Shown here: in pieces, positions 1 to 64,000 of the stretch
Numbering within the stretch: position 1 is the first letter of the stretch
Layout: every line of letters begins with the position of its first letter
Assembly: GCF_000142905.1 (NCBI RefSeq)
Contig: NW_013657644.1
Location: 1,163-65,162, forward strand
Direction: 5' to 3'
Origin: Thecamonas trahens ATCC 50062
Lineage: Eukaryota > Protista > Apusomonadida
DNA length: 64,000 nt
The notes under the pieces: model-generated
What the model was told of the DNA's origin: nothing
The model's database searches: none
The model's input: only the letters and a program-made list of their open reading frames with translations
Made by a program: the position numbers and the translations under genes

Positions 1-265
1 TATCAATCCTCAAGCTCAATCGCCATACCCACCACCCTGTCGCTCATTCCGCCACCCACGTCACGACCCCCCTCATCCCCCCTACCATACTCATTACGCC
101 CCATCACCATCAACCACCACCCTCTCCCCCTACTCCACGCCCATCAATCCCATCGCAGCTACAGCCACCACCCCCATACTATGGCGATACCCACCACCAT
201 CGCATCGCGCACACCGCTTCCTCTGCCTGCTCCACCTCCTCCTCTCCCCGCTCTAGCTCAACCCC

Positions 266-1719
266 ATGCGCGTCGCGCCTGCCCACACGCACCCTCCTCG
301 TCACCTCCATCCGCTACCTCTAGTCCGCCACAGCGGCCACCACCAGCCTTTGTACATCACAGGAACCTCCGACACAGCCACTGGTCATCCCCTCTTCGCT
401 CTCATTGCTGGAGTTGGGTGTCCAGGCAGCTTGAAGGTCGGCACAAACACCCCTCCCCAACTCGAGGGCCATGCCCACCCTACCCACGCACCTGGCCCTC
501 ACCGGACAACCGCCACCGACCCGCCTCACCCGCGCCGTCGTCACCGACGCCGTACCAGACACTCCCCCTCCTCGTTCCCTTCCTGGCCCTCCCCTTCCGC
601 CGCAACGCCGCCTGGGCCATACCCCGCCTCCGTCGGCTGCCTCACGCCTTGCCACCAAGGCCCGAACTTCGGTCACTCTAGCCGCTCTCTCCCGCGCGTC
701 AGAGTGGGCGGCTGCTCCGGTCCCAGTCAAGAAGCCACGCTCGCTGCCTACCTATCCGCCCGACTCGTTGCCGCCACGCCGCCGCATCCCGTCACCGCCA
801 CGCACACCCCCGCGCAAGCTGCTCGGCTCCCACCCCTCCACCGCAAGTTGTTGACGAGCTTGTTCACGCCCCTCTCACGGTTGATGTTCACGACGCCGAT
901 GCAACTGCTATCCTCCATCATACCTCTTCCTCTGTACACGGACGCGATCTGCTGACCACTGCCAGCCGCGATCTGCGGGTTGCTGCTGCTGCTGCCGCCC
1001 GCGCCGACGAGCGCCAGCGTCGCATCGAGTTCAAGGAGTCCCAGGCCCGTGCCCGCGAGTCCCAGCGTGTTGCTGCGGCTACTGAAGCCGAGCGTCGCCG
1101 CGCTGAAGTCGCTGCTCAAAAGGCTGCTCACGCCCGTGCTCTTGAAGCTGCCCGCACCGCTGTCCTTGCCGAACGCGAGGCCAAGGCCGGCAGCCCACGC
1201 GAGCGCGCTGCCCGTGATGCGCTCCTACGTGCCATGAAGAACGACGAACAAGCCGCAGTCCGTGCCCACGTCCGTGCTCTCCGCCGCACCCGCTCCCACA
1301 TGCATGATGCTGCACGCCGCCGCAAGGTCTGGTCTGCCGACGAGGCCCGTCGCCACGCCCGCATGTCGTCGAGCCTCAAGCGCCGCCTCGCCCAACACGA
1401 CGCCCTTCTCCTTGACCTTGCACCGCTTGAGCCGCGCCCAGTCACCGCCTCTGCCGACGCCCGACGCCCAGGCTCGCATCTAGTTCGCATGCCTACCCCA
1501 CCGTCTCCGGTCATCGACTCTTCAGTCCGCCGCGGCACCGTCTCCGCTTTGGCTGGCATGGCCGGCATCGCGCCCTCGGTCGTCTCCCAGCTCGCCGAAG
1601 ATCTCATCCGCGAGCGTGGCGGTGGCGCTCTTCCCCGCGCCACAATGTCCCCGCACCCAGACTCGCCCGCTGCTCACATCACCGTCCGTGTCCCGTCAAT
1701 CCCCACCGCCTCGCCGTAG
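266..1719 (+). CDS. Hypothetical Pro-rich/coiled-coil protein, probably one gene with a -1 frameshift at the C4 run 833-836
   Basis: ATG at 266 (frame 2). From 841 a different frame reads a protein-like helical segment (PQVVDELV...ERQRRIEFKESQARARE) continuous with the 1234..1719 ORF. One extra C joins the two frames. Confidence 0.45.
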
Positions 1720-1866
1720 CGCTCGCTCCAAATCCGCCTGCCTGCCTGCTCCCCATCTTGGCGCCAACTTTGCCCACCCGACTCCACCCGCCTACCTAGC
1801 CACCCACCCCGAACCCACATACCCACCCACCCACCCACTCACCCACACATTCCACACGCATTGGCC

Positions 1867-2580
1867 ATGTCCGCGCCGCCTTCACCCACTCCTGCCCCCG
1901 CCCCCACGCCACACCCCTTGCCGCCGCCGTCGTCGGCGCTTGTCCACTTTGAGGCCGTCCGCCACCACACCGGCCCGCTCCCCTACCACCCGCACGCATC
2001 TAGCCTCGGCCCGGAGCCGCCTGCGTTGCATTCCCTCCCGGCCCCAGCTGCGGCGGCTCTGTCGGCCGCCCGCACCTCATCCGCAGCCGCCCGCCGCTCC
2101 GCGCAGCCCATCAAGCTTGCCCGCGTCCCGCACCCTGCATCCCGCCGCGCCAACCTTGTCCTCAACCCCATCGGCAGCATTCCGGACCACCCTGCTGCCG
2201 AGTCCCTAGCCCGCCCGGCTCCGGCCACAGCCACTGCTCGGCTGGAGGCAAAGCTCAAGGCGGCGCGCGCTGCTCCCGAGCGCAAGCCGCTCTCGGACGC
2301 GGACGCCATCGCCATCAACGCACAGGCCGCCAATGTTCTCAATGCTCCTCGCGACCAAGAGCTCTACCCTGATCTCATCCGTCGCGTTGATCCCGTTGCC
2401 AAGCTCAAGCGGACACGCATGCACCTCGACGAAAACTGGCTCCGCACCCGCTCATCCAAGCCGAGCCTTGATCGCATCCCGAGCGCCGTTGGCTCCTTCC
2501 GCCACGACTCTGTTGACGTTTCGTCACCGCCACCGCCCATCCGCTCGGTTCTTGACGCCACCATTCCCTTTGTAGTCTAA
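1867..2580 (+). CDS. Hypothetical protein
   Basis: ATG at 1867, 237 codons, GC3-biased codons, no recognisable domain. Confidence 0.55.
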   Translation: MSAPPSPTPAPAPTPHPLPPPSSALVHFEAVRHHTGPLPYHPHASSLGPEPPALHSLPAPAAAALSAARTSSAAARRSAQPIKLARVPHPASRRANLVLNPIGSIPDHPAAESLARPAPATATARLEAKLKAARAAPERKPLSDADAIAINAQAANVLNAPRDQELYPDLIRRVDPVAKLKRTRMHLDENWLRTRSSKPSLDRIPSAVGSFRHDSVDVSSPPPPIRSVLDATIPFVV

Positions 2581-3006
2581 TCATCGCCCTCCCCACCTCG
2601 TTTCTGCCCACTTCCAGCGCCCTATCGCCCCATCTCTCCTGTATCGAGAAAAATGCGCCAACCACCGCGCCAACCCGTGCCACCGCCTTCCTCCAACCGC
2701 CACCCTCACCACCTCCTTCTCCCCCCTCACCACACCAAACCGCCCCCCCCCCCCAGCCACCACACTTCACCCGCTCATCACTCCCTTCGTTCCCCTTCTT
2801 CCACCCCTGCAGGCCCTGGTACGCCCCCGCCCATGTCTATTCCGCAACCGCTCCTCGTCCGAAACCGCGCATGTGTTCATGACTGTATTCACCACTGCTA
2901 CCCCACCGCCCTCCCCTTCCTCCCCCTCCCCCCCCCCCACCACACACCGCGAAGCCGCGCTCACTCTCTCTCACTCACTCCCACACACCTCCACAGACCT
3001 CGCAGA

Positions 3007-3971
3007 ATGAAGTTTCTCGTCTCTCGGTCGCTGGAGGAACTCAATCTTGTCTTCTCCGGCTTGTCGTCGCAAGGCATTCTCGGCCGCATCGAAAACTACT
3101 CATGCAAGCCGTCCGGACGGGACAAGCGGATGGAGAAGAACCTCGACGCCCGTATCCGCTCGGAGATTGCGTCGTCACCAGAGATGACCTCGCTAACTGC
3201 TTCGGCTGCCAGCGGGAGCAGTTCTAGCGTCGGCCAGCTGCTGCCACCCATTGCATCCGCCTCCACCGCGTCTGGAGCCGCCGTGCCGAGCCAGGCTGAT
3301 CTGGAGCGGCTGGCGGCCGAGGCGGCCGCCGGCACCTCGGTCGCCTCGAGCTCAAGCCAGCTCTCGGTTGGCTCACCGTCCACCCTCTCGCGCTCGCCCA
3401 CAACACCCTACACAGAGGCATTTCGCTACGACATCTCAGACTCGCCCTTTGGCTCGCTCATCGAGCCCGCCAACCGCATGACCATGATTCACCTCATCGA
3501 GGTTCTCAACATGTCGTTTACTGACTACGACTTTTCCGGCCTCCGCGCAAACTCATTCGAGCGCCTGCGCCTCGCCGAGGCACTCTCTCGCCTCGACGCC
3601 ACCCTCGCCCCGCTCTTTCCCTCCTACCACATGACCCTCAAGCCGCGCCTCTGGAAGACCATGGAGCAGGAGATCGAGCCGTCGGCCTGCGATGTCTACG
3701 CCTACCTTCCCGACGAGGCCTACTCCTCGCTCTTTGTTGATGCCCTCTGGTCGGCGAATCTTTTTTCTACAACCCCAAGCTCCGCCGCATCATGTTCATC
3801 TTCATCATGGCCTCGCCCACCGTCTTCCCCAACTCGGACGACATCATCTCCATGTTCAATCTCAACGGCGTCGTCTCTATGGGCGGCGACGGCATGTCCG
3901 ACATGATGGTCCACGGCGAGCTCGAGCCGGATGACGACATCCGCGGCATGGACATCGAGGACATGATGTGA
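3007..3971 (+). CDS. MAF1: Repressor of RNA polymerase III transcription Maf1 (frameshift at T6 3761-3766)
   Basis: MKFL...GRIENYSCK, SPFGSL, LNMSFTDYDFS and CDVYAYLPD motifs. Adding one T restores LWSANLFFYNPKLRRIMF and an acidic tail ending at TGA 3969-3971. Probable 5'UTR intron 2819-2996 (GTACGC...CACAG). Confidence 0.92.
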
Positions 3972-4124
3972 CTGCACCCTCAGCTTCTCGGTCCTGCTCC
4001 CTCGTAAACTGTAACTCTCTCGCCTGCTGCCAAAACTCACGCACTCTGCCGACGCCCAATCACCGTTCAAAATCCTCACCACCTCTCCCCACCTCCCCTT
4101 CTCCACGAACACAACTCCAGGGGC

Positions 4125-6332
4125 ATGGCCACGGCCACCCTGTACCCCCCGTTCAAGTCGCTCTCTGCTGCTCTCCGCCACGTCGCAAGCACACCCTCTG
4201 CCCTTGCCGACTGGCATGCCCACGCCTCGGCCGCCCCGCCCTCCTCGCTGCCCTCGCCGCTGTGGGATGAAGGCAAACTAGTTTTTGTGTCTGCTCTCGC
4301 CACTGCCACTGCCGCCGCTGACCCTGCCGCTGCGCTTGCTGTCCTCAAGCTTTTGCTGCAGCTCGACGCCGATCCCCTCGACCCGAACATGGACTTACCG
4401 GGCTTTATTGCTTCGCTTGATCCCTCGCACTCGCCCTCCACTCCTCCAGAGCTCGCTCAGTGGCCGCCTTCGCTCCTTGCCCTCGTCGCAAGTCGCGTCA
4501 GCCCGGCTCTCGTGCCGCTTGTCAGGGCTCTGCTAGACGCCGGCGCCAGCCCGGACGGCGCTATCACCGTCTACCCCGACGACGACGGCCCGCCTGCACC
4601 GTCACTTCCCAACGCGCCAACACCCCTCATGTTTGCGCTGAGCGCAGCTCCAAGCCCCGGCTGGGACCAGGTACGTCCCTCCCCCTCCCCCTCCCCCTTC
4701 CCTCCCCTCCCCCTTCCCTCCCCTCCCCCATCCCTTCACCAGAGAGAATGACGACACCTTTGTCAATCCATTCTATGAGCAGAGTGCCTCTCCGCGGCAC
4801 CCGCTGCCAATGCGACGGCGTGTTCACGTGCAATGTCGCAATCTTCGGATCGCGCGCACGGGCCGGCGGCCCACCTGCGTTTTGCAGGTTGGGTCGCCGT
4901 GCTCTCGCGTCGCCGCGGCTTCGGGCGCGCCCAGTACCGCGCCGGGCCCTGGGCAACCTCCACGGCGGACGTACATTAGATTGACAACGCGTCTGAGGCC
5001 TGCTGACAAAATGGCCGCAGCCGTCCGGCCGGTTCAAGTCTCTTTGGCTGCCATGGCCCTTGTGTGTTGGGCTCTCGGGCACGTAGGTGCATAGCGCCGT
5101 CTACAAGTTGGGTTGGGCTGGTGCCAGCCGTCGCTCTGCGGCGGCTCGGATGGTCCTCCTTCTCTTGTACACGGCACTGTCGCCCTGCTGCCCGCCGCCT
5201 GGCCGGTGATGGCTGCCACAGATCTTGACCCGGCCCCCAGTGCGACTGTGGCTGTCGGCAGTGCCGAGCTGCGTCTCTTCATAGCGTCCGTCCGAGGCGC
5301 GCCCTTGGTCATTTCTGCAGACGATCATAATCGACCCTCTGACTCTCTGTCTTCTATTGCCTCGTGCGCCTCCCCTTTCTCTCTCTCTCTCTCTCTTCTA
5401 CTCACCCGTGATGGCTGTTTTAGACTGCCCGTCTCCTCCTTGCACGTGGCGCTTCGCCGTCTCGGTCGTTTCGGTCCATTACTGCGCTGCACATGCTCAT
5501 CGAGCGCTGGGCGCCGTCTGTACTGCCTGCGACCGACGACGCTGATGCCGACGACCTTTTGGACAACGATAGCGCTCATGCATACCCGGCTCCGTCGTCC
5601 ATTCCTCCCTTTGCTGACCTCGCCGCCGAGCTCCTCGCCGCCGACCGCAATCGTACCTTTACTGCAGACTCTCGCGGTCACCTTGCCTACCATCGCGCGC
5701 TGACCTGCCTCCCAGCACATGACATCGAATCGCTCTTTGCTCCCCTCGTCGGTGAGTGGACCATGGTACGTGGCAAGGTTAGCGACCCGCAGCCGTTTGT
5801 CCTCACTTCCCCCACTCTCGATGGCCAGTCGCCGGTTGTCCTCCTTGCCGGCCGGCCGCCTGAGCTCTGCGGAGACCAGCTTCAGATCCTGCTCGATCCT
5901 TCCGGTCCTTTTAACCTCGCCTCGTGCGCAACACCGGAAGCTCTTGTTGCTGCTGTCTCGACCTCGCGTCTTGACCTTGTCGAGCTTCTCCTAGCTCACG
6001 CACCTACGTGCGCATGTCGTGCTAGCCCTGACGCCGCACCGTACATTCTTGCTCGCGCCGTCGCCGCTCGCTCGCTCCTCGCGCACGCCGACGATGATGC
6101 AGCCGGCATCGTCGCTGCTCTCGAGACCCACTGCTCGTCATCTGCGTGCCCCTTGCGCGGCCAGCTCTCGGCCGCCTATGCATGCGGCGGCTGCGGCGCC
6201 GTCTTTTACTGCTCGGAGCACTGTCAACGCTCCGACTTTGACGACGGCCATGCCGTTGCATGCAGCAAGCTAGCTGCCGCCATGGCCGCCTCCCGCGCCG
6301 AGGCCACGCCTGCATCCTGCACCCTCCAGTGA
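4125..6332 (+). CDS. Ankyrin-repeat + MYND zinc finger protein; exons 4125-4670 and 5424-6332
   Basis: The GTACGT...TAG intron 4671-5423 joins in phase to give TPLMFAL...GWDQ|TARLLLARGASP...TALHML (ankyrin). C-terminal CGGCGAVFYCSEHCQRSDFDDGHAVAC is a MYND finger. Confidence 0.85.
4740..5349 (+). ncRNA. Large (~610 nt) intronic box C/D RNA of unknown family
   Basis: Terminal stem CAGAGAG (4740-4746)/CTCTCTG (5343-5349), box C ATGACGA (4748-4754) and box D CTGA (5339-5342) in exact K-turn register. Extensive internal helices and two cUUCGg loops. Ends 74 nt upstream of the 3' splice site. Confidence 0.78.
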
Positions 6333-6361
6333 ACACACACACCTCCTTTGCTGCCACCTGC

Positions 6362-7420
6362 TCACCGCTTGAAAAATGACAACACAGCCGACGCCGAGTT
6401 GACCGAGCTGTAGCCCATGTCCCCGCTGCGGAATGCCGCCACCCGCTTGGCCGCCATCTTCTTACCGAGCGTAAAGAGCAGCGTCGGCGCGTACTGCGCC
6501 ACGTAGGTAAAGAGCAGCACAGGGTGCTGGGAAATCCAGGACTCGTGAATGCGCGCGCCAAGGGCTGCCGCATACAGCTCAGCACATCGTCGGGTCGACA
6601 TCTTGTGTGCTTTCATCGGCTCGGCTGCGGCCTCACCCACCCGCCCACCGACCTCGGCCGTGAACGCGTTGGCTGCGCCCTCGGACACAACCGGGCCTGG
6701 ACACACAATACAAGTGTCGATGCCGCGCTCGCCTACCTCGGCTCCCAACGAGCCCATCCACCCGTTGAGGGCGTGCTTGGTCATGGCATACGAGCCGGAC
6801 ACCGGCGTCGGAAGCTTGCCGGCCACCGATGAAGTCACCGCCACCAGTCCGTCACCAGCCTCCAGCATCGACGGAAGCACGGCTTTGGTCACCGAAATGG
6901 TCCCCAGCACATTGACCTTGAACATGGCCTCGTCAATCTCGACGGGTGTCTCCTCCACCAGCGCCCGCTGCGACCGTCCGGCGTTGTTGACCAGGATTTC
7001 AATACGACCACCGAGCGCGGCGGCCGCCGTCGCCGCCGCCGTCTCGTGCGAGCTAGTCTCCAGCAAGTCGAGCGGGACAGCGACCATTCGTCCCGGAAGA
7101 TGCACCGCCTCGGCAGCAAGCTCCTGTAGCTTCTTCTCTGATCGCGCCGAAATCGCTACATCAGCTCCATGCTCTGCGAGCACAATCGCCAGCTCGCGAC
7201 CGATGCCCGACGAGGCACCCGTCAGCCACACCCGCTTGCCAGCCACCGCCGCGCGCAGCCCAGCGCCCGAGTCGGCCGCCACCAGCCGGCCCCATGCCGA
7301 GAGCGTCGCCAAGTCACAGTCAGCTCGCACAAGCCGCACAGCTTGCCACACTAGCCAGGCCGTGACTGCCACAGCAAGTATCCCAGGCGCCCAGCACCAA
7401 GCGGAGCAGCTGGGCCACAT
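6362..7420 (-). CDS. DHRS7-like short-chain dehydrogenase/reductase with N-terminal membrane anchor
   Basis: VWLTGASSGIG, NNAGRSQR, YAMTK (YxxxK), CPGPV motifs. First plausible ATG at 7420 precedes a hydrophobic segment and RADCDL. Confidence 0.88.
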   Translation of the reverse strand: MWPSCSAWCWAPGILAVAVTAWLVWQAVRLVRADCDLATLSAWGRLVAADSGAGLRAAVAGKRVWLTGASSGIGRELAIVLAEHGADVAISARSEKKLQELAAEAVHLPGRMVAVPLDLLETSSHETAAATAAAALGGRIEILVNNAGRSQRALVEETPVEIDEAMFKVNVLGTISVTKAVLPSMLEAGDGLVAVTSSVAGKLPTPVSGSYAMTKHALNGWMGSLGAEVGERGIDTCIVCPGPVVSEGAANAFTAEVGGRVGEAAAEPMKAHKMSTRRCAELYAAALGARIHESWISQHPVLLFTYVAQYAPTLLFTLGKKMAAKRVAAFRSGDMGYSSVNSASAVLSFFKR

Positions 7421-7463
7421 GTCGTCGGCGAGTCGAGTCGTGCCGCCCGACCGTGCAACGTGT

Positions 7464-9925
7464 TTACAGCTCGCCGCTACCATCATACGTTTCGCCCGTG
7501 CCCAGCTCGCCATGGTCGCTCGGGTCAGCAGCATCGCCACTTACCTCGGTGCGCTCGTCAGAGCTCTGGATAAGCATGTCGTCGGCAATGACAGCGTCAG
7601 GCAGCCCGTCGTCCGCATCGGCGCTGTCGCTGGCATGTGAGCCCGCTTCGGAATCGGAGATGAGCCGCTCGTGCCCGGTTCGCGAAACAGGAGCCCCAAC
7701 GAGCGACAAGAGGCCCAACACCTTTGCACGACGGTAGACCCAAGCGCCGCCGATGGCGAGAGTGATGACAGCGATGCCGAGAACAATGAAGAGTGGCGCC
7801 CGCGATGCGCCCGGGCTGCCAGAAATTTCGTTTCCACACCACTTGCGAGACGGCGCAAACGGGTCGTCGGCGCCATCGATGCACGAGTCCCCGGCCACCC
7901 GACGGTACCCGCGGGTGATGCGGTAGTAGCCGTCAGCCGGACACTCACCCCGTTCTGTGTCGTCCGGAGCGTCTTTGCCAGACTTGAGCACGCACGCCGC
8001 GTCGGGATCGTCCTGGCTCTCGCGGACATACCCGACGTCGCACTCCCAGTCGGCTGCTGTACACATGCAGTGGTCTGCATCGGGACCGTCGTGACTCTCC
8101 AGCGGGACGCACAACGCGTCGGGCTTGCGCCGCCGATACGTGTTCTCACGCCCAAGCACGCATCCATAGCCAGGGCTCCAGCTCTCGTACTGCGAGGGGA
8201 TACAGACCGGCGGGAGTGACGGCGGCACTACGTCGACGCGGACGAGGCCGACCCCACCAAACGACTCGGTCTCGAGCATCCAGCTGTAGCGTGTTGAGCT
8301 CGCAGACTTGTCGTCGATGACCGAAACGTCGGTGACACCTACAACACGAACGTTCGAGCCGTCGTCACTGAGCGCGACGGCAGAGAACGCAGCGCCGGTA
8401 ACATGGCGCACGCCGACAAATTGGGTCTGCTCACGCGGGACACGTAGGACGGCACCGCCGTCGCGGGCCATCCAGAATCCGACGTCTTCGTTGCCGCTGA
8501 GCAGCTCCCAGCTAGCTCCAGCGTCGGATGAGAACGCTGCTGCGCCTTCGGCGCCATCCAGAGCACCGGCGGCATACACGATACCGGGCGCGGACAAGGC
8601 GTAAGCCAGGCAGCCGCGAGCACCCAGATCAATCGCAAACGGACACCCCCCGCGCCAACAAGAGCACACGGCAGCGGTGCGTCGTGCGCATCGCGCTGGG
8701 GACCCGTCAGCGGCTGCCAGCTCCCGCCGGCATCGGTCGAAACAAGGGTGGTGATCACCAGCGGTGCGTTGGCTCCAGCAAACGGATTGTCGACAACGTT
8801 GGCGGCAAGCACGCCCTCTACTGATGCGAGCGGGCCAAACGCTGGCCCAATGTCGTTCTCGTGGACGTGCTCAAGCATGAGCGCAAACGAAACGCCATCG
8901 GCGCTTGAGGTGTACAGGTGGCCCCACGATGCGTGCTCCGCGATGTGAAGGACAACAGCGTCAGTACCGTCGTCGAGGAACTGATGCGCACGCTCCTCGA
9001 GCGTGAGTGAGTTGGGAAGCTTGACTCGGTTGAACTCCTTGCCGTCGGACGAGACAGTGAGATGGACGGCAGCACCATCGTCCTCGAGCGTCTCGACATA
9101 AACAAATGAGGGTGCCACTAGCTCAAAAGCGGCACCGCCACGGACTTCGCCAATGATCGGAACAGCGAGAATGCTGGTCGGAGCCTCGTCAATCCGGGCT
9201 GCGCGTCCGGCGTTGAGCACACCGAAGAACATGTCGAGCGAGTAGTCAACGTCGAGCTGCGAGTCTTCCGAGGCGCGAGCAGACCACTTGACGACAAGTA
9301 CAGCATCATCGCTGACCGCTGATACCTTGAGCTGAGCAGCCCAGCCGTGCTGGACAACATAGTCTGCGATGAGCGACCACGACGCGCCGTAGTCCTTGGT
9401 CATGCCGAGGACGCGGAAGCAGCGGAAGCGCGGCTTGTCGAGGCAGCCGTCCGAGGCAAACCGCGCCAGCCACCAGCCGTTCTGGTGCGGATGGAAGGAA
9501 ACCAGGTCCGATGCCCGTGCCACCGGGACTCGCGCCACGTCCACCGCCAGCGGCGTTGACATCGGTTGCCAGCTGGCGCCGCCGTCCTTGGACACAAAGT
9601 GGACCTTGCCCATTCCGCCCCCGACCGCCACCACCACATCACCGTGGGAATAGACCTCCGCCACCAGCGAGTCCTCTGCTCCAGACGGAAGCTTAACCTC
9701 AACCGGCGCCTCGCCCATGCCTCCGGACCGCATCACCCGGCCATCAGCAAGCACAGCGAGGAACCAGCCTCCCGGGCCGGAAGCGGTGTCGACGACCTGT
9801 GACGGGACGTGGGCAATGGTTGCCTCGGCCGCTGACACCGCCAGCGGTACGTGGAGGGAGGTAAGCGCAACGAGTGTGACGAGGAGCCAAACACGGGGCA
9901 CGTGGGGGTGGCTGAGCGTGTGCAT
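7464..9925 (-). CDS. VPS10: VPS10/sortilin-family sorting receptor (frameshift at 8646-8651)
   Basis: Signal peptide, Asp-box repeats (SKDGGASW, TKDYGASW, STDAGGSW), 10CC module (GCVLGRENTYRRRKP...CTAADWECDVGY...GYRRVAGDSC), TM helix and acidic tail. One extra G in the G6 run joins the two ORFs. Confidence 0.88.
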
Positions 9926-10034
9926 GGCCTCGAGAGAGCTATACGTTGGTATCGCTCGTCGGTCCGGACCGAAAAGGCAACAAGACGCCACGTGACTGGT
10001 CGGCGGCGGCTGGTATCGTGTACATGCTGATGAT

Positions 10035-10548
10035 TTACGCCTCCTCCCAAACATACTCGTAGGTGACTTCCTTCGAGACGGCGACAGACTTGTTCTTCTT
10101 GCCCCTCTTGGACTTCTTGCCCTTGATGACCTCTTCCTCGTAGACGTACTCGTATTCGACAACCGCCGACTTGCCCCCGACAGGCACGTCCTCGTAGACG
10201 TACTCGTAGTCGCCAGCTGCGCTACGCCCGCCCATGCCGAGACTCTTGGCAGGGACATGCTCGTAAACATACTCGTACTCTACGGTGGCGGCGGCACCAT
10301 GTCGGCGGCCCCTGCCGCGTCCGCGTGTCGACGACTGGGTGACATCGTAGTCCTCCGAAGACTTACTCGCCTCCGAGGACGACGAGACTCCAGGCCCATC
10401 TGCAGCTGCAGCCGAAGCCGAAGCCCTCAACGGCACCGGCGACGACGACGATGAGGACGACGACGTTGATAACGAAGCCACAGATGACGTTGATGACGAA
10501 GCCACAGACGACGACGATGACGACATCTCATCCGACGACGACGACGAC

Positions 10549-10594
<46 letters not shown>

Positions 10595-13191
10595 ACGACG
10601 ACGCCGAGTTCGACACAGACGATGCGAAAGAGGCTGATGACGACAGTGCCTCGGTCGCCGTCGACGACGCCGACGTTGCGGACGTGTCCGATCCCGAGCT
10701 GCTGGTGCTTGACGAGGTCTTGGCGCTACGGGCGGAAGGCGACGAACGCTTCGACCGCAAACTGGTCTCACCGCGCGACGACGAGGTGGCCTTGGCCATG
10801 GCCGACTGTCCTTTGCGCGCATGCTTGGCCTGCTTCTTTTGGAGCGCGCGTTGTTCTGAGGCGACCTCCTTGGCAACGCTGGTGCGTTCCCGCATTGACT
10901 TGGAGGCCTTCTTGGAATACTTGGCGGCAGCATCCTTGTCACCCGCCATGTGCGCCGCGTGTGCCTTGCGCTGCGCGTCGGCGGTCTTGGCATCGAGCTG
11001 GGCCATCTTGTTGAAAAGCTTAGCTTGCTTGACCTGCGAGGCTGCCACCGCCTTGCGGTGATCAGCGGAAGCAGTGACGCTGGCTATGGCGTTAGCGTCG
11101 AGCGCTGGCGCAGCCGATGGGCGCGGGCCGGACCAGGAGTTGTAGCCGGCTGGTGGGCGAGCCCTGCGGCTGTTGACCGGCATCGAGAGCGAGTTGAATC
11201 CGGCGGGTGCCATCGATTGCGGCGGCGGCGAGCGCGTGGGAGGCGTGGCCCCTCCAGGTGCCCGCGGCAGAGACCCGAACCCGGTGCCCGAATGAGACGA
11301 GACGTTGCCGCCCGCACTCGCAGCGGAGCTCACGGCCATACCGCCTCCAGCCGCGGGGCCTGTGTTTGCACCTTGCCCTGACTCTGCCGTCGTGTTGACG
11401 CTCAATCGATTGTCATTGCCAGCTCCCATCGCGGTCGACCTCGCTTTGGTGCTTGTACCCAGGCTCGACGCCGCTGCTCCAACGCTGCGGGCGTCAGCAC
11501 CTTGCCGCGACACAGTAGCCGCTGGCATCGTTGGCATGTGGTACCTCACGCCTGTGCTCGATCCCTTTCGCGCTCCAGGTGCACCTTCCCCGGCGTGGCC
11601 ATACTGTCCCGGGTTGCAGCGCCAGTGCTGGAGACTGCAGTTGAGGTCGCGGCCCTGTGTCCAGCCGGTTCCGTCGCAAGCGCAGCACTTGGTGCTGCCG
11701 AGCTAGATGCCACTCTTGCCCTGGAGCTTGGCGTCGCACTTGCCGATCCCATGTGCGAGCCAGACCACACACCGGCTGCTGGACCAGACATTCCATGCCC
11801 GCTCACACCACCAGTGCCCGACATCGCGCTCACGGGACCGCCCTGTCCACCTGACGCGACTCTGGCACCAGCACCGGGAGCCACAGACACAGTCTGCACC
11901 CCGGCTCCAGATCCATACATCGCACTTGCTGATCCCATGTGCGAGCCAGACCAAACACCGGCTGCTGGACCAGACACCGCATATCTCGGCCTGTATCCGC
12001 CATCCCAGGGTGCAAATGTATACCCACCCATTCCGCCGGGGCCGGACATCAGGTACACGGGACCGCTGTTGCTACCAGGTACAACTCCAGCGTCAGTAGT
12101 CGATGTCGCCCCGCCATCATCTGGCTCCGCAGACGCAACCTGCACCCCGGCTCCAGAACCATACATCGCGCTTGCCGATCCCATGTGCGAGCCAGACCAC
12201 GCACCGGCTGCTGGACCAGACATTCCATGCCCGCTCACACCACCAGTGCCCGACATTGCGCTCACGGAACCGCCCTGTCCACCTGATGCGACCCCGGCAC
12301 CAGCACCGGGAGCCACAGACACAGTCTGCACCCCGGCTCCAGATCCATACATCGCACTTGCCGATCCCATGTGCGAGCCAGACCACGCACCGGCTGCTGG
12401 ACCAGGCATTCCATGCCCGCTCACACCACCAGTGCTCGACATCACCCACACAGGACCGCTGTCTCCGCCAGGCGCGACTCCGACTCCAGCGCTAATAATC
12501 GCCACCGCCGCACTCTGGTCGACTGCAGCATCCGTCACATTGACCGCACTATCATCCACTTTGCCAGGGCCGGTAGTCATCGCATACCACGATGGGACAA
12601 GTTGGACTGGCGTTGCGGCCGGAGCCAGCGGCCAAGCGCGACCGCTAACGTTGACACCGCTACTGGCGCCGAGTACACCCCCGAGCGCGCCGCCGAACCG
12701 CACCACCACCTTCACGTGCCGCACATATTGCGGGCTACAGCGCTTGCGAGCGATGACAATGTTAGACACTGGTACCGCAAACGGCAGTGTCATGCACGTC
12801 GACGAGTACAGCGCCCAGGTTGACCACTTGCGGAACAAATCCTCCGCGAGAGCCACGAACCGACCGCAGCCCACAGGAAGACAACGCCCGCAAGGTGAAA
12901 GTCAAGGACGCCCGGATGGACGCCAAAGCCCACTCCCTGCAGCATGTCCACCAGTGCCTGCCGCGTCAACCCGCGTCCCAGCACCTTGCGCTCGCTGCCC
13001 ATGCTGCGGGTCAGGCGCTCGAAATGTTCGTTAGCCACCTGAGCCAACGGCTGAATAGCCTCTTCCTCCCTGCCGGCCAATCCACTGACTACATCCGCAC
13101 GACCACTGTCTGCAGCACATGAAACAACTTCAACGTTCTCCTTTTCGCTTGCAACTGCAACGCCTGTCTTGCTCATTGCTGCACTTGCCAT
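10035..13191 (-). CDS. Large low-complexity Gly/Ser-repeat protein with C-terminal YEYVYE motifs (two inferred -1 frameshifts, ~12877 and 11588-11591)
   Basis: Three successive minus-strand ORFs, each offset by -1, join into a continuous protein starting at ATG 13191. Confidence 0.5.
11736..12440. repeat. Coding tandem repeat, about 4 copies with periods 186/246/186 bp
   Basis: Anchor GATCCCATGTGCGAGCCAGACC at 11745, 11931, 12177 and 12363. Confidence 0.92.
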
Positions 13192-13285
13192 GCTACAGTC
13201 GGCTCGATTAAGAGAGAGATATGACGACACTGTCGCTTTTTCTCTGCCGCACTTTAGCACCCAGCCATCTCGCCACAAACGCAAC

Positions 13286-14104
13286 TCATGACGAATCGCT
13301 GTCAGACTCGCTACCCGACTCGCTCTCCGACTCATTCGAGCACGAGCTGGAGCTAGCGCTAGCGCTGGCACTGGCACTGGTGCTGTTGCTAGCACCACCA
13401 ATCAAGGCCACCAGTCTGTCCGTCTGCTGGCCACCGATCCGCTGCCAAACGAGCTGCAGCTGCCGGGCATGCGCGACGTAGGCCCGGCGAAGGCGAAAAT
13501 GCGCTGCCGCAGCCGCGCGCCCGGCCTCGGCATGAGTTCCTGCCAGCCGCCGTGCCTCGTCGAGATGGTCGCGAACACGGGCGTAGTCGCCACCAAACGC
13601 TGCCAGCCGTGCAAAGTGATGTGCCGCCCCAATCTTGCGATACGCTTCGATCCACATGCGCTGCGCCTCGCTGATCTCGCCCTGGATTTCACTCACCTGA
13701 GCAGCCAGCTCGCTGCGGAGCGTCGCTAACTCGCCCGCAGCCTCTTCATCTACCAGTGGTCGCGGCTGCGGCGGAACCAGCCCGTACATCGACCCCGACC
13801 GCGCTGCATACACGCCTCCGTATCCGCTACCGTACCCGCTCGCCAGCCCGCTGCTTCGTCCGCCAATGTAGCCATACCCGCTCATCGTCTTGCGCATCGG
13901 ACCCGATCTCAGTCTCTCCCTCGCCGCCCGACTGCCACCATTCCATGACCGCACGCCTGTTCCCAACGTCTCTCGGGCCCCACCTGCACCGCCACCAACG
14001 ACACCACCACCAACGACACCACCACCACCACCACCACCACCAAGATGTAGCTGCCCACGGTAATACCGTGGGACTAGCGGATGTGCAACACTGGTCATAT
14101 CCAT
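13286..14104 (-). CDS. Hypothetical protein (Gly-rich N-terminus, helical core, Ser/acidic tail)
   Basis: 272-codon ATG ORF with protein-like composition. Confidence 0.55.
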   Translation of the reverse strand: MDMTSVAHPLVPRYYRGQLHLGGGGGGGGVVGGGVVGGGAGGARETLGTGVRSWNGGSRAARERLRSGPMRKTMSGYGYIGGRSSGLASGYGSGYGGVYAARSGSMYGLVPPQPRPLVDEEAAGELATLRSELAAQVSEIQGEISEAQRMWIEAYRKIGAAHHFARLAAFGGDYARVRDHLDEARRLAGTHAEAGRAAAAAHFRLRRAYVAHARQLQLVWQRIGGQQTDRLVALIGGASNSTSASASASASSSSCSNESESESGSESDSDSS

Positions 14105-14236
14105 TCTTTCTCCACCAACAACTACAGTTCCACGAGGAGTGTCCCTTTCACCCCCCCCCCCGTCCCGTCCCTCCAGTCCTTGCTCCCCGTCACTTCACCC
14201 CCCTCCCCCCCCCCACCACACACACAGACCCTGACC

Positions 14237-15169
14237 ATGTCGCTCAGTAGCACCAGTCGAGGATTCCACATGCGGGATCCAAGTAGAACACCATACAAAC
14301 ATCTTGCCTTTGCACACTCACTGGCTCTCCTTCTCCTTGCCCTTGGCATGTACGGATGGGCGCTCCGCAACTCACTGGCAACACACAAAGGCTTTGATCT
14401 CGGCGCTCCGGTCTTTGTTCTCCTCGCTCTGGCTGGTGTATGTGGCTGCTACGCTGCTGCTGATCGCTCGACCCTTTACTCGGCCGTCCATCTTGCTGCC
14501 CTTGCCACTGCACTGGCAGGTGTCGTCGGCGTCTACGGCGTCTCGCTCGGCGCTGTCAATGTGTGCGGACGGAGCGACGCGAGCTGCTTGACTGGCGATG
14601 CGCTGCAGAAGGAGAACATCGAGCTTGCACTGCCGCTGGCTGGATGGATTCTGTGGTGCGGTGGTGGAATGGTCGTTGTCGGCCTGGCCACGGTCTCAGA
14701 CGAGGTCCCGCCCGACGCCCGCATCTCGCCCTTCCTCAACGTCGGTGCCGGCTCGCTCCTACCTCGCGCAGTCTTTGGCATTGCGCTGGCCAACCTCGCC
14801 GGCGGCACCGCGGCCTTTGTCCAAGCATGCGTCGCCTCGCTGCAGACCTCCCGCCTCGCTGCGGGCGTCATCGGCTTCCCGCTGCCTATGCTCGCCGGCG
14901 TCACCGGCCTCTTTGCTGCCCGCTCGCGCTTTCCATCCTACGCCCGCCTCCACTTTGCCACGCTGGTCGCCTCCCTGGCTGCCACCCTTGTCACGTACGT
15001 CTTCCAGCTTGCCCGCCAGGACGACGACAACGCGCCTATTGTCCGCGATGGCGTCCTTCTCGGTGCATGGGTGATCTCCGGCCTGGTAGCCACTGCCGTC
15101 GCCTCGCGCCACGTCGCCTACGTCACCGACAAGTGGCAAGAGTCGGCCACGCTCCGCATCATCCGCTAG
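14237..15169 (+). CDS. Multi-pass membrane protein (~8 TM) with internal duplication
   Basis: Hydrophobic segments; the two halves resemble each other (LAGVCGCYAAADRSTLYSAVHLAAL vs LAGVTGLFAARSRFPSYARLHFATL). Confidence 0.7.
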   Translation: MSLSSTSRGFHMRDPSRTPYKHLAFAHSLALLLLALGMYGWALRNSLATHKGFDLGAPVFVLLALAGVCGCYAAADRSTLYSAVHLAALATALAGVVGVYGVSLGAVNVCGRSDASCLTGDALQKENIELALPLAGWILWCGGGMVVVGLATVSDEVPPDARISPFLNVGAGSLLPRAVFGIALANLAGGTAAFVQACVASLQTSRLAAGVIGFPLPMLAGVTGLFAARSRFPSYARLHFATLVASLAATLVTYVFQLARQDDDNAPIVRDGVLLGAWVISGLVATAVASRHVAYVTDKWQESATLRIIR

Positions 15170-15178
15170 CCACCGCAT

Positions 15179-15496
15179 TCACTGCCGCAGATCGCGCCGC
15201 AGTATCGCAGACACCTTGCGCAGCCGCGCCATGTACTTGGCCCGGTGCTTGGACGACATCGAGATGTTGTTGAACGCATCCTGCCAGACTGCCACTCCGC
15301 GCTGCAGCGTGTACTTGTCCACCCCGCGCGCCTCCATCATCCCGATGAACAGCTCGGCGTCAAAGAAGCTCTCGACCAGCCGATGATAGCACTGCGCGTC
15401 AAACACATCCTGCGGCCTCGTCGCATTGACATTGAGCCCCACGACGCCATCACCAAGCCCTCCAGTCATCCCTGCCCCAGCCATGATCCCAGCCAT
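15179..15496 (-). CDS. Small hypothetical protein
   Basis: 105-aa ATG ORF with coding-like codon use, convergent with the previous gene. Confidence 0.45.
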   Translation of the reverse strand: MAGIMAGAGMTGGLGDGVVGLNVNATRPQDVFDAQCYHRLVESFFDAELFIGMMEARGVDKYTLQRGVAVWQDAFNNISMSSKHRAKYMARLRKVSAILRRDLRQ

Positions 15497-15878
15497 TCCA
15501 TCCCCGCTCGCGTAGCTGGCCTTGATCCCCGCCGCCCGCCGCGCCTCTTCGCGCTCTCGCTCGCCCTAAGCCCCTTCCGCGTGAGTCCCCACCGCATCAT
15601 CACGCTCCGCACCGTCTCCTCTCCACATCCACCCCGCCCTACACACCTACCCGGATCCCACCGCCNNNNNNNNNNNNNNNNNNNNNNNNNNNNNNNNNNN
15701 NNNNNNNNNNNNNNNNNNNNNNNNNNNNNNNNNNNNNNNNNNNNNNNNNNNNNNNNNNNNNNNNNNNNNNNNNNNNNNNNNNNNNNNNNNNNNNNNNNNN
15801 NNNNNNNNNNNNNNNNNNNNNNNNNNNNNNNNNNNNNNNNNNNNNNNNNNNNNNNNNNNNNNNNNNNNNNNNNNNNCC

Positions 15879-17120
<1,242 letters not shown>

Positions 17121-17148
17121 ATCATTCCCATCCCTACTCTCCTTCTCT

Positions 17149-20100
17149 TTACCACGGCGCGCACCAGCCCTGGAAGCAGACACACAGGTTCTCGTGCGCC
17201 GTCGCATCGCGGATGAGCCGGTCGACCTGCTCGCTGACACCCAGCTTGACGCCCGGGTCAAAGTCGCGCCCAACGAGCTTATCCGCCACCCGGTCCACCA
17301 CCCGCCGCGCCTTGGCGTTGAGGTCGGTCCCGCCGGCGCCGGCGTCCACGTTGAGCCGCCACGAGACGAGCGGGTCGTGGATAAACGCCTCGAGCACCGC
17401 CATCAGCGAGTCGCGGTTGTTGCGCAGCAGCTCCATCACGTCTTCGCACGTCGCCCGGAAGTTGCCCTCGATCCCGGCCACGTGCATGGCGTTGACCATA
17501 AACCGCGTCAGCCGGAACGGCACCTTTTCCGCGTAACGCTCGCGGAGCATCGCCACTTCGAAGCAGTCGCCGTAGTCGACGTGGAGCACCTTGCCCGACC
17601 ACCGGTCAAACATGATGTTTGACGGGTGCCGGTCGCCGAGCCCGAGCACGTACCCAACCATCGACATCACCGCCAACGACTGCGTGTACGCTAGCCGCTT
17701 CTCGTACCACACCTCGGCGTTCGGCGACTTGAGCCAGAAAATGTTAGCCAGGTCCTTGCCGTCTGTCGCCTCCAGCGCAGCCTCAAACGCTTCCAGCTTT
17801 TGCACAACCGTGAGCGTGTCAAACTTGGACGGGCCCATGTCGCGCATCACCGCGTGCTCCTTGTCCAGCGGAATCCGCCGCTCCCGCCGATACTCCTTCA
17901 TCAGCGAGTGGAACGTGTCGTAGTCCGCCACCCACCACAGCAGGCCCGAGTTGGGCGAGAGCGGAATGACCTCGTACGTCTCGATCGACAGCCGCTTCCG
18001 CGCGGTCACCGCCTCGGTCCCCAGCAAGAGATTAACCAGGTGGAAGAGCTGCATCGCACGCGCGTCCTGTCGCAAGTCTTCGTGCCCCTTCAGCAAGTAC
18101 CGGTACCGCAGCCCGTCAGAGCCGCGGATGCTCAGCTGCCGCGGCCGCTGTTTCGATTGGATGATCGCCACAGTCGGCACAAACGACTCGATTCGCGCCA
18201 ACTCTGCCTCACCCGCACGGTACACGCCGGGCACCGCCAGCGACAGTCCCGACAGCGCCCGGAGCTCAGGCGACGTGTGCTCCAGGTTGAACGACGTCTG
18301 CAGCGGAAGCTGCTGCTGAAGCTGCCGGAACACGTGCAGGTACGAGTCCCAGGCCCGCGTCAAGTCGTCCTCGGCCTTGGTCACCATATACCGCCTCACA
18401 AGCTCGTACGCGTCCTTGAGTGGCTTGCCAAAGCTCTGCACAAACGCCACCTCGTTGGTCGTCCGCGGGCCCGCGGCCATCATTCGGTGCAACGGCGTGA
18501 GCACCTCAAGCATCCCGTTGAGGTCCTTGTGCCCAAAGTAACAACGCGACGCCTCGTCAATGCCCTCGAACCACAGCTCGGCCCAGAGAATCGAGACACG
18601 AATGAGCTCCTGCGACACAAGCGCCGCCTCGTCCACAAGCAGCGCAGAGTGCGCACGCATGCCGTTGAGCAGCGCCTCCGCCGCGGCCACTCGCTCCGCC
18701 GACTGCGACTTGGCCGCCACCCACAGTGGGAACACCAGCGCCTGCGGGTGCTCGCGCGCCAGCGATGAGAGCAGCGTGTGGATCGACGCAGACACCGCTG
18801 CGTCCGTGTTGTGAATCCGCGCGATAATCTGTGGCACCACGTTGAGCCAGATCCGGGACGGAATCTGCACAAACGACGCCTGCACCAGCTCAAGCACTTT
18901 GCTCTCGTGTCCGTACGTGAACCAGAGTGTCACAAGACGGAGCAGGTCCGGCAGCACGTCCGTCTGTCGCATGCAAATCGCCCGCACAAAGCCCTGCACA
19001 GCCGCAACCACGTACTTGATCACCGTCGAGCCCGAGCCACCGCTCCCACTCCGCACACGCTCGCCGCTCCGCCGCAGCGGCCCGCCCCGGCCGCTTCTGC
19101 CCATCCCATCGCTGCCAAGCTCCTCGCCGTCCTCGTCAGAGTCCGACAGCTCCAGCGACGAGACCGACGACGAGAGCTCGAGCTCGTCGCCGCCGCCGCT
19201 GCCAAACCCATTGCTTCCAATCCCGGTCTCGGTTCCAGCTCCAGCCCCAGCTCCGGCTGCCGCGGCAGCGCCAGACCCTGCCCCCACTCCGGCCTCGGCA
19301 TCCGCCGCTGCCCGGATCAGCTCTGCATTCATCATGCCCCACTCGTGCCACGCCTCGTACCACTCCATGTAGTACGCCGTCGCTGCATGGAACGCATGCA
19401 GAATGCCAGACACCGCCTCGGCCTCAACACGCCCGCCCCCGTCGAGCATCACCGCCTTCTTCCACTTGCCGAGGTCCAAGTACGCCTGCGCCAACGCCTC
19501 AGAGTCGTCCGTAATGTGCTGCACAAACTCGGAGAGCGCCGCAATCGCAGCCTCACGCTCACCAGACGCCCACATGTTCCGCAGCGCCGCAAGCGAAACC
19601 CATGGCTTGGACGGCGCAAGCCCCGACGCCGGCGATGCGTGCGGCGCAAGGAGCGAGACCAGCGTCTGGTGCGAGAGCGAAATGTGCTTCGACGAAAGAC
19701 AAATCGACGCAAACCGCACGAGCACGTCCTCCTGCTCCTCCGGCTTGAGCGCAAGAGACCGCACCGCAAGCAGCTGCTGCCACACCTGCACGTTCTCCGT
19801 CACCCCGTACAGCCGCTTCACCCACACCTCGCGCCGCAGCGACCGCACCTCCGGCGACTCACACTCCTTGTACGCAATCACCTCCTCAAGCTCCGCGAGC
19901 TGCTGCACGCGCACAAGCAGCGAGTACGCCCGGTTGTACGACTCGTCCACCAGCGCCACAACCTGCGTCGAGAGCACGTCGCGCGCAAGCTCGATGTACG
20001 CACGCGCACGCGGGTACTCGCCCTTGTGCACCGCAAGCACCGCATGGAAGAACGCGCCCTCCACAGTACCGGGATCCAGCTGCGAAATATACGTCGCTGC

Positions 20101-23100
20101 CTGGTCCCATGCGCCCAGCGACCACGCCGCCGTCGCCGCCAGCGGTGCCACAAGCCGCCGCGCTTCCTCGGGTGACGACGAGTACACAGACTGCGAGAGC
20201 GAGTCCACCGCAGACCACTCGCCGAGGGCAGAGTGGCACCGCATCATCCCCACAAGATTCTCCGCGTTGAGCGGGTCGCTCGCCGCCAGGCTCTGGTACT
20301 CGGCAAGTGCGTTGTTCCACTGCCCGAGTGTCTCGTACATCGACGAGTTGAGCTCGATGTTGTGGTACCGCTTGGCGTCCACAAGCACGCCTGATGCCGC
20401 CTCGGCGTCCTGCAGCTGGTGGTTAATGGCAATGAGCTCTTCCACAAGCGCCACGTCCTTCACCTCTTGTGCCTCGTACTCGAGCTCCTTGTACCGCAGC
20501 GCCTTGGCGTACGCGCGGCACGAGACAGCGAGCTCACCCAGCGACCGGATTGGAATCGGCAGCGCCTGCGAGTTGCGGTCCATGTACTCGGCAAGATTGA
20601 GCAGTTGCTGCAGAATCTCTGCCGGAATCGGCGCGTCAAGCGCGTCGCGCACACACCGCACAAGCTTCTCGCGCGCGCCCTCGTCCAGCTCGGTCCAGCA
20701 CGAGAGAAACGCTGCGTTGAACAGCTGTCGTGCCAGGGGATAGTAGCTCTGTGCCATCGTCCCGCACGCACGCAGCGCAGGCGCCGAGCTCTGCTTCAGC
20801 TGCATAACAGACACCCGCCGGATCCACTGCATCCACTCTTCCTTGGTCGTCACCTGCACAATCCGCCACGCCCCAAGCAGCGGCCGCGTCGAGACCGTCA
20901 TCTTGCCCGGCGCACGGGTCCCGGCCCGCAGCGTGGCCTCGGTCTCGTCGAGCCCGGTCGCGCGCGACCACGGCAGCGACTCCGGCAGCTCCGCTCCAAC
21001 CGTCAGCGCTCGCGCCAGTCCGTCAAAGCCCTCATTGTGGACCGCGAGGTGCGTAAACGTCGACGTAATCGCCGGAAGGAAGATCTTGTATTGCTTCCCG
21101 AGATGTGCCGCAAACACGCCGAGCACCCAAACCGCAGACTGGATGAGCTCGCGCCCAGACGCCGAGCTGAGCCCGCCCGCCCCGGCCTCGCCGCTACCGC
21201 CGCCGTCTCCAGTGCCGCCGTCGTCGTCGCCCTTGCCCGACACTACGCTTCCGCCATCGTGACCACCGATGCCAGGGCCAGCGCTCAGGTGGCCTGATCC
21301 CGCTCCACCGCCGACCGGCGACGCAAACGACATCGAGAGCGAGAGCGAGGAGAGCCCCAACCCGCCGCCAGCCCCACTCACCGACCCGTCGTCGCCGCCG
21401 CCGGCCCCGACCCCGCGGTAGTCAATAACCCCGAGTGCAGATCCCGAGCCACCGCGGCTAACACGCATCCCGCCCTCGATCACCGCAAGCAGTGCGTGAA
21501 TGATCCGAGACGCGTGCGCAGAAAAGTTGTGCACAAGCAGGAGTGAGCCGAGCGTTTGAACCGCTGTCAGCCGCGTCCGCACCGGCACGAGCTCAGACTC
21601 AAACATGTGGATAATCGCCTCGAGCACAAGATCCGCATAGTGGTCGAGCGCAGAGCCAAAGGTCTGGAAGCCCGCCAGAATCCGCGGCCCGTTGAAGACC
21701 GGCTCCGCCTCGAGCATGCCCAGCAACCGCGGGAGCAGCCGCGGGAGGAACGACTTAAAGTCGTCCGGCAGAATGATGGAGATTTCTTCCACCAGCGCCA
21801 CAAGCTGGTTCACAATCGACGCGTCCCAGTACGTCACCACAAGATCAAAGAGCTGCGGGAGGAACGGCCGGATGTGCTGCTTGACCGTGTGCACCAGCGT
21901 CGAGAGGTTCTGAAAGAGCGACTCGCGGTAGACAGGCTCGCACGACCGGATGAGCGGGAAGAGAACAGGAATGAACTCCTTGAGGAACGGCGCCGTCTTG
22001 TTCATCCCAATCGAGTGGAAGATCTGCATCAGCGCTGAGACCGCAAGCTTGTGGTGCCGCGCGAGCGTCGAGCTCTTGAGCACGTACATGACGCACGCCA
22101 CCGCCACCTGCTCATAGTACTCGCCCGACGACGGCGACAGCAGCCGTAGCTGCGACGCCAGCGGCAGCTCCTGCTCCTCCTCTGACGGTGGCGGTGCGCC
22201 GGTCCCAGACCCGTCCCCGCCGCCCGCTCCACCTCCTTCGCTCGTCAACGCCAGGCTACCGGCCCCGCTCTTGGGCTTGGCGCGCTTCGACGACGCCTGC
22301 TCGTGCGCCACCCGCGCCTGCTCGGCAATGACAAACGGGTCGAGCGCTCCCAGCGATCCGATGACCTTGATGACCAGCCGCCGGATCGCCACCTGCTGCG
22401 ATGTCTTGAGCACGTTGAGCAATGTCGTGAGCAGGTGCGGGTAGTCGATGTACGGCTGAATGACCGTTCCAGTGTTGACCACAAAGTCGCCAAGCGTCCG
22501 CAGCGCCACATACCGCTTCACCGTCGACGACGAGTCCGACAGCGCCTTCATCAGGAGCGGGAGGAGCGTGTGGACATAGACCGTCAGCTGCGAGCCGCCC
22601 ACGTGGCAGCACTCGCCAATCGCCCGGAGCACGTGCGCGTTGAGCAACGGGTTGTCGCCGTCGGCAAGCATCGGAAGCAGCCGCTTCATGATCGGCTGCA
22701 CGTAGTGCTTGGCCACCGCCGGGCAGGCGTGGATGAGAATGCCGAGCATGTGCGCCGCCTCCTCGCGAGTCACAGGGTCCAGCGAGAGCTCCAGCAGCGT
22801 GAGCAGCCGCATCAGTGTCGACCGCATTGCAGGCAGCACATACGCCGGATTTTTGGTCGAGAGCCGGCCCACAATCCGGAGGCCCATCTCGCGAATCCGG
22901 AGCACTGGGTCGTTGACCGTGAAGAAAAACGCCCGCAGATTGTCTTCTTGCGCCAGAAACAGGTCGAGCGTGTGCTCCGAGACCCCGGTCTCGCCGCTCG
23001 CCCGCCCAGGCTCTGCGAGCGGGTTGAGTTCCTGCGGCGGATGCGAGTTCGCTGCACCGCCCGAGTCGCCCTTGGTCAGCGCCGCCACTTCGGCGGCGTG

Positions 23101-25856
23101 CGACGTGACCTCCAGCGGGCCAGCCGGCGACGGCGGCCGCTGCGCCCGCTCCAGCTCGCTCCGCTCCAGCCCGCCCAGCGCGGACATGTCGAGGAGGAGC
23201 GCCCGTGTCCGTCCGGTCGCCGCAAGCACGTACGCGTGGCCCGGGTGCGCCGACGGCTCCACGCCTGCGGGCAAAATGAGGAACGACGAGACCGCAGACG
23301 GGAGTGGCGCCACCGTGCCGCGAGCAAGGAGGCTGCTCGCCGACGCCATCGCGGCCGACGAAGCACCTGAGACAACCGGCGACGTCGCCACTGTCAACGG
23401 CGTGCCCATCCCCGACGTGAGGCCTGTAGCACCGGAGCCTGGGGAGTTGCTCGGCCCGCTTGCAGAAGCAGCCTTGAGGTTGCGGATCTCGGCGAGCGAT
23501 GCCTCAGCGAGCACGTCGCGGAAGACAAGGCCGGTGGGAAAGGTGGCGTTGAGGAGGACGTGTTCTTGGAAGAGGAGCGCGAGCCGCGGCTCGACCGCTG
23601 CTGCCGCCGCTACGTCGTCGAGCGGCGCGCCGAGGACAGTGCCGTCAGGCGCCGTGGCCCGCGCGCCGGCAGTCCGCAGCCGCGTCGCCGCAAACAGCCG
23701 CGCCGGGTACACCACCGGCGAGCCGGAGAAGAGCTGGCGGAGAACCTCGAGCCGCACCTCGGGCTCGCGATCAGAGACGCACACAATGAGCAGCCGCTTG
23801 AGGATGCGGTGCACAAACTGCGGCGAGGTGGCCTGTGACGGCTGCGAGATGAGCTTGCAAATGGTGATCGCCGCCTGCTTGCGGATGACCGGCTCCGGAT
23901 CCTCGAGGTATGAAAAGACCACGCCCTCCAGAAAGTCGTGCAAAAAGTACGAGACAAAGTCAAACATGGAGAGTGTCTTGAGCGCGAGGACTTTGGCGGC
24001 CGTCGACGACTGCGACGCTGCAAGAATGCCCATAAACTGTGGCGAGTGCAAGAGCGGCTCGAGGTGCGAATGGGTGGCGACGTGCGCAGGAGTGCCCGGG
24101 TGTCGGAACGGCGCGCCGGCAAGAATGAGAGAGACGAGATCGAGAAGCTTGTAAAACGCCACGTCCGCCAGGTCCGGCAAGTCAGTCGCAATCGAGAGCA
24201 CCGTGTCGATGAGCTCCTCCGAGAGGCCAAGCCCAAAGAGAGCGTCAAGGTTCGGCGTAAGCGCTTCGAGGAACGACGGGCCGAGCGCAGTCGCCAGTCG
24301 CGCCACCGTCGTCAACGCCTGGAGGCAGACTGACGACGCCCGCTTCTTGAGAGTCAGCGCCGTCTTGCACCAGCCCATGATGTCCTTGAGGTACGGCGTG
24401 ATGTGGTGCTGGACCGCAAGCGCAAGGTCGCCGAGCGCGAGGAGCGTAACCGAGCGGAGGAGCGACGACTTGTCGCGCTCGCGCTTGAGGATTGAGAGCG
24501 AGGACTTGACCACCTTTTTGAGGTGGAGCGAGACAAAGGTGGCCACGTCGAGCGCGGCAAGGAGTGGGCTCAGCCGCAGCGCGCACATCCGCGTGTCGAC
24601 AAGCCGCGCATCGCGGAGGCCCACAACCGCCTGAGTCAGCGACTCGGTGTGGGTCACAAACCGCGAGCCAGTCAGCAACACAATGTGCGACATAGTCATG
24701 AGCGCGCCATGGACCGCCGACGGCGACTTGAGTACCGACGAGCTGACCGTCGGCCCACCCGAGCTCGACGCGCCTGCAGGAGGCGCCGGCGAGTTTGGTC
24801 GGGTCAGGCCCGTCGGCGTGTCGGCAATGATGATGGTCGACGGGCCGAGGACCGCAGAGACGTGGGAGTAGTGCTCGAGCTCGTTTGAAAGCACCGCGAG
24901 CTTCTTCTTGGGAATGGCCGACGACGAAAAGATGAGCGTGTTGCGCGCCCGGGTAAAGGCCCGCCGCGCAAAGTTGGTCAGCCCGGCCGCAGACCGCGGC
25001 TGGAGCGCAAGGAGAATCGAGGCAAGGAGCTCTGCGGCAACTTCGCGGATGGCCATATCGTCGTCGATGATGCCCTCCCACACACAGTCAAAGAGATCAA
25101 GCGGGCGGAGTTCCTTGAAGAAGAGCGTGGTATACTTGAAGAACTGCGCAGGCGCGGCACGGACAAGCACCCGCAGCGTGAGCACCGCCGCCAGCCGGTG
25201 GCCGGCCACCCGCGAGACCATCAGCCACTCGAGCGCACGGTTGACCTCAAACTCGACAATGAGATCCGACTGTAGAATGGTGTTGGACCGGGCAACGAGC
25301 TTTCCGAGCGTTGCCGCCGCCGCCGCCATCACCTCGGGCGAAGAGCGGGGCATACAGTTCTTGAGCAAGTTGGCAAAGCGAGTGACCTTGAGCGCATTGT
25401 CGGCGACCTCGATTTCTAACAGTGCTGAAATAGCCAGCACGCCCCCGAGCTTGGACGCAGGCCTCAGTGCAGAACCAACCATCATACCATGGATGGCGGC
25501 GTAGACTGAGTTGAGAAAGTCGGTGAGCGACTCTCCCCGCTCACGCTTCAACGCCACATTCACAAACTCTCGCAGGCTACCTGCCGCCGCCTCGCGGACC
25601 CTTGGCGAGCTGTGCACATTCCACATGCTGCTTGGTTAGTCCCATTCCGCTGCCTTGTCCATCACCCACTCGGTTGGCTTCTGTGTGGCGAACATGCGAA
25701 ATTTGGTTGAAGGCGGTGCGCTGCGGGAGGGGGGGGGGAGGAGCTACCGACCCGGGTGGGAGGGGAGGGGGGGGGGGGGTTAGGGAGGGAGGGGGGAAGG
25801 GAGGAGGAGGGCATGGTAGCTTACGGGTCCTCGAGGTCGCGGAAGATTCCCTCCAT
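17149..25856 (-). CDS. TOR: Target of rapamycin kinase; exons 25856-25825 and 25609-17149
   Basis: HEAT repeats, FAT, FRB (ILWAELWFEGIDEASR), kinase (SKQRPR, LLKGHEDLRQD, DRHPSN) and FATC (GWCAPW). Intron GTAAGC...ACTAAC...CACAG (25824-25610) gives MEGIFRDLEDP|SPRVREAAA. Confidence 0.96.
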
Positions 25857-26045
25857 GCCGCGCGCTGAGAGTTGTGTTGTGTTGTGTGAGGTCGGGGCTG
25901 GTGGTGGTGTGGTGGTGCTGGGCCTCGTTGCTTTCGGCCCGCCGGCTGTGGGAGTCGGTCAGCTGGCTGACGGCAAGCTGGCTGAGAGAGCGAAGATACA
26001 GGGTGGTGTTATGCGAGGTTGGATCGGATTCAGGCTGAGACCGGA

Positions 26046-27970
26046 CTACAAGAGCGGGACAATTCCGATGGTGGGCTGAGCAGAGGAAAACGGGTTGGTG
26101 GCCGCCGATGGCTTGGTCGGCGTGGCAGCGGCAGAGACGGCGGCGGTGGACGCTGCAGTGGCTCGCGAGCACATGAACCGCTCAAACGAGTCGTCGAGAG
26201 GGTTGGAGCCGCCTGGAGATGAAGCTGCCGAATTGGTCGACTGCGCCGCGAGCGGAGCACGGATCGGCGAGAACGAGATCAGCTTGGCGATAGGCACCGC
26301 GACAGGTGCGGGCGCAGGGGCAGCGCTGAGCGTCCCCTCGGCGTTCTCGGTGTTCTCGGCATTCTCGACATTCTCGGCAGCTGCAATCGGAGCTGAGTGG
26401 GACGGTGATGGAATGTCGGCCACGCGCTGGGCAGCGAGAATCTTAGAGACCTCCTTCCAATGTGCACGGATAGCCGAGCCAGACGTGGCCTTACGCTTGC
26501 CGGCGACGGTGCAGTCGGCGAGGCGGGCAATGTCGGCGTCGGCGAGCGAGCGGTGAAGCGCGAGCATTTTGATGGCGCGGAGAGCAAGCACAGTGCTAGA
26601 GAGATCCGACGAGACCGCATTGGCATCGAGGCAGGCAATGAGCGCGTCGACGGCGCCCCACTGGAGGATGTCGGCGTGGACTCGCGGCGTGGCGGCGAGA
26701 TTGTTGAGGATGCGGACGGCGTCGGCACGGAGAAAATCGTCTTCGGCCACCATGGGCGAGGCCAGCGCAGTGCAGAGTGAGCGGAGAAAGTACATGTCCG
26801 GAGCGGCAAACTTGATGCGGTTCGAGCCGTGCGCCGAGAGCATGGCGTACGCCCACAGCGCACCGCGAACCGCGCCATAGCTGCCAGACTCGAGCTGTCT
26901 CGAGAGGAAGTGGAGCTCGCGCTCCGAGACCACAAGCGGCTCCAGCTGGCGGGTCGCCGACTCGGCCAGAGTCCGGGTCCGCGCCAACTCGCGGATGTAC
27001 GCCCGCTTGGAGATGGCGGCGTTGAGCGTGGCCGCCCACGAGTTTGCGGTAGTCTCGGACTTGAATGCCAGAGCCAGCCGCTTTTTGCCATCCACCACCA
27101 CCAACCGGTGGCCGAACGAAACGTTGCCCTTGGCATCGGTGAGCGTGGCCGCCACCGTCGACCGCGAGGCTGAGACACCCAGCTGGGCCGCGATCCGCGC
27201 CGAGGCGGTGAAGCCGTCGTCGCCAAACGAGTTGAGCTTGAGGGCATTCTTGACCTTGGGCGCGGCCAAGGTCAGGCAATCACCCGAGAGCGAGATGAAC
27301 TGCCGGTTCCACTTGGACTTGCCGCTCTTGACCAGCAGATACCCGACGCAGCCTTTGGACGGCTGTGCTGCCGACGTCTCGCACAGGACCTTGATCCATG
27401 CAGACCGGGTCTTGGGGTTCTGGCACGCGCACACCAGCGTCTTGCCATCAATGGTGACTGTAAAGATGTAGGGATGCGGGACGCGCGCCGATGTCTCCGG
27501 ATCGCGGAACCTGTGGTGTGGAGGGTAAGGGTGAGGGTGAGGGGGGTTCGGAGCTGGGTTTTTTTCAAATTTTGTTGTTGCAAGGTGCGGTCCGGCGCGC
27601 CATGCGGGAGGTGCCTGCCGATGAAGGGCAGGGAGAGCAGGGCAGCTGCAAGAGAGGGGGGGCATGGTGGAAAGGTGGCGTACACAGGGCCTTCATCGTT
27701 GCAGACGGAGGCTTGTGTGGATGCGGTGACGGTGAGGGTCGACTTGACCTTGTGTTCAAAGCCGTACAAGGTGGCGGCCTTGACCACAAAGTACCGGCGG
27801 GACCACTCGGTCGGTTTGGTCTCCACCCAAGCGTAGCCTTGCTTGCTGTAGGGCGGGAAGACAATGTTGGGCTGCTCGCTAGCAAGAGAGTTGCGCCGCC
27901 GCTGGATAACAGGTGACGACACCTCGTTGTCGAGCATAGACAGTGCCCGGAAGCCGCTCATCGATGCCAT
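26046..27970 (-). CDS. Tandem PH-domain + armadillo-repeat protein; exons 27970-27684 and 27510-26046
   Basis: KQGYAW...WSRRYFVV...RSAWIKVL, then a second PH (GYLLVK...WNRQFISL...ANSWAATL), then ARM-like AVRILNNLA/GAVDALIACL. GTACGC...CAG intron in phase. Confidence 0.75.
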
Positions 27971-28067
27971 GTGTGGTCGGCGGAGAGGGTGTGGCGCGAC
28001 GAGTGGCCGGTGGTTCGGCGGCTCGGCAACGGCCGCGGCTGTGCGAGTCGGTGGCACCGCGTGGTGC

Positions 28068-29869
28068 TCAGTACGGGCGATTGCGGACCCGGACGTGGAT
28101 GATCGAGTTGTCGCAGGTTCCCGAGACGTCTTCGGCCCGCGTGGTGGAGAGGACAGGGAACTTGCGGACAAAGGCGCCGTACCGGCCGTATGCACGCTCG
28201 AGCATAAGCTCGCGGACCTGAGCAGGGTTGGCCAAGATGGCTTCCGGCGTGGTCCTCTGTGCCTGCGCGACAACAGGCAGGTCATCAACAACGTGGTCGT
28301 AGAGCTCGCGCGCCTCAGCGTCGGACGGCATCCGCGTCCCGCGTACAACAACGTACTTGGGCATGCGCCCGGTCACAGACAGTGCAATGTCCGACCGCTT
28401 GAGGCCAGGCACCACCGCCATGAGATGCAGATGCTCGACCGTCCGGCGCGTGTCCCACATTGGCCGCAGCTCAAGCTTCCGCCACGCCTCGCGGGAGATG
28501 ACAGGGACAGCGGCTGGAGGTGATGACGCCGGCGGCGCGGCGGTGCCAGTGCTGGAGCTGGCGCCAGTGCTCGCCCCGCCGCCGGCCTTGCACCGCTCGA
28601 GCCGGGCATCGAGCTCGTTAAGCAGGACCGACGAAGAAGCCAGCAGCTGACCGACTGCCTCGATGGCCTCAACCTTGCGGGCTCGGACGTCAGGCGCGGC
28701 CGCAAGGCCGGTGAGCGCGTCGAGTGCAGTCTCGTGGCGCATCAGCTTGCCGTGCAGCTCGCGCGCAATGTTGAGCTTTGACTTGTAAAACTGCAGCAGT
28801 TCATCCGAGTCGTGTGGCGGGAGCCGGGCCAGCTTCTCCACGTGGGTCATCCGCGACCGAATGAGCTGGACTGAGTTGACCACGCCATTGATGGCGACCA
28901 GCGCTTGCTGCGCCGCCGACTGCTCGACAGGCACGCTCTCCTCGTCACCATTTTCGGCATGATTGGCGGCGCTCGAGTCTGCCCCGGTTGTCGGAAGCAC
29001 AGACGAGGCTGGGTCGGCAGGAGTGGCGGTGCCGGCAGCGGGGGCGGCGGGTGCAGCGGATGCGGCCGCGGCAGTGGCGGCCGCACGACGGCCGTCGAGC
29101 GCACTGATCGCCGCCGTCATCGCCCGCATCATGTTCACCACATGCCGCGCGTACCGAAGATCCGGCTCAGAGGTAGTGACGGTCAGCACCTCGAGCTGGC
29201 TGGCCAGTGCCTTGGCCTCGGCCGCCAGCGCAACAGCCACCGCCGCAGACTGGGAATCGGCGCCGGCCTCAGCGGCCGCGATCTCCGCCACGTAACCATC
29301 AATCTGAGCCGGAGTCAAATCCGCCCATGTCCGGCCATTGCCTCTAGCCAGCACAGCCTTGACCAGACCATTCACTGCTGTCATCTCGCGGAGCTCGCCC
29401 TCGCCCTCGCCCTCGCCCTCGCCCTCGTCCCCGCCCGAGGCCGCCAGCTCGTCCGCCAGCGCATCCAGAGCGGAGGCTACCTGTGATGAGACATGGATGG
29501 ACGACGATGACGGCGCGGATGATGATGGCACGGATTCAGCGCCAGCCGAGTCGACCCCAGCCACGATACAAGCCACCGTCTCGGCCGCCCGCGACAGGAC
29601 TCGCTTCGCCGGCACCGACGGCACACTCCGTGGCTTGGCCTCCCAGTACACAAGCAGCTCTTCTAGAAGTTCTGCTGACGCCAGCTTGACGACAGCCCGC
29701 TGGCGGTGAAGATAGAGTGTTCGGTACTCGGGCGTGGTGTTCATGACCTGGGGAGGGGGGGGGGGAGGGGGAGAGTGGTGTGCGTGTGCGTGTGCGTGTG
29801 TGTGTGCGTGTGCGTGGCCTCTTCGGCGCTGCATCGGCGGTCGTCAACGATTGGCCCGATTGGTGGCAT
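28068..29869 (-). CDS. BAG-domain + HSP20/alpha-crystallin fusion protein (short first exon 29869-29819 tentative)
   Basis: BAG-like LMRHETALDALTG...DVRARKVEAIEAVGQLL. C-terminal alpha-crystallin-like VVPGLKRSDIALSV...VVVRGTR...RYGAFVRKFPV...EDVSGTCDNSIIHVRV. Confidence 0.65.
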
Positions 29870-30262
29870 ATGAGGGAGAGGGGGGGGGGGGATCTTATTG
29901 AGATTGTAGATGGATAAGGATGGGTGGGTGATGGGTGACGGACGGCATGGGTAGTGGCCCAGACCCATCCGTGCGTGGAGGGTGGCCAGGTCGACCAGGT
30001 CGATGGACGCGGGGGCGCAGAAGACGACGCTGGATATCGCGAGGCGAGCTACGATGGGCTGCAGATCGGGTCCGAGTCGGTCGCAGGATGTCGCACCTTG
30101 TCGCTCGTCACAGATCGCAGCTGGGTGTAGTTGACGACAGGTTAATCCATGAGCGGCCGCGTAGCAGCAGCATCAGGATAGAGACCGATCGTGCCCACCA
30201 TGTCTGCGATTCGCCGGACAAGCCAGTTGAGGCGCTGATGCTCGACGTGTGGCGAGAGTCGG

Positions 30263-30622
30263 TCATGGGGGCGTCGGCCCGTAGACGGCGTCGCGTTGTG
30301 CAAACTGAAAGTAGCCCTCGGTCGATGCGGCATCAAGAGCCTCTCTCAGGCCTGGCGTCGAGTCGATCCGCATGGGCTGAACCTTGAGCGGAGAGCCAGC
30401 AAAGAACAGGCCGTCATAGACGCGGATGGCGTAGACAATGGCAGCAGGGCCGTCTTCAGTAGCAAAGGTGACAAAGGCGTAGCTCGCGCCGGCCGGCCGG
30501 TGGACCGAGGCAATGGGCGCGGACTGGGCAAAGAGCTCTGTGAGCAGCTCAGGTGTGGCCTCGTCAGTGAGATTGCCCACGTATACGCTTGCAAACGGAT
30601 CAATAGAGGACCTTGACCCCAT
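30263..30622 (-). CDS. RRM protein (RBM7/SF3B4-like RRM); may extend to 30142 via an indel
   Basis: RNP2 VYVGNL, ELLTELF, RNP1 SYAFVTF, GSPLKVQ. Confidence 0.75.
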   Translation of the reverse strand: MGSRSSIDPFASVYVGNLTDEATPELLTELFAQSAPIASVHRPAGASYAFVTFATEDGPAAIVYAIRVYDGLFFAGSPLKVQPMRIDSTPGLREALDAASTEGYFQFAQRDAVYGPTPP

Positions 30623-30799
30623 GTCGTGTCTCGTGAGTCGTGTGTTATGTTCGTGGCGGACCGAGCGGGGAGGAGAGGCGGAGAAGAGGGATGGAGCGCA
30701 GATCGTCGAAATCGTTCATATGGCAGAGACACCACGAGTCCAGGCTGCATGAGTCTGGGGGACTGGATGGAGCTGACTGTTCTGATCAGGCGGATATCC

Positions 30800-31180
30800 C
30801 CCCCGATCTACCCGCCTCTCAAATCCCTCACTACCGCAAGGATCTGCCCGCTTTCCCCCCCCATCTGCCCGCCTCTCAATCCTCACTACCGCACCCACTC
30901 NNNNNNNNNNNNNNNNNNNNNNNNNNNNNNNNNNNNNNNNNNNNNNNNNNNNNNNNNNNNNNNNNNNNNNNNNNNNNNNNNNNNNNNNNNNNNNNNNNNN
31001 NNNNNNNNNNNNNNNNNNNNNNNNNNNNNNNNNNNNNNNNNNNNNNNNNNNNNNNNNNNNNNNNTTCCCGCCTCTCAAATCCCTCACTACCGCAATGATC
31101 TGCCCCCCCCCCCTCCCCATCTGCCCGCCTCTCAAATCCCTCACTACCGCAATGATCTGCCCGCTTCCCCCCGATCTGAT
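30800..31180. repeat. ~55-60 bp minisatellite spanning an N gap
   Basis: Unit core CCCGCCTCTCAAATCCCTCACTACCGCAA(T/G)GATCTGCCC seen about twice on each side of the gap. Confidence 0.85.
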
Positions 31181-31341
31181 CGCTTTACCTCATTCCCTCG
31201 CCCCCTCCATCCGATCCCTCTCAACTCCCCAACTCCGACGCCCAGTCGACCACTCCTCTCCCTCCCTCCTTGCCCCCACACGCGCACACACGCCCCTGAC
31301 CCACCCACGAGACCGAGACTGGCAGGAGGAAGGGAGAGAGG

Positions 31342-32244
31342 ATGGACAAGGGCAGGATTGTCGTGTGCGGCAACAGCTCGGTCCGCATCCGCCACCGGCT
31401 CCCCCCTACAGCCCGACCTGCCGTGGAGGACTTTCACGCCGACCACTTCCCTGTCCGCTACTCGGACGGCTTTTTTGACGCACTCATGCCCGAGACACGC
31501 GGCATGAACCAAGCGGCTCATAGCGGTGGACATGGACAAGAGACGGGACAAGGCGGATATCGGCTCTCTTCGCCTCGACGCACCGCTGCGCGCTCGGATC
31601 TGGCCGGTGGGCGGGATGCGGTGGAGGGGCCTCGCACTCCGGCGGATCAGGCCGGCGGCTATCAGCCGCACTGCATCATGGTGGCGGCGACGCCGGTCCA
31701 CGAGCCGCACACTCTGTACGGGATGGCGACAGGGAGGTTTGTGGAGGAGTACACTGGGCTCGGTGGCACGCTCGAGGCCGCGTATGTGTCTACCATCGCT
31801 GTGATGGATGCCATGCGCGGGCGCGGACTCGCGTCGGTTCTGCTCGACGAGCTGATGGCCGCCATGCTCGCCGATCCCGACTATGGCGCAGCTGTCGAGG
31901 TTTTCCGCCTCCACGTCCTCGCCGACAACGTCGCCGCCATCACTCTGTACTACAAGCATGGTTTTGTCATCCGCGAGTACCTACCGGAGCACTACGAGTT
32001 CCACAATGCGCGGCACGACGCTTTCCTGCTCCAGCGCGACGCCTCGCTTGGCGCCTCGGTCCCGGTTGTACCTGATGCACGGGAGCGGGCGGTGGCGGAC
32101 ATGGCGGCGGCACGCTCGCTGCTCAACCGGCTGCTCCCACCGCCCGAGCTGCGGTCGTTGGCGCTGCTGGTCGGAGTGGCGCTGGTCGTGCTGGGCGGCG
32201 CGGCGTTTACCTTTTCGCTGCTCATGGCGCGGCCGGTGGCGTGA
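31342..32244 (+). CDS. NAA60-like GNAT N-terminal acetyltransferase with C-terminal hydrophobic anchor
   Basis: FPVRYSDGFF, YVSTIAV...RGRGLAS, LHVLADNVAAITLYYKHGF...YLPEHY...DAFLL. Confidence 0.8.
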   Translation: MDKGRIVVCGNSSVRIRHRLPPTARPAVEDFHADHFPVRYSDGFFDALMPETRGMNQAAHSGGHGQETGQGGYRLSSPRRTAARSDLAGGRDAVEGPRTPADQAGGYQPHCIMVAATPVHEPHTLYGMATGRFVEEYTGLGGTLEAAYVSTIAVMDAMRGRGLASVLLDELMAAMLADPDYGAAVEVFRLHVLADNVAAITLYYKHGFVIREYLPEHYEFHNARHDAFLLQRDASLGASVPVVPDARERAVADMAAARSLLNRLLPPPELRSLALLVGVALVVLGGAAFTFSLLMARPVA

Positions 32245-32275
32245 GGCCTCCGCCCCGGCGGCGGAGCGGGCTCGC

Positions 32276-33991
32276 TCAAAGGCGAGCAGACTGCGTGGCC
32301 CGCGAGCGCGAGCGGACGCGTGACTTGCGGTCGTCGTGGCGTGGCCGGCGCGAGGTCCGCTCGTGGGTGATCTTGTTGTAGTAGAAGGCCTTGCCGCGGG
32401 CGTCTTCGCCCATGCGCCAGCCGCGGGGCAGGGCGCGGCCGTAGCGGTCAAACTTGGACATGAGCGAGGTGTCCATCGGCAAGTACTTGCGCTTCTTGCC
32501 GCTCTCCATGCTTCCGCCGCAGGCCTTGCAGTACTTGGCATCCTCCATGTTGAGGGTGGCGCACCCAGGACAGGCAACCATCGGCTCAGCCACGCCGGCA
32601 GCCGCCGCAACAGGGAGGATCTCGTCCGGCGGCGGCGGCGGCGCGGCGGCGGCCTTGTCGTCGTCAAACAGCAGGCCGCCCTCGTCCGACGATGACTGAG
32701 TAAACGGCCCGGCAAAGTTGTCGGTCGCGCCGTATCGCGGCGCTGGCGCATCAAAGAGTGCCCCCTCCTCGCTGTCCTTTCCACCGTTGCCGACCGACGA
32801 CGCCGACGACGACGACAGCGCCCGGTAGTTGCCGGCCACCGTTCGCGCCTTGACGTGCTCCGCCATCTTGAGCTTGAGCCGGACAGCGAGAACACAGCCG
32901 AGGATGCCGACTGCTGCCAGGCACGAGCCCACAATGAGCGAGCGCTTGACGAGGGTGTTCATCTTGGCTGGCGGGCCTGGCGCAGGCGTCGGCGACGGGC
33001 TGTGGCCTGGCGGCGGCGGCGCGCCGGGCGGGCTTGGCGGGCTCGGCGGCGCTCCTGGAGGGCTTGGTGTTGGCCCCGGGTTTGTGCATCCGCCCGAGCA
33101 CGCTTGGCAGTGCGAGATCGAGAACGTGCTCACGCACTCGACGGTCGACACAAAGGTAAACTTGTAGTCGGTCCCGGTCTGCGACTGGTCGCACTTGAAC
33201 TGTATGAGACCCTTGTTGTTCGTCTGGCACGTGCTCGAGAACGCACCGCCGTCCATGGTCATCTCCACGCCGGTCCCCGACGGGGTCATCTCCGAGTACG
33301 TGATCTGGTCCTTGGCGAGCTGCTTGGAGTTGGACGAGCCCCATGTCTGGCACACTGTCGTGTCTGCTCCACACACCGACGACGTCAGCGGGCTACACAC
33401 TGCGATGGTATACACGTAGTCTGTGGTTGAGACCTCGTATCCCACACCGCTGTGCCAGGAGTTGACGGGGAAGGAATGTGAGTGGGGCGTTGTCATGATT
33501 AGGCCGACCGACAGCCATAGGCCCATGCCGGCACGACATGATCTCTGCTCTCAAAGCAGAGCAGAGATCATGTCGTCCACCCGGGTAGTTGGCTCTTGCA
33601 CCCAGGCTCTATCCTACCAGGTCGATAGACAGGAATCTCCATCGCGGCGCATCATGGTCGACGACGACTTGTGGCCCATCACGACGGCTCGTGGCTCATC
33701 GCGGCGACTCGTGGCCCCCATCACGACGGCTCGTGGCGGACAACAGGCAGCAGCATGCGTGCGCGTATCGGACAGCGAGAACGTGTGATGGGGGGGGGGG
33801 AGGCGGGAGCACATGCACAGCACAAGTGGTAGACATGGCAGTGGTATCAACAATGGCAAAGGCATGACAACGTACGAGTTGTCAAAGGGCGAGAGGTCGT
33901 AGCTTTGGTACGAGCATGAAGCGGCGTGTGACTGGAGAGGGAGGAGGAGCAGAGCAAGGAGGGAGAGCGACAGGAGGGGGGACAGCTCCAT
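32276..33991 (-). CDS. Type I membrane protein: MRH-like domain, Pro stalk, TM, zinc ribbon, WW domain; exons 33991-33876 and 33449-32276
   Basis: Signal peptide, YDLSPF, YTIAVC, IQFKCD...CVSTF...HCQAC (MRH pattern), TM helix, CPGC...CKACG, LPRGW...AFYYNKITHERTSRRP. GTACGT...CAG intron in phase. Confidence 0.78.
33533..33576. repeat. Perfect 19-bp inverted repeat with 6-nt loop (intronic)
   Basis: ACGACATGATCTCTGCTCT-CAAAGC-AGAGCAGAGATCATGTCGT. Confidence 0.95.
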
Positions 33992-34799
33992 GACGGCAGC
34001 GGTGGAGGAGGAGGTGGTGGTGGTGGCGGTGATGGTGATGGTGGTGGGGGTGGTGGTGGCGGTGGAGGAGGCGGTGGTGACACAGCCACCTGGGTGGGTG
34101 GGTGGGTGTGCGGTGAGGGACGAGGAGTGCTGGCCGTGCTTGTGGTGGGGGGTCTGGAGGCAGACGGACGGAGAGTGGGGGGGGGTGGGGGGGGGGGGGG
34201 GGGGGGGGGGGGTCACGCCCTGCCGAGTGCCAGGTCGGCACCTGCTGTCAAAGTACAGACATCCTCGCAGCCTACCGAGACAATATCAAGCCAGTCTCAA
34301 CTATGTAAAACATACATAGCCGAAATAGATGATGATAACCGTGCTGGCCGTGATGGCCGTGATGGCCGTGCTGGCCGTGATGGCCGTGATGGCTGCCATG
34401 ATGATGGCGGCGTTGAGGCCCAGCTCGAGGCGGTCTGCACAGCAGAGGTACGGATGACAACAGCGAGGAGACAGCCAGCCCAATCGTGGCCATAACCACA
34501 CATCCCTCCCTATCTCTGCTCACCACCACTGTATCCGCCAGCCATTCATCCGACACACATGTCATCGTTCCCGTGCGTTGCGTAACAGGCAGTCGCGTTT
34601 GCTTGCCACGTCGACCTAAGAAATGCATGTCAGCTACCGAATCAGCGTGGGCGGGAGACAGAAGGTGGGGATGGGGATGGTGACAGGGATGGGGATACAC
34701 TTGACTTGATCACCTTTTGCAAGAAGGAGAACCAAGGCAGGGAAGCGTCACACCAGATAGTCTACCCTCACGCATACGTAACCTGTTGCTACCACCACC

Positions 34800-36601
34800 A
34801 TGGCTGCCATTGAAAGCTTTCCCTCGCTCACGGTCGTTGCCATCGACGGCTTTCTCAAGAAGAAGCCTGTCCTCCTCAACATGGACACTGCCTCGGGTCG
34901 CATCTGTCAGCAGATTGACGGAGGCAATGTTGAGGCCATGGATGTCTCTGCTGCTTTCAGAGTCAAGAACGCCCCCAACGTTAAGGTCATCGTACGTCGA
35001 CCCCCCCCCCCCCTCCCCTCCCCCCCCCCTCCCCCCCTCACGCATCACCTGTACTCATCCTGCTGATGTGCACGACTGGGTGTCTCTCTTTCTCTCTCTC
35101 TCTCTCACTCTGTCGGTTTCTCGACACGCGGCTACATCTGATCTGATGTTTCGCACATCATCAGATGAACGTAAAGGGCAAGTCAAAGGAGGTCGAATAC
35201 CGGTTCGCCTCGGACAAGCTTGCCGAGCAGGCGTACCTTGGGTTCCAGGCTGCGCTCAACTTGCGTGAGGTTGAGGGCTACTCGCCGCGCCCGCTCTCGG
35301 TCTTTGTTGGAACGATGAACATGGGCGATGCCGCGTGTACCGACGATCTCGAGCCGTGGATCCCGCGCAACACGTACGATGTCTACGCCATCGGCGTGCA
35401 AGAGTGCGAGTACAAGCCGGCTAACGGCGGGAAGACTGAGGCCCACTGGTTCTCCCAGGTCGAGACCCATCTCGGCTCGGGCTACGTTCGCGTCTCGGGC
35501 GGCTCGCTCTGGTCCATTCGCATCATCGTCCTCATCCGCGCCGAGCTCCGCGAGTTCCTCTCGGACGTCGCCATCAACTCGGAGGCAACCGGCATCGGCC
35601 ACGTGGCTGGCAACAAGGGCGGCATCGGCATCTCGTTCTCGCTCGGTGACTCGTCGTTCTTCTTTGTCACCTCGCACCTCGCCGCCCACCAGGGCGAGGT
35701 TGCCAAGCGCAACGCAGACTTTTCCGAAATCATCCAGGGCCTCTCTAAGCTCTCTGTCCGCAACGTCGACGTCACCTCACTCTACGACCACGTTTTCTGG
35801 TTCGGCGACCTCAACTACCGCATCGACCTCGAGCGCGATGCCGTCCTCGCCGCGGTCGAGGCCGGCAACCTCGACGAGATCCTTGCCGCCGACCAGCTTG
35901 CCGCCGAGATGGCCGCCGGCAACGTCTTTGTCGGCTTCTCTGAGGCGCCCATCTCGTTCACGCCGACGTACAAGTTTGATCGTGGCTGCCGCGAGTACAC
36001 CACCACCAAGATGCGCGTCCCGTCGTACACCGACCGTATCCTTTGGAAGACCGCGCCGCACATCGAGCTCTCGGCCACCGCCTATGACGCCGCCCACGAC
36101 ATCACCACCTCGGACCACTCGCCTGTCTGGGCCGCCTTTGACACCCAGATGCTCCTCCCGTTCCGGTCCGCAGTCTGGGACGAGGCCTTTGACTCCCGCG
36201 GCATCGTCCGCATCCGCAACCTCTGCGGCGACAACCTTCGCTCCATGGACCTCAACGGATACTCGGACCCGTATGTCATCTTCTTTGGCCGCGCCGTCGA
36301 CTCGATCCAGACCCCAACCATCAAGAAGACGCTCCACCCGACTTGGGCCGACAACCCCGACGAGCCGTTCAACATGTCGCTCGTCATCAACGAGCCCGAC
36401 TACATCGAGCACCAGTCCATCATCGCTCTTGTCATGGATGAGGACAAGATGTCCAAGGATGACCCCCTCGGCCAGGCCTGGATCCCGCTCGCTCCCGGCA
36501 TCGGCGGGCCGCACGAGTTTACCGTCCAGCTCACCGCAAACGGCCGCCCGGCTGGCTCCCTCTCCGGCACCATCGAAGTCGACCTCGACGCCATGGTCTG
36601 A
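34800..36601 (+). CDS. Inositol polyphosphate 5-phosphatase with N-terminal PH-like and C-terminal C2 domain; exons 34800-34991 and 35165-36601
   Basis: IGVQE, GNKGG, SHLAAH, FWFGDLNYR, PTYKF, PSYTDRILW, SDHSPV; C2 motifs MDLNGYSDPYV and DEDKMSKDDPLG. Confidence 0.93.
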
Positions 36602-36678
36602 TCCTCATCACGTGGAAATACTTGCACACACTCTTGTTCTTCCTCTGCTCTTCATTGCGTCTGCTCTCTCTCTCTCTC

Positions 36679-36876
36679 TCACGGTGCCTTCACCTTGGGC
36701 TGGGTCTCCCGCTCCTCAAACGCATGCTGCGCCACTGCATCCATCCCTGATCGCAGCTGCGCCTCGTAGTTGATGTCGTCCATGTTGTCCACGCCACGCA
36801 CCGCCTTGTTGGCCTTGACATCGCCTCGGGCCGTCGCGTCCTTCATCGTATCGGATCCAGTCTTCGGGTTCGGCAT
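36679..36876 (-). CDS. Small hydrophilic hypothetical protein (65 aa)
   Basis: ATG ORF with GC3-rich codons after an A-rich leader. Confidence 0.4.
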   Translation of the reverse strand: MPNPKTGSDTMKDATARGDVKANKAVRGVDNMDDINYEAQLRSGMDAVAQHAFEERETQPKVKAP

Positions 36877-37591
36877 CTTCAGATTGTTTCTCTTCTAGCT
36901 TATTCTTGCTTGTTGGTGATTGTTCACGGTTGCGCTTTATCTCCTTCTGATTCCCCTCTCTGCTCACCTGCTCTTTATGTTGGTGCGCGGCTGCGCCGGA
37001 GTCATCCATCACGCTAGCCGTCACGGTGACGTCCAATGTTCACGAACAATTGCCTTCTCCACCCCCCCCCCCCCCCACTCCGTGCCCTCACACACTACAT
37101 CGGCTTCATAGACGTCTTAGCCATGGCTTGGATCGGTTCTGGGCTCCTGAGTAAAAGANNNNNNNNNNNNNNNNNNNNNNNNNNNNNNNNNNNNNNNNNN
37201 NNNNNNNNNNNNNNNNNNNNNNNNNNNNNNNNNNNNNNNNNNNNNNNNNNNNNNNNNNNNNNNNNNNNNNNNNNNNNNNNNNNNNNNNNNNNNNNNNNNN
37301 NNNNNNNNNNNNNNNNNNNNNNNNNNNNNNNNNNNNNNNNNNNNNNNNNNNNNNNNNNNNNNNNNNNNNNNNNNNNNNNNNNNNNNNNNNNNNNNNNNNN
37401 NNNNNNNNNNNNNNNNNNNNNNNNNNNNNNNNNNNNNNNNNNNNNNNNNNNNNNNNNNNNNNNNNNNNNNNNNNNNNNNNNNNNNNNNNNNNNNNNNNNN
37501 NNNNNNNNNNNNNNNNNNNNNNNNNNNNNNNNNNNNNNNNNNNNNNNNNNNNNNNNNACACCCCCACCACACACACAGCCAGCTAACCAAG

Positions 37592-38233
37592 CGAACCGTG
37601 CGAAGACTGGTGGAGAAGCGGCTACAGCTGCCGGCCAACTCGCTCGACAACTCGACTGACAAGCAGGCCATGTCCGACATTGTGGTCGATATCCTCTCGG
37701 CTTCGGCTACCCAGCCGACCGCGGCAACCGCGGCCATCTCCGCGGCAACAACCACGCCCGCCTCCGCGGCAACAACCGCCCCCGCCACCGCCCCTACTTC
37801 GCTGACCCTTTCCGCCCCGTCTACCACTGCTGCTCCTCCAGACGACGACAATGACGACTTTACGTCGACGGCGCCGGCCGTCAAGGCCGATCCGGCGCAG
37901 GGCAAGCGGAAGGCGCGCGCAATGGCGGCTGGCAAGGCCGACAAGGCGACAAAGAAGGCAAAGGCGTTGGATGGCTCGGCTGTAGTTGCCCGCGTTGCGG
38001 TCGAGGAGAGGCAGCTGTGGCAGCTGGGATCGACAGGTAACGTCCGTGTCGACGTCACAAAGTTCCGCTCCCGCAAGTACGTCGACGTCCGGAAGTGGTA
38101 CAAGAAGAAGGGCACCGGCGAGATGTGCAGAACCCAGAAGGGCATCATGCTTGCCCCCGACCAGTGGGACAAGCTTAAGCTCTTGTTCCCCACACTCAAG
38201 GCCGCTTTTGCAGCCGCGCGCGACTCCTCCTAA
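37592..38233 (+). CDS. KELP/PC4 (Sub1)-type transcriptional coactivator; partial DEK-C-like domain + PC4 domain; 5' exon in the gap
   Basis: Branch GCTAAC and acceptor AAG at 37591. RTVRRLVEKRL (DEK-C-like). VDVTKFRSRKYVDVRKWY...KGIMLAPDQWDKLK (PC4). Confidence 0.85.
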   Translation, partial: RTVRRLVEKRLQLPANSLDNSTDKQAMSDIVVDILSASATQPTAATAAISAATTTPASAATTAPATAPTSLTLSAPSTTAAPPDDDNDDFTSTAPAVKADPAQGKRKARAMAAGKADKATKKAKALDGSAVVARVAVEERQLWQLGSTGNVRVDVTKFRSRKYVDVRKWYKKKGTGEMCRTQKGIMLAPDQWDKLKLLFPTLKAAFAAARDSS

Positions 38234-38255
38234 TGCACCACCCCATCGGTAACAA

Positions 38256-39263
38256 TTACTTCTTGCCTTTGCCCTTGCCCTTGCCCTTGCCCTTGCCCTT
38301 GCTCTTGGTCTTGCCTTTGCCCTTGCTCTTGCCCTTTTCCTTTCTCTTGCTCTTGCCCTTGCCCTTGCCCTTGCCCCTCTCCCGATGCGACTTGCGGCTG
38401 CGCCGCCCTCCATCATCCCCAGTCACCGATGGCGTCCCGGGCCTGCTCCCCGCCACGCTCGCAGCCTCGCCTCCGTCCTTTGCAGGTCCATCCGCTCTTG
38501 CCGCTGACATGGATAGCGCTGCCTCGGTCCGCGCTCGCTGGGCTGCCACCGCCGCCAGTCGTGTCCCCTGCGCCGGTACAAACTTGCTCCCTCCGTCAGC
38601 CCTGTACGCCAGCGTGTACTTTGCCCGCGCCTTGACCCGGTCATTCGTCTGCTTCTCCAGCGGCGCATCAACATTGGCAAGGCCGACTGGTGTTCCGTTT
38701 GAGGCCAACACGTCAAGCGCAGCGCCGGGAGGTAAGACCCCGCCTCCGGCCTCGTGCAAGTTGCGCAACGACCCGAGAAACGCCGCCACCGTGCACTGAA
38801 GCGACATCATCTTGAACCCGCCCGCCTCTCCCTTTGCCTTTCCCGGCGACGCCGGGCCCATCGTCTTTCTCCCACGCCTCCGCCCGTTTCCGCGTCCACG
38901 CCCCCCTCTCCGCCCGCGCCCCGTCGACCTCTGCAGTGACGGCGAGACTGAGACCGATCGGCCCCCCGCCCCCCTATTAGAGCCCGTGCCACCACTCTCC
39001 GAGCCCCCACTCGCCGAGTCCAAGCCCGATCCTCGCGAGTCTGTGCCCGAGTCATATCTCCTTCCCTCTTCTGGTCTTGATCTCGATCTCGATCTCGATC
39101 CCGATCCCGATCCTGATCCCGATCCTGATCCCGATCCCGTTCCCGGTCCTGAGCCGGAGCCCGCCCGGGCACCAGCCTCGCGCTCCGGACGCGACCGCTT
39201 GCTCTTTCTCGAGCAGCTTCGGCTCCGCTCAGCGCCTCCATAGTCGACAAACACAAACGACAT
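38256..39263 (-). CDS. Low-complexity basic hypothetical protein (GS, RS and GK repeats)
   Basis: 335-codon ATG ORF with a short ordered-looking core. Confidence 0.55.
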   Translation of the reverse strand: MSFVFVDYGGAERSRSCSRKSKRSRPEREAGARAGSGSGPGTGSGSGSGSGSGSGSRSRSRSRPEEGRRYDSGTDSRGSGLDSASGGSESGGTGSNRGAGGRSVSVSPSLQRSTGRGRRGGRGRGNGRRRGRKTMGPASPGKAKGEAGGFKMMSLQCTVAAFLGSLRNLHEAGGGVLPPGAALDVLASNGTPVGLANVDAPLEKQTNDRVKARAKYTLAYRADGGSKFVPAQGTRLAAVAAQRARTEAALSMSAARADGPAKDGGEAASVAGSRPGTPSVTGDDGGRRSRKSHRERGKGKGKGKSKRKEKGKSKGKGKTKSKGKGKGKGKGKGKK

Positions 39264-39437
39264 GCTTCACGTCCACCTCCTCTGCACCACAATCTTAGCT
39301 CTTGCCCACCAACCTGAGACCAACCTCGTCCGAGCTCGGTCTTGGAGTTGGCTGCTGTCGGTTAACGCCAACGTGTCACACAACCCGAGTCGACCACCAA
39401 AGCATCGCGCTGCATTGTCTCTGTTTACGACCTGCCT

Positions 39438-40858
39438 TTAGCCTCGCGTGGTGTCGCGGATGCCTTTGAGGAATGGCATGATCGACGTTCCGCCGGTTCC
39501 CTTCTCTGACGATGGCCGCGCAGGCGATTGCTGCAGGATGTACCGCGCCACAATTTGAATGTGCCGGTTGCGGAAGAGGGCGAGCGCCTCACGGCACGCC
39601 AGGTACATCTGAAGCACTGCCGGCTCGCCGCACGCGTGTGCGTACTCGCGGAGTGACGGTCCGTGCCAAAGCGCGTCGATGAGTCGCGCGTGCGGCCGAG
39701 GCATGTGCGCCACCATCGCGTCGAGAAACGCCGACTCGTGCTCAATGTCCAGCCCAGCATCAAGCGCTTGGATGAGCGACGACTGCGCTGCAGACGCCCC
39801 GTTGAACTTGCCCACAAACGATGGCGTCGCCGACCCGGATGCCGCTGCCACACGCTCCGGCCGCGTCGCGGTGTGGTCAAAGTCGGGCGTGACGCCGGCG
39901 TACGTCAGCCCGTTCGGCAGCTCGCTGTTGCCGGCCCACCCCGCCAGAAACAACCTGATCCGCGAGTAGAAGACCGCTGGCATGCACCGCTCCGGCAGCC
40001 GAGCCAGTGCATCGTCCATCGCCAGCACCGCCGCCAGCACTCGCTGCAGTGCGTTGAGCACCATTTCCGGCTCGCCGAGCACCACGCCGTGCATGCCCTC
40101 CACAAGTCCCACCAGCGCAGGCGCACCGGCGCCCTCCACTCCCAGTGCAGCAGTGTAAAACCAGGCCTCGTCCATTCCACCCAGAAACAGCGAGTTCATG
40201 CCGAGGTTGTCCACCACCGCGCCCTTGTCCTCGTCGATCTCGTGATAGTTGGCCAGCGCAATGCTCGAGTGGGTGATGACCGGCGGTCGGCCCACCATCG
40301 CCGCCACCTGGCACCACGGAACCGCGAGTTGAGGCGGGAGCTCGTCCACCGGCTTCCCGCCCACCACCGTGTCCTGAAACACATACCCGTGCGCGAGGAG
40401 GCCAAGGACTAGAAACGCCCGCTCCAGCACCCTCGGCGAAGCGCCTGCCAGCACCTCACTCGCGTCCACCAGCGGGAGTCTCTCCATGGACTCGCGATGA
40501 TCCCAGTCAGCAGCCGATCGTTGAGCTCATCTACCGCACCCTCCCACCCTTGTGCCCACTCGGCCTCCAGCCGCTTCATCGGCGCCGTTGCCCGCAGAAA
40601 GCCTCTTGTCGGCGAGACATCATGATCCGTCAGCGCAGGCACTTTGTTCCCTCGCTTTCCGCCCTTCTTCCTCCTTCCCCGCACACCAACCGTCCCCGCC
40701 TCGCCACTTCTGCCCATCGTCGCCTTTCCCATCCCCTCTCCGCTTCCCCACCAGCTCGTCGTCATCCGCCTCAGCGCCCACATGGCCACCAACGCTCCGC
40801 ATGCTCCGCCCACTGCCACAGCCACAGCCTTCTGCGACACGCTCACTCGCACTTGCAT
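39438..40858 (-). CDS. IDO: Indoleamine 2,3-dioxygenase (frameshift at ~40495-40504)
   Basis: DVSPTRGFL, LAVPWCQVA...PPV, GGMDEAWFY, FYSRIRLFLAGW, GASAAQSSLIQALD, HMPRPH, FRNRHIQIVARYI, KGTGGT...PFLK. Confidence 0.92.
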
Positions 40859-41505
40859 ATATAGATATATGTATATGCCTCGCGACTCGCAGTCACAAGA
40901 GTCACGTGTGGTGCTCTCCCAACTACCGGCCATCGCGACAGGTCAGCGAGCACGGACGCTGGCCGCAGGAGACCATTCGGCAACATATCATGCCCGCATC
41001 AACAGCAATGATAGCTCAACCTGTCGCTCGATCTGCACCGAGACATTGTTCCCCCCCACCACCACCGCCACCACCACCACTACTTAGTTCTCCTCATCAC
41101 AACCTCTGTCCCAGCCACTTGCTGGCTAGCCCGTACTGTCTTTTCCCAGCATGTACCCCACATCCGAGACAAAGCAACTGTGGTGGCAAAGAGCAGGCAA
41201 TTTTTTCTCGTTCCACCCCCCCCCCCCCCCCGTCCCCTCCTCTCCTCCCAATCTCCTCCCTCCGAACCAATTTGCGCACGTGAGCTGTCGGGAATGTCGG
41301 GAAAAAAGCCGCAGTCCGCCCACTCGACGCGGCTAGTACCCTCTTCCGCTCCCCCCCCCCCCCCCTCCCGGCCACCCATCCACAGCCTACACCCCCACCC
41401 CACCATCTCCACCACCCGCACCACCCTCTTCTCCACCCTCTCTACCACGGATTTCCCCCTCTTCTTTTATTTTTTCCGTATTTCCTCGCCTTGCTGCCCC
41501 CTACC

Positions 41506-44500
41506 ATGACCTCGTTTGTTCCATGCGTCGTGGTGGTGTTGATGGCAACGACCTTGGTCGTCACCCACCCCACAGTCATGGCAGCAAGCCTGCCTATCTG
41601 CTCCACCTCTGCTGCTTCCACACATACGAATGCGCAAGCAAATCCGTGGACGGTCGGGCTTGTGTTTGAGTACACCTCGCCGGACGCTTACTCTATGGCC
41701 TCTCTCTGTGGCGCTACCTTTGGCTGGGTGGGTGACCCGGGCACGGTCACCTACGCGCTCTACGAGTCGCCAACGCTTACTCTCACAGACTTTGTCAAAG
41801 TCTCGGCCGACTTTGTCGGTTCGGCTCCGCTTGTGGCTGGTCAGGAGTATGCTGTCGGTGATACAACGGCAGAGGCCAACTTTGCTCAGCCGCTTCCGCT
41901 CACACCCGGCAAGTATTATGCTCTCCTCGTCGCCTCCAGCAACGCGGTCACTTTCCCCCGCTCCCAAGGTGCTGTTCCTATCTCGACTTGCTCCTCCTCG
42001 CTCAACCTCCTCCAGCTACTCAAGAGCGATCTTGGGACTCTTCCGGCCTCGCTCTCAGCCTTTTCCGTCAACGTCAACGCCGTGCCCATCGGCCGCATCT
42101 CCATCTGCCCCGCCTGCCTCCCACAGCCGTCTCCGCCGACAAACGGTGCCGTCTCGACAACTGCTGTCACTCCTGCCCGCATGATCAACGGTGACAGTGC
42201 TACCTATACTTGCAACGCCGGATTCATGATCTCCGGCTCGCCTTCCCGCTCCTGTACTGACACTGTGTACTCGGGCCCAGAGCCGACCTGTGTCGTCGCC
42301 TCCTCGCCGCCGCCGCCCCCTTCACCTCCTCCACCGTCTCCCTCGCCGCCGCCGCCGTCTCCCTCGCCGCCGCCGCCCTCGCCGCCGCCGCCCTCGCCGC
42401 CGCCGCCCTCGCCGCCGCCGCCCTCGCCGCCGCCCTCGCCGCCGTCTCCTTCGCCTCCTCCCCCCTCGCCGCCACCACCCCCTACCCTTCTTCCGGCTCC
42501 CACTATCACGGCAGTCATTGCTCACGATCCGTCTTCCTCCGACACCAGCCTCGGGCCGGGTGACATCTTGACCATCGTCTTCTCCGAGCCGACCAACACC
42601 CCGCCGCTGTCTTCCGCTGGCCTTCTCGACTCGGCGCTGACCTGCTCGCGAACGCCAGATACCCCTCCGGTTGCCCTCTCGGCGTGCCTCGGAGCCTCGC
42701 TCTCGGGCGTTTGGTCTGCTGACAGCACCACACTCACCATCACCATTGTATCGTCGCCGCCGCCCCTTGCCGACATCCCGCGTCCGGGCGCCGCTGTCTT
42801 TACTCCGACAGGCGGCCTCGCCATCCGCAACTCTGCGCTCACCTCGGCCGCCGCTGCTGTACCTTCGCCAGTCCTCTCGGGCTCGTGGGGCGCGGCGTCG
42901 GCCGAAGTCACGCTCATTGTCGAGGGCTCTGGCGGCGCAGCGCTGACTACGGCTGACGTCGCCGAGGGCGACTCGCTCATCATCCTTGTCCAGCTCTCGC
43001 TCCCGCCGGCTGCTGACGTCACCGTCGACTTTCGTCTCGACGACGCTCTACCGGGCGCGCCGCGCCCGCCGCATGCCTCACTCTCTGCCACTTTGCTCAC
43101 CTTCACCCCGTCGAACTACAACAGGTTTCAGAAGCTGACACTCGCTGCTGCTCCTGACGCCTACGCCGACGAGGGCGATGCGACGCTCCAACTCGTACTT
43201 GTCTCGGTTGCATCGGCCGATCCGGTTTTCGCTGCCGCAGTGCCTGCTGAAGGCTTGTTGTACCCCATTACGGTTGCTGACACCACGCCACAAGGCCTCG
43301 CCTTTTCGAGCCTTGGCTACGCGGCAGGCCACGCTGAGCCTGTGGTTCCGCCGACCACGCCGCTTCCGCCGACCGCCTCCGGTCTCCTCCGCCTCTCGCA
43401 GATTGGCAATCTGGTGTGTGGCCGTGTCCATCTCCGCTCTTTTCCGTGGAAGGCGACCAGGACCGGGGACCAGGCCCGTGTTGTTGTCTCGCTCTCGACG
43501 AGCGCTCCCGATCTTGTGTCCGTCCTCACTCGTGCCACGCCGGCCGAGTACCCAGCCCCGCCGGCGAAGACCACCCGCACCAGCCTGCAGTTGCTGCCGG
43601 GCACCAGTGGACCATCGACCACATTTGTGCTTGGTGCCCGTGCTGAGGCTTCGGTTGTATTCGATGCCCTCGCCGGTGGCGAGTTCTGCCTTGTGGCTCG
43701 TGCCGACGTTGCGCTCGCAGCTTCCACTTTGGTGACACTCCAAGCCGTTGTCCTCGCCGAGCACACCACTGCCGCCGGCTTCCCGTCGACACTGACTGCC
43801 GAGCATGAGCTGGCACTTGTTGCCGTTGCCTGGCCCGTCGTGACCACCACCGCGCCACTGGTTGCGACCCGTGCTGGCTCGCCGGTTGCCCTCAAGGGCT
43901 CTGGCTTGACGGCCGGCCTCGAGATCGCGGTCGCATCGCAGCTCGCGCCGCCAGCCCAGGCCAACATCACGGCTTCGGAAAGCGGCGACCTGCTGCGACT
44001 GGTCACGCCACCGGTGGCAGACGAGGGCTACCTGGAGCTGACGCTCCGCGACCCGGTCACAGGTGCGTCTGTCACTTTCCCAGACCTGTTCTTTACGAAC
44101 GACTGCCCGTATGAGGGCAGCTATGGGATTGGTGACGACTGTCGGTCTTGCCCAGACGGCGCATTCTGCCCTGGCGGCAACCGGTTGTGGCCGAACGAGG
44201 GCTTCTGGGCCGCTGCGGAGGACGCTGGCTACATCCAGCCATGCTCGCATCCGGCGCGCCGGTGTGCGGGCGGGCGGCGGTCCGAGTGCTCGCCGGGCTA
44301 CTCCGGCCCATCGTGCGCGGTCTGTACTTCTGGCTACTATCGAGTCGGGCCATCGTGTGTGGCATGCTCGTCGTCGTCGGCAGTCTTTATGGTCCTTGTG
44401 GCTGCCAACCTAGTCTTCTGCGGTCTCCTGGTCTGCGCCATGCTGTTCCTGTCGGACGCGGTGCTCAACCTCGCGATTCACACGCTGCTCGCGGTGGTTG

Positions 44501-46344
44501 TTCTCTATACGGCCGCCAAGACAAACGCGACTGCGATGACCGGCTGGCTCGCCGAGGCCTACCAGGTGCTGTCACTTGCGGCTCTCGACTTTCACTTTGT
44601 GCGTCCGGCGTGCCAGGGTGTACCAGGCTCGTTTGCGGCGCTGTTCTTTGGCGCGCTGGCGCTTGCTGTCGTCATGGCTGTCGCCATTGTTGTTGTCCTC
44701 AAGCTCGCTGCCCGCTCAGTGCCGGGCAAGTCTGAGTTCTACAGGCAGCGCGTGCCTCGTGCCCTGTCGATGTATGCCCAGCTGATGTTTGTGACGCTGA
44801 CGCAGGTCTTCCTCCAAGCGCTGGTGTGCGCACGGGTCGATCGTGACAACATGCCGCCGCTCTGGGTCCTTGAAGCCTCGCGCGACATTGTCTGCCTCTC
44901 AGGTGGCCACCTGCAGTTGTTTGTGGTCGGCCTCGCGGGTTTTTTGCTCTTCTCACTCGGCCTCCCGCTGGCGGCGGTCTGCAAGCTGCGCAAGCTTCGG
45001 TCGGCAGGCCTACTCGCCTGGGCCGACTACCTCGACCTTGCTGCCGCAGCTCCGGGGCAGCAGCGTTTCGAGCGCCTGGCCGACGCAAGCGCCACGCTTG
45101 AAGCTGTCCACCTTGACGTCCACCTCTCGGCGAGCGGGTGGGAGGACGAGCAGCACGAGGCGATTGACAGCGGCCAAGGCGCCGTCCGAGCCCGCTGGGG
45201 CCTCCTCTATGAGCACTTTCGGCCATCGACCTACCAATGGCTCGGCTTTCAACTCGGAGTCCTGTTTGTGATTGCGGCGGCGTCGTCTGTCCTCGCTGAT
45301 GCTCCCGGGTGGCAGACTGCGGTTGTTGCTGCTGCTCTGCTGACGGCAGCGGGCTTGACCGAGGTGGTGGCCCCGTACGGCGCGCGATGGCGCAACCATG
45401 TCTGCGCCGCTGTCCTTGTTGTGGCGTGCCTTGCGTCGGTCGTGTCGCTCGCGGTCGCAACCGGGCCGCTCCGAGTTGCGCGCTGGGAGCTGTCGTTTGT
45501 ACTCATGGCTGTGCTTGTTGTCGCAGTTGTGGCGGCATGTGTTGCTTCCGTCCGTACCGCGGCTGCCGCGCTACGACTGGCGCACCCGACCAAGGTCGGA
45601 CCCGCCACGTCAACACTCCCAGTGGCGTCGACGGTGGCCCATGCATTGTCGATGGGCGTGCCGCCGACGTATCGCACCAACAACTTGAGCGTCGCCCACA
45701 CACAATCGCGCTCCTCGGTTACTTCGGACTCGACTTTGTCGTCGTCGTCGTCCTCCTCCTCGTCGTCGTCGTCGTTGAGCTCGAACAACGAGCCGTCAAG
45801 GTCTCTCTCGCCAACCCCGCAACGGCTCGGTATATCTGCTTTTCCGGCTGAGCCGCCCTCGCCCCATTCACCACCTGTCACCCGCAAGTCGTCGTACCGG
45901 CGGCAGGCGTCGGCAGGTGGGGCATCGGTGGGGACGTCGCGTGCGTTGCGAGGCAAGCGACAGTTGTCGACAACGTCGGTCAACTCGCGCAAGTCACTTC
46001 GCCCCAGTCGCTCGCGGCGCAACGTGGCCTCGTCGCTTGCACGGAATCGGGTCCGAAACATGTCGGCCTCTGACCTCCCGAGAAAGTCGATGGAGCTTGA
46101 TGTCACGCCGCGCGCGACTGTGTCTATAGCGCAGACGTCGACGAACTCGGGCTCTGACGCTTCCCACTCGCCGGAGCCAAGCTCCCCGCGCGACGTCCGC
46201 ACCGCCACCCGTGGCCACCATCATCGCCGGCGGTCGTCGGATCGCAAATCGATTGCGCACATGTCACCTGTTCCCTCGGCATCTTCCCGTGTCGTGGACC
46301 ACCACCGGCGGCACTCGAGTGTTTCTATTCCTTCATCGCAGTAA
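41506..46344 (+). CDS. Large adhesion-type receptor: signal, CCP/sushi, SPPPP stalk, Ig/Calx/IPT-like domains, Cys-rich repeats, multi-TM region, Ser/Arg tail
   Basis: ATYTCNAGFMISGSPSRSC...EPTC; CPDGAFCPGG, CSPGYSGPSCAVCTSGYY; about 8-10 hydrophobic helices including WGLLYEHFRP. Confidence 0.8.
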   Translation: MTSFVPCVVVVLMATTLVVTHPTVMAASLPICSTSAASTHTNAQANPWTVGLVFEYTSPDAYSMASLCGATFGWVGDPGTVTYALYESPTLTLTDFVKVSADFVGSAPLVAGQEYAVGDTTAEANFAQPLPLTPGKYYALLVASSNAVTFPRSQGAVPISTCSSSLNLLQLLKSDLGTLPASLSAFSVNVNAVPIGRISICPACLPQPSPPTNGAVSTTAVTPARMINGDSATYTCNAGFMISGSPSRSCTDTVYSGPEPTCVVASSPPPPPSPPPPSPSPPPPSPSPPPPSPPPPSPPPPSPPPPSPPPSPPSPSPPPPSPPPPPTLLPAPTITAVIAHDPSSSDTSLGPGDILTIVFSEPTNTPPLSSAGLLDSALTCSRTPDTPPVALSACLGASLSGVWSADSTTLTITIVSSPPPLADIPRPGAAVFTPTGGLAIRNSALTSAAAAVPSPVLSGSWGAASAEVTLIVEGSGGAALTTADVAEGDSLIILVQLSLPPAADVTVDFRLDDALPGAPRPPHASLSATLLTFTPSNYNRFQKLTLAAAPDAYADEGDATLQLVLVSVASADPVFAAAVPAEGLLYPITVADTTPQGLAFSSLGYAAGHAEPVVPPTTPLPPTASGLLRLSQIGNLVCGRVHLRSFPWKATRTGDQARVVVSLSTSAPDLVSVLTRATPAEYPAPPAKTTRTSLQLLPGTSGPSTTFVLGARAEASVVFDALAGGEFCLVARADVALAASTLVTLQAVVLAEHTTAAGFPSTLTAEHELALVAVAWPVVTTTAPLVATRAGSPVALKGSGLTAGLEIAVASQLAPPAQANITASESGDLLRLVTPPVADEGYLELTLRDPVTGASVTFPDLFFTNDCPYEGSYGIGDDCRSCPDGAFCPGGNRLWPNEGFWAAAEDAGYIQPCSHPARRCAGGRRSECSPGYSGPSCAVCTSGYYRVGPSCVACSSSSAVFMVLVAANLVFCGLLVCAMLFLSDAVLNLAIHTLLAVVVLYTAAKTNATAMTGWLAEAYQVLSLAALDFHFVRPACQGVPGSFAALFFGALALAVVMAVAIVVVLKLAARSVPGKSEFYRQRVPRALSMYAQLMFVTLTQVFLQALVCARVDRDNMPPLWVLEASRDIVCLSGGHLQLFVVGLAGFLLFSLGLPLAAVCKLRKLRSAGLLAWADYLDLAAAAPGQQRFERLADASATLEAVHLDVHLSASGWEDEQHEAIDSGQGAVRARWGLLYEHFRPSTYQWLGFQLGVLFVIAAASSVLADAPGWQTAVVAAALLTAAGLTEVVAPYGARWRNHVCAAVLVVACLASVVSLAVATGPLRVARWELSFVLMAVLVVAVVAACVASVRTAAAALRLAHPTKVGPATSTLPVASTVAHALSMGVPPTYRTNNLSVAHTQSRSSVTSDSTLSSSSSSSSSSSSLSSNNEPSRSLSPTPQRLGISAFPAEPPSPHSPPVTRKSSYRRQASAGGASVGTSRALRGKRQLSTTSVNSRKSLRPSRSRRNVASSLARNRVRNMSASDLPRKSMELDVTPRATVSIAQTSTNSGSDASHSPEPSSPRDVRTATRGHHHRRRSSDRKSIAHMSPVPSASSRVVDHHRRHSSVSIPSSQ

Positions 46345-46799
46345 AGCGGCACCCCAACAGCTGCGGCAGGAATGGTGCGAGGTATTTCCAAGTGCTAACC
46401 CTTGACGATACGGTACGGTCGTTCAGACGCGTTGTCGCGCGTCTCAAAGTGAACAACTCGATGATGCTTGACTTCCAGGTTACCGTCCGACGCTGCGCGA
46501 CGCCTACTTGGCCTGCAGCTGGAGGTGGAAGGCGCATCTGCACGTGATGGCGGCCGACACGTAGACGCCCGCCTGAAGGATGCCCGAGTTGCCGCCGCGG
46601 TGACGGACGCCTGGGAGCATGGGCGAGGCGCACAAAGCAGAACAAAAAAAATAGTCGCCGCAAACCAAAACTCACGCCAACCGATACCCAACGAGCAGCG
46701 CCTGGCCACTACGACCCACACCAAACGCATCAGCATCGAGGACCACACCACAGTACACATCACCCGCGTCCACATCCACATCCACATCCACATCCACAT

Positions 46800-46831
<32 letters not shown>

Positions 46832-46853
46832 CCACACACACACACACACACAC

Positions 46854-46943
46854 ACACATCTTTCAGTAGCATGCTCCTCTCTGGGTGGGCCATTGTGGAC
46901 ACATCTTTCAGTAGCATGCTCCTCTCTGGGTGGGCCATTGTGG
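46854..46943. repeat. Exact 45-bp tandem duplication over a start codon
   Basis: ACACATCTTTCAGTAGCATGCTCCTCTCTGGGTGGGCCATTGTGG twice, preceded by a (CA)n/(CACATC)n microsatellite. Confidence 0.95.
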
Positions 46944-48259
46944 GCACTGGAGTGCTCAGCTTCTGCCTCACCTTTGTCCTTGCCCTCGCTGGCTACTTCC
47001 TCCTCGCTCGGTGGACAACACCCAAGGCAAACCAGACGACATCATCTGCACCACAACTGTGTACCTCTCATCCAAGGCAATGGACAGTGGCTCTGCTCCT
47101 GGCAGCTGCTGTCACGTTAATTGTGGTCATTCCATTGGCTACTGTCTCGGATGCCAGTGCGGCCCACAACTCGGTTCATGATGCCTACGTCATGCCCATC
47201 TCCTTCAATGCCTTTGTTGCTCTCGTCGTTGTCGTAGGCATCGCCGCAATGCTCTTCGGTACCATCGCTTGGTTCTTTGGTTATGAGCGCTCTGCCTATG
47301 CTTCTCTCTCGGCATGCTCCATGATCCGCCTCCCGGTCATGGGCCTCATGGCTGGTCTCATCACCGCGTCCATCGTTGGCCTTGCTGTCGGTCTCTCCGG
47401 TGATCTGCCAGCTTCTGCTGGTGACATCCCGCGTCAGTCGGACGCCTCGCTTTTCTGGTCTGGCGTGGGACTTGGGGTGGGCATTGCGGGCTTCCTCGCC
47501 TTTCTGGCCATCACGCTTGTGTTCTACCAAGAGTCGGCCAACATCCACGCCATCCGCTCGGCGATGCCCAACCACATGCTGACCCAGGTGGTAGGCCTCG
47601 TGGCCGCCGACGATCGCAAAGCCATTGCACTCCTTGCTTCTCGCAACGAGGAGTACCTTCTCTCACATGGCCTCCTCTACTGCATGCAGGCTGTCCAACA
47701 CGATCTGGTCGACGACGACGCTCTGGCGTCCTGGCCGCCGCAGGCCTTCCGAGGCCCGCTCGCCGCGGCCCTCTTCTCCATCCTCGGCGACGGCCCTTCG
47801 CTCTTTGTGTGGCAGACGACCGACCAGATCGAGCGCGTCCGTGCCGTCACTGACGACATGAAGAAGGCCAAGGCGTGGTCAAACAGCAAGCGCCGCGCCA
47901 AGCTCCACCGCTACTTGTTGGGCGCCAAGGCGCCGGCCGACTCGCTCAACGATGATGCCGAGGTGCAGCTCGGGCCGTCCGAGGCCCGCATCGCCCGCGC
48001 CCTTCTCGCCTTTGTCGACGACTCGTCCGTCTGCCCCATCTCCGCCGCCAACCTCGCCCGTCGCGTCAAGGCTGTCTACTCGACCAAGTTTGGTACGACC
48101 AAGTTTGTGGGCAAGGCCGCCCGCAAGACCGCTCTTGCCCTTGCCGCTGGCTCGTCGTCGTCATACGACGGCTCATCGTCGGGCCCGTACTCATGGTCTA
48201 ACGCCTCGAGCTCGTCGTCGGTCCACTACTCGTCAGCGTACAGCGGATCTTACAGCTAG
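46871..48259 (+). CDS. Multi-pass membrane hypothetical protein
   Basis: About 5 TM helices in the N-terminal half, soluble C-terminal half. Confidence 0.7.
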   Translation: MLLSGWAIVDTSFSSMLLSGWAIVGTGVLSFCLTFVLALAGYFLLARWTTPKANQTTSSAPQLCTSHPRQWTVALLLAAAVTLIVVIPLATVSDASAAHNSVHDAYVMPISFNAFVALVVVVGIAAMLFGTIAWFFGYERSAYASLSACSMIRLPVMGLMAGLITASIVGLAVGLSGDLPASAGDIPRQSDASLFWSGVGLGVGIAGFLAFLAITLVFYQESANIHAIRSAMPNHMLTQVVGLVAADDRKAIALLASRNEEYLLSHGLLYCMQAVQHDLVDDDALASWPPQAFRGPLAAALFSILGDGPSLFVWQTTDQIERVRAVTDDMKKAKAWSNSKRRAKLHRYLLGAKAPADSLNDDAEVQLGPSEARIARALLAFVDDSSVCPISAANLARRVKAVYSTKFGTTKFVGKAARKTALALAAGSSSSYDGSSSGPYSWSNASSSSSVHYSSAYSGSYS

Positions 48260-48309
48260 CTAGCCAGTGAACACGCTTCCCACTGTGTTTGCTTTGCCTC
48301 TGTCATGTC

Positions 48310-50622
48310 TCACCATCGCGACGAAGACGCACCGGCGCCGGCGCTTCCACCTGGACGATACTTTGCGCGGACGCCCGAGGCCGTGGTGACCCGCGACGAG
48401 GAGGCGCCCGCCGAGGCCGACGGCGCGGCGTTGGTCATGGTCTCGGCGACCTGGTTGAGGAAGGACCGCGAGTTGTGGATGTAGTTGCCGCCGACGACAA
48501 TGCGAACGCCGGTGCCCGACGCGTTGAGGCGGGCGGCATAGGCGGCCTCCTCGTACGTCATGCCGCCGACAAAAAAGACGATGATGTCCGACGGCGGGTC
48601 GCGCGACGGCGAGCCGAGCGCGTACGGGTACTCCTCCTCGCGGAGCTTGCCCTTGAACATTTCATCGATGACCTCTTCCAGGAGAGTCACGTGCTGGGTA
48701 AAGACGTTCTCGATGTCCTCCAGGCCGCGGCGGTAGCGCTTCTTGAGCTTCTTGAGAATGCTCTTGTTCTTAAACAGGTCGCCACCGCGGACGCTTGTGC
48801 CGCCGTAGCCGACAATGTCTGAGATGAGCTGCACGTCAGCCTGGGTGAGTCCGCGCTCAAAGAGCGCTGAGACAAGCTGCGAGCAAGCGTTCGACGAGTT
48901 TGTCTCGTAGCGAAGCGCGTAGATGAGGACCAGGCGCAGCGCGTCCTCGTTGCCTGTGGTGGTGTCGTCGAGCAGGGCACGGAGTGCACGGAGGTGCTCG
49001 CCATGGCCCGAGCTCGAGCACGCCATCTCCTGCTCCAGCTCTGAACACGCCATCAGGCCGCGCTCTTCAACCTGCCGCGAGAGCTCCGACGTCAGTGCCA
49101 CGTGCTTCGAGACGTTGCCGGACATACGTTTGAACTCGGGGTAATCCTCAATGAACCGCTTCATGTCGGCAATGGTCGAGACCGACTTGTTCGAGTTGGT
49201 CTTGGCCTGGAACCGGTCAAGCAGCTCCTTGAGCGAGACGCCGAGATCGCCAAAGTTCTGGTACATGACCTGCCGGTAGAACTCATCCTGCTCAGCCGAG
49301 AGCACCACCTCGTGCATATCTTTCCGCACATCACGCACGCCCGACAAGTCAACCCGCTGGTTGGTGATGCCCAGCAGTTCGTGGACCATGGCCTGGTACG
49401 TCCATTGCGAGAGTAGCGGCGTGATCGGGTCGTCGCGTCGGTCCATGATTAGCAGAAGCGGTCGCGAGCCCGAGGCACTGCCGTAGTCGCCGTAGAGGTC
49501 AAACTCAAACAGCTCGGCATCCTGCTGCATCCGGTACTTGACCTCCTCTGCAAGCCGCGACGCCTTTTCCGAGCGCCCGGCAAAGCGCACATTCGGTCGC
49601 TTCTTGAGAGCCAGCAGTGTCGAGAACAGGCCGTCGACCGTCCGGCCAAACGTGAGCGCGTCCCAGGTGTCAGGCGTGGGGCCGGCAATCGACGGCTGGT
49701 TGAGCGAGAACACGCACGGGTTCACGGCCCACACGTCGGCAAAGTACTCGTGGACCTGCGAGACAACCTCATGCTCGTCGGCGTGCGCAAGCTCGACGAC
49801 CTGGGCGTCGAGCAGCGTGTTGGAGAAGAACAGGTGGTACTCGGCGTACTTGGGGCTCCGCAGCTCGCGTGCCAGCGCCGCAATGTTCTCGCCCGTCGGC
49901 CGCAGAAAGCACACCGCCTTCATGTGCAGCATTTGCTCCCGCTCCAGCTCCAACTTTTCCACCAAGTACACCTCGCGCTGCAGGATCTGTGACTGAGTGT
50001 ATGCCATTGACACCATTTGCAGCGTCTCTGTGTCCAGCAGCAGCACCTTCATGCCTGTCCACCCTCCTCCCCACCCATCCGTATCCACCCAGCTCACCAG
50101 CCATACCCAACCCATGAGTCACATGCCCGAGTCTTACACCAGCCCCATCACACCCACACCCACACCCACACCCACCGCATGTGCCAGGAGAGCTTGAGGG
50201 GGCGGGAGGAGGGGGGGGGAGGAAGGAAGGACCCGTCCAAAAAACAGGGGCCAGACACAGGTCACACACACACACACACACACACATACACACACACACA
50301 CACATACACATACACACATACACCCGGCAGAGACAACAGAGGGACAGGGTATGGGTGTACGGCAGGTAAAGGGATATGGGTACATGGCAGGTATAAGGGC
50401 ACAGGTAGAGTCATGGCGTCACTAAACCAGGCCGACAGGGCACAGGCCATGGTGGCCATGGTGGCACAGGCCATGGTGGCACAGGCCATGGTGGCACAGG
50501 TCATGGCTACCATTTACATGGCCAAGAGTGGGTGGGGATGGGGAAGAACGTGGTGGCTACGTACCAGATACGTCAGAAATCATGTTGGTCACATACTCCT
50601 TCACAGCCTGAACAATGTCCAT
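48310..50622 (-). CDS. VPS45: Sec1/Munc18 protein Vps45; exons 50622-50565 and 50054-48310
   Basis: MDIVQAVKEYV...DVSG|MKVLLLD, HMKAVCFLRPT, DRRDDPITPLLSQWTYQAMVHELLGI, SGNVSKHV, ENVFTQH, VGGMTYEE. Confidence 0.96.
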
Positions 50623-50919
50623 CTTGGGCTGGTTGACGCGGAGCGGAGTGAGTGCGGTGTCGCCGTCTCCGCGCCGCTGTCTCTCTCCCTTGGCCGCCAC
50701 CCGCACACTCCCGATCTCTACAGACATCCTCCTGCAGCTGCAATCAGTCGATCTACACCATGGTGCATGTGCCCATCCATCAGAGAATGGCCACCATGTC
50801 CCTCTCCCCGCCCACAATCGGCCGATACCCTCTGCCGCACACGGTGTTGGCGAGAGCGCCACCGCCAGCGGGCGAGCAGGGACAGCGCAAACGAGTACCA
50901 CCTCACTTACGAGACGTTT

Positions 50920-52266
50920 ATGTTTGCAGCACTTCGCCTGGGTGCTCGCCGTGTGCTAAACGATGCGCAAGCGAGGCGCGGGGCCATGGCGGGCCAGGGA
51001 GCGAGGCAGAGGCGGACGATGTTTGGCGGAGTGAGCGGACGATCCGAGTCAGTTGGACAGGGCGACGGAGATGCTGGAGCTGGCCATGGCTTTGGCGATG
51101 ATGCTGGACTGGATGCTGATGTGGTGGTGGCTGGTGGCGGCGTCCTTGGCCTTGCCGTTGCTGCCGCTATGGCTAGAGAGTCTGCCTCGTGGGGCTCCAT
51201 CATTGTCGTCGATGCTGCGCCCAAGCACGGCATGCACACCTCGTCGCGCAACTCGGGCGTCATCCATGCTGGCATCTACTACGCCGAGGGCTCGCTCAAG
51301 GCTGAGCTGTGTGTGCGTGGCAAGCAAATGTTGTACGAGTATGTTGCTGATCGCGGTGTCGCCCATGCACAGTGCGGCAAGCTCATCGTTGCCAGCAGCG
51401 GCGAGGCCGATGCCGCCAAGCTCGACAAGCTCATCTCCAACGCTCGAGCTGCGGGTGTGCATGATCTCGTTCGGCTTGACGATGCCCAAGTTGCTCAGCT
51501 CGAGCCCAATGTGGTATCATCAGGGGGCGCGGTCCTCTCGCCGTCGACTGGCATTGTTGACGCGCCGGGGCTCATGGTCTCGTACCTAGCCGAGATTGAG
51601 GACGCCGGCGGTGTGTTTGTGCCCAACACCCAGATCACCGGCGTGGTGGCCCGTACCGACGGTGCATTTGACGTCCATGCTGCCGATGGCTCGGTCATCC
51701 GCGCTGGAACTTTTATCAACGCCACCGGGCTCTGGTCCGGGGCCTTTGCGCAACACTGCGAATGGCGGAACGAGCTAGGCGGCGAGCCGCTTCTTGCACC
51801 CGACTCGCTGCCGACAGTCACTTTTCTCAAGGGCAACTTTTTCGCCGTCGCACCGAGCGTCGCCGCCCGGCTCGACTTTCGCCACCTGATCTACCCGTTG
51901 CCGGCCTCACACTCGCTCGGCATCCACGTCACCTTTGACACTGACGGCAACGTGACGCTGGGACCCGACCAGGAGTTTGGCGCTGCCTTTGATCCCTATG
52001 CCTCCCTCGAGGCGCAGCCCGACTACTCGGTCGATGCCGCCCGCGCCGCTTCGTTCCTCGAAGTCCAAGCCTTTGCCCCAAGCCTGCCAGACTCGTGCCT
52101 CACTCCGGCATACTCGGGCTATCGCCCGCAAGTCCCCGGCCGGGACTACATCATCCAGGGTCCTGCCGATCACAACGTGCCTGGCCTCGTCAATCTCGTT
52201 GCCATGGAGTCACCAGCCCTCACATCGTCTCTTGCCATCGCCGATCACGTCCTTCGCCTGCTGTAG
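50920..52266 (+). CDS. L2HGDH: L-2-hydroxyglutarate dehydrogenase (mitochondrial FAD oxidoreductase)
   Basis: Arg-rich presequence; VVAGGGVLGLA, TSSRNSGVIHAGIYY, SLKAELC, CGKLIVA, SPSTGIVD, HLIYPLP, LGIHVT, ESPALTSSLAIA. Confidence 0.9.
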   Translation: MFAALRLGARRVLNDAQARRGAMAGQGARQRRTMFGGVSGRSESVGQGDGDAGAGHGFGDDAGLDADVVVAGGGVLGLAVAAAMARESASWGSIIVVDAAPKHGMHTSSRNSGVIHAGIYYAEGSLKAELCVRGKQMLYEYVADRGVAHAQCGKLIVASSGEADAAKLDKLISNARAAGVHDLVRLDDAQVAQLEPNVVSSGGAVLSPSTGIVDAPGLMVSYLAEIEDAGGVFVPNTQITGVVARTDGAFDVHAADGSVIRAGTFINATGLWSGAFAQHCEWRNELGGEPLLAPDSLPTVTFLKGNFFAVAPSVAARLDFRHLIYPLPASHSLGIHVTFDTDGNVTLGPDQEFGAAFDPYASLEAQPDYSVDAARAASFLEVQAFAPSLPDSCLTPAYSGYRPQVPGRDYIIQGPADHNVPGLVNLVAMESPALTSSLAIADHVLRLL

Positions 52267-52410
52267 CACCGACTCTGGCCATTGCAAGCCGCTAAACGAC
52301 GGAACGCCATCATCGCCCATCGCCCGCCTCGGCCCGTCGCCCCGCGACGGCAGCGCAGGCGCTACTGCAGTTGCTGCCACTTCTCGCAGACAACCGCCAT
52401 CACGCCGCAA

Positions 52411-53739
52411 ATGAGACATGTGATTGGATGCGCACTTGCGACGGTGCTTGTAGTCTTTGGACTGTATGTGTGGGCGTATGCAGTGGTGGTGGTCCGCTTC
52501 GAGCCGGCGGTCGGTGAGTGGAGTTTGGCAAGTCCGCCAGATGCGTTGCTTGGCAACCGAGAGGGCCGAGGCGGGCCGTACGGCTGGCGGCTCATCCGGC
52601 GTGTGGCACGATCATCCGCCATTGCTGCTGGTCATGATCGAGTGTTCATGGCATCGATCGACGCTGCGGGCATTGCCGAAATCCGGGTCGAGGCTAAGCC
52701 TGAGGCAGAGGCTGCCAAGGAGATCCTGCCCGAGCTGGATGCGGCGGATGACGGCGCGGCGGCAACGTGGCTCCTGCATGATGACGCTGGATGGTCGGAT
52801 CGGCGGTTTGTGGCTAACACTGAGCCGCAGAGCTTGGTCTGGCTCGGCGAGTCCCGCATCACCGCGTTGGAGGCCATGGGCGATGGCCGGATGTGGGCGG
52901 TGCGCAAGGCTGCGGTCGCGGTCAGCCTCCTCCACACCCGGGCCATCAGGCCGGGTCAGGCGGTGCCGGCCTCATCGGCAGTGATCGATGTACATGCTGC
53001 ACTGGCGGCGCCAGTGGCACTGACCTACGTCCGTGCCTACGGCAAGTACCCGGCCGAGCTGTATGTGGTGGATGCGTCGTGGAAGTACCGCCCGCGCAAC
53101 ATTGATGACGCGCGGGTGCCTGAAGAGCTGGAAATGCGCGGTCACGGGCGGGTGCTGGCGTACGATCCCCAGCAGCGTGTCTCGCGGTGGGCTATCGCCC
53201 GCGAGCTCTACTTTCCGCTGGGAGTGGCGGCGGCGGACGATGGCGCGTATGTGCTGGTGACTGAGGCCACCAAGGCGCGAATCAAGGTCATCGATCGGAG
53301 CGATGACGAGCGGTGGTCTGTCTTTGTGGACGGGCTGCCGTGCGAGCCCGGGGCGATTTCGCCTGCGCCGCCCGCTGCCGATGGCTCTCCGCAATGGTAC
53401 GTCGGGTGCGTCGGCGTCCGCGGCGGATGGCTGTCGCGGACGCTGGCAACATCGAGACTGGCCAAGTACCTGGCGCTGGCGGTACCGACGACGATGCTGG
53501 ATGCCGCCCGCGAGTGGGTGGACGGTTTCCGGGCTGCGCGTTTTCTCGTGGTGCGGATTGCAGACAAGTCGCAAGGCCGCATCCGAGGCGCTGTGGTCGA
53601 GGTTCACTCGGTGCCGGCAGAAGCCGGTCTGGACTCAGTCGGGCAGGTCGTGGCCTCGCCGCATCGACGCGATCGGGTGTTTGTGCGATGCGCGCGGACG
53701 CTGCGTGTGGCTGAGCTCGGTCGCCACGAGCGCGGCTGA
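52411..53739 (+). CDS. Strictosidine synthase-like/APMAP beta-propeller membrane protein
   Basis: N-terminal signal-anchor; LYVVDASWKY, GRVLAYDP, LYFPLGVA...YVLVTE, FVDGLP. Confidence 0.72.
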   Translation: MRHVIGCALATVLVVFGLYVWAYAVVVVRFEPAVGEWSLASPPDALLGNREGRGGPYGWRLIRRVARSSAIAAGHDRVFMASIDAAGIAEIRVEAKPEAEAAKEILPELDAADDGAAATWLLHDDAGWSDRRFVANTEPQSLVWLGESRITALEAMGDGRMWAVRKAAVAVSLLHTRAIRPGQAVPASSAVIDVHAALAAPVALTYVRAYGKYPAELYVVDASWKYRPRNIDDARVPEELEMRGHGRVLAYDPQQRVSRWAIARELYFPLGVAAADDGAYVLVTEATKARIKVIDRSDDERWSVFVDGLPCEPGAISPAPPAADGSPQWYVGCVGVRGGWLSRTLATSRLAKYLALAVPTTMLDAAREWVDGFRAARFLVVRIADKSQGRIRGAVVEVHSVPAEAGLDSVGQVVASPHRRDRVFVRCARTLRVAELGRHERG

Positions 53740-53754
53740 GGGGAGGGAGAGAGT

Positions 53755-55090
53755 TTACGGCTCCGAGTCGATGCCTGTAGCAGCAAGGATGCGGCGGGCT
53801 CCGGCGAGGACGGAGAGAGTACCGGCTTCGACGCCTGCTTCGGCGGTGGCGACGGCAGCAGCGTCGCGTTTTGCAGCGCGGAGCAGCTCGTCCTGGACGA
53901 CAGCCCAGAGAGCAGCCTTTCGTTGGCGGGCGCGGCTGGCGAGCAGGTCGCCCGATGCAATGCGGGCGTCGAAGAACGACCCGATGTCGGTCCAGAGGCG
54001 GTCGAGGCCGCGGCCTTCTGTGGAAGAGATGGTGCGGACGGGCGGAGCCCAGTCTGGGTACTTGCGGTGCATGAGCTTGAGGGCGGAGCGGTACTCTGCC
54101 CGGACGATGTTTGCGGAGGAAGAGAGGTCGCCATCAGCCTTGGTGACGACGACCTCGTCGGCAAGCTCCATGACGCCACGCTTGATGCCCTGCAGCTCGT
54201 CGCCGGCACCGGGCGAGACGAGGAGCATGAACATGTCGACTACGTCTGCGACGGCGTACTCGGACTGGCCGACGCCGACAGTCTCGACGAGGATGACGTC
54301 AAACCCTGCGGCGTCGCAGACGGCGATAGCGTCCGAAGTGTGGCGGGCGACGCCACCGAGCGTCCCGGAAGATGGGGTGGTGCGAATGTAAGCCTTGGGC
54401 TCGCGGGCAAGCTCCATCATGCGGGTGCGGTCGCCGAGGATGGAACCGCCGGTCCGTGCCGACGACGGATCGATAGCGAGGACGGCGAGCGAGAGGCCTG
54501 AGCGGATGAGCCACATGCCAAAGGCTTCGATAAAGGTCGACTTGCCTACACCCGGCGCGCCCGAGATGCCGAGACGGATTGAGGGCCGGCCCGAGGCCCG
54601 CGGATTAGGCGCCGCCTCGAGACGGGCAAGCAGCTCCTGGGCCTTGACCTGGTGGTCAGGGCGGGAAGACTCAACTGCGGGCAACGGTAGGACGGATGTG
54701 AGAGAGAGACAACCAAGTTGTCGCACTGACGACCGCGATGAGGGTCACTACCAGCACCACCCTTGATCATCGCCAGCATCATCGACATCGGCATCATCAT
54801 CGACATCATCATCAGCAGCATCATTGCCAACACCGCCATCACCATCCCCCCTCCCCCTCCCCCCCATCGGACGTACTCACAGTAACAGCTCGCGAGAGCG
54901 AAAGACGATGTCCAGCAGCGACGCCTTTGGCAAGGGCATCGACATCGATGGCTGTGCGGCGGCGGGCAGGGGCGGGCGCTGACGAGGTGGCGGAGGCTGG
55001 CGCTGACGAGGTGGCTGAGGAGGAGAGGAGAAGGGCGTGGTGGACGATGGAGGAGAGTGGGTGGTGGCGGAGGCGGCACAGACGGAGCAT
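53755..55090 (-). CDS. MMAA: Methylmalonyl-CoA mutase GTPase chaperone MeaB/MMAA; exons 55090-54877 and 54674-53755
   Basis: LSRAVTV|IESS, GISGAPGVGKST, AIDPSS, GGSILGDRTRM, VETVGVGQSE, GDELQGIKRG, TKADG. Confidence 0.95.
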
Positions 55091-55376
55091 GGGGGAAGGG
55101 GGGTGAAGTGGGAGGGAGGGGGAGGGGGGGGGGGGGGGGCTGGGGGGTGGCTGGGGTGAGGGTGAGGTTGAGTTGGCGGGCGAGTCGGCGGGCGGGCGGC
55201 AGTGGGCAGGCAAGACGGGAAGAGGTTGGTCTTCAATGGGGCGGCTCCTTGCCAATGGCAAGGAGGCCAGCAGGCGGCGCAGGGTGGAGCACCGCGGAAA
55301 GGGGGGGAGGGGAGGGAGTACAGGGAAGAGGTGGCTTGAGGTGGATATGTGCAGAGGGATGCACGACACGATGGAC

Positions 55377-57493
55377 TTACGAGTCCGACGAGTCGAGGGT
55401 GGCCGGGGGCGGGGCGGCCGGCTTAGGCGCGGCGGCCGGTGGCGGGGGCGGGGCTGGGGCAGCGGCGGCGTCGCCGGGCATGTCGTCAAACTCGGGGATG
55501 AAGCCAAACTCCTCACCGTCGACGGCGACGTGGGTGAGCGGCATGTCATCCTCCTTGTACGTGGCGAGCGTGTCCTCCTCGAAGAGGTAGTCCTTGTCGT
55601 CGAACCGGTCGCCGGCCTTGGCGCCGCTGCGGGAGATCTTCCACAGCAGACCGAGGATGAGGAGAACCGCAATGACGACAACAACAATGACCGTGCCAAT
55701 GACAATGGTCGAGTTGGTGTTGTCCTCCTTGGGCGCAACAGTGCCTTGTCCAGCAGTCGCACTGCCGGCCGGAGGCGACGTTGGCGGCGGCGGCGGAGGC
55801 GGAGACGGCGGCGGCGGCGGAGGAGGCGACGGCGGCGGCGGCGGGGGCGACGGCGGCGGCGGCGGGGGCGACGGCGGTGGAGGCGGCGACGGCGGCGGCG
55901 GAGGCGACGGCGGAGGCGGCGGCGGCGGCGACGGCGGCGGCGGCGGGGGCGGCGACGGCGGCGGAGGCGGCGACGGAGGCGGCGGCGGAGGCGGCGACGG
56001 CGGCGGCGGCGGCGGCGACGGCGGAGGAGGGGGAGCCGGAGACGGCGGCGGCGACGGCGGCGGGGGCGGCGACGGCGGCGGCGGCGGCGACGGCGGAGGA
56101 GGAGGAGGNNNNNNNNNNNNNNNNNNNNNNNNNNNNNNNNNNNNNNNNNNNNNNNNNNNNNNNNNNNNNNNNNNNNNNNNNNNNNNNNNNNNNNNNNNNN
56201 NNNNNNNNNNNNNNNNNNNNNNNNNNNNNNNNNNNNNNNNNNNNNNNNNNNNNNNNNNNNNNNNNNNNNNNNNNNNNNNNNNNNNNNNNNNNNNNNNNNN
56301 NNNNNNNNNNNNNNNNNNNNNNNNNNNNNNNNNNNNNNNNNNNNNNNNNNNNNNNNNNNNNNNNNNNNNNNNNNNNNNNNNNNNNNNNNNNNNNNNNNNN
56401 NNNNNNNNNNNNNNNNNNNNNNNNNNNNNNNNNNNNNNNNNNNNNNNNNNNNNNNNNNNNNNNNNNNNNNNNNNNNNNNNNNNNNNNNNNNNNNNNNNNN
56501 NNNNNNNNNNNNNNNNNNNNNNNNNNNNNNNNNNNNNNNNNNNNNNNNNNNNNNNNNNNNNNNNNNNNNNNNNNNNNNNNNNNNNNNNNNNNNNNNNNNN
56601 NNNNNNNNNNNNNNNNNNNNNNNNNNNNNNNNNNNNNNNNNNNNNNNNNNNNNNNNNNNNNNNNNNNNNNNNNNNNNNNNNNNNNNNNNNNNNNNNNNNN
56701 NNNNNNNNNNNNNNNNNNNNNNNNNNNNNNNNNNNNNNNNNNNNNNNNNNNNNNNNNNNNNNNNNNNNNNNNNNNNNNNNNNNNNNNNNNNNNNNNNNNN
56801 NNNNNNNNNNNNNNNNNNNNNNNNNNNNNNNNNNNNNNNNNNNNNNNNNNNNNNNNNNNNNNNNNNNNNNNNNNNNNNNNNNNNNNNNNNNNNNNNNNNN
56901 NNNNNNNNNNNNGGCGGCGGAGGTGGCGGCGGCGGCGGCAGCTGGGCCGATGCCACGTTCACCATCGCCAGCAGCGCCAGCGCACAGAGTGCGAGGACGG
57001 CACCAGTTCGGCTGCAGGTATGACGAGGCGTGAGCAAGGGGAAGGGGCGGGTGAGTGGGTGGGTGGGGGGGTGACAGGGGGCAGACTACCCCGTCTGCCT
57101 TTGCCAGTCGCTTGATTTTTTTGGGCCACAGACGGCGCCCATTGTGGCGGGAGGGGGTACCCATAGGGGAGCCAGCTAGGCGAAAGACGCCACCTTATGC
57201 AGCATTAACCACACCAGAGTGTGCAATCCATGCTAACTACGGTGGCTATGTCCATAGCACGCCCCAAAGGTCCTCTGCCAAGCCGTCCAGCCCGCGGCAA
57301 GGGCCCCTCCTCCCCTTCCACGCGTGTCGCCTTGGAAGGTGATCCAAGCAGCCGTTGCATATTTTTTTGGCCTCGCTGGTCGCGCCCGGCCGGCTATACA
57401 TGGCAGCTGGTATAGGCAAGAGAGGATGGAAATGGAAGGAGGGAGGGGAGGAGAATGACGGGTGGTGGTGGTGAGGGGGAAGACGTACCGCAT
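55377..57493 (-). CDS. Extensin-like (SPPPP)n type I membrane glycoprotein; 5-nt first coding exon (57493-57489), intron 57488-57012
   Basis: ATGCG|GTACGT...CTGCAG|CCGA gives the signal peptide MRRTGAVLALCALALLAMVNVASA; SP4-6 repeats (partly in the gap); TM IVIGTVIVVVVIAVLLILGLLW; acidic tail. Confidence 0.75.
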
Positions 57494-57786
57494 ATGTGTA
57501 AGGGGGTGGCGCGAAAGGGTAAAGTGTACCCAGGTGCACCACCCCTGCCGCCGTCGCTCCTTGCCGCCATATCATGGTCGTTGTTCATGGCGCCATTTGG
57601 GTGGGAATGTGCAATTCTACGTAATGACCACCATTACGAACGAATGCCTGATTGACTTGCAATGCATGTGGGTGACATCATTGCTTTTACATTGATGATA
57701 ATCATGTTGGACATGGTTGTTGACCACTGCCGCAAAACGGTCGACGGTACCGTCCGTGACGTTGGACAGTTGTGTTTGTGCATGTT

Positions 57787-60700
57787 TTACGACTCAGCAC
57801 TGTCATTGTCGACCGTGAGATGGCGATCGATAAACTCGTGGGTGGCGGTCTGGATCGCGGCCAGATCGTCAGCGTGTGCCTGCCCGGCGTCGGCGGCGTA
57901 GCCATCGGCCCGCGCAACCCGAGTGTCGAGCGCAGCCTCGACGTGCTGGAACCGCTCGAGCGCAGAGGCGAGCGAAGCGAACCTGTCCTCAATGGCGCGG
58001 AACTTGGCGTCCTCAGCGGCGAGCTTGGTCTGTGTCTGGACTTGCATCTCGTACATCTGCTCCAGTGCGCGCACCGTCTTATCTTGCCGCGCATCAGCCT
58101 CGGCGAGCGTCGCCTTCTGGCTGGCCAGCTCCGCCGCCACCCGCTCCTCGGTAGCGCGCAGCGCGCTGGCGAGCTGCCCGAGCGCCTCGGCCTCGGCTGA
58201 AGCAATCTTTTCCTGGTGCTCGGCCAGCTTGCCGACCTGGCTGGCAAACGCCTCTGCCTGCGCCGCTTGCGATGCCTTGACCTGGTCGACGACCAAGTGC
58301 AGCGACTTGGTCAGCCGCTCGTCGGCCGCAGCCTGTGCCTGCATCAGCTCGGAAATACGCGCATGCGTCGCAGCCTCGGAGCCCGCAACCTGCTCCAGCG
58401 TCGTGACCAGCGTCTTTTGGCCCGACGAGAGCGTCGAGACTGCTCCCGTCAGCTCAACCATCCGCGCTGCCTGCGCCTCAAGCCCCGCGCCCTGCTGCTC
58501 AACTTGGCGCCGCAGCGCTGCCTGCGCCTCGCTCTGTTGAGCCAACGACGCTTCCAGTTGCTCAAGCACCTCAGCCTTGATCTGATCAGCCGCCGCACGC
58601 GGAAGCGAAGCTTGGGCCTCGCCGCGAGCGCTAGGTGTCACAGACTTCGTCCCCGCCCCTGCAGACGTACCGGCCTGCGACCGCTCGGCAGCCAGCGCAG
58701 CCTCCAACTGCGCAATCCGCACTGCCTTGGCTTCCTGGGTTGCCTCCTTCTTCACCGCACCCTCGGGCTCTTCCAGCTTGGCTCGCGTCGTGCTCGCAGT
58801 GGTTCCTGCATCGCGTTCCAGATCATGCAGCCGCGCCTCCATGACCTGCAGCTGCTGCGCAAGGAGCTGCGCAACCTGACCTTCCTCATCCGTTCTCCCC
58901 CGGGTAGTCTGGACTGGCGCCGAGTCGACCTTGGCCTTCAGCGCGCCCTCCTCTGCTGCCACGCCCTCGACCATCCGGCGGAGCTCGGCGATCTCAAGCT
59001 TGACCGCCTCGCGGCTGTGCATAGCGTCACGCTCGAGCTCGTGCTGCGCCGCTGCAAGCTCCTTCCCCTCAGCCGCCGCCGCTGCCGCCACCTCCGACTT
59101 GAGCTCCATCCGCAGCGCGTCTTCACGACGCCGCGCCTCGGCCTCGGTCTTGGCTGCTGCGTCGAGAGCCCGCCGCTCTGCATCCTGCAGCGCACGTTGC
59201 AAGTCGTGGATCTCGGTCTGCATCTGCATCATCTCGCGAACCTGCGCCATAGACTGTGACACCGACGCGCCAGCTGGCGCGACACTTGCGGCCGTAGGTC
59301 CCGGTGCCGGCGTCCGCGACAGCTGCCCTAGCGCCTGAGTAATGGCCGCTCCGAGCTGCGACGACTGCTGCGCAAGCGCAGCCTTGATATCTGCGGACAT
59401 GGCCGTCATGGACGCCTGCAGCACCTGGGTACTGCCCTCGCTCCCAGCCGTCGGGCCGGGCGCCGACGGCTGGGTGCCCTGCCGCACAGCCTCGCGCGTC
59501 TGGTCTACCAGGGCCTGTAGCATGTGCGTCTGGTCGTCAAGCCGCCGGAGGACCGCGTCGTTGCGTGGAGCCGAATCCAGAGCAGTTGTGGGCGCAGCCG
59601 GCACTCTTCCCGCTGCCGCCGCCGCGGCCTGCATCTGCGCCTCGGTCTGCGAAGCCAGCTGTTGCTCAAGCCGGTCTGCCTGCGCCTGCGATGCAGCCAT
59701 AAACGCGTCAAGCTGCGCTTGTGAGCGATCGGCTGCCCGGCGCTCGCGCGCGTCAGCATCTACCTGCGCAAGCTTAGTCTCCAGCTGCGCAATGGCGTGC
59801 TCCTTGGCCTCTAGTGTCTCACGCCATGATGCCTCGCGAGCAGCGGCATCACGGGCCGCCACAGCTTCGTCCTGTGCCACCAGGCGCGCCTCAAGCCTCG
59901 CCATGTGCTCGGCTGACTCGGCCTGGGCCTCACGGACCGCGGCGCGCAGGTCGTCTTTCAACTCGGCATGGCGCGCCAGCTCGAGCGCACGCTCACGCTC
60001 CAGCGCCAAGGCCTGGGCCTCGCGGTCGACAACCTCAGCTCGGGCAGCGAGCCGGGCCTCGGCGGCGTCGAGACTCGCCAGCCGCTGCTGCAACTCGGCG
60101 TCCGCTCGAGCTTGCGTCACCTCGTGGTCGCGGAGCGCGGCGTCCAGCCGCGCAGCACGGGCATCGAGCTCGCGCTCCTGGGCCACAAGCGCGTTGCGGG
60201 CCGCTGTCGCGTCGGCAGCGGCCTCGCGCTGTGCGATGTCGATGGCCAGTTGCTCGTCGACAATGGCGCCGGCCACGTCGATGCCCTTGCGAACAAGCGA
60301 CTCGGCCTCCTCCAGCTGCTCAATTGAGCGCTCACGCGCGCGCCGCAGCTTGGCCTCGTCCGACGACGCCGAGTGATACTCATCGACGTCCCACGAATCG
60401 GAATCGTCTGACGCCGACACAAACGTGGCCGTAGTATTGAACCGCGACCGCGACGCATTCTGTTCGCGCCCACGCTCCCGCTTCCGCCGCCGACGCGGCG
60501 AGCCCTTTCGCCGCCGCTCCCGCTGCCTCCCTACCTCACCGTGCTGCACCGGCTCATTTTGCGGGACAGAGACGACGAGCGAGGCACGGCCATCAGGCGA
60601 GACCGATCGGGTGACAGCGCGACGACGCGGATGATACTGAATGCCCATCTGTGGCATGGATTCTCGAGGAGCAGCGCGAAAAGCACGAGCCCGTCTCGCC

Positions 60701-61107
60701 TTTGACTCTGCAGCAATGCGATCGAGCACAAGCGACGACTCGAGATCAGAGAGGATCTCTCTCTTGCGGGCCTCGACCCGAGCATTCCATCTCGATCTCG
60801 ACGACAGCATACCCATGCGTGTGGTCGATGCCACAGCCGATGCCGATGCCGAAGCCGAAGCCGAAGCCGAAGCCGAAGCCAAAGGCGGAGACACCAAAGT
60901 TGATGACAATGATGAAGTACCAGTACCTCTCATGGGAGGAGTTGACCTCCTCGGCGAGAACCTCCTCGATCCCTGCCTCCTCTGCCGAGTCAGCGGCGAG
61001 TCGACCAGTCCACCCGTGCCCGAGACAGTGTAGGGAAAGCCAGAGGCAGCCTGTGGAATGGGTGATGGAGACAGATGGTCTTGCCCATGACCCGTGTGTT
61101 CAGACAT
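57787..61107 (-). CDS. Long coiled-coil protein (~1100 aa)
   Basis: Uninterrupted ORF with Ala/Glu/Gln heptad-like composition; likely ATG at 61107 just after a poly-C tract. Confidence 0.75.
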   Translation of the reverse strand: MSEHTGHGQDHLSPSPIPQAASGFPYTVSGTGGLVDSPLTRQRRQGSRRFSPRRSTPPMRGTGTSSLSSTLVSPPLASASASASASASASAVASTTRMGMLSSRSRWNARVEARKREILSDLESSLVLDRIAAESKARRARAFRAAPRESMPQMGIQYHPRRRAVTRSVSPDGRASLVVSVPQNEPVQHGEVGRQRERRRKGSPRRRRKRERGREQNASRSRFNTTATFVSASDDSDSWDVDEYHSASSDEAKLRRARERSIEQLEEAESLVRKGIDVAGAIVDEQLAIDIAQREAAADATAARNALVAQERELDARAARLDAALRDHEVTQARADAELQQRLASLDAAEARLAARAEVVDREAQALALERERALELARHAELKDDLRAAVREAQAESAEHMARLEARLVAQDEAVAARDAAAREASWRETLEAKEHAIAQLETKLAQVDADARERRAADRSQAQLDAFMAASQAQADRLEQQLASQTEAQMQAAAAAAGRVPAAPTTALDSAPRNDAVLRRLDDQTHMLQALVDQTREAVRQGTQPSAPGPTAGSEGSTQVLQASMTAMSADIKAALAQQSSQLGAAITQALGQLSRTPAPGPTAASVAPAGASVSQSMAQVREMMQMQTEIHDLQRALQDAERRALDAAAKTEAEARRREDALRMELKSEVAAAAAAEGKELAAAQHELERDAMHSREAVKLEIAELRRMVEGVAAEEGALKAKVDSAPVQTTRGRTDEEGQVAQLLAQQLQVMEARLHDLERDAGTTASTTRAKLEEPEGAVKKEATQEAKAVRIAQLEAALAAERSQAGTSAGAGTKSVTPSARGEAQASLPRAAADQIKAEVLEQLEASLAQQSEAQAALRRQVEQQGAGLEAQAARMVELTGAVSTLSSGQKTLVTTLEQVAGSEAATHARISELMQAQAAADERLTKSLHLVVDQVKASQAAQAEAFASQVGKLAEHQEKIASAEAEALGQLASALRATEERVAAELASQKATLAEADARQDKTVRALEQMYEMQVQTQTKLAAEDAKFRAIEDRFASLASALERFQHVEAALDTRVARADGYAADAGQAHADDLAAIQTATHEFIDRHLTVDNDSAES

Positions 61108-61532
61108 AGGGGCGCGCGGGGGGGGGGGGGGGGGGGCGGCGAGGGCGAGAGACGGCAACGGACGGTTGATGGACAGAGAGGGTGACAGGGGCAGGGGCAG
61201 GGGCAGGGGCAAGGGACAGAGGGACAGCGACAGGGGCGGGGGCAGGGACAGGGGGACAGAGACAGGGGGATTGGGTAAGGTTAAGGGCGAAGATATATCA
61301 TCCAATACGATCCGACCCCATGGCTGACCGATGGTCATCAATGGCATGCCGTTGATCCTCTTACCCATCCCCCCCCTCCCCTCCCCCCCCCCCTCTCCCC
61401 TCCTTCCCCATCCATCCATCTCGTCTCGGCTTTCGGCTGCCGGGGAGGAGGTGGTCAGACGGGAAGGGGGATATGCTCAGGTCGTCCACTTGTCGCCAGT
61501 GTTGGTTGAAGGAATACAAGGTGGAGGCTAGT

Positions 61533-63563
61533 ATGGAGGTTGGCATGGCAAAGAAGCGCAAGTTGGAAGACTCTGTGGCCCAGGAGAGCCCCCTGAAGAA
61601 GGCAAAGCCGCTGGTGCCGGCAGCAGCAGAGTCGCCTGCGACGGCTGCGACGGCTGCGACGGCTGCGACGGCTGCGACGGCTGCGACGGCTGCGCCGATG
61701 GCGAGTCCGGCAGAGATTGCAGAGGCCCGCAAAGCGAGGAGGAAGGCCAAGAAGCTGGCCAAGAAGGCTCGCAAGTCTGGCGTCCGCCATGGCGACATTT
61801 CCATGGCTCCGATGGCTCCGATGCCGCTGCCTGCGGGGGCCGGCGGGGCGATTTCCTTGACGGGCGATGGACTGTTCTCGGCATCGGCGTCGGCGTCAGC
61901 GGCGGCAGCGGCCTCCATCCTCGGCCCGCCTGAGCTCGAGATCCGGCAGACCAAGCTCAAGCGCCGCGGAAACGGTGGGAGCGACAACGCGCTGGGGCTC
62001 ATCAAGCCGTTTGACGTCCAGGCACTCATCCTCTGGGTGCTCGGGCAGGGCGCCATGCCGTCGTGGATCTTTGTTCGTAACAAGTCGCGCATCCCGCAGG
62101 TGGTTGTGGTCATGATCAACTCGCTCGGGCCGGACGCGTACCTCGCGCCGACGGCGTCAACGACGATGCCGCTGCTGACCTCAACGTCCGCTTTTCCGCA
62201 CGCCCTCGTGTCGCGGGCGCCCGGATCGCGCAAGCGGGTCTACTCGTTCCTCAACGAGCTGCTCAACATCCCGGTCAAGGCCTCCAAGACGACCAAGGCT
62301 GACAAGGCTGCGAAGAAGCTCAATGCTCGCAGCTCGCTCCTGACCCGCGCGCTCGCCGGCCCGCTTCCGCTCCTCTACTACTGCCTCACCGACGAGGACA
62401 GGATCGCCCATGAGTACCCGCTTGACGGCGCCGCCGCCAACGATCCCGAGTTCCGCTCGACAGGCTCGAGCCGACCGCCCGAGCCTGACGCCGTGGCCGA
62501 GACTCCCGACGCATACCGCTCCCCAGTCCCGATCTTTGCCCTCGACTGCGAGATGGTGCGGACCGAGGGTGGTGAGCTCGAGCTTGCCCGCATCACCGTC
62601 GTCAACTCGACATTCGACGTTGTGTACGACGAGTTGGTTAAGCCGACCAACCGCATCGTTGACTACGTCACCAAGTACTCGGGCATCACGCCAGCTATGC
62701 TTGCACCGGTGACCAAGCGGCTGGTAGATGTGCAGAACGAGCTGCTCGCGCTGGTACCGTCCGACGCTGTCCTCGTCGGCCACTCGCTGGAGAACGATCT
62801 CCGCGCCCTCAAGCTCATCCACCGCCGAGTCATCGACACTGCAGTGCTTTTCCCAGACTCGCGGGGGCCGCGCCACAAGCGCTCGCTCCGCTCGCTGGTA
62901 GCCAAGTACCTTAAGCGCAACATCCAGACTGGTGGCTCCGCCGGGCACGACAGCGCCGAGGACGCCCACGCTGCGCTCGAGCTCGCGCTCCTCAAGATTT
63001 CCGAGGGCCCGGACTTTGGCCAGTACCTGGCCGACTCGGAGTCGATCTTTACCCACCTTGACCGGTGCTCCGCGCCCTCCGCCCTCATCGACCGCGTCTC
63101 GCTCGTCAACGCTCACACCGCCGGCTCGGTCGACGCCCTGCCGTGCACCAACGATGACGATGTCCTCGCCGCCACGCTCAAGGCCATCGGCAAGACCTCG
63201 CCGTCGCGGGCAGGCAAGCCCGGCTACGCCTTTATCTTTACCCAGTTCCACGATCTTGAGAGCCACTACCGAGCCGCGGCAGGCAATCCGGAGCTCGACG
63301 TGGCCACGGCGCGGCCGAGGGTGCTCGCATCCATGGACGCTGCCGTCGCTGCCATCCACGACGCGCTCCCGCCCAACGCGCTGATGGTTGTCGTCGGCGG
63401 GCACTCGGACCAGAACGCGTTCAAGGCGCTGTATGCCGCATCGCGCGAGGCTGCCGACTGGACCGCCGACGACGAGGAAGCGCTCTGCGACGCCGCCTCC
63501 AAGGCCCGCAAGGGCATGGTGCTGCTCGGTCTCAAGGACCCGTCGCTCGCAGCCACAGGCTAG
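61533..63563 (+). CDS. DEDDh 3'-5' RNA exonuclease, Rex1/REXO1/REXO5 family
   Basis: FALDCEMV, YVTKYSGIT, LVGHSLENDLRALKL, VIDTAVLF, GHDSAEDA. Confidence 0.92.
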   Translation: MEVGMAKKRKLEDSVAQESPLKKAKPLVPAAAESPATAATAATAATAATAATAAPMASPAEIAEARKARRKAKKLAKKARKSGVRHGDISMAPMAPMPLPAGAGGAISLTGDGLFSASASASAAAAASILGPPELEIRQTKLKRRGNGGSDNALGLIKPFDVQALILWVLGQGAMPSWIFVRNKSRIPQVVVVMINSLGPDAYLAPTASTTMPLLTSTSAFPHALVSRAPGSRKRVYSFLNELLNIPVKASKTTKADKAAKKLNARSSLLTRALAGPLPLLYYCLTDEDRIAHEYPLDGAAANDPEFRSTGSSRPPEPDAVAETPDAYRSPVPIFALDCEMVRTEGGELELARITVVNSTFDVVYDELVKPTNRIVDYVTKYSGITPAMLAPVTKRLVDVQNELLALVPSDAVLVGHSLENDLRALKLIHRRVIDTAVLFPDSRGPRHKRSLRSLVAKYLKRNIQTGGSAGHDSAEDAHAALELALLKISEGPDFGQYLADSESIFTHLDRCSAPSALIDRVSLVNAHTAGSVDALPCTNDDDVLAATLKAIGKTSPSRAGKPGYAFIFTQFHDLESHYRAAAGNPELDVATARPRVLASMDAAVAAIHDALPPNALMVVVGGHSDQNAFKALYAASREAADWTADDEEALCDAASKARKGMVLLGLKDPSLAATG

Positions 63564-64000
63564 AGCGTCTTTACCATGGCGTTGACCACAAAGGCAAGCT
63601 GCTCGGGCGCAACCGTCTTGTTGGCCGCGAGCACAGCCGCAGCCGCAGCCGCAGCAGCCGGCAGATCCCCGGTCGGCATCGCCTGTCCGGCCGGCACCGT
63701 CTTGCTCGCTCGTGCCGACGAGGTGACCGCGTAGCCGATCCACGGCGAGATGCCGCGGGCCTTGGGGAGCTCGCCCTCTGAGCCGAGCACGTCCGTGAGC
63801 CCGACCGACTTGCCAGTAAAGCCAGCACCGAGACGCATGGCCTCGCGAGCGTCGTCGAGGTCAAACTCGCTCATCGGCGTATCCGGGTTGCGCCGCCGCC
63901 ACTGCGACCGGAGCCGAGCCTCGGCCTTCTTCTCAAAGTTGGACTGGATGATCGAGAGCCGCGAGCGCCCGTCGCCGCGATCGCGCCCACCACGCCGCCC
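63560..64000 (-). CDS. 3' end of a hypothetical gene running off the window
   Basis: Minus-strand ORF ending at a TAG that overlaps the exonuclease stop (shared CTAG). Confidence 0.55.
   Translation of the reverse strand, partial: GRRGGRDRGDGRSRLSIIQSNFEKKAEARLRSQWRRRNPDTPMSEFDLDDAREAMRLGAGFTGKSVGLTDVLGSEGELPKARGISPWIGYAVTSSARASKTVPAGQAMPTGDLPAAAAAAAAVLAANKTVAPEQLAFVVNAMVKTL

Follow-up and report, generated by a model that had tools for sequence, protein, structure and literature searches.

Box C/D RNPs are thought of as small guide particles. The long RNAs known to use the C/D pathway either carry two snoRNAs, as in sno-lncRNAs (cited in PMC8162545) and tandem scaRNAs, or are telomerase RNAs of kinetoplastids, which carry a box C/D biogenesis domain (PMC4993307). 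Here we describe an intron of an ankyrin-MYND gene of Thecamonas trahens ATCC 50062, a member of the Apusomonadida, a sister lineage of animals plus fungi. RNA-seq contigs suggest that this intron yields a stable RNA of about 600 nt, the predicted ends of which form a box C/D kink-turn. The RNA is several times longer than ordinary C/D snoRNAs and has no known family and no recognisable target in the rDNA examined. Positions refer to the window, the whole stretch of 64,000 nucleotides (64 kb) that was analysed.

A box C/D motif in the intron of AMSG_07397

The region 4671-5423 (+) is exactly the intron (753 nt, GT..AG, phase 0) of the annotated gene AMSG_07397. Exon 1 (4125-4670) gives residues 1-182 and exon 2 (5424-6329) gives residues 183-484 of the annotated 484-aa protein with 100% identity, and a stop lies in frame inside the intron. 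The motifs described in an earlier note on this sequence are all present. CAGAGAG (4740-4746) and CUCUCUG (5343-5349) form a terminal stem of 7 Watson-Crick pairs, the 5’ half of which has a pair probability of 0.99 in the constrained fold. Box C (AUGACGA, 4748-4754) and box D (CUGA, 5339-5342) sit in exact kink-turn register with the bulge AAU (4747-4749), followed by G.A, A.G, C.U, G-C and A-U. Box C fits 6 of 7 positions of the RUGAUGA consensus; the one departure is a C instead of U, giving a C.U pair in place of U.U. A motif in exact register with a stem of at least 7 bp occurred in 0.0001 of 20,000 dinucleotide shuffles of the intron (0.00125 for a stem of at least 5 bp), and in 128 kb, representing both strands of the window, it is the only one with more than 5 bp. 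With tens of thousands of introns in a genome, however, a few chance C/D-like termini are expected, so the cap alone does not prove a function.

The end of the stem lies 74 nt before the 3’ splice site. A candidate branch site, UACUCAC (5399-5405), places its A at 5404, 19 nt before the 3’ splice site and 55 nt after the predicted end of the RNA. We infer that this spacing matches that described for intronic C/D snoRNAs, for which an optimum of ~50 nt is quoted (PMC8162545).

The earlier note also proposed an internal D’/C’ K-loop at 4993-5007, which our data do not support. The only other CUGAs in the region, at 4993 and 5003, are both paired in the best model, C4993 reads U in RNA contigs, and the only C-like motif, GUGAUGG at 5207, lies far from them inside a predicted rod-like arm. 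To look for a guide function, we scanned exhaustively for stretches of at least 11 bp (Watson-Crick plus G.U) against 9.1 kb of rDNA and computed RNAduplex pairings of the single-stranded segments. Compared with shuffled controls, no rRNA or spacer duplex was better than chance in these searches, which did not include snRNAs. The predicted single-stranded segment at 4755-4778, a candidate antisense element, paired with rRNA no better than shuffled segments did, and the 11-bp match of 4759-4769 to 18S 1237-1247 has no D’ box at the required spacing.

RNA-seq coverage and predicted structure

To determine whether a discrete RNA accumulates from the intron, we examined RNA-seq contigs from three independent studies, each represented by one run (X1, X5 and X14). 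X5 covered 4744-4971, with the contig starting 3 nt earlier, and 5040-5339; X1 covered 4769-5336, followed directly by Illumina adapter; and X14 covered 4773-5239. The rest of the intron was uncovered in all three runs, although unique 31-mers extend well beyond both contig ends. X1 showed only one exon piece, and X5 and X14 showed no exon coverage at all, which together with the uncovered intron flanks rules out DNA carry-over and intron retention. In addition, 19 RNA runs from 9 studies hold a share of the 2401-nt query that fits about 600 nt. The earlier note had predicted a discrete RNA with ends near 4743/5345, and at contig level this prediction came out positive. Contigs cannot give exact ends, strand or level, and none reaches the last bases of box D or the 3’ half of the stem, so the 3’ K-turn strand is not yet seen in RNA; 4741-5339 is the minimum extent of an RNA whose exact 3’ end is inferred. 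The case also shows that environmental metatranscriptomes can validate non-coding RNAs of rare protists.

Folding of 4740-5349 gave -309.5 kcal/mol, compared to -258.6 +/- 7.4 for shuffles (z -6.9), and after GC regression this was the strongest of 317 windows of 610 nt in the 64 kb. The predicted structure comprises a branched 5’ domain (4792-4918), including a 19-bp hairpin at 4860-4904 (pair probability 0.97; other helices 0.3-0.8), and a long irregular rod (4923-5304) with its tip at 5134/5138. The long arm (5014-5259), its apical hairpin and the 4860-4904 hairpin, all described in the earlier note, were reproduced with pair probabilities of 0.95-0.99. The core of the rod (4997-5265) is robust, whereas its basal extension (4923-4994/5267-5304) depends on the model. 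The closure of the first domain proposed in the earlier note (4760-4768/4979-4987) is a real complementarity, but a fold that enforces it is 5.4 kcal/mol worse than the alternative in which the rod extends to 4923/5304. The two folds are thus near-equal, and the secondary structure of a 600-nt RNA from energy alone is uncertain.

The z-score of the whole molecule was uninformative as to strand (-6.9 against -6.6 on the minus strand). The rod, in contrast, had z-scores of -5.8 to -7.3 and was 18-23 kcal/mol more stable on the + strand, and the arm has 11 G.U pairs on the + strand against 2 on the - strand. We rely on this comparison of + and - folds rather than on the count of G.U against A.C in the + strand MFE (22 against 2), which is biased because the fold was optimised on that strand. 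GC skew is about 0 inside 4750-5349 but -0.2 to -0.56 in the pyrimidine-rich intron flanks and exons, making the RNA a compositionally distinct block. The two differences seen in RNA contigs are structure-neutral: C4993U turns C-G5268 into U.G, and A5009U lies in a loop, leaving the fold essentially unchanged.

The region is not coding, with no Pfam match above cut-off, and Rfam searches gave only noise, both at gathering thresholds on the whole window and at E<=10 with permissive filters on 4600-5500. The sequence is single-copy in the genome, with no paralogue of either end and nothing in viral contigs. Homologues were sought through translations of the region in three frames, in a 5.8-billion-cluster search, in a HMMER search of 1.84 billion representatives, and in JGI metagenome contigs by peptide patterns and by an exact 28-mer; none was found by these routes, so no covariation test was possible. 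The two exons were searched separately by reference. A search with the host protein, made to reach an orthologous intron, returned only the T. trahens protein itself.

Origin and nature of the RNA

Together, these data lead us to favor, with moderate confidence, a model in which the intron, after splicing of the AMSG_07397 pre-mRNA, is trimmed from both sides down to an RNA of about 600-610 nt (about 4741 to 5340-5349). As with ordinary intronic box C/D snoRNAs, the kink-turn is most likely bound by Snu13 and the Nop58/Nop56/fibrillarin set, which would block the exonucleases and let the RNA accumulate well above its host mRNA; snoRNP nucleation protects intronic C/D snoRNAs in this way (PMC8162545). 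The space between the boxes, which in a normal snoRNA holds about 50-100 nt with guide sequences, would be filled by about 580 nt of selected secondary structure. As no methylation-guide geometry or rRNA target is recognisable, we read it as an orphan, non-guide C/D-capped structural RNA, although a processing-type sno/scaRNA-like particle also remains among the readings offered by the earlier note. It is possible, though doubtful, that this is the first example of a distinct RNP design, in which a single box C/D snoRNP cap closes a long rod-shaped RNA, abundant enough to be assembled from sea-water metatranscriptomes, that acts as a scaffold or double-stranded-RNA platform, for instance in ribosome or snRNP biogenesis or as a decoy or substrate for dsRNA-binding proteins.

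The strongest alternative, which we consider unlikely, shares the same mechanism of accumulation but not the biological role: a chance C/D-like motif plus stem captures snoRNP proteins and stabilises the GC-rich core of a long intron, and the RNA has no function in trans. The absence of a C’/D’ pair, of guide geometry and of an rRNA target, the failure to find a homologue or paralogue, the lineage-specific host gene and a motif probability of 1e-4 per long intron, which allows a few chance cases per genome, are all consistent with this view. The maintenance of the rod on the + strand, the distinct composition of the block, its rank as the best-folding segment of the 64 kb and the preservation of the fold by both variants argue against it.

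Less likely still is an RNA that does not use C/D proteins, being either a decay-resistant core of the intron held by its own helices or a minus-strand RNA with its own promoter inside the intron. The contigs carry no strand information and stop 4-13 nt short of the predicted 3’ end, the whole-region z-scores of the two strands are similar, and domain 4755-4992 alone folds slightly better on the minus strand. However, contig ends coincide within a few nt with an improbable motif that exists only on the + strand, and the rod clearly favors that strand. X1 also reads the + strand into the read-2 adapter; read 2 is sense in the usual dUTP-stranded libraries, although the library type is not on record.

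A diverged member of a known large RNA class (U3 or another processing snoRNA, telomerase RNA with a C/D biogenesis domain, RNase P/MRP RNA, SRP RNA or a composite C/D-H/ACA scaRNA) is very unlikely. The RNA is large, C/D-ended and apparently abundant, three Rfam U3 models detected no U3 gene anywhere in the assembly, two short stretches (4765-4778 and 5308-5321) loosely resemble U3 box A by eye, and an ANANNA hinge-like motif (ACAAAA) lies at 5006-5011. Nevertheless, no Rfam model matched the region, the contigs start at 4741 and leave no 5’ domain upstream of box C, and complementarity to the 18S 5’ end or the ETS did not exceed chance. RNase P RNA and an MRP-like hit lie elsewhere, at C12:254430-254723 and C10:271928-272016, respectively. 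There is no ACA between 5260 and 5349 and no pseudouridylation pocket. Finally, although near-identical sequence appears in many marine metatranscriptomes and the molecule is rod-like and GC-rich, DNA contamination, an assembly artefact or a foreign or viroid-like replicon is largely refuted, as DNA contigs (X20) bridge from the intron interior across the 3’ splice site into exon 2 (4974-5461), coverage in the RNA runs stops at the RNA’s ends in stand-alone, linear contigs, the sequence is single-copy, nothing was found in viral or JGI metagenome contigs, T. trahens is itself marine, and an exon piece of the same gene is present in X1.

Comparison with known C/D-pathway RNAs

Like intronic box C/D snoRNAs, this RNA has box C near its 5’ end and, in the DNA sequence, box D near its predicted 3’ end and an adjoining terminal stem in K-turn register, it lies in a spliceosomal intron, and only the part bounded by the motif is seen to accumulate at contig level. 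It differs in being about 600 nt instead of roughly 60-150, in its non-consensus base in box C, and in lacking a C’/D’ pair, an antisense guide ending next to a D box and an rRNA target. Long tandem or composite scaRNAs of vertebrates, which probably include C/D-C/D forms of about 350-420 nt (SCARNA2, 9 and 17) and the C/D-H/ACA U85/SCARNA10 of about 330 nt, similarly enclose a large extra structured domain within C/D termini and in several cases are intron-derived. A run of three G.U wobble pairs (5067-5069/5200-5202) is reminiscent of the G.U/U.G wobble stem that acts as a Cajal-body signal. Those RNAs, however, contain a second complete C/D or H/ACA unit with recognisable guides, whereas here no second C box pairs with a D box and there is no ACA box, and this RNA is about 1.5-2 times longer.

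The sno-lncRNAs are also long, intron-derived RNAs whose ends are protected by snoRNP assembly, but they need two complete snoRNAs, one per end. Here, neither end has its own C+D pair with a stem, and one K-turn is formed by the two ends together, so that the sno-capped lncRNA suggested by the earlier note does not fit in its two-snoRNA form. Kinetoplastid telomerase RNA (PMC4993307) is likewise a long structured RNA that borrows the C/D pathway for stability. The telomerase-like reading of the earlier note is excluded, as the telomeres of this genome are TTAGGG and no 7- or 8-nt permutation of CCCTAA occurs in 4671-5423; the RNA is also intronic rather than trans-spliced. U3 snoRNA is an abundant, large RNA of the C/D class, but this RNA has no 5’ extension with boxes A’/A, no B/C motif, no hinge complementarity to the 5’ ETS above chance and no hit to any U3 model.

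A box C/D kink-turn register within a spliceosomal intron

Similarly to what the earlier note had described, the sequence contains CAGAGAG at 4740-4746, a three-base bulge AAU, AUGACGA at 4748-4754, and CUGA at 5339-5342, directly followed by CUCUCUG at 5343-5349. Together these form a 7-bp Watson-Crick stem and, next to it, G.A, A.G, C.U, G-C and A-U, which is the register of a box C/D kink-turn with one departure from the RUGAUGA consensus (C for U). The surrounding 753 nt (4671-5423) are a genuine spliceosomal intron. When the exons were searched separately, the only database relative of exon 2 was the annotated 484-aa protein AMSG_07397 of Thecamonas trahens ATCC 50062, whose residues 1-182 are exon 1 (4125-4670) and the remainder exon 2 (5424-6329), with the junction ...GWDQ|TARLLLA....

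To determine whether the motif was more than a chance arrangement, we searched for [R]UGANGA preceded by a one-base spacer and a stem, together with CUGA followed directly by the other half of the stem. A stem of at least 7 bp occurred in 0.0001 of 20,000 dinucleotide-preserving shuffles of the intron, and one of at least 5 bp in 0.00125. On both strands of the 64-kb window only three such motifs were found with box C and box D 40-800 nt apart, and this is the only one with more than 5 bp. The other two, at 24827-25513 (+) and about 30548-30886 (-), have only a 5-bp stem each (spacings 679 and 334 nt) and are probably due to chance.

Folding of 4740-5349 gave -309.5 kcal/mol compared to -258.6 +/- 7.4 for shuffles (z -6.9), and among 317 windows of 610 nt tiled over the 64 kb this segment has the largest excess stability after regression on GC content. 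The second most over-stable zone after GC correction, 52400-54200, overlaps long open frames (e.g., 52282-53739 + and 53303-54391 +) and is probably GC-rich coding sequence. GC skew is near zero inside 4750-5349 but -0.2 to -0.56 in the exons and in the pyrimidine-rich intron flanks, and the structured block is therefore a compositionally separate insert in an otherwise ordinary CT-rich intron. The intron parts outside the RNA, 4671-4740 and 5350-5423, are simple pyrimidine tracts (CCCT-type repeats upstream and CT repeats downstream), and without the RNA the intron would be about 144 nt.

RNA-seq contigs within the intron confined to its interior

A search of public sequencing runs identified 19 RNA libraries from 9 studies that contain 0.12-0.27 of the sampled words of a 2401-nt query spanning both exons and the intron, which is the share that a piece of about 600 nt would give. 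Contigs from four runs were then placed on the locus. In run X5, a marine metatranscriptome, contigs lie at 4744-4971 and 5040-5339; the first begins three letters earlier, at 4741, and the second ends at 5339. In run X1, from a second marine study, one 587-nt contig covers 4769-5336 and then runs into Illumina adapter, and in run X14, an rRNA-depleted transcriptome of 'organism A', one contig covers 4773-5239. Run X20, which probably represents the genome's own DNA reads, covers exon 1 and also runs from the intron interior across the 3' splice site into exon 2, at even depth.

The rest of the intron (4671-4740 and 5340-5423) was not covered in any of the three RNA runs. No exon was covered in X5 and X14 either, whereas X1 adds one exon piece, 5833-6053. 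DNA carry-over, intron retention and a stable lariat would all be expected to cover the intron flanks, which was not observed. The contig ends are also not de Bruijn-graph breaks at the flanking simple repeats, since by our reading unique 31-mers extend to about 4700 and about 5365, well beyond where the contigs stop. A discrete RNA of about 600 nt therefore accumulates, apparently above its host mRNA, although contigs alone do not establish abundance or exact ends. As judged from the contigs, its 5' end lies within a base or two of the start of the predicted stem. The 3' end is less certain. Contigs stop 4-13 nt before the predicted end, which is common for random-primed libraries; even so, box D and the 3' half of the stem have not yet been seen in RNA.

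The contigs of X1 and X14 both read C4993U and A5009U, whereas the assembly and the DNA contig of X20 read C and A, and the X5 contigs break exactly around these two sites. Strain alleles are the most likely explanation; if organism A is the sequenced strain, these would be RNA-DNA differences (editing or reverse-transcriptase signatures of base methylation).

Strand preference and predicted fold

Contigs do not reveal the strand, and the two strands have similar whole-molecule z-scores (-6.9 and -6.6). The long arm, however, does discriminate. Segment 5010-5262 folds to -140.7 kcal/mol with 11 G.U pairs on the + strand compared to -122.6 with 2 on the - strand, and 4955-5299 gives -185.0 (z -7.3) on the + strand compared to -161.5 (z -5.0) on the - strand. 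G.U pairs become A.C mismatches on the other strand, so this asymmetry is what selection on a + strand RNA would produce. The C/D motif also exists only on the + strand, which is the strand of the host gene.

To assess the architecture, the terminal stem was forced and the boxes were kept unpaired. The best predicted fold then has single-stranded segments next to the boxes (4755-4778 and 5319-5338), a helix 4779-4788/5307-5318, a branched 5' domain 4792-4918 with a 19-bp hairpin (4860-4904, pair probability 0.97), and a very long irregular rod from 4923/5304 to a tip at 5134/5138, with pair probabilities mostly 0.95-0.99. Within the rod, three consecutive G.U/U.G wobble pairs (5067-5069/5200-5202) lie next to a UGUGUGUUG tract. 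The long arm, its apical hairpin and the 4864-4899 hairpin proposed in the earlier note were reproduced. The closure of 'domain 1' by 4760-4768/4979-4987, which was also proposed there, is a real complementarity, but a fold that enforces it is 5.4 kcal/mol worse; the two architectures cannot be separated by energy alone, and only the core arm 4997-5265 is common to both.

In contrast, the internal D'/C' K-loop suggested in the note is not supported. The two CUGAs at 4993 and 5003 have no C' partner and are paired in the model, and C4993 reads U in the contigs of X1 and X14. That change converts C4993-G5268 into a U.G pair, while A5009U falls in a loop, and the variant sequence keeps essentially the same fold. 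Two of two observed changes are thus structure-neutral, which is weak but consistent evidence.

Possible function and relation to known RNAs

To look for complementarity to ribosomal RNA, the pre-rRNA of this genome (5' ETS, 18S, ITS, 5.8S, LSU and 3' flank) was built from contig C44 of the assembly, where the rDNA unit lies on the minus strand at 6027-12136 (18S 10307-12136, LSU 6027-9688). The longest low-wobble matches are 11-13 bp, about the number expected by chance for 610 x 9110 positions, and the best duplexes of the three single-stranded segments tested are no better than those of shuffled segments. In one case, 4759-4769, just after box C, pairs over 11 bp (one G.U) with 18S 1237-1247 (GGAUUGACAGA); however, no D' box follows at the spacing that guide function needs, and the same bases can pair inside the RNA. 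We therefore treat the RNA as an orphan.

The mechanism we favor, in which protein binding and trimming are inferred, is splicing-coupled assembly of the C/D core proteins on the K-turn formed by the two ends, followed by debranching and exonucleolytic trimming to that block, as for ordinary intronic C/D snoRNAs (PMC8162545), which would leave a stable particle whose body is a long double-helical scaffold. The positions fit this suggestion, as the RNA's predicted end is 74 nt from the 3' splice site and about 55 nt from the likely branch site UACUCAC (5399-5405), near the optimum quoted in that review. Alternatively, a chance cap may stabilize a functionless intron core. No homologue could be retrieved for a covariation test, and the host gene is lineage-specific, but the strand-specific maintenance of the rod and its distinct composition argue against this alternative, which we consider unlikely though not eliminated.

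Membership in a known class of large RNA was not supported. The region matches no Rfam family, even with permissive filters at E<=10. The RNA is not U3: it starts 7 nt before box C and so has no 5' domain, it matches no U3 model, and nothing in it pairs with the 18S 5' end or the 5' ETS above chance. Notably, no U3 was detected anywhere in the assembly with the Rfam models U3 (RF00012), ACEA_U3 (RF01848) or Fungi_U3 (RF01846) at E<=1, and U3 of this apusomonad must be divergent or missing from the assembly. It is also not telomerase RNA, as TTAGGG telomere arrays are present at contig ends of this genome (contigs C1 and C2) and the intron has no 7-nt permutation of the template. Nor is it RNase P or MRP RNA; the nuclear RNase P RNA scores above the Rfam cut-off (49.4 bits) at 254430-254723 of contig C12, and a partial RNase MRP-like match scores just below its cut-off (45.4 of 50 bits, model positions 22-101) at 271928-272016 of contig C10. 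A C/D-H/ACA composite does not fit, because an ANANNA-like ACAAAA sits at 5006-5011 but there is no ACA box after the second arm, and a two-snoRNA sno-lncRNA does not fit because neither end has its own C/D pair. The region is neither coding nor a repeat or mobile element.

In our reading, the RNA works like an intronic box C/D snoRNA at its ends, but as a member of that family it fails on size, on C'/D' and on guide elements. The nearest precedents are long tandem or composite scaRNAs, sno-lncRNAs, and the C/D-type telomerase RNAs of kinetoplastids (PMC4993307). It differs from the scaRNAs, from the sno-lncRNAs and from the kinetoplastid telomerase RNAs in having one K-turn that closes the whole 600-nt molecule, with no second functional unit.
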